32,000 nucleotides of DNA from Saccharolobus solfataricus (GCF_900079115.1 NZ_LT549890.1:600001-632000); one strand, 5' to 3'. Counted from the first letter of the stretch, positions 1-32,000 are shown. Program-made: numbers and translations. Notes: generated from the sequence alone by a model not told the origin.

Positions 1-2375
1 ATCCCGAAAATGAAGATGTAGAAGATATACCAGGGTATCAGACCTAGGTATGCACTCATTATTAATCCCATTACTACAGCACCGCTAACGCCTGCCTTTC
101 CGCCAAACTTCCATCCCAACAACGCCACAACTACCGTTACTGCAATCCCTATGATAGTCGACCAGGGCTGATATGCTGAGAAATTGTAGATACTGCTGTT
201 AGGCTGAATGTTGTTACTGAAGGGCTGAGTGTAGTTATAGTTGATTGTCGATATGTTAACGGTTGTTGTGGTAGATGTAGTAGGCTGGGTTACAGTGATA
301 TTTAGCAAAACGTTTTTGTTTACGCCCGCCCAGTAGATGTTGATTAATTCGTAAGGTGTGTCAGTCAGCGTAATCGTGACCTGACCGAATCCACTGGAGT
401 TAGTATAGCCTGTTGTGTACTGTGTTAATGTTGATGGGTTAGTGCCAACTGATATTACATATGCCTGATTTGCTGTGGCACTCTGCAGTATAATACCGCT
501 AACAAAGACCCAATTCAGTGCCAGTTTCCCCGCTCCATAGTAGAAACCTAAGCCTATCACTTTAGATGAATTCGCTATGTTAAGTGTACCACCGTTAATC
601 GTTAGTTGTAACGCGTTGTTAACAACGTTAATTTGTACTGTGTTGATACTGTTGTTATACCATGTTAGCCCTGTGAAATTGAATGGAATGAGATAATTCT
701 GATTTTGCGTAATTAATAGTATCCCATCACCCGCCGATAGCCAATAGCTCTTGAATTGTATCACTGATGAAGATGATATTATAGATGCATAAGCCCATGC
801 AAATGTTGAAGTTGTTTGTGTGAACGCCGTCATTGAAACGTTTGAAACTGGAGTGTTATAGCTGAACTGAAAAGTAATCGTTACTTTTGTGCCGGCTACA
901 ACACTATGGGGATACTGTGAGACAAAAATTACGGGCAAAGGCGATACGGGGTATATGGTTATCGTGCCTGTGGCACTACCTAGAGAAAATTGCCCCAACT
1001 GAATGTTAATAGTGTAATAGTAAGTAGTAGGGTTGACTGCATTTGCTGTTATTGTATAAGGTAGTGGCACAAAGCCGTTAGTTAGACCCTGAATATTTAT
1101 AAGTGTCTGAGGTTGCACAGCTAACGAATATCCCGCATTACTAGGATATTCTATTGTTGTCGAATTAGTCACGCTGATAGTCTGACCTGTGAGATAAGAT
1201 GGTTGCGATAAATTGACTTGCACAAGAACCGCAAATCCCGCGACAAAAACGGGGATTGTAACGTTCTCAAGAACCGTTTGTTGTTGTGTTACAAACTGAA
1301 ACTCTATCGTGACATTCAGATACCATGTATTTACGTTAACCGCCGGGTATACATTTAATAATAGGTATATTCCTTTAGGGGCTGAAACATAAGACACACT
1401 TCCGCTTAAAGGGTATAATGTTCCTGTCACGGAAAAGTTTTGTATTTTCATTATGCCCACAACACTCCATGATGTGGCATTAGTAGAAATGTTAAGTGGG
1501 TTATTGGCACCTGTAAAGCCCGCTAACATCTGTAGTCCATTCCCAACAACAGATGTGTAACTTAGTGTTGCTGTATAAGTTTTAGACTGAAAAATCGAAT
1601 ATGTTATCACCACCCACTGACCATAACCATAACCCGGACCTACATTCTGTGCATCGATAACGTAATTACTATTTACGGTATTCAGTGAGAGAGGGTAAAA
1701 TTGATTATTGATAACTTGACCCGGTATTATTGAAAAAGTCTTCAAAGTACCGTTATAGTAATAAACGTAAAGTTGGTTTGAAGAGGGTAAGTACCAGAAC
1801 CCTAAACCTATATATTGCCCAACACTAATTGAACCCACAGACACATTTAGCTGTTTCACACCGTCAAAGTATACGAATAATCTATATGTTGGGAAACTAC
1901 CTTTTTCCATATAAACCACAATCCCATCAGAGGCGTAAGGTGATGCGGGGGCATAGCTACCCGTAAACCCCGAAGGGAAATTTACACCGTAGCCTATGGC
2001 GATTGAACCGTATGATCCCGAATTACTTGAGGACGCCAATAACCATGTGACGTTTAGTGCGATTTGTGATGATGAAAGAGAAAGAGATGCGTTATTATTA
2101 ATGTACTCTTGATTCGGCAAAACTTGAAGGTAGTATTTGTTATAAACGCTTATATAAGTTGGGTTAAGCCAAGGTGCGGTGGAAAGTGTTGAACCATTAT
2201 ATTTAGAAGAAAAAGTAGAGGAACCAACTTGAATTGTCTTAGAGTATGTGAAGAAAGGTCCGGCAAAACCGCCTCCACCATCAAAATAAGGATGAGGACC
2301 AGTTATAACAGCGTTTGTGGAAATAGGTAAGATTAGTAGTGTTAGAAGAAGTAAGGATAATAGACTCCACTTCAT
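1..2375 (-). CDS. vp4: Fusellovirus VP4-like (SSV1 C792-like) large secreted Asn/Tyr/Thr-rich structural or host-attachment protein. The C-terminal end runs off the window
   Basis: ATG at 2375-2373 encodes MKWSLLSLLLLTLLILPISTNA, a signal peptide. No other ORF is listed anywhere in 1-2411, which fits one long frame open to position 1 (about 791 codons). The last visible residues (GLIPWYIFYIFIFG) are hydrophobic, like a C-terminal anchor. It sits after the C124-like gene, as in SSV1. Confidence 0.65.
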   Translation of the reverse strand, partial: MKWSLLSLLLLTLLILPISTNAVITGPHPYFDGGGGFAGPFFTYSKTIQVGSSTFSSKYNGSTLSTAPWLNPTYISVYNKYYLQVLPNQEYINNNASLSLSSSQIALNVTWLLASSSNSGSYGSIAIGYGVNFPSGFTGSYAPASPYASDGIVVYMEKGSFPTYRLFVYFDGVKQLNVSVGSISVGQYIGLGFWYLPSSNQLYVYYYNGTLKTFSIIPGQVINNQFYPLSLNTVNSNYVIDAQNVGPGYGYGQWVVITYSIFQSKTYTATLSYTSVVGNGLQMLAGFTGANNPLNISTNATSWSVVGIMKIQNFSVTGTLYPLSGSVSYVSAPKGIYLLLNVYPAVNVNTWYLNVTIEFQFVTQQQTVLENVTIPVFVAGFAVLVQVNLSQPSYLTGQTISVTNSTTIEYPSNAGYSLAVQPQTLINIQGLTNGFVPLPYTITANAVNPTTYYYTINIQLGQFSLGSATGTITIYPVSPLPVIFVSQYPHSVVAGTKVTITFQFSYNTPVSNVSMTAFTQTTSTFAWAYASIISSSSVIQFKSYWLSAGDGILLITQNQNYLIPFNFTGLTWYNNSINTVQINVVNNALQLTINGGTLNIANSSKVIGLGFYYGAGKLALNWVFVSGIILQSATANQAYVISVGTNPSTLTQYTTGYTNSSGFGQVTITLTDTPYELINIYWAGVNKNVLLNITVTQPTTSTTTTVNISTINYNYTQPFSNNIQPNSSIYNFSAYQPWSTIIGIAVTVVVALLGWKFGGKAGVSGAVVMGLIMSAYLGLIPWYIFYIFIFG

Positions 2376-2411
2376 TAAGCGATAAAAAATTATGTGACTT
2401 TATAAAGGGCC

Positions 2412-2777
2412 TTAGTCTATTAAACGTAGTAATATTGCTAAAGATACCAAAACGGCTACTAAGACAATTTCCGGGGCATATGCGAAAACATATTCATATC
2501 CAGAATTAACTTTCATATTGACATATAGATATATCTCAACTATTGAAAATAATATTACGGAAATCGCATTAAGAACTACTAATATGTGTCTAAAATATGG
2601 AAAATCCCTTATACCATTTTTTATTAGTAATAAAAAGCCTATATAGGCTAAGGGTATGTAGGGAATTGTGATCATAAATAAAAGGTATGAAATTGAATAT
2701 ATTATCGCAAAAAGTAAACCCAAACATACGGAGTAAGGAATTAAGAATAATAGGTCGGCTTTTAATCTTCTATCCAT
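2412..2777 (-). CDS. Small polytopic membrane protein (SSV1 C124-like by position)
   Basis: 121 aa and almost entirely hydrophobic helices. Synteny between the A291-like and VP4-like genes. Confidence 0.6.
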   Translation of the reverse strand: MDRRLKADLLFLIPYSVCLGLLFAIIYSISYLLFMITIPYIPLAYIGFLLLIKNGIRDFPYFRHILVVLNAISVILFSIVEIYLYVNMKVNSGYEYVFAYAPEIVLVAVLVSLAILLRLID

Positions 2778-2809
2778 AAAAAAAGAATTAGCTTAAAATA
2801 TAAAAATTT

Positions 2810-3727
2810 TCATAGACCATAAGTGGTTTGGCTACCATAAGTGAATTGATATTCATAACTCCATTGTGGCCATCCACTATATAATTGAACATTAACATAA
2901 TTGCTACCATAACTTTGTAGTTGTAAAAGGTCTGCGTAGTAACTTACACCAGATGGTGGTATATTTGCCGGGCCTACATTGTAGCCATATTGATTTGGAT
3001 AATAATATGAAAATTGAAAATACTCTATAATACCACCGGAAGCAAGAGGTAATGTTACTACGGGTGTGGAGTTATCTAAACCAGAACTTGTAGTAATCAT
3101 TTGAAAACCAGAATACATTGGTGAGTTAAATGGGTTTGGTAGCTTATATTGAAAGCCTTTATAAAACGAAAAGTTCGTTGTAAAGTATATATTTATCTGT
3201 GCGATAAAATATTGATTATAATTAAACGGTGTATTTGGGGCAGATAAGGATAAAGTGAAATAGTAATTTTGTATTTTTCCTAGATATATGAAAGATTGAT
3301 TGAAATCTTGTGAAATGAATTGACCATTTTTATATGCGGAAGTTAGAGTAGAAAACCCAATAACTCCATTGTTATAAAGAATTATATTAAAACCGGCTAA
3401 TATTATATTTCCCGTCCAAAGATTACTTTGTACGCTAAAAGGACTAAGAGCCAATCGAAAACCTATAACATCCTCATTTAGACTGTTAGGAATATATAGA
3501 AAACTTGCATTTTTTAAATAAACAGTCTCAGATAAACTATACATTTTGTTGAAAGTATTGGTTGAAGAATTATATACGCTATAACCTACCCCCGCCCAAT
3601 TGGCGTTAATTAACGTATAATAAATTTGTTGTGCACCTAGTTGGCTTGCAGATATAGCACCGGTAGGCGTTGCCAACATTAGTAACGCTAGGGATAGGGT
3701 TAGAAGGGCTAGTAGGTACTTCCTCAT
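2810..3727 (-). CDS. Secreted Asn/Tyr/Ser-rich protein (SSV1 A291-like by position), with many N-x-S/T sequons
   Basis: 305 aa. N-terminal signal peptide MRKYLLALLTLSLALLMLATPTGA. Composition resembles the VP4-like protein. Its own TATA (TTTATAAA, 3752-3759) sits 25 nt upstream. Confidence 0.6.
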   Translation of the reverse strand: MRKYLLALLTLSLALLMLATPTGAISASQLGAQQIYYTLINANWAGVGYSVYNSSTNTFNKMYSLSETVYLKNASFLYIPNSLNEDVIGFRLALSPFSVQSNLWTGNIILAGFNIILYNNGVIGFSTLTSAYKNGQFISQDFNQSFIYLGKIQNYYFTLSLSAPNTPFNYNQYFIAQINIYFTTNFSFYKGFQYKLPNPFNSPMYSGFQMITTSSGLDNSTPVVTLPLASGGIIEYFQFSYYYPNQYGYNVGPANIPPSGVSYYADLLQLQSYGSNYVNVQLYSGWPQWSYEYQFTYGSQTTYGL

Positions 3728-3763
3728 TGTAGGGCTAAAAAGGAGTTAAGTTTTATAAAGGGT

Positions 3764-4138
3764 CTAACTAACGCAAATATTATGTTTTTTGCAAACATGG
3801 TCTAGAGTCGAATCAGTGTTTCTAAACTCTTTCCCGCACACCGGGCAGACCTTTGAGTGTTCCGTATAACGGATGTGTTGTTTCAGACTAACGGAAGAAC
3901 TAAAGGGCATTAAGCAGAGGGGGCAAACGTAGGGTGAGACTGCTTTACTTGCCAGTAACTTATAGAGATAACCGCTTTCGTCTAACAATTGGGGATTATG
4001 GATTAACGCCTTGACAACAGCTCTAATTATTCTTTTCTGTTCCGGCGTCAGAGAATGATAGCGTTTCAGTTCTTCTAAAGTCACGTGAATCATAATCCCC
4101 TTATGATTACTCAGGTACTTTTTACTGCCTGACTCCAT
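3764..4138 (-). CDS. C2H2 zinc-finger protein (SSV1 B129-like)
   Basis: Two C2H2 units: CPLCLMPFSSSVSLKQHIRYTEH and CPVCGKEFRNTDSTLDHVCKKH. The track ORF extends to 4231 but overlaps the upstream gene by 110 nt. The internal ATG at 4138 (MESGSKKY...) is the more plausible start. Confidence 0.7.
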   Translation of the reverse strand: MESGSKKYLSNHKGIMIHVTLEELKRYHSLTPEQKRIIRAVVKALIHNPQLLDESGYLYKLLASKAVSPYVCPLCLMPFSSSVSLKQHIRYTEHSKVCPVCGKEFRNTDSTLDHVCKKHNICVS

Positions 4139-4739
4139 TCCTATCCCCCCTCCAACAGAAGTTATAAAACGGGCACTCAGCACACTCAGAATCTTGCTTA
4201 GACTTTCGCGGTGGTAAGATGTTTTCCTCAACTGAAATCCCGAAAGCGTTAGCCCTTGCCTCCAAGTCAGTCTCTGCCCAATCTCTCTTTATTTCTTCCA
4301 CCCTACCATCCGCATGAACGATTATTAAATACCCCGCCAAAGCATTAGCCATTTCAATATAATAATTCAATTGACGTAAGTAGTTGTTAAGTCTAGGTCT
4401 GTCTAACTCATCTAAATGTGTATACTTCAACTCGTAAACTGTTCCCTCTTCTTTGTCATAGACATCAATCTTCCCAACCACAATGAATCCTAAGGCGGTC
4501 TTCTTTTGTACTTTTACTTCAGTCTCAAACCCGTTTTTCTGTAGGATCCGCTGTAACCTCATATGAAGTCCAGTACCGATATGCATCTTCATTATCTCGT
4601 AATGACTCAGTTTCACCTTACCGTTCTTCCGCATCAGCCAACTTCTTCTCAAACATCTGGTTAACTCAGTAACCCATATCGTTTGTGTATCATTTGAAAC
4701 TATTTCATAATTATATATTATAGTGAGTAGTCTACTCAT
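4122..4739 (-). CDS. Virus-encoded Cas4-like / RecB-family PD-(D/E)xK nuclease with a 4-Cys Fe-S cluster signature
   Basis: N-terminal Cys (LTRCLRRSW), GKIDV (motif II Asp), YELKY (E-x-K), LRQLNYY (Q-h-x-x-Y), and C-terminal CAECPFYNFC (C-x2-C-x5-C). This is the full Cas4 motif set. Confidence 0.8.
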   Translation of the reverse strand: MSRLLTIIYNYEIVSNDTQTIWVTELTRCLRRSWLMRKNGKVKLSHYEIMKMHIGTGLHMRLQRILQKNGFETEVKVQKKTALGFIVVGKIDVYDKEEGTVYELKYTHLDELDRPRLNNYLRQLNYYIEMANALAGYLIIVHADGRVEEIKRDWAETDLEARANAFGISVEENILPPRKSKQDSECAECPFYNFCWRGDRNGVRQ

Positions 4740-5038
4740 TTCTTCCTCCCCTTATGCCTCCTGATTGCGAATATATTATTTAACGTTACAAGACACTCAA
4801 CAACATCTGCTATCAGTAGAAATATTTCAGTCTGATGCGGTGTAGGTAGCATTAAACCTAAAAGCAGTGCTACAGTAGCTAAATCGAATTTGTAGATTGC
4901 TAGTGTCCATTTATTCTTCATAAATAATTTTGCTACAATATTCGCCTCATGTGCACCCACATTAACACCTAATACTGTAGACCAATAATCGTTGAACTGA
5001 AAACCGTAATATAACAATATATCATATATCAGAATCAT
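4736..5038 (-). CDS. Small membrane protein (SSV1 C102b-like by position)
   Basis: 100 aa with about 3 hydrophobic helices and a basic tail. ATGA start/stop overlaps with both neighbours. Confidence 0.55.
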   Translation of the reverse strand: MILIYDILLYYGFQFNDYWSTVLGVNVGAHEANIVAKLFMKNKWTLAIYKFDLATVALLLGLMLPTPHQTEIFLLIADVVECLVTLNNIFAIRRHKGRKK

Positions 5039-5178
5039 GGTCTTCTCACCTTGAAGTAAATATAGAAATATTCAAGAGTGACCTTATTCATCTGACCATG
5101 AACACTAAGCAGATGTTCGATAACTTCACTTCTTTTGTCGAATATAGACCCACATCTCAAACACTGATACATAAGCAT
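5035..5178 (-). CDS. 47-aa single C2H2 zinc-finger protein (SSV1 A45 position). Not in the ORF track because it is under 60 aa
   Basis: Hand translation gives MLMYQCLRCGSIFDKRSEVIEHLLSVHGQMNKVTLEYFYIYFKVRRP, with a CxxC...HxxxxH pattern. Its ATG overlaps the upstream stop (TGATG) and its TGA overlaps the downstream ATG (ATGA). Confidence 0.55.
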   Translation of the reverse strand: MLMYQCLRCGSIFDKRSEVIEHLLSVHGQMNKVTLEYFYIYFKVRRP

Positions 5179-5426
5179 CACTCCACCTGCAATTTCCTTT
5201 TTATCGCAAGTCTAACGTGAAAGGGCAATTTGTATGAACCGAATAGATAACAATAAATGAGATGCTCCATATCAGACTGAAAGTAGAAATGTTGGTTAAG
5301 ATGTCTGTATTCTGTGTTGCAAACTGGGCATTTGGTTAAAATGTGGTTTTTTCTGGCGTGCTGTTTCACTGCAAACAAGGTAACAGAAGTAAACCCGCAT
5401 ATAGGGCACTTGAACATATAAATCAC
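5178..5426 (-). CDS. C2H2 zinc-finger protein (SSV1 A79-like)
   Basis: CPICGFTSVTLFAVKQHARKNH and CPVCNTEYRHLNQHF. Synteny after the C80-like RHH gene. Confidence 0.7.
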   Translation of the reverse strand: MIYMFKCPICGFTSVTLFAVKQHARKNHILTKCPVCNTEYRHLNQHFYFQSDMEHLIYCYLFGSYKLPFHVRLAIKRKLQVE

Positions 5427-5671
5427 CAGTTGCTAAGATACTTCTCTAACGCCTCTCTGATGATTTCGCTTTTGGTTTTCTTTAATTTTGACGCCACCTG
5501 TTCTAATTTGGCATTCATCTCTGGTGGTAATTTGAAAGAGACAACATCCATGGTCTGTGTCAGAGTTAGCTCTATTATTCCATCCTTTTTCGTTACTTCA
5601 ATTTTTCGATAACTCTTAGAATATGATGACTTGGGCAATTTGATGTACTCAACTCTTGCCTTCATTACCAA
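5423..5671 (-). CDS. Ribbon-helix-helix (CopG/Arc-like) DNA-binding protein (SSV1 C80-like)
   Basis: The C-terminal segment VVSFKLPPEMNAKLEQVASKLKKTKSEIIREALEKYL fits the strand-helix-helix pattern. Confidence 0.65.
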   Translation of the reverse strand: MVMKARVEYIKLPKSSYSKSYRKIEVTKKDGIIELTLTQTMDVVSFKLPPEMNAKLEQVASKLKKTKSEIIREALEKYLSNW

Positions 5672-5915
5672 TCACCTTGATTTTATGAATCCTGAAGATT
5701 TTGTTATCATGACTCTCATATATGAGGACTATTTTCACGCCTGAATCATAGAATAGTACTTCAGTCCATAGATCGCCTCTATTAACCAGCACGTTATGGT
5801 GTGGCTTTCCGAAAATCTCTAACATTTGCGATTTAGATAAGACAAGAGGTTCTTCAAATTCTATTTCTTCCTCTTTACTGTTAAAGATAATTTGTTTCAG
5901 TAGTTGCGTGTTCAT
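5649..5915 (-). CDS. Hypothetical early/T6-side fusellovirus protein
   Basis: 88-aa ORF in the co-directional, tightly packed gene string. I recognise no motif. Confidence 0.45.
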   Translation of the reverse strand: MNTQLLKQIIFNSKEEEIEFEEPLVLSKSQMLEIFGKPHHNVLVNRGDLWTEVLFYDSGVKIVLIYESHDNKIFRIHKIKVIGNEGKS

Positions 5916-5921
5916 TGCTTC

Positions 5922-6212
5922 TCACCCAAACAAGTACATTAGTTTGGCAATCTCAAGAAGTACTTCTTTCCTTATTGCCTCCTGTGTTTGTGATTCTGAA
6001 TCCTCATATACCTCATAGAGTCTCTTTATCTTTAATAGGACTTCTTTTAGTGCTGGTTTTTCTGTAAAAAAGAATTTTTTCTCTATTCTGTCATTGTCGT
6101 TTATTTCAATCTTGAGATTTAAATACTTTCCATACGTTTTCCTTCCTTCCGTTAATAAAAAATAAATTGAACTTTGGGACACAAGAACTTCTTTTTCCTC
6201 CTGAGGTTCCAT
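5922..6212 (-). CDS. Hypothetical protein, first gene of the minus-strand (T6-like) transcription unit
   Basis: 96-aa acidic, helical ORF directly downstream of the divergent promoter region. Confidence 0.5.
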   Translation of the reverse strand: MEPQEEKEVLVSQSSIYFLLTEGRKTYGKYLNLKIEINDNDRIEKKFFFTEKPALKEVLLKIKRLYEVYEDSESQTQEAIRKEVLLEIAKLMYLFG

Positions 6213-6319
6213 TTTCAGACCCTCTATCTGTCAATCTATCAATCTAGGTATATAAATTTTTCTGTCTTTCAATCCAACTATAAAGACGTAGATATATAAG
6301 AGAATTCTCTTAATAATCT
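6213..6319. promoter_or_regulatory. Divergent promoter/operator region separating the two provirus transcription units
   Basis: TATA-like GGTATATAAAT (6248-6258) serves the minus unit. GATATATAAG (6291-6300) lies about 25 nt before the GTG at 6320, giving a leaderless plus unit. The region is packed with ATCTGTC/TCAATCT words (6226-6245, 6260-6275, 6313-6319). Confidence 0.6.
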
Positions 6320-6559
6320 GTGGGGACAGAGGTGGTCGAAAGTAAAAAAATCGCAAAAAAGAAGACTACATTAGCATTCGATGAAGATGTCTATCAAGTA
6401 CTGAAGTTAGTATCTGTCTATCTGAACAGGGATATGACTGAGATTATAGAAGAAGCAGTAGTCGCGTGGTTAGTCCAAAATAAGGAAAAACTACCTAAGG
6501 AACTCCAACCAAAAATTGAGGAAATTAACAAACGATTTTTTCCCAACAACAGTAGATGA
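6320..6559 (+). CDS. Ribbon-helix-helix transcription regulator
   Basis: KKTTLAFDEDVYQVLKLVSVYLNRDMTEIIEEAVVAWL fits the RHH pattern. GTG start about 25 nt after a TATA box. Confidence 0.6.
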   Translation: MGTEVVESKKIAKKKTTLAFDEDVYQVLKLVSVYLNRDMTEIIEEAVVAWLVQNKEKLPKELQPKIEEINKRFFPNNSR

Positions 6560-6734
6560 TAGAGTGAAAGAATTGTTAACTACTATATTGGCGTTAGGTG
6601 GCAGTGCGGTAACAATACCCTATGCAGAGTTTCTAAAAATATTAGGTATATTAGATTCCAAAGAGGCCAGAGAGGCGTATGAAACGTTCAAAGTATTATT
6701 AGAGAGGATTGACAGATTGAGAAAGAGAGATTGA
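6516..6734 (+). CDS. Hypothetical small helical protein. Start uncertain: the track uses TTG at 6516, and GTG at 6564 just after the upstream stop is an alternative
   Basis: ORF in the co-directional string. Its 3' end carries the first ATTGACAGATTGA word. Confidence 0.35.
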   Translation: MRKLTNDFFPTTVDDRVKELLTTILALGGSAVTIPYAEFLKILGILDSKEAREAYETFKVLLERIDRLRKRD

Positions 6735-6772
6735 AAGATAGAAAGGTTTATAAGGGAAAATTGACAGATTGA
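6708..6772 (+). promoter_or_regulatory. Internal promoter bracketed by two identical 13-mers, ATTGACAGATTGA (6708-6720 and 6760-6772)
   Basis: TTTATAAG (6747-6754) lies about 25 nt before the start of the 61-aa RHH gene. The exact 13-mer repeat is 52 bp apart, followed by 8-bp-phased ATTGAnnn units (ATTGACAG ATTGATAA ATTGATGA). Confidence 0.55.
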
Positions 6773-6776
6773 TAAA

Positions 6777-6962
6777 TTGATGAGCATGGAAAAATACGTA
6801 AAAACAACTCTCAAGATAAGGGAAGATATTTTTTTGAAGGGAAAACTCCTTGCCTCAGCAAGGGGTGTATCTTTCTCAGAAATTCTGAACGAAAGTCTTG
6901 AGGCATATTTGAAGGCACATGAGAACGAAATTAGGCAAAAAATTTCAGAGGTGATGAAATGA
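6777..6962 (+). CDS. Ribbon-helix-helix regulator, a candidate autoregulated lysogeny/early regulator (SSV1 F55/E51-like class)
   Basis: [37 protein letters not shown] is a clear RHH pattern. The likely real start is ATG 6780 or 6786. The promoter is flanked by repeated operator-like words. Confidence 0.65.
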
Positions 6963-7132
6963 ACATAAATGAATTATACCTGGAGTTAGATGAGGACACA
7001 AGAGAACTGCTTAGTATTATACATAATATAAAAATAGATATTATCACTCAGAGTTACAATAAAGAGAAAGTAGAAAGAGCACTGTTCTTAAGCCAAAAGA
7101 TACAAGCTGAGCTCTATCAGTTGCTAAGATGA
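6959..7132 (+). CDS. 57-aa hypothetical helical protein (not in the ORF track)
   Basis: Hand translation gives [61 protein letters not shown] overlap with the upstream stop. Its stop abuts the next start. Confidence 0.45.
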
Positions 7133-7453
7133 GTGTCCATGTCAGTTGTTAGAAAATATAACAGCTTTCTTGATTGGTTAGCCGAAACTAAGGATGGACT
7201 TTCCTTCTTACTGAGGTATGATAAGGAATTAGAGGTACTCCTTATCATTTCAAGATTTAATGAAGGGATAACTAAGCACAGGTTAGAACAAGAGGCAAAC
7301 GTAAATGGAATAAGGCTGAACGAAATCTTATCCAGGCTGAGAAGTAATGGACTGATTTATAGCCTAACTGATGGGAAAAAACAGTTAATTTTCCTAACTG
7401 AAAAAGGTAAGGAAGTAGTTGAGTTAATTGCAAAACTTTCAAGAATAAGGTGA
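7133..7453 (+). CDS. Winged helix-turn-helix DNA-binding protein (SSV1 F93-like class)
   Basis: ITKHRLEQEANVNGIRLNEILSRLRSNGLIYSLTDGKKQLIFLTEKGKEVV fits a MarR/ArsR-like wHTH pattern. Start is GTG 7133 or ATG 7139. Confidence 0.65.
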   Translation: MSMSVVRKYNSFLDWLAETKDGLSFLLRYDKELEVLLIISRFNEGITKHRLEQEANVNGIRLNEILSRLRSNGLIYSLTDGKKQLIFLTEKGKEVVELIAKLSRIR

Positions 7454-7460
7454 TAAGTGA

Positions 7461-8393
7461 ATGAGTCACACTAACGCTAACTCTAACGGCAACTCTGACT
7501 CACAAACTACTACTAAAAAACTGTTTAATAATAGTGCTGTCAGACAGCTAGCTGTCAGACAGCCGGCCTATAAAACAAACTCTAATACTACCCCTTTGAG
7601 TCAGAAGGAAGGCTTAGATACGCAAAATTTGACTCATTCAATTAGTCTGTCAGACAGAGAGAAACTTTTGGAATTGCTAAAACAAGATAGAACATTACTA
7701 GAACAAGTAGAGATTTTGAAGTTGTTAGAAAGGATTAGGGAAGAAGGGTTAGTCGGCAATGCTATGATATTCTTTAGGGTTTCGTATGCATTAAAAGAGC
7801 TTTATGACAGATACTATGCCCCTAAAAAGCCTACTCTTTCCCCAAAACTCCAGGCTATTAGAGAGGCCATATTCAGGATCATTTTAGATGACTTGATACT
7901 TAGCAGGAAAATAGACGCCGAAACCTTAAGGCAATTAGGATATGAAGTCCCAAACCTGGAAGAAGTCAAAAAGGCTGAGAGAGTAGTCTACATGCCTATT
8001 ATCCAAAAGGAAGAAACTGAAGAAAAGGAAGAGAAAGAAGAGCAAAATGAAGAGACCGAGTTTGAGCGTGAGCTTAACGAGTTTGAAAACTTCCTCATGA
8101 AGTTTATCTTCATAGAGAAGAACATGTTTAAGAATGGATATATCGTTACCAAACCGTTAGCTGATCAGATATTCGAATATCTAGATAAGCTAATTGAAAT
8201 GGCGAATGGAAATGTCAAAACAAAACTAGTTGAACTTAAGGAGTCACTGAGCAATAATGCTCTAAACGAGAAACATTTCAGTTACACATGTTCAGCTATA
8301 GATAGACTTCCAATAGCAATCATCCCTAAAGCTGTGCGATTGGACATAGAAGAGCTACTTCAGAAGATGGTTAAGAGAAAAAAATTGAGGTGA
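7461..8393 (+). CDS. Hypothetical 310-aa early protein with a low-complexity N-terminus and a Glu/Lys-rich central segment
   Basis: Long ORF in the early string. I recognise no catalytic motif. It contains three CTGTCAGACAG palindromes in the first 200 nt. Confidence 0.55.
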   Translation: MSHTNANSNGNSDSQTTTKKLFNNSAVRQLAVRQPAYKTNSNTTPLSQKEGLDTQNLTHSISLSDREKLLELLKQDRTLLEQVEILKLLERIREEGLVGNAMIFFRVSYALKELYDRYYAPKKPTLSPKLQAIREAIFRIILDDLILSRKIDAETLRQLGYEVPNLEEVKKAERVVYMPIIQKEETEEKEEKEEQNEETEFERELNEFENFLMKFIFIEKNMFKNGYIVTKPLADQIFEYLDKLIEMANGNVKTKLVELKESLSNNALNEKHFSYTCSAIDRLPIAIIPKAVRLDIEELLQKMVKRKKLR

Positions 8394-8399
8394 CCCGCC

Positions 8400-8555
8400 G
8401 TGGCCGATTTTAAATTGAAGTATTGGGGCAATCAGACTGAGGACTACATTTTACCTAATTTCTATTTAGGGCGGGAATACTTAGTTTTAGGGAAATTATT
8501 AATTAAGTTAGCTCAATGGAGGGTTAAAGGGCTAATAGATTTTGATGTATCGTAA
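8400..8555 (+). CDS. Possible 51-aa protein (GTG start; SSV1 E54 position)
   Basis: Hand translation gives VADFKLKYWGNQTEDYILPNFYLGREYLVLGKLLIKLAQWRVKGLIDFDVS. It fills an otherwise empty 190-nt gap. Confidence 0.3.
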   Translation: MADFKLKYWGNQTEDYILPNFYLGREYLVLGKLLIKLAQWRVKGLIDFDVS

Positions 8556-8584
8556 AGATAACAGGAGTCGGGACTTTAACGAAT

Positions 8585-9034
8585 GTGATAAATGAGCACT
8601 ATTACGAAGGATTGCAGGACAAATATGATCTAACACTTTATGTGAAAGCTAAGGATTCATACTATCCTTTAGTATGGATTGATATCACGGGTTCAAGTTG
8701 GACTGAGGAACAAAGTAAAGAGAGATATGGGGAAAGCGTTTACGCCATCCTCAGTGCTAAGGTTGAAGTGGCAATAAAGCATGATGTGATGGGAAGAGTT
8801 TGGTTTATTCATTATAACGATACTGAGGATAAGCTCAAATGCATAAGTGCTTTACAAATCTTGAATCTTGAGAGACAAGGAAAAATAAAGAAGGATAAGT
8901 TTGAGAGAGACGCCAAAAGCGAATATTATCTTATTCCCGTTTCAATGTGGAAGAACTTAGTAGAGCTTAGAGTGGCAATTAAGGGTTTCTATCAGAGCTT
9001 TAAGGAGTATCTTACTAGGGTGAGCGGGAAATGA
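8585..9034 (+). CDS. Hypothetical 149-aa protein. A nuclease-like D...S-x-K pattern is possible but weak
   Basis: ORF with a GTG start. VWIDITG ... AILSAKVE loosely resembles a PD-(D/E)xK core but lacks the acidic residue. No confident assignment. Confidence 0.45.
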   Translation: MINEHYYEGLQDKYDLTLYVKAKDSYYPLVWIDITGSSWTEEQSKERYGESVYAILSAKVEVAIKHDVMGRVWFIHYNDTEDKLKCISALQILNLERQGKIKKDKFERDAKSEYYLIPVSMWKNLVELRVAIKGFYQSFKEYLTRVSGK

Positions 9035-9038
9035 TTAG

Positions 9039-9392
9039 ATGGTCTTCCGCAGGTCCACCAAAGGTCCATCAAAGGACCTGGATCATCTCTGGTCCTGTGG
9101 TCCTCTGGTCCATCTCTGGACCTATAATGGACCACCAGTGGACCTATGGGTCCTGGACCATCAGTGGACCTCTATCTCTGGACCTATAATGGACCACCAG
9201 TGGACCTATGGGTCCTGGACCATCAGTGGACCTCTATCTCTGGACCTATAATGGACCACCAGTGGACCTATGGGTCCTGGACCATCAGTGGACCTCTATC
9301 TCTGGACCTATAATGGACCACCAGTGGACCTATGGGTCCTGGACCATCAGTGGACCTCTATCTCTGGACCTATAATGGACCACCAGTGGACC
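9039..9392. repeat. Tandem direct repeat: four identical 62-bp units (9113-9360), a 32-bp partial unit (9361-9392), and a degenerate GGTCC-rich left flank (9039-9112)
   Basis: Unit starts counted directly at 9113, 9175, 9237, 9299 and 9361. The unit is TCTCTGGACCTATAATGGACCACCAGTGGACCTATGGGTCCTGGACCATCAGTGGACCTCTA. Confidence 0.95.
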
Positions 9393-9509
9393 ACAAGTCC
9401 ATCATTCTTTTTTCGCACTATTGAGGAATTTTTGCCGTCTTCTTTCAATTTCTTTACTGATATTCTATTAGAATGAGTATTTAACCCCGCGTGAATTAAC
9501 ATTCTTAGA

Positions 9510-9738
9510 ATGCCTAACTTTTACGTGGGTTCTAAATTCTACGTAAAAGAGATTAAAGGTAAGTATTATGTTTACTCAATAGAGAACGGTGATGATGGTA
9601 AGCAAAGGCACACTTACATTGGTTCTTTAGAACAAATCGTAAATGAATACTATGATATGAAATGCGGCCGCCGGGATTTGAACCCGGGATCACCGGCTTG
9701 GGAGGCCGGCGTCCTAATCCAGCCTAGACTACGGCCGC
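9510..9738 (+). pseudogene. int: N-terminal fragment of an SSV-type tyrosine integrase (Int(N)), split by integration. The frame reads through the antisense of tRNA-Gly
   Basis: MPNFYVGSKFYVKEIKGKYYVYSIENGDDGKQRHTYIGSLEQIVNEYY parallels the SSV1 D335 N-terminus (YILRERKGRYYVYKLE...ERYVGPLADVVESY). The following GRRDLNPGSPAWEAG is encoded by the antisense tRNA T-arm, as in SSV1. No catalytic domain follows. TATTTAA at 9479-9485 is a likely leaderless promoter. Confidence 0.75.
9663..9738 (-). tRNA. tRNA-Gly (anticodon CCC), intact. This is the integration target of the provirus
   Basis: The reverse complement is GCGGCCGTAGTCTAGGCTGGATTAGGACGCCGGCCTCCCAAGCCGGTGATCCCGGGTTCAAATCCCGGCGGCCGCA. It has a 7-bp acceptor stem, anticodon stem CCGGC/GCCGG with loop CUCCCAA, and T-arm CCGGG-TTCAAAT-CCCGG. 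A TATA (CTTTATAAAC) lies about 25 nt upstream on the host side. Confidence 0.9.
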
Positions 9739-9905
9739 AGTTTCACTACAAATTGTTTATAAAGGTTTATTTTAAGCTTTCTGATTATCAGCTTTTCCAG
9801 CGATAATCATCAAATCATTGGACCCTCTCATCATCATAATCTAATTTACTCTTCACTTTAAAAAGGCGAGACTTTCTGTTGGGTTTACTATTTAAAGACA
9901 AAAAT

Positions 9906-11162
9906 TTAATCTCTTCTAATCGCATCGATTGCCGTAAGTCTCGCAGCTTTCCAAGCTGGGTAAATACCAGCTATTAAACTTACAGCAACTGCTACTACTA
10001 ATGCTATTAAAATGGCTTCTATTGAAATAACTGGTTTAAATGTGAAGGCCGATGAAGATGCGGCTGTTCCAAATCTGCCAAAACCACCACCTCCTCTAAA
10101 TCCACTTGAGCTAACAGTTGTTGAGGTACCAGATGCAGACTGTGATGTTATTGCTGATAAAAGATCAATAAATGACGTACCCACTAAACCTACCAATATA
10201 CCAACTATGCCCCCTATTAGCCCTATTATTCCAGATTCTGCTAAAAAAACTAATAGAATATCTCTAGTTGTCAGACCTACTGTTTTCATTATACCTATTT
10301 CTCTTATCCTCTGATAAACTCTACTTAACATTATTGCCATTATTCCTACAGCACCTACGAAAAGAGATATTGATGCAACTGATATTAATAGAAAACTAAA
10401 TCCAGATGTTATAGTAGATACTGTATTGATTAACTGTTGAACCGAGATAACACTTAACTGATTACCATATATTTCTTCAATAAGGTTTACCACGTTATTA
10501 ACATCATTAACTGATTGAGCATTTATTATCAATTCGCTATACGAAGTTCTGTTTAGAATTGCCATTGCCTCGTTCAAGGGTAAAAATATAGACGTTTCAG
10601 AATTAGATAGAGGATTAGCACCAGATGGAGATAGTACCCCTACAACTTCTAATGCTACACTATTACCCCTTGAAACTTGAACAGTAATTATATCCCCTGG
10701 TGAGAAGAAAATCCCTGGAGCTGGATTCGCTACTTCTGATCCAATTACAGTTTCTGGAGAAGTAACTGGAGGATAAACTGACCCGCTTTCCAGTAACACT
10801 TGGCCAAGAAGTGCTGACAAGTTATCTATTCCAATGATACTAACCCCTATTGGTTGCCCCTCAACATTCATTTCCCCGAAACCGCTAACTACTGGATAAA
10901 CTGCCTTAATCCCCGGCAAACTCGCTATAGTTGCTACGGTAGCTTGAGTTAAGCTAGCGCCACCCCTAGGTAAAACTAAAATTGTACTAGGTCCCAACGA
11001 CTCCACAACTGATAAGACTGATTGACTTACACCTTGTGTAAAAGCAACTAGTACAGTCACACTAGCTACTCCTATCATCACTGATATTATAGCTAAAATC
11101 GCTATCGCTTTCCTAGATACTAACCCCTTATATGCTAGCCATAAAATATCTAATGAATTCAC
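9906..11162 (-). CDS. MacB/FtsX-family ABC transporter permease with a large extracytoplasmic domain
   Basis: N-terminal TM, a periplasmic-type domain of about 230 aa, three C-terminal TMs, and the terminal motif IYPAWKAARLTAIDAIRRD typical of FtsX/MacB. GTG start 7 nt after the upstream stop. Confidence 0.85.
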   Translation of the reverse strand: MNSLDILWLAYKGLVSRKAIAILAIISVMIGVASVTVLVAFTQGVSQSVLSVVESLGPSTILVLPRGGASLTQATVATIASLPGIKAVYPVVSGFGEMNVEGQPIGVSIIGIDNLSALLGQVLLESGSVYPPVTSPETVIGSEVANPAPGIFFSPGDIITVQVSRGNSVALEVVGVLSPSGANPLSNSETSIFLPLNEAMAILNRTSYSELIINAQSVNDVNNVVNLIEEIYGNQLSVISVQQLINTVSTITSGFSFLLISVASISLFVGAVGIMAIMLSRVYQRIREIGIMKTVGLTTRDILLVFLAESGIIGLIGGIVGILVGLVGTSFIDLLSAITSQSASGTSTTVSSSGFRGGGGFGRFGTAASSSAFTFKPVISIEAILIALVVAVAVSLIAGIYPAWKAARLTAIDAIRRD

Positions 11163-11168
11163 TATTAA

Positions 11169-13724
11169 TCACCTTCTTTTTCTTAATAATACTATCACTA
11201 AGACTACAACTACGATTATTACAATTATTATACCTAATATGTCAATTAGAGATATGTGAGAATTATTACTACTTCTTGAGAACGAGATGAAGAAACTAGA
11301 AGAACTATTTGAGACTTGTAGTGTGATACTTGAATTTGAGTGTATAACTTGTCCAATGTCATTAGTATAAGTATACTCTATAGGAATAACATAAGAACCT
11401 GGCTTAGTGGAGTTAAGTATTCTAAATGCAAAGGTAAATGTTGATGAGGTATCCGAACCTAAATTACCTACATAATAAGTGTTTTGACCTATTACCACAA
11501 CGCCTCTAGGTGGAAATACCGTAACTGTGAGACCGTTAGCAGGACCAGTACCAAAATTATAGATGGTCGCTGTAACTGAAACTATGCCACCTCTTACTGC
11601 AACCGTAGGAACTGAGGAAACACCAGTTATTATAATGTTAACTGAACCTGCAGCTAGACTATTAATAACTTCTTGAGCTTGCTTTAATTGTCCAGCCTGA
11701 TAATACGATATACTAGCGCTTATACTAATTATTCCAGCGCTCTGAGTATATACTTTGACGGGAATATCTAATCTTTGCAAAGGTTGAAGCGAGGGTAGAG
11801 TTATTGTCGTTGTATTAATATAAAGTGTTCCTTGAGAGGCTAATGATATGGTAACGTTATACAATGGTTGATTTACTGTGTTTTGTATTATGATCGTTGC
11901 ATCCTCTACTTGACCAGTTAGTAATGTAGAAGAATTGAATTGAATTAAAATTGGTATAGTTGGTGAATTGATCTGTATAACGTAAACTGGAACTGTAATT
12001 TGCTCTTGTCTTTCTATATTACCTTGGTAATAAACAATCGATATTGAGATAGAATAACTCCCAGAGCCTTGTGCGTAAACAGTTATAGGTAATTCGTATT
12101 TAGAAGTAGGTTTGAGAGACGGTAAATTAAACGCTGTAGCATTAACGTAAACTGGTGACGAAAGGGTAATTGATAGATTGTAAAGGGTAGTATTTAACGA
12201 GTTTGTCAATACAAGATACGTAGTTGTAAACGAATTTGGTGAAATTATCCCTGGGTTTAAAGAGGCGATAATAGGGGTATTTGGTGAAATTAGAGGAGAA
12301 ACGTAAAGGCCTATCTGTTGTTGATACTGCGACTGTTGATAAACTGAATTTAAATACGATATTGAAATAGTGAACTGTACAGGAGCTCCTTGATAAGTAG
12401 ATGGAACATAAACTTCTAAAGGTATTTTAACCGATTGAGTTGGAGATAGTGATTGAATTTTAGGCAAGTTATTAAGGATGGATACTTGTTGAGAGGAAAC
12501 GGAAAGGGATAGATTGTATATACTTCCAGATCCTAGATTTAATATAACTAGAGTAATATTGTTAACTTCTCCTGGATATAATAAAGAGGTTTCAGGGTAA
12601 ACTTCTATATTCGGTTGACCCATAAGGAACATAGTAAATGACATATACTGTAATGTATTTACAACTACGCCGTTACCTTCTATAGTGCTCCAAATTATCT
12701 TTAAAGGAATTGTATATGCACCTAAAGATACATTACGAATATTAATAGTAAAAGATACCGTGAACTCCTCATAAGGTTGCAGTGGTCCCCCATTGATGTA
12801 AACAGAATTTCCACCAGTTATATTAGTAAAGCCATTTGGTAAAATAAGTTGAATTGAATAGCTACTTACTGAAATGGGACCGGTATAAATTAACTGAAGA
12901 GTTATTGGAACTCCTAATTGATATGAACCAGCAGGTAAGATAACGTAAGGAGTTATTAGCTTCCCTCCAACAGTCTGATTACTGTTAATTGTAATTGTCA
13001 CATTAAGCGAATGATATGTGCCATATACGAAGGCTGTAAGTGGTATTTTATATGTACCAATTGTCGCATTATTATAAATATTTGCTATTGCTTGAACATT
13101 AAGTGAGGAACCAGCGCTAATAATTGGTATATTTATCTCTTTAGTTATGAATTGTAATGGATATGTTGAGTTTAAGAACAAGGCTACGTTATTGGCAGTA
13201 ACAGTTCCAGTGTTGTATATTACTAAATTTATTGGAACGTACTGTTCACCTGGAAATACTGTACCGCTAGTTTGAGCTATTGCAGAAAGTTGTACATATC
13301 CAAGAATAGGAATTTGCACTGTAATTATCTGCGATTGCTCTGCTCCGTTTTCTAGATATGTTGCTTGCAGATAGAAATTATATACACCTAAAGGTATATT
13401 AGGTGTAATATTTCCAATGAATACAAGTGAATATTGTTGATTGGGAAACATTGAGGGAAGAATGTATGTTTGTGTAGACGGATAAACTATAAAAGGACCA
13501 CTTTCTATTGGAGAAATTTCCACATTTGTTATATTCCCATTTCCGTGATATACTAAATTTACTTGTAACTGTACTAATCTTTCCCCCGGAGTTACATAAG
13601 GTGTAGAAGAAAGCCATTGTGAAGATGCTGAAAAAGACGATTGTGTGGCAGAGGATGTTAATGGAATAAATAACAACGACACTAAAAATAGTGATATAGT
13701 AATAATGGAGAATATTTTACTCAT
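11169..13724 (-). CDS. 851-aa surface-anchored protein with about 7-8 tandem CARDB-like / COG1361-type beta-sandwich repeats
   Basis: Signal peptide MSKIFSIITISLFLVSLLFIPLTSSA. C-terminal TM plus basic tail (IIVIIVVVVLVIVLLRKRR). Recurring modules of about 100 aa, e.g. LYNLSITLSS...LPSLKPTSKYELPITVYAQGSGSYSISISIVYYQG and LYNVTISLAS...LPSLQPLQRLDIPVKVYTQSAGIISISASISYYQAG. Many N-x-S/T sequons. Confidence 0.75.
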   Translation of the reverse strand: MSKIFSIITISLFLVSLLFIPLTSSATQSSFSASSQWLSSTPYVTPGERLVQLQVNLVYHGNGNITNVEISPIESGPFIVYPSTQTYILPSMFPNQQYSLVFIGNITPNIPLGVYNFYLQATYLENGAEQSQIITVQIPILGYVQLSAIAQTSGTVFPGEQYVPINLVIYNTGTVTANNVALFLNSTYPLQFITKEINIPIISAGSSLNVQAIANIYNNATIGTYKIPLTAFVYGTYHSLNVTITINSNQTVGGKLITPYVILPAGSYQLGVPITLQLIYTGPISVSSYSIQLILPNGFTNITGGNSVYINGGPLQPYEEFTVSFTINIRNVSLGAYTIPLKIIWSTIEGNGVVVNTLQYMSFTMFLMGQPNIEVYPETSLLYPGEVNNITLVILNLGSGSIYNLSLSVSSQQVSILNNLPKIQSLSPTQSVKIPLEVYVPSTYQGAPVQFTISISYLNSVYQQSQYQQQIGLYVSPLISPNTPIIASLNPGIISPNSFTTTYLVLTNSLNTTLYNLSITLSSPVYVNATAFNLPSLKPTSKYELPITVYAQGSGSYSISISIVYYQGNIERQEQITVPVYVIQINSPTIPILIQFNSSTLLTGQVEDATIIIQNTVNQPLYNVTISLASQGTLYINTTTITLPSLQPLQRLDIPVKVYTQSAGIISISASISYYQAGQLKQAQEVINSLAAGSVNIIITGVSSVPTVAVRGGIVSVTATIYNFGTGPANGLTVTVFPPRGVVVIGQNTYYVGNLGSDTSSTFTFAFRILNSTKPGSYVIPIEYTYTNDIGQVIHSNSSITLQVSNSSSSFFISFSRSSNNSHISLIDILGIIIVIIVVVVLVIVLLRKRR

Positions 13725-14415
13725 TCTGTATCACCTCTTTTTCAACTAATCCATCTCTAATATATACGATCCTATCCGCATATCTCATCATATCTGGGTC
13801 GTGAGTAGCCATTATAATAGTTACCTTTTTTTCTTCATTCAACTTCTTCATTAACTCCACTATTGCCTCACCTGTTTTCGAATCTAGATTTGCAGTCGGT
13901 TCGTCTGCAAGCAATATCTTGGGATCATTGGCTAAGGCTCTAGCTATTGCAACTCTCTGTTGTTGACCTCCGGATAATTCATTAGGCTTTTTATTCTTAA
14001 GTTCTAACATACCGGGTATCATGGACAGAATCTCTTCTGCTTTCTCCCTCCTTTTCCATACGGGGATCCCTATAGCTGCTAAAGCTAATTCCACGTTCTC
14101 AAGAACTGTCAGATACGTAATTAAATTATATGACTGAAATACAAAACCTATATATCTTCTTCTAAAAATTGCTCTCTCATCTTCATCAAAATTCGTAACA
14201 TCTATTCCATCTATTATTATTTTACCAGCACTAGGTGAATCTAAAAGGCCTAGCAAATCTAAAAGTGTGGTTTTGCCAGATCCAGAAGGACCAGCAATAA
14301 CCAAGAATTCTCCTTTATTTACTTTCAAAGTTACTCCTCTTAATGCAACGTATTCAATATTTTTAGTTTTGTATACTTTCTTTAAATCCATAGCATCGAT
14401 TAAGATATCGGTCAT
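13717..14415 (-). CDS. ABC transporter ATP-binding protein (MacB/LolD-like, COG1136 type)
   Basis: Walker A GPSGSGKTT, Q-loop, signature LSGGQQQRVAIARAL, Walker B ILLADEPT, H-loop ATHD. The likely start is ATG at 14415 (MTDILIDAMDLKK); the track extends to a TTG at 14457. Its stop overlaps the downstream ATG by 8 nt. Confidence 0.9.
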   Translation of the reverse strand: MTDILIDAMDLKKVYKTKNIEYVALRGVTLKVNKGEFLVIAGPSGSGKTTLLDLLGLLDSPSAGKIIIDGIDVTNFDEDERAIFRRRYIGFVFQSYNLITYLTVLENVELALAAIGIPVWKRREKAEEILSMIPGMLELKNKKPNELSGGQQQRVAIARALANDPKILLADEPTANLDSKTGEAIVELMKKLNEEKKVTIIMATHDPDMMRYADRIVYIRDGLVEKEVIQNE

Positions 14416-14830
14416 ATAATCGACTCTATTGGCTCCCTCTAAAAAATCTTTTGGCAATAGATGCTAGTGTAGACTAGAGTTTTGTTAATTTAGTATAAAT
14501 CATTTAAAGTATCCGTTTATCTCCAATTTAACATATGATTTAGCTGTCATCAAGAAAGAAGATGTCACAATTTTTAATCTTTTTCAGAAACTTTGTTACG
14601 TAGTTGGGGCATTTGGTGAGACTGCTATTCGAGGAATTTAAACTAAGTTTCAAACTAATGAAATTGTTGTCAATACTTGCGGGCAATATAAAATACGCCA
14701 AAGAGGGAATAGTATTACGTTTACGAAATAGAAGGACGATAGGAGTAATGTAAAGGAACGTTACATACGTGCTTTAGACAATATAATTGAAACGCGCATT
14801 AATATTGAGGATGTGGGGGATACCCCACAG

Positions 14831-14904
14831 TGCCGCCGCGGGGACTTGAACCCCGGACAACCCGGTCTTCAGCCGGGCGCTCTCCCGGGCTGAGCTACGG
14901 CGGC
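14831..14904 (-). tRNA. tRNA-Phe (anticodon GAA)
   Basis: The reverse complement is GCCGCCGTAGCTCAGCCCGGGAGAGCGCCCGGCTGAAGACCGGGTTGTCCGGGGTTCAAGTCCCCGCGGCGGCA. It folds as a cloverleaf with anticodon loop CUGAAGA and T-loop TTCAAGT. Confidence 0.92.
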
Positions 14905-14956
14905 ATAATAATAATATAGATATGACTTTTTAACTTTTATTGTCATTACTTCTAAC

Positions 14957-15029
14957 GGGGATCTGGCGACACCCTTGGAGAACCCTAAATATTTAGGGAT
15001 TCGATGAATTAGGGTCTCCAGAGATCCCC
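14957..15029. repeat. Near-palindromic element of about 73 nt with 8-12-bp terminal inverted repeats (GGGGATCTGG ... CCAGAGATCCCC). MITE-like or a structured RNA
   Basis: Nested complementarity: GGGGATCT/AGATCCCC, GGAGAACCCTAA/TTAGGGTCTCC, and a central CCCTAAATATTTAGGG palindrome. It lies between the tRNA-Phe promoter and the amzA start. Confidence 0.5.
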
Positions 15030-15036
15030 ACAGTAG

Positions 15037-15588
15037 GTGACGGAAATGAAGATTTTAATAGTTACCCTAACTTACATTGAAAAATCAATAATAGATGAAA
15101 TTGTTAATAATCTTTCAAGCTATGGATTAGAAGTTGATATATTGTTAGATAGTAGGAAATATCTTCCTATTTCTGCCTTTAATTGGGAAAGATTGCAATA
15201 CGACGCTGAAAAAGTATTGAGCTTCCTTAAGTCAATACACGACTTTAACTATGACTCAATAATATTCTTAGCAGATTCCGACGGCTATATTGATGGTTAT
15301 AATTTTGTATTTGGATTAACTATAGATAATTTTGCCATTATTTTTCTGCATAGATTACGAGAAGAGTTTTATAACAGAAAACCAGATTTAGATTTGTTTA
15401 TGAAAAGAGTAGTTAAGGAAGTAACTCACGAAGTAGGTCATACATTAGGGCTAAGTCATTGTAATACAACCGGTTGTGTTATGAATTTCAGCAATTCAGT
15501 TGAGGATGTAGATAAAAAACAAGCTAAGTTTTGTAAAAATTGCGCACATAAAATAGAAAAATTATCTAAATATCTACAACAAAAGTAA
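15037..15588 (+). CDS. amzA: Archaemetzincin (zinc metallopeptidase)
   Basis: HEVGHTLGLSHC zincin motif followed by GCVM and the C-terminal CKNC Cys cluster typical of archaemetzincins. Start is GTG 15037 or ATG 15046. Confidence 0.85.
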   Translation: MTEMKILIVTLTYIEKSIIDEIVNNLSSYGLEVDILLDSRKYLPISAFNWERLQYDAEKVLSFLKSIHDFNYDSIIFLADSDGYIDGYNFVFGLTIDNFAIIFLHRLREEFYNRKPDLDLFMKRVVKEVTHEVGHTLGLSHCNTTGCVMNFSNSVEDVDKKQAKFCKNCAHKIEKLSKYLQQK

Positions 15589-15985
15589 TAACATAACCGC
15601 TTTCTGTTTTTTCTATTGATAACTGATGATAAGTCATTGCTTTTACTACGGTTCTTCTCTCATGTATTTTATCGTTAAATCTTTCTCCCCATGCTTTTCC
15701 TTCTAAAGTTATAGAATCTTGATCTATCATAAGATCGAATTTACTGAAGATCATTAATTCAGAATCATAATAATATAGAAGTTCCTCTATCCATTTATAT
15801 AACAAATTTTCCAAATCATATCCATTTAAATAAATTTCACGATATTCTACAGGTCTTACTTTCGAGGTATCAGTAATTACTTCAAAAACTCCTAACGCAG
15901 CATTTGAGAATGCCTCTTCCAAGGATCTACCATACGATTTAATACCGACATCTGCTGTATGTTCAAAGAATTCAAACTGCCTCAT
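15566..15985 (-). CDS. Archease (RtcB tRNA-ligase cofactor family)
   Basis: N-terminus MRQFEFFEHTADVGIKSYG, and KAMTYHQLSI near the C-terminus. About 139 aa. Confidence 0.85.
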   Translation of the reverse strand: MRQFEFFEHTADVGIKSYGRSLEEAFSNAALGVFEVITDTSKVRPVEYREIYLNGYDLENLLYKWIEELLYYYDSELMIFSKFDLMIDQDSITLEGKAWGERFNDKIHERRTVVKAMTYHQLSIEKTESGYVITFVVDI

Positions 15986-16103
15986 ATAACTTTATAACAT
16001 TTCTTCGCATTAATAGTTATTTGATGATATAACATGGGAGGAAGACAAAAGACAACATTATTTATGACAAAAGAAGTTAGAAAAGAAAAGAAGACTAGTC
16101 AAA

Positions 16104-16241
16104 CTAGTCCTCAACCCTCTTCAAAATAAATTTGCTTATTACTAGCAGAACTAAAACGAGCAGAGTGGTGTAAATAATAACGTAATTGTTTTTTGAATAC
16201 ACAAAGGCTAGGATACTATCTATTATTATAAGTATTATCAT
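16104..16241 (-). CDS. Possible 45-aa two-helix membrane protein downstream of cedA (candidate cedA1-like)
   Basis: Hand translation gives MIILIIIDSILAFVYSKNNYVIIYTTLLVLVLLVISKFILKRVED. It starts 28 nt after the cedA-like stop on the same strand. It is too small for a confident call. Confidence 0.3.
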   Translation of the reverse strand: MIILIIIDSILAFVYSKNNYVIIYTTLLVLVLLVISKFILKRVED

Positions 16242-16269
16242 TAGATTACTGCTTTTCACTTTCCATCAC

Positions 16270-17073
16270 CTAAAACAAGTCTAATGGAAATGGAACTCGA
16301 CCACTTGAGCCTCCGATTGCATTGCCTAACCCTAGTGATATGCCAGCTAAAATACTTAAATAAAGCATGGGTATTATTATAAATACAATTACTAGTTCTG
16401 GAACTACACCAGCTATAGTCTCAACCAACGTGTTTACATCGGTAATCGTAGATAATTGAGATCCTATTTGAGAAAGCGTAATAGAGGACATTTCTTGCAT
16501 GAAAATTGGTAAATATGGCAAACCGATATAAAATATAATTGCAGACGATATTAAAGTCCCTCCTACTCCCTTTCCCATTCTAAAAGGAAGTGATAGTAAA
16601 AGAATACCAATTGCTATAAGTATCATGTACGATTGTTGTATAAATTCTCCTAGATCTATAAAAAATTGTAATAAAAAAATTATATCAGTAATAAATGAGG
16701 AAAACTGAAGTACTGGATCTGCAAGAAGGGCAAGAGCCATTGATATCTTCTCAGTCGTAATAATATAATATAAACTCTTAACTTGAATAAGCGCGCTAAA
16801 CATATTAGCTTGTAATTGTAAAATTGACGAAAAGAAACTACTCCAATCTACTCCAAGTAAGCTTTGAATTTGGCCTATCGCAAAAATTATAATACCATAA
16901 ATGTTTACCCATACAGCGGCATATATTGCATCACTCATCATTCTTGGTCCCCATTTTTTTAAGCCATAAATAGGAATTGGCAAGCCGTAAAATAACGTAC
17001 CAACCGCATATGTTAATGTCGCTATATTCATCGCTATGTATAATATATAGAATGGAGAATATCCACTGCTCAT
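16270..17073 (-). CDS. cedA: Polytopic membrane protein, CedA-like (Crenarchaeal exchange of DNA system; VirB6-like channel component)
   Basis: About 6-7 TM helices. It sits directly after cmk/rpl34e/adk/secY, matching my recollection of the Sulfolobus ced locus (Saci_0567-0569, SSO0691). The likely start is the ATG at 17073, which forms an ATGA overlap with the upstream stop; the track start at 17136 overlaps by 67 nt. Confidence 0.6.
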   Translation of the reverse strand: MSSGYSPFYILYIAMNIATLTYAVGTLFYGLPIPIYGLKKWGPRMMSDAIYAAVWVNIYGIIIFAIGQIQSLLGVDWSSFFSSILQLQANMFSALIQVKSLYYIITTEKISMALALLADPVLQFSSFITDIIFLLQFFIDLGEFIQQSYMILIAIGILLLSLPFRMGKGVGGTLISSAIIFYIGLPYLPIFMQEMSSITLSQIGSQLSTITDVNTLVETIAGVVPELVIVFIIIPMLYLSILAGISLGLGNAIGGSSGRVPFPLDLF

Positions 17074-17312
17074 GATCCCACTTGTGAAGCTAGATAAGTT
17101 ATTAATGAGAACACTGTTGTTCCTAATGCAATCCAAAACGCTGCTAATATCGCATCTTCTATCAAATCTTGGCCAGTTCTTTTAATTCTGAAAATAGGTA
17201 TTGGCGCGCCCCTTAATGCCCATCCAACGGCCCACGCTAATATAAAAACGCTCCAAGCAACCTCAGTAACTTGTGTGTCTAGATTTTGTACAAATTGAAC
17301 TATATTAGCCAT
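17070..17312 (-). CDS. cedA2: Small two-TM hairpin membrane protein, CedA2-like (VirB2/pilin-like family of the Ced system)
   Basis: 80-81 aa with two hydrophobic helices joined by the basic loop GAPIPIFRIKRTGQD. It is paralogous to the N-terminal hairpin of the downstream CedA-like protein. Its start overlaps the cmk stop. Confidence 0.5.
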   Translation of the reverse strand: MANIVQFVQNLDTQVTEVAWSVFILAWAVGWALRGAPIPIFRIKRTGQDLIEDAILAAFWIALGTTVFSLITYLASQVGS

Positions 17313-17881
17313 CACTTATCGTTGATATTTTTTTCTTTTAATGGCTGAGAGTTATGTGAAACTGATGATAGATAGTCCAGAATTAATTTCACTATATTAT
17401 TAATGTCTATATTTGAGGTATTTATAACTAAATCGAATACCGATAAATCATTAATATCGATACCATAGAATTTGTTAAACCTTTTATAATGCATGTATTC
17501 TCTTCTAATAATTTGCGAGACTGCTTCGACATATGATATTTTATCCCTAATAGCTATTCTATTTGCCCTGATTTTAAGTGGTGCCCACAAATATATTGCA
17601 ACATCAGTATATTCTCTAAATATCCAGCCTGCAATATGTGACTCTACGATAAGGTTTCTCTCCCTTAATACATATTCGTGAATCTTTTTATCAACCATCT
17701 TATCAATATCAAAATTGGATTCTGCAACCCTATTCAAATTTATGATATCTAATCCCATGCTTTGAGCGATATCTCTGAAAATTTTTCCGGCTGATATAAA
17801 TTTATATGATAGTTCGTTTGCGAGCTTTATTGCAACTGAGGTCTTACCACTACCTGGAGGACCGCTTATTATAATTATCAT
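17312..17881 (-). CDS. cmk: Cytidylate (CMP) kinase, archaeal type
   Basis: P-loop GPPGSGKTS, 189 aa, conserved position after rpl34e. Confidence 0.88.
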
Positions 17882-17922
17882 CCAATTTCTTCCTCATTAA
17901 AATTAAAAATTATAAAATTATC

Positions 17923-18189
17923 TCATTGAAGTTGTTGCCTTACAGTAGCTTTGATTAGTTGAGTAAGGCAAGATGAGCACAAGTATCCGCCAAAAGGCCT
18001 TTCTGGTCTCTTCTCTGACTTACTATATTTATGCAAAAAGTTAGTTTTTACACCATGTAAAGGTTTCTTACATATAGCGCATATCGCAATATCGTTTCTC
18101 TTTCTTTCATAATGTATAACAGTCTTTCCACTTGGCAACTTTACATAAACCCTCCTAAGTGACCTAGAGCGTAAAGCTGGTCTAGGCAT
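17923..18189 (-). CDS. rpl34e: 50S ribosomal protein L34e
   Basis: [22 protein letters not shown]..., with CxxC...CxxC zinc-ribbon cysteines. Confidence 0.92.
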
Positions 18190-18202
18190 ATCTTAATCTA
18201 TC

Positions 18203-18652
18203 CTATCTTGTTTTTAAATTTGATCTTAAAGATAGAGGGGTAAATAAGATATAAGATGCTATAAACTCAAAGAGAGACCCGTTGAGCATTAAATACATAT
18301 TACTACTGCTCTTCGCTGTAAGATAAGGTATATAGAATGGCAGATATATATTAGTATTTAAGTAATTCAATATAATTACAAGATCAACTATATAAACGCC
18401 CACTAATATCATTGAACGCAAAAACATATAATATCTAACAGAAGAGATATAGGATTCTAGCTCTTTAGAAATTTTCTTGTAAGCCTTTTCTCTTCTTTTC
18501 GACGAGGCTATATTCTTTAACCTCTCTTCGTACTTTTCGACGAGGCTTATCTTATTGATTATTTTCCCATAAAAATAATACTTGTAGATCAAATAAACAA
18601 CAAAATTCGAGAAAAGCGAAATCAAAAAAATGTATATTGTATTTAACTCCAT
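18203..18652 (-). CDS. DUF106-family membrane protein (archaeal YidC/Oxa1/EMC3-like insertase candidate)
   Basis: TM1, a basic coiled segment (EKYEERLKNIASSKRREKAYKKISKELE), then two more TMs. Conserved position between adk and rpl34e next to secY. Confidence 0.55.
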   Translation of the reverse strand: MELNTIYIFLISLFSNFVVYLIYKYYFYGKIINKISLVEKYEERLKNIASSKRREKAYKKISKELESYISSVRYYMFLRSMILVGVYIVDLVIILNYLNTNIYLPFYIPYLTAKSSSNMYLMLNGSLFEFIASYILFTPLSLRSNLKTR

Positions 18653-18656
18653 ACTT

Positions 18657-20656
<2,000 letters not shown>

Positions 20657-20672
20657 AATTTACTCAAAAAAA

Positions 20673-21107
20673 TTACTCAGTTGGGCTTAATATTACTTCT
20701 CCTCCCATCTCCTTCACTTTCTGTATTGCCTTATTAGTAGCCTTACCTACTTTTATAGTAACGGGAATACTTATACTACCTCCACCAAGTAATTTATTAT
20801 ACCCTAACTCGTTTAAGTCTACTATCTTTTTTCCATCCATTTCCTTAATTTTTATATAACCACTTTCTAATAACTCATTTAATTTCCTCAATGAAATAGC
20901 GCTTGTTAACTTTGTAGTTGGATTTCTGAATCCGTGCTTACCATACCATCCTTTGCCATATTTAACTAACCATGACCATTTCTCCTTGTGCATACCAATT
21001 TGCCTACCACCTTGTGAACCTCTATCTCTATGCTGCCCTCTAATACCCCATCCCATTGTTCGTGATCCTCTCATTTTTCTACTCTTTTTCTCTCTTCTTA
21101 CTACCAT
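20673..21107 (-). CDS. rpl15: 50S ribosomal protein L15 (uL15)
   Basis: Basic Gly-rich N-terminus (RGSRTMGWGIRGQHRDRGSQGG). Operon position. Confidence 0.93.
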   Translation of the reverse strand: MVVRREKKSRKMRGSRTMGWGIRGQHRDRGSQGGRQIGMHKEKWSWLVKYGKGWYGKHGFRNPTTKLTSAISLRKLNELLESGYIKIKEMDGKKIVDLNELGYNKLLGGGSISIPVTIKVGKATNKAIQKVKEMGGEVILSPTE

Positions 21108-21109
21108 CC

Positions 21110-21586
21110 TTACACCATCCTCCTCATTAATTCGTTTATCTTATCTCCCCTATATCCAAACTCACCTTTATTTTTATAGGGCCTTTTAACACTCCCCTTA
21201 AACCCTCCTCTAGGTGGATGCAAGCGAATAGGCAACTTGAAATATTCATCAAGTTTATGTAAGTAAATTTTACCCTCATACAATTGTTTTACCATTGCAT
21301 CAATATTTTCTATCTTCAACACTTCTTTCACATAACTATCCGAAACCTTATCCCCTTTTACCGTTTCAAGTCTATTTATAATTAGTAGCTTTAAAGTATC
21401 TGGATCTATCTCACCCCATGTAATATATGGAGAAACTTTATTCAGCATACCAAGTATTTGAGACGTTTTTGGATATACCATGGTATTGAAATTATACCTT
21501 AATCTCAACATATTTAATGTTTCATTAATATACCAAGGGGCCTTCGCCCAACCTCTAATCCTAATTATGCCTAATAACTCCACCAC
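21110..21586 (-). CDS. rpl30: 50S ribosomal protein L30 (uL30)
   Basis: 158 aa. IRIRGWAKAPWYINETLNMLRL. Operon position. Confidence 0.92.
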   Translation of the reverse strand: MVELLGIIRIRGWAKAPWYINETLNMLRLRYNFNTMVYPKTSQILGMLNKVSPYITWGEIDPDTLKLLIINRLETVKGDKVSDSYVKEVLKIENIDAMVKQLYEGKIYLHKLDEYFKLPIRLHPPRGGFKGSVKRPYKNKGEFGYRGDKINELMRRMV

Positions 21587-21592
21587 TTCTGC

Positions 21593-22246
21593 TTACCTCT
21601 TCCTAACCCAATCCTGTAAAGTAACAAATTTATATGTATTATAAAGTGCACTGTATCCAGCTCTAACAAAATTCTCTGTAGTTCTAGTCTCACCCTTTGT
21701 GGTAGACCAAGCATCCTTTATACCAGCATAAGTTAACAAGGTCTTTAGTACGCTTCCAACCACTAATCCAGTACCTTTAGGTGCAGGCAATAAGTCAACT
21801 TCTACACTGCCCGCCTTACCAACTACCTTAAATGGCAAACTATGTGGCTCACCACATGTACACTGCCAGCTACCACACCCTCTTCTTACTGGTATTATAT
21901 TCATCTTAGCATCCCTAATTGCCTTCTGAATTGCAACCCTTAACTGTTTAGCTTTTCCAGTTCCTATACTGACATATCCATCCATGTTGCCCATTATAAC
22001 TAGAACTTTATATCTAGATATTTCTCCTGCATCAGTTTGCTTCTGAACTACTTTAATATCTACAACTTCATATTTTAGTTTAGGTAGTAGCACGTCTACA
22101 ATTTCTGGTTCAGTAATAGGAAGATTCCTATCAAATAGTTCCTTTATAGATGATATTTTTCCTTCCTTTACTAGACTACCTATAGAGGTTCGTGGTTTCC
22201 ATTCTTCTATATTTAAACTTGGTACTTCCTCTGCCATTTTAACCAC
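21593..22246 (-). CDS. rps5: 30S ribosomal protein S5 (uS5)
   Basis: dsRBD and S5 C-terminal domain pattern. Operon position. The real start may be the second Met. Confidence 0.93.
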
Positions 22247-22838
22247 CAGAAGATTTAATCTTATTTAATATTTCCTCAAAATGAGAAGGCAAGTTCTCGG
22301 GGTTTAGTCCCCTTTGTAAATACCTTGAAAACAATTTACTATATAAGTCCGAATTCTCAGATTTTAACTTCTCAGCATACTTTGCTATATGCTCTCCCTT
22401 TATTCTATCATTTTCTATACTTATGTCGCCTATCGGAATTTTCAATCCAGCATCAATTGCACCTTTTATCACATAAAACACCCTGTTACCCTTAGATGGT
22501 ACATGAAGCCCAATATCCGCCACGCACTCAGTTACACCTCTCTTTATAGCTCTTAAGCCTGCTAAATATCCGGTCAGGTATGCAGCTGGAGTGTTATTTT
22601 CATCACCCTTCCATCCGAACTTTTTAGCAAGTTCAGCTGAATGAGCACTAGCAATCATAATATCGCCTTTAGGATCGATTTTTGCAATCTGGACTATAAC
22701 GTATTTGTTTGTTATTCTTACAATAAACCTTGTTTGTTTACTTATAACATAGACATATCTTTTATAGTAGTTAGTTTTTCCTTCTCTTCTTCTTCTGGGT
22801 TTTACCTTATAATTAGGACCATTGGCCAATTTATTCAC
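22239..22838 (-). CDS. rpl18: 50S ribosomal protein L18 (uL18)
   Basis: [13 protein letters not shown] motif. Operon position. Confidence 0.93.
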
Positions 22839-23290
22839 CCTTTAATTTTCCCCATTTGTATTAGGACATTTCTGACATCAGAAACTCCCTTATAGTTGCC
22901 GCCTTTCGTTTTTAAGTATAATTCCCTGTAAGTATGTCTATCAATAACCTTATGATCTCTCAACCACTTTAGATAAGCTCTTATTTTTCTTACCCTTTTA
23001 ACCCACATTTGTTTACTATTAGCCCTTGCTCCCTTCTTGCCTTTTCTGCTCCCTGACTTCTTTCCTTCGCTCTTAAGGCTCCTCTTCTTTCGCCTTTCCT
23101 TTAATCTACCACCGCTTATTCCAACCTTTTTTAGGACTATAATCTTACCATCTTTTATTAAATTTCTAATTTCATCTCTGGTTAATGAGCTTTGAACATC
23201 CTCAATGTAATCCTCAACGACCTTAATTCTGTTTATACCTACCCCTGCAATCGATGCTGCTAATCTTTTTTGCGCTTTCAAGTTAGTCAT
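22835..23290 (-). CDS. rpl19e: 50S ribosomal protein L19e
   Basis: [23 protein letters not shown]. Operon position. Confidence 0.93.
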
Positions 23291-23703
23291 GTAACTACAC
23301 CCTCATTACTTACTTTCAGACCCAATTCCCTAGCTTTATTTAGAATTTCAAGCCTCTTTTTAAAACCAACTGAAGAAGATATAGTTACAATAACGTTGTC
23401 CTTTTGGTTCTGAACCTTAACTAGTTCATTAACATTATGAACTATAACTTGCCTTAATCCACTTGGGTGGAATCCCCTAACCTTTTTAGGTAATCTATAA
23501 CCTACACTCACTATTGCTGGGAATCCCCTAACTTTCAATCTAGTCTTATTATCTCTTCCATATGGTCTTCTCCATTTTTCTTGTCTTCCTAATCTGTAGA
23601 ACTTATCAGAATCATACCGCAAGAACTTAGGCTTCTTTGCCTTAAGCTTCTGCCTTATTACATAAATCTTTTTCCTATACGACTGAATTCTTCCTTCGGT
23701 CAT
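23287..23703 (-). CDS. rpl32e: 50S ribosomal protein L32e
   Basis: [17 protein letters not shown] motif. Operon position. Confidence 0.93.
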
Positions 23704-24245
23704 TCAATCACCTCTTTTTTATAGATGAAAATTCCATCCGAGAAGATACGTCTATCAAAACCAGATATCTTTGAAGCCGACTCGATATTAGCTGCAGTCT
23801 GAGCAACAGCCTCTAAATTCGGACCCTCCACAACTATATCTTCACCCTTCACGGTAACCTTGACGCCTTCCAATATTTGTGCCCTTCTAGTATTCTTCTC
23901 ACCTATTAGATTAGTTATTTGAACTTCATTCCCTACTACCTTTACAGATGTTGGAAAGTGCGTATATATAATTTTAAGGTAATATCTATAACCCTTTGTT
24001 ACGCCAGTTATCATATTTTTAATGTGACTAACTATACTATAGAAGACAGCCTTTTTTCGTCTATTAGCAAAAGTAGTCTCTAGCACTATTTTATTCCCAT
24101 CTAAACTAATTTGTATACCCTTTGCAAAGCTGAAATCTTTAACTACTTCACCTTTAGGTCCCTTTATCTTAATTATTGACCCCTTTAGATCAACAACAAC
24201 ATTTTTCGGGATTTCGATTTCTTCCCTCAAAATTACTATCTGCAT
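23700..24245 (-). CDS. rpl6: 50S ribosomal protein L6 (uL6)
   Basis: 181 aa with the two-domain L6 pattern. Operon position. Confidence 0.93.
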
Positions 24246-24254
24246 TAAAACACC

Positions 24255-24656
24255 TCAATACACGTATCCTAGTGCTACCCCACCTATTCGCAATCTTGCA
24301 GCTTCTTTATGGGACATTACACCTTTAGATGTCGAAACAATAATTATGCCTATCTCTTTCGATGGTAGATAACGTCTAACGTAATCTGGCAACGCAATCA
24401 TCTGTCTATAACTAAGAGGATATCGTGGAGTTATTGGACCGCACTTATTAACTCTTCCTAACAACTGTACTGTTATCTTTCCCCATCTTCCATCATCAAT
24501 ATATTCAAATTCTCCTACATAACCTTCCTTCTGCATAACTCTTAAAACATTTATTACTAATTTAGATGCTGGCATTATAATAGCTTGTTTATTCCTTCTC
24601 ATCTCATTATTATATATGGACGTTAATGCATTTGCCAACGGATTCACGAATACCAT
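24255..24656 (-). CDS. rps8: 30S ribosomal protein S8 (uS8)
   Basis: [17 protein letters not shown]. Operon position. Confidence 0.93.
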
Positions 24657-24662
24657 GACCTA

Positions 24663-24827
24663 TCACCAATATTTCCTAAATCCTAATTCATACGCGACTT
24701 CTCTAAAACACTGCCTACACAAATAAATCCCATATTTTTGAATTACAGAATCCTTACTTCCGCATCTTTGACAAGATTGAACTCCTTTTCCATACTTTCT
24801 CTCAGCCGGAGGCTTATATTTACCCAT
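24663..24827 (-). CDS. rps14: 30S ribosomal protein S14 (uS14, zinc-binding type). Not in the ORF track because it is under 60 aa
   Basis: Hand translation gives [54 protein letters not shown], with CxxC...CxxC. It sits between rpl5 and rps8. Confidence 0.9.
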
Positions 24828-24832
24828 TTCAC

Positions 24833-25381
24833 TCACCCTTCTACCAACTGTACATTAAAATTATTTCTTAAAAACTCCATAGCTTCCTCCTTCGTAACCC
24901 TATGCCTCTTTGGAATTTTAGCCTTCTTTCTTCTCCTTCTAGAAATCCTATAGCCAGCCCTCTCAAGTGTAATAGCTATATCCATTCCGAATATACCTAT
25001 TTCTGGATCATATCTTGCACCGGGCAAAATTACATGTTCCGCAATGCCAAAAGATACGTTACCATAATCGTCAAAGCTACTCTTCTTTAATCTGTATCCT
25101 ATAGCTTCTAATACCTTTCTTAAGAATTCCTCAGCTTGTGCACCTCTCAAAGTCACTTTAACTCCAATTTCTTGACCTTTTCTAATTCCAAACTCCCTTA
25201 TAGTCTTCTTGGAAATAGTATATACTGGTTTGGCTCCCGTTAGCTCTTGTAAAAGTTGATAAGCTTTTTGCAACCTATCTCCAGACTCACCTAGTCCTAT
25301 GTTAACAGTAACCTTGCTTAATTTAACCTTCCTCATTGGATTCTGGCTAAGAGGTAAAGTAGACTCTGCCATTTTAATCAA
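24833..25381 (-). CDS. rpl5: 50S ribosomal protein L5 (uL5)
   Basis: [21 protein letters not shown]. Operon position. Confidence 0.93.
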
Positions 25382-26093
25382 CTCTCAAGTCAGATTTTTC
25401 CCTACCTATACTCATTACGTTCATAATATTAGTCTGATAAGTATTACCGTCCCTACTTTCTAAGGTTATCACACTGTATTTTCTAGACTTAAACTTACTC
25501 AAATTTATATTCTTAACAATACCGTGAATACCGACGTTTCTACCTCCTACGAAAATCGCATATGATCTTTCTGAGATAGTGAATGAATCTAATATTTGTT
25601 GGCTAGGTAATTCGATCTTTAACGTCATAAGCGTTTTGAAATTCTTGGCAGTCTCTTTATCTACAAGGATATTTCTTCCATCCTCTAGATTAAGCTGAAT
25701 TCTTCCTTCCTTTATCGTAGTTTTATTTATAATTCTAACGTACTTATACCGGGCCTCATCAGCAGATATCTTGGAAAATCTCATGAACCTAACATTATCT
25801 GGAAGAACCCTAAAATATAGGTCAGCAGAGGGAATTGAAACAATATCCATAAGTCCAACAGGATACTTATAGTCTTTCCTTACCTTACCATCCACTAAAA
25901 CTTTGCCATCAAATATTATATGCTTAGCCTCTCTTATCGTCCCCGCAAGTTTCAGATAATCTCTAATTACAACAGCTAAAGGTATGCTTTTCTCAATAGA
26001 GTGAGGTCCAGCATTAGGTCTAACCGTCCACTTATATTGTTTTTTACTTATCATTAAAAACCAAGGTGCTTCAAATCTTGTTATATGCGCCAT
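25374..26093 (-). CDS. rps4e: 30S ribosomal protein S4e
   Basis: 239 aa with S4 and KOW domain pattern. Operon position. Confidence 0.93.
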
Positions 26094-26100
26094 TTTTCCA

Positions 26101-26460
26101 TCACTTCTTAGATTTTTCTAACTTTTCCCGTCTTCTTGGATCACTCAGATCTAGCTTAGTTATCATCACTTTAGACGCATGAATCCACACATATACTGGT
26201 GTTCCATCAACTTTTTTTCTCGTTATTCCTTCTATTGCTAATCTTCCGGTCTTAGTATTAACTTCAACTACCTTTCCTTCTTTACCACTATTACCTCCTC
26301 GCATTACCCTAACAGTATCTCCTTTTCTTACTCTAATACGTTTTATACCATATTGAGACGCAATATCATCAGATACTTTAGCAACTAGTAGCTTCTTTCT
26401 TTGATGCAATGGTAAAGTATATAGTAATTTCCTTTGTTTAGAAGGTTTAAGAGATACCAT
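26101..26460 (-). CDS. rpl24: 50S ribosomal protein L24 (uL24)
   Basis: KOW motif [20 protein letters not shown]. Operon position. Confidence 0.93.
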
Positions 26461-26465
26461 ATCTC

Positions 26466-26882
26466 TTACACCACCAATGTAGCGAGACTAGCTATTTTTG
26501 GCCATCTCTCAGCTGCTTCTCTCGCTATCGGTCCCCTAACCTCAGTACCTTTTGGTGTTCCATCTGGATTTATTATAACTACTGCATTATCCTCAAAAGA
26601 AATCCACGTACCATCGGGTCTTCTATATGGCATTCTTTGTCTCACGATTACTGCTCTAAACTTCTGTTTTCTAACCTCTGGCGTTCCTTTCTTAATTGAC
26701 ACCATAACCATATCAGCAATGTTAGCAAATGGAACTCTTCTTAAAACACCTCTATAACCATATACGCCAATTATCATAGCTTCCTTTCCTCCACTATTAT
26801 CAGCAACGTTAACTACCGAATAATGTTGGAGAGCTGGCGTTAAACCTTTTCTGGATCCTAAAACTTGAATCTTTTCTGACAC
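26466..26882 (-). CDS. rpl14: 50S ribosomal protein L14 (uL14)
   Basis: 138 aa. [15 protein letters not shown]. Operon position. Confidence 0.93.
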
Positions 26883-26883
26883 T

Positions 26884-27228
26884 TCAACTCACCTTGCCTA
26901 ATACAACAAAACTTATAGATTTAGAAAGAGGTCTACATTCGCCTATTATAACTTTATCTCCCTCTCTAACATTAATACATGGCGGTACATGGGCATGGAT
27001 CCTACTTCTCCTCCTTTCATATCTCTTATACTTCGAGTCATAGTATAAGTATTGCCTTTCTATAACTGCAGCTTTAGTACCTCTATACTTTACAATTACT
27101 CCTTCTAATGTTATACCCCTAACTCTCAATGATCCATGATAAGGACAATCTTCATCTTCACATACCTTCTCGGGAATAGTAATATTAGGTATTCCCGGGT
27201 CCTTTACCGTCTTTCCCTTAGATACCAT
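26884..27228 (-). CDS. rps17: 30S ribosomal protein S17 (uS17)
   Basis: [16 protein letters not shown] and the OB-fold tail [14 protein letters not shown]. Confidence 0.93.
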
Positions 27229-27237
27229 CTAACCCAC

Positions 27238-27477
27238 CTAAATTCTTTTCCAAGGTTTTCTTACCAGCTTATAGCCAGCTATTATAAAAGACTTACCTTT
27301 AAAAGTTATCTCAAATATACCATGAGCTTTAAATATCCTTATAAACTTGTTCTTCTCTTCTAATTTAATCAAAAACGTTTTTTCCGTCTCTAATACAATA
27401 ACACCTTCTCTAGAAATTAGAAAAGGATCCGTATACCATAAAATCTTTATTCTAGAATTAATGTAATCTAAAATCAT
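27238..27477 (-). CDS. rnp1: RNase P protein component 1 (Rpp29/Pop4 family)
   Basis: 79 aa. GVIVLETEKTFLI core. Conserved position between rpl29 and rps17. Confidence 0.75.
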   Translation of the reverse strand: MILDYINSRIKILWYTDPFLISREGVIVLETEKTFLIKLEEKNKFIRIFKAHGIFEITFKGKSFIIAGYKLVRKPWKRI

Positions 27478-27493
27478 ATAACATATAAAAATA

Positions 27494-27715
27494 CTATTTA
27501 TTCTCTACTTTTTCTCTTTTAACTTTTTTCTTCTCACTTAAAACTGTTAATATTCTTGCTATATCTTTTCTTGTATTTCTAATACTTGCAGTATTCTTTA
27601 AAGTTCCCATTCTAGATTGTACTCTAAGTTTTATTAGCTCTAACTTTAATTCATCTAACTTCTTCAACAGATCTCCAGTTTCCATTTTTCTTAATTCTTC
27701 GGGATCTACCGTCAT
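27494..27715 (-). CDS. rpl29: 50S ribosomal protein L29 (uL29)
   Basis: 73-aa helical protein. [25 protein letters not shown]. Confidence 0.92.
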
Positions 27716-28401
27716 TCTTTCTCACCCTCACTTTTCTCCTCACTTTTTTGTGACGATTCTTCAATAAAAGTCACATTAGTTACTGACACTTCTTGAGGTA
27801 CGGAAGGAGACTCTTTCAAATTAATTTTATCTTCAATCTTAAGTGGTTTAGTTATAACTACTTCAACACCAAATATTCCAGGTTTCAGCATCGCTATAGC
27901 TATGGCTCTATCTATCATTTTCTCTAATTGCTGTCCGCTTTTGTATACAATACCTTCTTTTAATTTCTCATATCTAGCCCTCTCCGTAGTAAGCTTGCCA
28001 CTTATTATTATTTCTGCGCCTAGTGCTCCAGCATTCATAATTCTTCTCATTGATATAAAAGCTGCTCTTCTAAAATGGTATCCCTTTTCTAAGGCTATTG
28101 CTAACCTAAATGCCATTACTCTAGCATTAAGCTCTGGGTTTTCTACATTTGTTATTGTAATTTGTGGATTCTCTAGACCAAAAACTTTTTCGAAAATTTG
28201 CGCCAGCTGTTTTATATTTCTTCCACCCCTTCCTATTATCATTGAAGGCCTTCCTGCATATATTATAACTCTAGTTCCAATTGGAGTTTTCAAGACTTCT
28301 ACTCCTGCATATTCTGCGTTATAATATTGCTTAGCTAAATACTCATCAATCTTGACTTTCACTATAGACTTTTCAAGGAAATACCTCTTAATGTTTGGCA
28401 T
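27712..28401 (-). CDS. rps3: 30S ribosomal protein S3 (uS3)
   Basis: KH-domain [10 protein letters not shown]. Acidic/Lys tail. Operon position. Confidence 0.93.
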
Positions 28402-28402
28402 A

Positions 28403-28876
28403 TTACTCCACCTCCTCTAAGATTACTTCAATATTAGATGTCCTTCTATACTTTGCAGTAGCCCTCCCAAAAGCTCTTGGCATGTATCTTTGTAATGTTA
28501 TACCTTTGTGGGCAGCTATATGTCTTATAATTAATTTATCAACATCTAGCCCTTTATTAGTCGCATTAGCCTCCGCATTTTCTAATACCTTCAACACTTG
28601 CCTTATAGCTTTCTTTGGATATCTACCAGCTTTTATTTTCCACTTGGCAGATATATTAGACTTGTGTGATGCACCTTTATTATATCTCCAGAAAGGTAAG
28701 GCTTCCTTCTCCTCTAAAACTCTATTTAGAAAATCTTTCGCATCATTAAGATACATTCCCCTAATAGCTTTACAAACATTATAAAGATCTCTTATAGATG
28801 CAGGAACATCTCTTATTACAGCCTTTGCAATTTTTAACTCGTCAACATCTAATTGAGGATACTTCCAACTAGCCAT
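28403..28876 (-). CDS. rpl22: 50S ribosomal protein L22 (uL22)
   Basis: 157 aa. Operon position between rps19 and rps3. Confidence 0.92.
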
Positions 28877-28882
28877 AATTGA

Positions 28883-29305
28883 TCATCCTTTCATTGCTAA
28901 GAATAAACTTGATCTCGTAGCCTTTAATCCTGGTTCTCCATGTTCAACTTTCTTAGTTGTTATTGAATACTCTCCTAGATAATGACCTATCATCTCCGGC
29001 GTAACCGTAAACTCAACAAATTCCTTTCCGTTATATACAGCCATTTTAAGACCAATTAGCTCTGGCAATATAACTAAGTTTCTGACATGTGTCTTAATGG
29101 TTTTATTAAACTTTCCTTCTCTTCTGTACTTCCTTACTTTCTCTAGCAAGTGTCTTTGCGCATCAGTAAATCCACGCTTTAATGATCTTCTTTGCCTTGA
29201 AGGCAATAATTTGATAAACTCATCCATTGGCATATTTAGTAACTCATCTATACTCTTACCTCTGTATTTAAAGTTCTTCCATTCAGGTGGTATTTCTAAT
29301 GACAT
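28883..29305 (-). CDS. rps19: 30S ribosomal protein S19 (uS19)
   Basis: [25 protein letters not shown] motif. Confidence 0.93.
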
Positions 29306-29340
29306 CTATTATCACCTATTCCCCTTTTCATTTATAAAAT

Positions 29341-30057
29341 TCACTTACCCTCCTTCCTACCCGTTCTCCTTGCTGCAATATGACCAACTTTTCTGCCTGG
29401 AGGAGCATTTCTAGATACCGTAGAAGGCCTACTTACACTCTGATGTAGCCCACCACCGTGAGGATGATCAACCACGTTCATTGCAACGCCCCTCACAATA
29501 GGCCATTTCTTAGCTTTTACTTTGTACTTCCAATAATTAGCTCCAGCCTTTAATAGTGGTTTTTCTATGACTCCACCTCCGGCTACTATACCCACAGTAG
29601 CTCTAGCCTTATTCGAAACTGCTTTTATTTTATCTGAAGGTAATCTAATTAGCACCCTATCACCGCTTTTGCCTACTACTACCGCATACGAACCGGCACT
29701 TCTAGCGTATTTACCTCCATCTCCAAAATTTTCTTCAACGTTACATACTATTGTACCCTCTGGTGCATCGCCTATTTCTATAACGTTGCCGTTAGCTATT
29801 GGAGATCCCTTACCAAATTCTATCTTCTGATTAACAACAAGCCCTTGAATCGCTTGCATTAAAAACTTAGTTCCATTTTCTAATTTCACTAAAGCAACGG
29901 GTGCATTCATACCTGGATTATGCACTATGTCTATTACCTTGCCTATAAAATGCCCAAAAATGTTAGGATATCTTACCTTACCTATTCTTAACCAGCCTGG
30001 ATTTCTAAAAGTTGGAGAACCCTTGCCTGCCCTTTGCTGTAACAAATTCTTACCCAT
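29341..30057 (-). CDS. rpl2: 50S ribosomal protein L2 (uL2)
   Basis: VDHPHGGG motif. 238 aa. Confidence 0.95.
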
Positions 30058-30068
30058 TTTATATCACC

Positions 30069-30314
30069 TCAAAATATGCCCAATTTATGGGCTATATCAC
30101 TTGCCTTATATTCTGGTGCTAATTTTACATATGCCTTCTTGTAACCTTGAGGTGTTATAACTACGTTGACTTTTACCACCTTAACGTTAAATAATCTCTC
30201 TACAGATTTCTTAATGTCGTCTTTAGTATCACTCTTATCTACTATTAATGTAAGCGTATTATAGGACTCAATAAGTTTTAATGCCTTCTCTGTAGCTAAA
30301 GCCATTTGAATCAT
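30069..30314 (-). CDS. rpl23: 50S ribosomal protein L23 (uL23)
   Basis: 81 aa. Operon position between rpl4 and rpl2. Confidence 0.92.
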
Positions 30315-30315
30315 T

Positions 30316-31119
30316 CTAACTCACCACTCTCTTACTTAATCGTTCGTCTAAAATCTTTATACTACTTTCGGTATAAATAGTAAGTCTACCCGGATGAGCT
30401 CCGGGAGCCAAATGAATAACGCTTACGTCTTTAGCATTAACTACATCAACTCCAGCTAAGTTTCTTGCAGCCTTAATTATTGGGGAATTGCTGTCATGTA
30501 CAATTATTAACGGACCTATTGGTTCCTTATACTTTCTTCCCCTCATTTTGCCCTTTCCAGCCCTTATCCTAATCCTTTCTTTCACTCTCTCTACATCATC
30601 GTAAACACCTATTTTCTTTAAAAACTCTTCCACCTCACTTGTGGTTTTTAGATTAACAATATCGTCAGTTACTACTATAGGGAAACGTACTGAATCTTTA
30701 AATACATGTCCCCTAGCTCTGACGAAAGCTATGTCCGCTGTAGCGCTTAGTGCACTAATTACAGCTAATCGTTTCTCCTTAACGTTTGCCTCTTCTGCAA
30801 GTTTTTTGTTTACTGAGGGGGGAAATGCTAATCTTCCGCCTACGGTATTAGGTGCTAAGGCAGCTTCACCAGAATTTTTAACTCTAGGAACTCTGGCCAT
30901 ACCAAGATTTATTCCAAAACTCTCAGCTGATGTCCTTTTGCCTGCATTAGGATCTCTACCTTTTGGTTGTAGCGAATGTGTAAACTCAGCTATAAATACT
31001 CTTCTTATTAGGTCTTTTCTTACTGGAAACGAAAAAATAATGGGTAATTCAACCTCTTTTATTCTATTTCCATCTTTATCCAAAATATCAGACTTCTTCT
31101 TAACTAGCTCTAAATACAT
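30316..31119 (-). CDS. rpl4: 50S ribosomal protein L4 (uL4)
   Basis: 267 aa. [16 protein letters not shown] and GGRLAFPP motifs. Confidence 0.93.
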
Positions 31120-31125
31120 TCACTT

Positions 31126-32000
31126 TCACCCTTGTTGACTTAAAAGGTTAACATAAGTTATCTTAGGAGGATTTTCAAAAACATAAGAAGGCCTAACGGG
31201 TTCTCTTAAGAATATTGGCCTCTTCTTTGAACCTAATATTGAGCCTTCTAACAAAACATATGTGTTCCTTACTATTCCATATCTTACAAAACCACCTGCA
31301 GGATTTATCTCTTTAGGCTCATCACCAATTTTTATAATCCTCTTATTATATTCAGTTCTCCTATGAAAACCTAACTGTCCAGGCTGAGGCGTATAACTAG
31401 GTGTTCCTAAAGATGGACCTCTAGTACCTATTTTCCTACTTCCTTTTCTATGCTTATGCCACCTAGGTAATTCTACCACACTATATCTTTTTATCACACC
31501 AGCAAAACCCTTACCCTTAGTAACTCCTACCACATCTATTAGTTGACCCTCTTTGAAAACGTCTCTAATTGTGATTTCTTTTCCTAGAATGTTTAATGCA
31601 TAGTCCAATTGTGATTTCTTTTCTCCTCCACCTATCTGAATCTCTACTAAATCTGGCGCTTTTTTACCTAATGATGGTATCTTCCTAGGTTGAGTGGAGA
31701 CCAAAAGCCTAAAGTAGACTATTCTATCTAGGTTAGATTTGATAAGATCCAACTTAGTATTAAATCTTTCATCGAACTTCTTTTTACTTTCATCATCTTT
31801 CAAAAAAGATGAAATTGAATGAATTCTTCTCGTAATATCCAAGAACTGTAAAGAGGAGGAAGACCAATACTCTGTTATTACGTTTGGTTCGCCTTTACCG
31901 TCAATTGCATAAGCTCTTAACGCCAACGGTATAATTGGAGGTACTTCTAAGACTGTAACCGGCATATATATCTCTTTACCATTAGTAGGAGAGTTAGGCC
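31126..32000 (-). CDS. rpl3: 50S ribosomal protein L3 (uL3). The N-terminus lies beyond the window edge
   Basis: GKGFAGVIKRY, WHKHRKGSRKIGTRGP and PGQLGFHRRTEYNK motifs. The frame remains open upstream of the first listed Met. Confidence 0.93.
   Translation of the reverse strand, partial: PNSPTNGKEIYMPVTVLEVPPIIPLALRAYAIDGKGEPNVITEYWSSSSLQFLDITRRIHSISSFLKDDESKKKFDERFNTKLDLIKSNLDRIVYFRLLVSTQPRKIPSLGKKAPDLVEIQIGGGEKKSQLDYALNILGKEITIRDVFKEGQLIDVVGVTKGKGFAGVIKRYSVVELPRWHKHRKGSRKIGTRGPSLGTPSYTPQPGQLGFHRRTEYNKRIIKIGDEPKEINPAGGFVRYGIVRNTYVLLEGSILGSKKRPIFLREPVRPSYVFENPPKITYVNLLSQQG

Follow-up and report, generated by a model that had tools for sequence, protein, structure and literature searches.

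The 62-bp tandem array in front of the integrase gene of the SSV2 provirus forms part of a larger cluster of short words, and its functional unit turns out to be the 7-bp palindrome WGGWCCW rather than the 62-bp repeat. Judged from the DNA sequence, array and cluster probably serve as a protein-binding platform of some kind. This reading is favored because of the perfect array, the word statistics, the A or T flanks of the words, their 11-bp spacing, and the clusters found at the same locus in SSV5 and SSV6. The initial annotation had likewise proposed a high-density binding platform; the general idea fits the retention of the words in SSV5 and SSV6 with diverged spacers, whereas the specific functions it offered as candidates fared less well.

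The array in the SSV2 provirus

The window (32,000 nucleotides of Saccharolobus solfataricus DNA, NZ_LT549890.1:600001-632000) contains at positions 1-9710 a provirus of Sulfolobus spindle-shaped virus 2 (SSV2) in tRNA-Gly(CCC), with the integrase gene split, as usual for SSV-type integrases. Compared to the SSV2 reference, the provirus shows three substitutions and one 1-bp deletion, the latter frameshifting the nuclease gene, and the array is identical at 4.5 copies. In the host flank, one encoded protein has an identical counterpart in assembly GCA_000175555.1, presumably S. solfataricus 98/2. The features of the locus are summarized in Table 1.

The array is an already known and annotated feature of SSV2. 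GenBank AY370762 / NC_005265 lists at 2901-3181 a repeat_region 'repeated 4.5 times', which has 100% identity to the array in the window and the same copy number. That entry gives no function, and none is assigned to the 62-bp repeat in the literature found; the repeat has stood in the SSV2 record for two decades in this state. The genome paper of 2003 reportedly called the perfect 62-nt tandem repeat unique and without similarity to known sequences. This uniqueness no longer holds, given the counterparts in SSV5, SSV6, and the plasmid pARN4. New are the WGGWCCW word, its preferred spacing of 11 bp, the clusters of SSV5 and SSV6, the amplification history, and the decayed copy in pARN4. Two recollections in the initial annotation, integration of SSV2 into a tRNA-Gly gene and a repeat noted when SSV2 was sequenced, were right.

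Table 1. Features around the 62-bp array (coordinates of the window)
Feature	Coordinates	Strand	Basis and remarks
SSV2 ORF 211, PD-(D/E)XK-type 'nuclease', last gene of the T5-type operon	8399..9034	+	Annotation, translations; here frameshifted by the 1-bp deletion near 8550 (gap versus SSV2 reference)
Degenerate left part of the cluster, six WGGWCCW (5 GGTCC, 1 GGACC), spacings 11, 11, 17, 8, 8	9051..9112	.	Opening 41 nt match the start of the SSV5 cluster at 95% identity
62-bp array, 4.5 perfect copies; unit of five TGGACC and one inverted GGTCC	9112..9392	.	Tandem Repeats Finder, script, GenBank repeat_region
Overlapping ORFs 70, 55b, 55a, 68	9039-9251, 9146-9313, 9208-9375, 9270-9476 (span 9039..9476)	+	GenBank annotation; frame artefacts
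Oligo-T run TTCTTTTTT, candidate archaeal terminator of the T5-type operon	9405..9413	+	Read from the sequence, directly after the cluster; putative terminator role
Conserved block TTTTTGCCGTCTTCTTTCAA, right border of the variable cassette	9429..9448	+	Upstream of int in nearly all fuselloviruses
TATTTAAC, matches the Tint consensus	9478..9485	+	Precedes the int ATG by 25 bp; located where A+T is highest (20% G+C)
Int(N), N-terminal part of the SSV2 integrase gene, which integration has split	9510..9806	+	Annotation, reference comparison; viral sequence ends at 9710
Host tRNA-Gly (CCC), SSV2 attachment site	9662..9739	-	tRNA call, literature (glycyl tRNA)

Anatomy of the repeat and word statistics

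Tandem Repeats Finder reported 9112-9392 as a tandem repeat with a period of 62, 4.5 copies, 100% matches, and 0 indels (score 562), and a script located perfect period-62 identity exactly at 9112-9392, comprising four identical units and a 33-bp partial fifth. The four identical units with a partial fifth described in the initial annotation were exact, its register starting at 9113 being equivalent to a start at 9112. The script also confirmed five TGGACC hexamers per unit (starts at 9117, 9128, 9139, 9154, 9165, and so on) with spacings of 11, 11, 15, 11, and 14; the array holds 23 of the 26 TGGACC copies of the window. The GGTCC-T-GGACC palindrome, noted previously as one per unit, lies at 9149, 9211, 9273, and 9335. 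In the left flank, the five GGTCC reported before were recovered at 9052, 9063, 9091, 9099, and 9107, together with a single GGACC at 9074.

The clustering is not confined to the perfect repeat. WGGWCCW matches the window 37 times, 29 of them within the 343 bp from 9051 to 9393, whereas dinucleotide-preserving shuffles of the whole window gave 12.4 matches on average and never more than 22. The array is also an island of 53% G+C (53-55% for the cluster) in a genome of 37% G+C.

For the word consensus, the non-redundant part of SSV2 was pooled with the words of SSV5, SSV6, and SSV10. At 81 of 84 symmetrised positions, GGWCC was flanked by A or T, which extends the word to the 7-bp palindrome WGGWCCW; its orientation, as defined by the central A or T, was mixed in the pooled clusters. 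Measured from center to center, the nearest neighbor was exactly 11 bp away in 22 of 39 non-redundant cases. The words run in groups of two to four at 11 bp, broken by steps of 6-9 or 14-17 bp.

The helical phasing of the words is local, not global. With a helical turn of 10.5 bp, one unit has its five words at 0, 17, 34, 189, and 206 degrees, and each successive 62-bp unit is turned by -34 degrees relative to the unit before. The earlier statement that most words occupy one face of the helix applies to three words per unit, while the other two lie opposite, and the phase coherence of the whole cluster is weak (resultant length about 0.3-0.45).

A CRISPR array was rejected on the basis of the head-to-tail identical units and the lack of unique spacers. 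An origin of the words from tRNA fragments was dropped by reasoning on the T-stem geometry, which does not fit.

Coding status of the ORFs across the array

The array is non-coding, and the ORFs annotated across it are reading-frame artefacts of the repeat, as the initial annotation had supposed. The period, 62 bp, is not divisible by 3, and the four ORFs (70, 55b, 55a, and 68) are spread over three frames. They matched no family in Pfam, and their sole PHROG match was phrog_23750, a 55-position profile. We take this profile, on our own reading, to be the SSV2 array ORFs themselves, because a homology search with ORF 70 among 5.8 billion proteins returned only ORF 70 and ORF 68 of SSV2. The 'ORF99' of SSV5, which is drawn over the homologous cluster, matched no family and not phrog_23750 either, though the DNA words are common to both viruses. 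A protein-coding tandem repeat was rejected on the grounds of the period and the absence of conservation at the protein level.

At the RNA level, the G+C-rich and self-complementary cluster region folds better than shuffled sequences (z-score -4.1), and it could act there as the 3' UTR of the T5 transcript. Pairing, however, explains neither the exact 11-bp spacing nor the W flanks.

Relatives of the cluster and its history

In SSV5 (7877-8087 of NC_011217), 20 GGWCC words in mixed orientation were found between the nuclease stop codon and the oligo-T run, with no tandem repeat and with spacings of 11, 11, 16, 11, 11, 11, 7, 11, 12, 11, 11, 11, 8, 11, 11, 8, 16, 11, and 11. SSV6 carries seven words in its E79-int intergenic region, which is the locus of the SSV2 cluster; they are degenerate and non-tandem and include GGACCTCTATCTCTGGTCC, nearly the junction of the SSV2 units. 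SSV10 has three words at this locus. Most fuselloviruses lack the cluster, and their GGWCC counts are zero or near zero. Conservation among fuselloviruses, a question raised by the initial annotation, is in this sense partial: the words occur at the same locus in SSV5 and SSV6, but most relatives are without them.

When the array was collapsed to one unit, the alignment of SSV2 and SSV5 was colinear; it started in the last nuclease codons (41 nt at 95%) and continued over further blocks and through the cluster to the conserved block. This colinearity argues that the SSV2 array arose recently, when a 62-bp block of six words from an older, degenerate cluster was amplified. Between SSV2, SSV5, and SSV6, the words are retained and the spacers diverged. 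The ratios of exact words to one-mismatch variants (12:1 in SSV2, 20:1 in SSV5, 7:2 in SSV6, and 8:12 in pARN4) point to purifying selection on the words in the viruses.

It is unlikely that the array is a minisatellite devoid of function, generated by slippage during replication or by unequal recombination where the genome is most variable and dispensable. Several observations would agree with such an origin: the 100% identical copies imply a very recent expansion, unrelated inserts occupy the locus in different viruses, the cluster is absent from most relatives, and the copy in pARN4 is decaying. Slippage can explain the amplification in SSV2, which could itself be neutral, but not the older cluster, of which SSV5 has 20 intact words in mixed orientation with diverged spacers and a single one-mismatch variant. 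Neither the conserved W flanks nor the preference for a spacing of exactly 11 bp is in line with it.

A BLAST search with the SSV5 cluster revealed one sole further place, pARN4, a conjugative plasmid of S. islandicus, with 167 bp at 70% identity. This copy is decayed (8 intact and 12 one-mismatch words) and is located about 200 bp upstream of a gene for a small DNA-binding protein and ~750 bp upstream of a pNOB8-type integrase gene; no tRNA gene or att site was found near it. The possibility that the pARN4 cluster is the origin of the plasmid was rejected, the published putative-origin motif TCTATACCCCC being 11 kb away.

No SSV2-like or SSV6-like arrays were detected in metagenome or viral contig collections. 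Of two metagenome scans, with patterns specific for SSV2/SSV5 and for SSV2/SSV6, one gave 0 matches and the other four chance matches. Scans with the nuclease protein yielded five loci in viral contigs and one in genome contigs, none of them a new locus with words. A generic four-word pattern was swamped by unrelated high-G+C repeats in viral contigs and provided analogies only. Exact-protein look-ups of Int(N), ORF 70, and ORF 310 for other lysogens or copy-number variants returned nothing on record.

The distribution allows one further, doubtful idea, namely that the WGGWCCW cluster is a mobile non-coding cassette of the Icelandic SSV2, SSV5, and SSV6 and of pARN4, always beside an integrase gene of one of two unrelated types, which recruits a host factor. 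If true, cis-modules of this kind would be new among archaeal mobile elements. Such a cassette might tether the element, act like a centromere, or serve as a sponge that titrates a host defense enzyme recognizing GGWCC.

The nuclease-int locus across fuselloviruses

An unbiased scan for pentamers placed the densest cluster of the whole genome at the nuclease-int locus in SSV2, SSV3, SSV4, SSV5, SSV6, and SSV7. The word of the top cluster was GGWCC in SSV2, SSV5, and SSV6 and GCWGC in SSV3, SSV4, and SSV7, with GCWGC ranking second in SSV6. In SSV1, the same scan identified the T5/Tind regulatory region, where the top cluster consisted of ATAGA at 4974 (T5 start at 4976, Tind start at 5177). 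The F55 repressor has been reported to down-regulate the integrase (T5) operon of SSV1, and we take the SSV1 result as a positive control at the level of the region.

The GCWGC clusters of SSV3, SSV4, SSV6, and SSV7 were rejected as instances of the GGWCC-type architecture; they are compound perfect palindromes of overlapping words and not spaced by 11 bp. Other viruses have small (membrane) ORFs, palindromes or a short hairpin, or nothing at the nuclease-int locus. The regulator genes of SSV4 and SSV5 share 98% identity over 6.6 kb, with the int-cassette-nuclease module swapped. SSV3, whose cassette is the other (GCWGC) one, is recorded from strain REY15/4, in which SSV2 occurs naturally. A run of T5-T13 is present in SSV3, SSV4, SSV5, SSV6, SSV7, and SSV10 at the position matching the oligo-T run of SSV2.

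Both pentamers are scarce in a further group of genomes. The Kamchatka/Yellowstone fuselloviruses (SSV8, SSV9, SSV15, NL01B.C01.01, NL01B.C01.06, MK054236, and M.14.25.SSV) contain 0-3 GGWCC and 0-1 GCWGC per 15-18 kb, compared to about 10 of each expected. In the Icelandic viruses, GCWGC outside the nuclease-int locus was counted 0 times in SSV2, SSV4, and SSV5 and once in SSV7, and GGWCC is only mildly depleted; pARN4 shows no avoidance of GCWGC (58 copies). Although GGWCC and GCWGC resemble restriction-type targets, the Icelandic isolates have them concentrated at one locus. The purge of the words together with their concentration at a single locus points to an undescribed restriction pressure in Sulfolobus populations.

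A defense-related cassette, acting as a decoy or sponge or by other interaction with a host enzyme or methyltransferase recognizing GGWCC, would draw on the near absence of both words from the Kamchatka/Yellowstone viruses and on the 4-8 GCWGC kept at the locus by SSV3, SSV4, SSV6, and SSV7 in otherwise purged genomes. R-M systems specific for GCWGC are widespread in Thermoproteota, GGWCC-specific methyltransferases exist in other archaea, and SuiI of S. islandicus is a known type II enzyme. Its specificity is presumably GCWGC. For the GGWCC cluster this function is nevertheless highly improbable. No GGWCC system is documented for Sulfolobus in the R-M table consulted, and clustered cleavable sites should raise rather than lower the sensitivity to type II enzymes. 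Moreover, the depletion of GGWCC elsewhere in SSV2, SSV5, and SSV6 is mild (4-8 observed versus 7-12 expected), which suggests that their hosts simply have no GGWCC enzyme.

Candidate readers of the words and competing functions

SSV2 Int is 81-86% identical to the integrases of SSV3, SSV4, and SSV7, which are without the words, but only 44-45% identical to those of SSV5 and SSV6, which have them. In the comparison of the nucleases, SSV5 was the outlier, its nuclease being only about 44% identical to that of SSV2. The DnaA-like protein is 94-99% identical in SSV2, SSV4, SSV5, SSV6, and SSV7 regardless of the cassette, and that of SSV3 is only 48% identical, though its cassette type is that of SSV4. 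No SSV2 ORF with a phyletic pattern of SSV5 and SSV6 only was found. The small DNA-binding protein of pARN4 had no homologue in any SSV, and ORF 310, an SSV2-specific neighbor of the array region, matched no family.

The small T5/T6 regulators are unlikely as readers of the words, because those of SSV4 and SSV5 are 98% identical while the cassettes differ. Since no SSV protein co-varies with the words and a similar cluster is present in an Icelandic Sulfolobus conjugative plasmid, the reader is more likely host-encoded, or else a core protein common to many elements.

A role as a replication origin or as copy-control iterons, with the DnaA-like ORF 233 or host Orc1/Cdc6 binding the words and melting the A+T-rich stretch, appears rather unlikely. 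No SSV replication origin has been mapped, and the layout is iteron-like and adjoins the stretch of 20% G+C; the DnaA-like gene lies about 1.2 kb off, across int. The authors of the SSV10 study suspected this locus ('Tori'), where one Tn5 insertion was non-functional. In unrelated phage contigs, GGWCC words spaced by 11 bp immediately follow a gene for a VapE-type primase-helicase, where an origin is typically located. In the 11 genomes analyzed, however, the cumulative GC and AT skews reached their extremes not at the cluster but in the T5/T6 divergent region and at the 3' end of int, and the extremes followed gene orientation; the GC maximum at the array edge in SSV2 is the array's own composition. 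The identity of the DnaA-like initiator does not track the cassette type, most fuselloviruses have zero or near-zero GGWCC, and the pARN4 cluster is 11 kb from TCTATACCCCC. The replication-origin iterons considered in the initial annotation therefore find neither skew support nor a co-varying initiator, and the cluster is absent from most fuselloviruses.

The end of the array is 118 bp from the int ATG (9510) and 270 bp from tRNA-Gly/att, in agreement with the distances estimated initially (about 120 and about 270 bp). The words might be bound by Int as arm-type sites, or by a directionality or architectural factor serving the att core. The cluster is always near an integrase gene (118 bp from the SSV-type int, and ~750 bp from the pNOB8-type int in pARN4, with the gene for the small DNA-binding protein in between), and it comes to lie at the very end of the provirus after integration. 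Against this, the type of word does not follow Int relatedness, and the DNA-binding protein of pARN4 is without an SSV homologue. In vitro, IntSSV1 and IntSSV2 need no more than short att/core substrates, which counts against arm sites; the N-terminal part of these integrases is described as a multimerization domain, and no arm-binding domain has been described. We consider such an accessory function distinctly unlikely. Arm sites, one of the initial proposals, are disfavored, but the nearness to two unrelated integrase types keeps an integration-related role alive.

Episome maintenance was also considered. A centromere-like or tethering array, comparable to R1 parC or the EBV family of repeats, would link the episome through its coated words to a segregating structure. 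The many short dimer sites about one helical turn apart, in a non-coding block of a low-copy episome, would suit this purpose, and SSV2 and SSV3, both from REY15/4, have different cassettes, as incompatibility avoidance predicts. No partition ATPase and no gene for a centromere-binding or adaptor protein is annotated in SSV2, however, where the neighbors are the nuclease, int, and ORF 310. No protein co-varies with the cluster, which is absent from most SSVs, and pSSVx is stably kept alongside SSV2 without the words. On balance, a maintenance function is improbable.

A genome-packaging signal, recognized in virion assembly and also listed in the initial annotation, is close to refuted. The cluster is a unique and conspicuous cis element, and SSV2 is reportedly without VP2 according to the SSV2 paper, which would speak for such a signal. 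The satellite pSSVx, which is spread by SSV1 or SSV2 as helper, contains one GGWCC and 0 WGGWCCW, though. SSV1 and most SSVs have no cluster, and SSV6 carries both VP2 and the cluster.

A proposed docking platform at the boundary of the T5 operon

The reading that we prefer, and hold tentatively, is that the cluster is a docking platform for a symmetric and probably host-encoded protein, and that it acts as a boundary or insulator between the end of the T5 operon and the late int promoter. The boundary role is favored because the cluster lies directly upstream of the oligo-T run and TATTTAAC, int is a late gene, and GGWCC is found at none of the other SSV2 promoters (all eight GGWCC outside the cluster are inside annotated genes). 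A separate integrase promoter (Tint) with the consensus TWTTTAAC has been published (PMC6080066). SSV2 int is expressed late, without basal expression, and is probably transcribed independently of T5. The stretch of 20% G+C, 50-90 bp from the array, is at the same time the int promoter.

According to this proposal, the cluster would be a cis-acting docking site for a DNA-binding protein with two-fold symmetry. Adjacent dimers would sit 11 bp apart in runs of two to four and coat about 340 bp, giving a nucleoprotein block at the boundary between the T5 end and the int promoter. The block may stop read-through from T5, prevent expression of the SSV2 integrase gene before the late phase, and insulate the end of the provirus beside the tRNA gene. 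Amplification of the array would simply raise the occupancy. Points against a platform role are that most fuselloviruses manage without the cluster, that phasing over the whole cluster is weak, and that no ORF is restricted to SSV5 and SSV6.

For fuselloviruses, neither an origin nor a maintenance site nor a control element of the integrase has been mapped so far. The 7-bp word and the degenerate forms in SSV5, SSV6, and pARN4 provide a precise probe for pull-down or footprinting, and the natural variants with 7, 20, and 33 words are usable for genetics.

Comparison with known systems

The parC site of plasmid R1 consists of ten 11-bp iterons that are bound cooperatively by a ribbon-helix-helix dimer (ParR), and omega of pSM19035 binds cooperatively and side by side to heptad arrays with words in both orientations. 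As in the SSV2 cluster, many short words about one turn apart or contiguous are found in non-coding DNA beside a promoter. In the R1 and omega systems, however, the genes for a cognate adaptor and a motor are adjacent; SSV2 has none, and its words are palindromes.

The phage contigs with VapE (L062, L089, and L129) share the pentamer, the 11-bp spacing, and blocks in both orientations with SSV2. They are unrelated phage modules of bacterial type, whereas SSV2 is without an adjacent co-varying initiator or skew support. Arm sites of lambda-type attP resemble the SSV2 array in that repeated sites are clustered next to int, at most a few hundred bp from an att core; unlike these, the SSV2 words do not co-vary with Int, and SSV-type integrases recombine short substrates.

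The operator repeats of F55 in SSV1 (T5/T6/Tind) are a fuselloviral word cluster bound by a small repressor and were found by the same scan. They differ from the SSV2 cluster in locus, in their ATAGA-type word, and in a far lower number of copies. The ORF99 region of SSV5 and the E79-int region of SSV6 have the locus, the word, and the 11-bp spacing in common with SSV2, with 20 and 7 words in non-tandem arrangement compared to 33 in SSV2.

Word Clusters Between the Nuclease Gene and int

In four Icelandic fuselloviruses (SSV3, SSV4, SSV6, and SSV7), 4–8 GCWGC pentamers were found clustered upstream of the integrase gene (int), at the locus occupied by the GGWCC-containing 62-bp array in SSV2. 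These clusters are built as perfect palindromes, such as GCTGCATGCAGC and GCTGCATATATGCAGC, and the remainder of each genome holds only 0–3 GCWGC sites. In SSV10, the top pentamer cluster consists of TACTAC/GTAGTA words in both orientations (~10 copies) and is likewise located upstream of int, at a locus matching that of the SSV2 array. The SSV10 authors named this region 'Tori' and suspected it to be an origin (PMC6080066).

SSV5 and SSV4 share 98.3% identity across a 6.6-kb stretch made up of T5/T6 operon regulator genes, with a further 6.9 kb at 82% identity; their int, word cassette, and nuclease are unrelated. The difference is thus a clean module swap. The coordinates of the clusters are summarized in the table.

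Word clusters and SSV2 open reading frames
Feature	Sequence	Position
GCWGC cluster, SSV3	L136	3627-3845
GCWGC cluster, SSV4	L137	7716-7918
GCWGC cluster, SSV6	L016	~4230-4290
GCWGC cluster, SSV7	L138	~3700-3760
TACTAC/GTAGTA cluster, SSV10	L142	~4200-4600
GGWCC cluster, pARN4	L156 (NC_006424)	24215-24358
ORF 126, SSV2 provirus	window	2412-2777
ORF 305, SSV2 provirus	window	2810-3727
ORF 310, SSV2 provirus	window	7461-8393

SSV2 Provirus Genes

Compared to the SSV2 reference, the provirus lacks one T of ATGTATTCGTA (window 8545-8555), and this 1-bp deletion frameshifts the nuclease gene ORF 211, leaving its first ~50 codons out of frame. Three substitutions (window 1208, 6973, and 7153) also separate the two sequences. 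The gene just before the nuclease gene, ORF 310, lacks homologues in SSV1 and SSV3-7 and matches neither a Pfam nor a PHROG family. The same viruses contain no homologue of ORF 126 and, apart from a weak 34% match in SSV7, none of ORF 305; neither of these two has a Pfam family (of the three, only ORF 310 was compared with PHROGs).

Pentamer Scarcity

In the whole genomes (15–18 kb) of SSV8, SSV9, and five further fuselloviruses (L151-L155), GGWCC occurs 0–3 times and GCWGC 0–1 times, with ~10 of each expected. SSV10 has equally few GCWGC sites and exceeds the others in GGWCC (six sites, as two triplets). These fuselloviruses come from Kamchatka, Yellowstone, and Lassen, and the near-absence of the two pentamers suggests that both words are under restriction-type counter-selection in Sulfolobus hosts.

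GGWCC Clusters Outside the Fuselloviruses

pARN4 carries a decayed GGWCC cluster of eight exact words and 12 one-mismatch variants, six of which are GGWTC. The cluster lies in an unannotated gap upstream of genes for a small DNA-binding protein and a pNOB8-type integrase, and adjoins one of eight copies of the motif ACTGGGGAGTTT. GCWGC is not avoided in pARN4 (58 sites).

GGWCC words, often GTGGTCCAC, were also found at a spacing of 9–11 bp, grouped in blocks and in both orientations, in the IMG/VR contigs L062, L089, and L129, as well as L074, L106, and L125. In L089, the blocks directly follow a VapE-type primase-helicase gene, a position likely to be a phage origin. All six are unrelated phage contigs of bacterial type, and they use the word and spacing of the SSV2 cluster independently.
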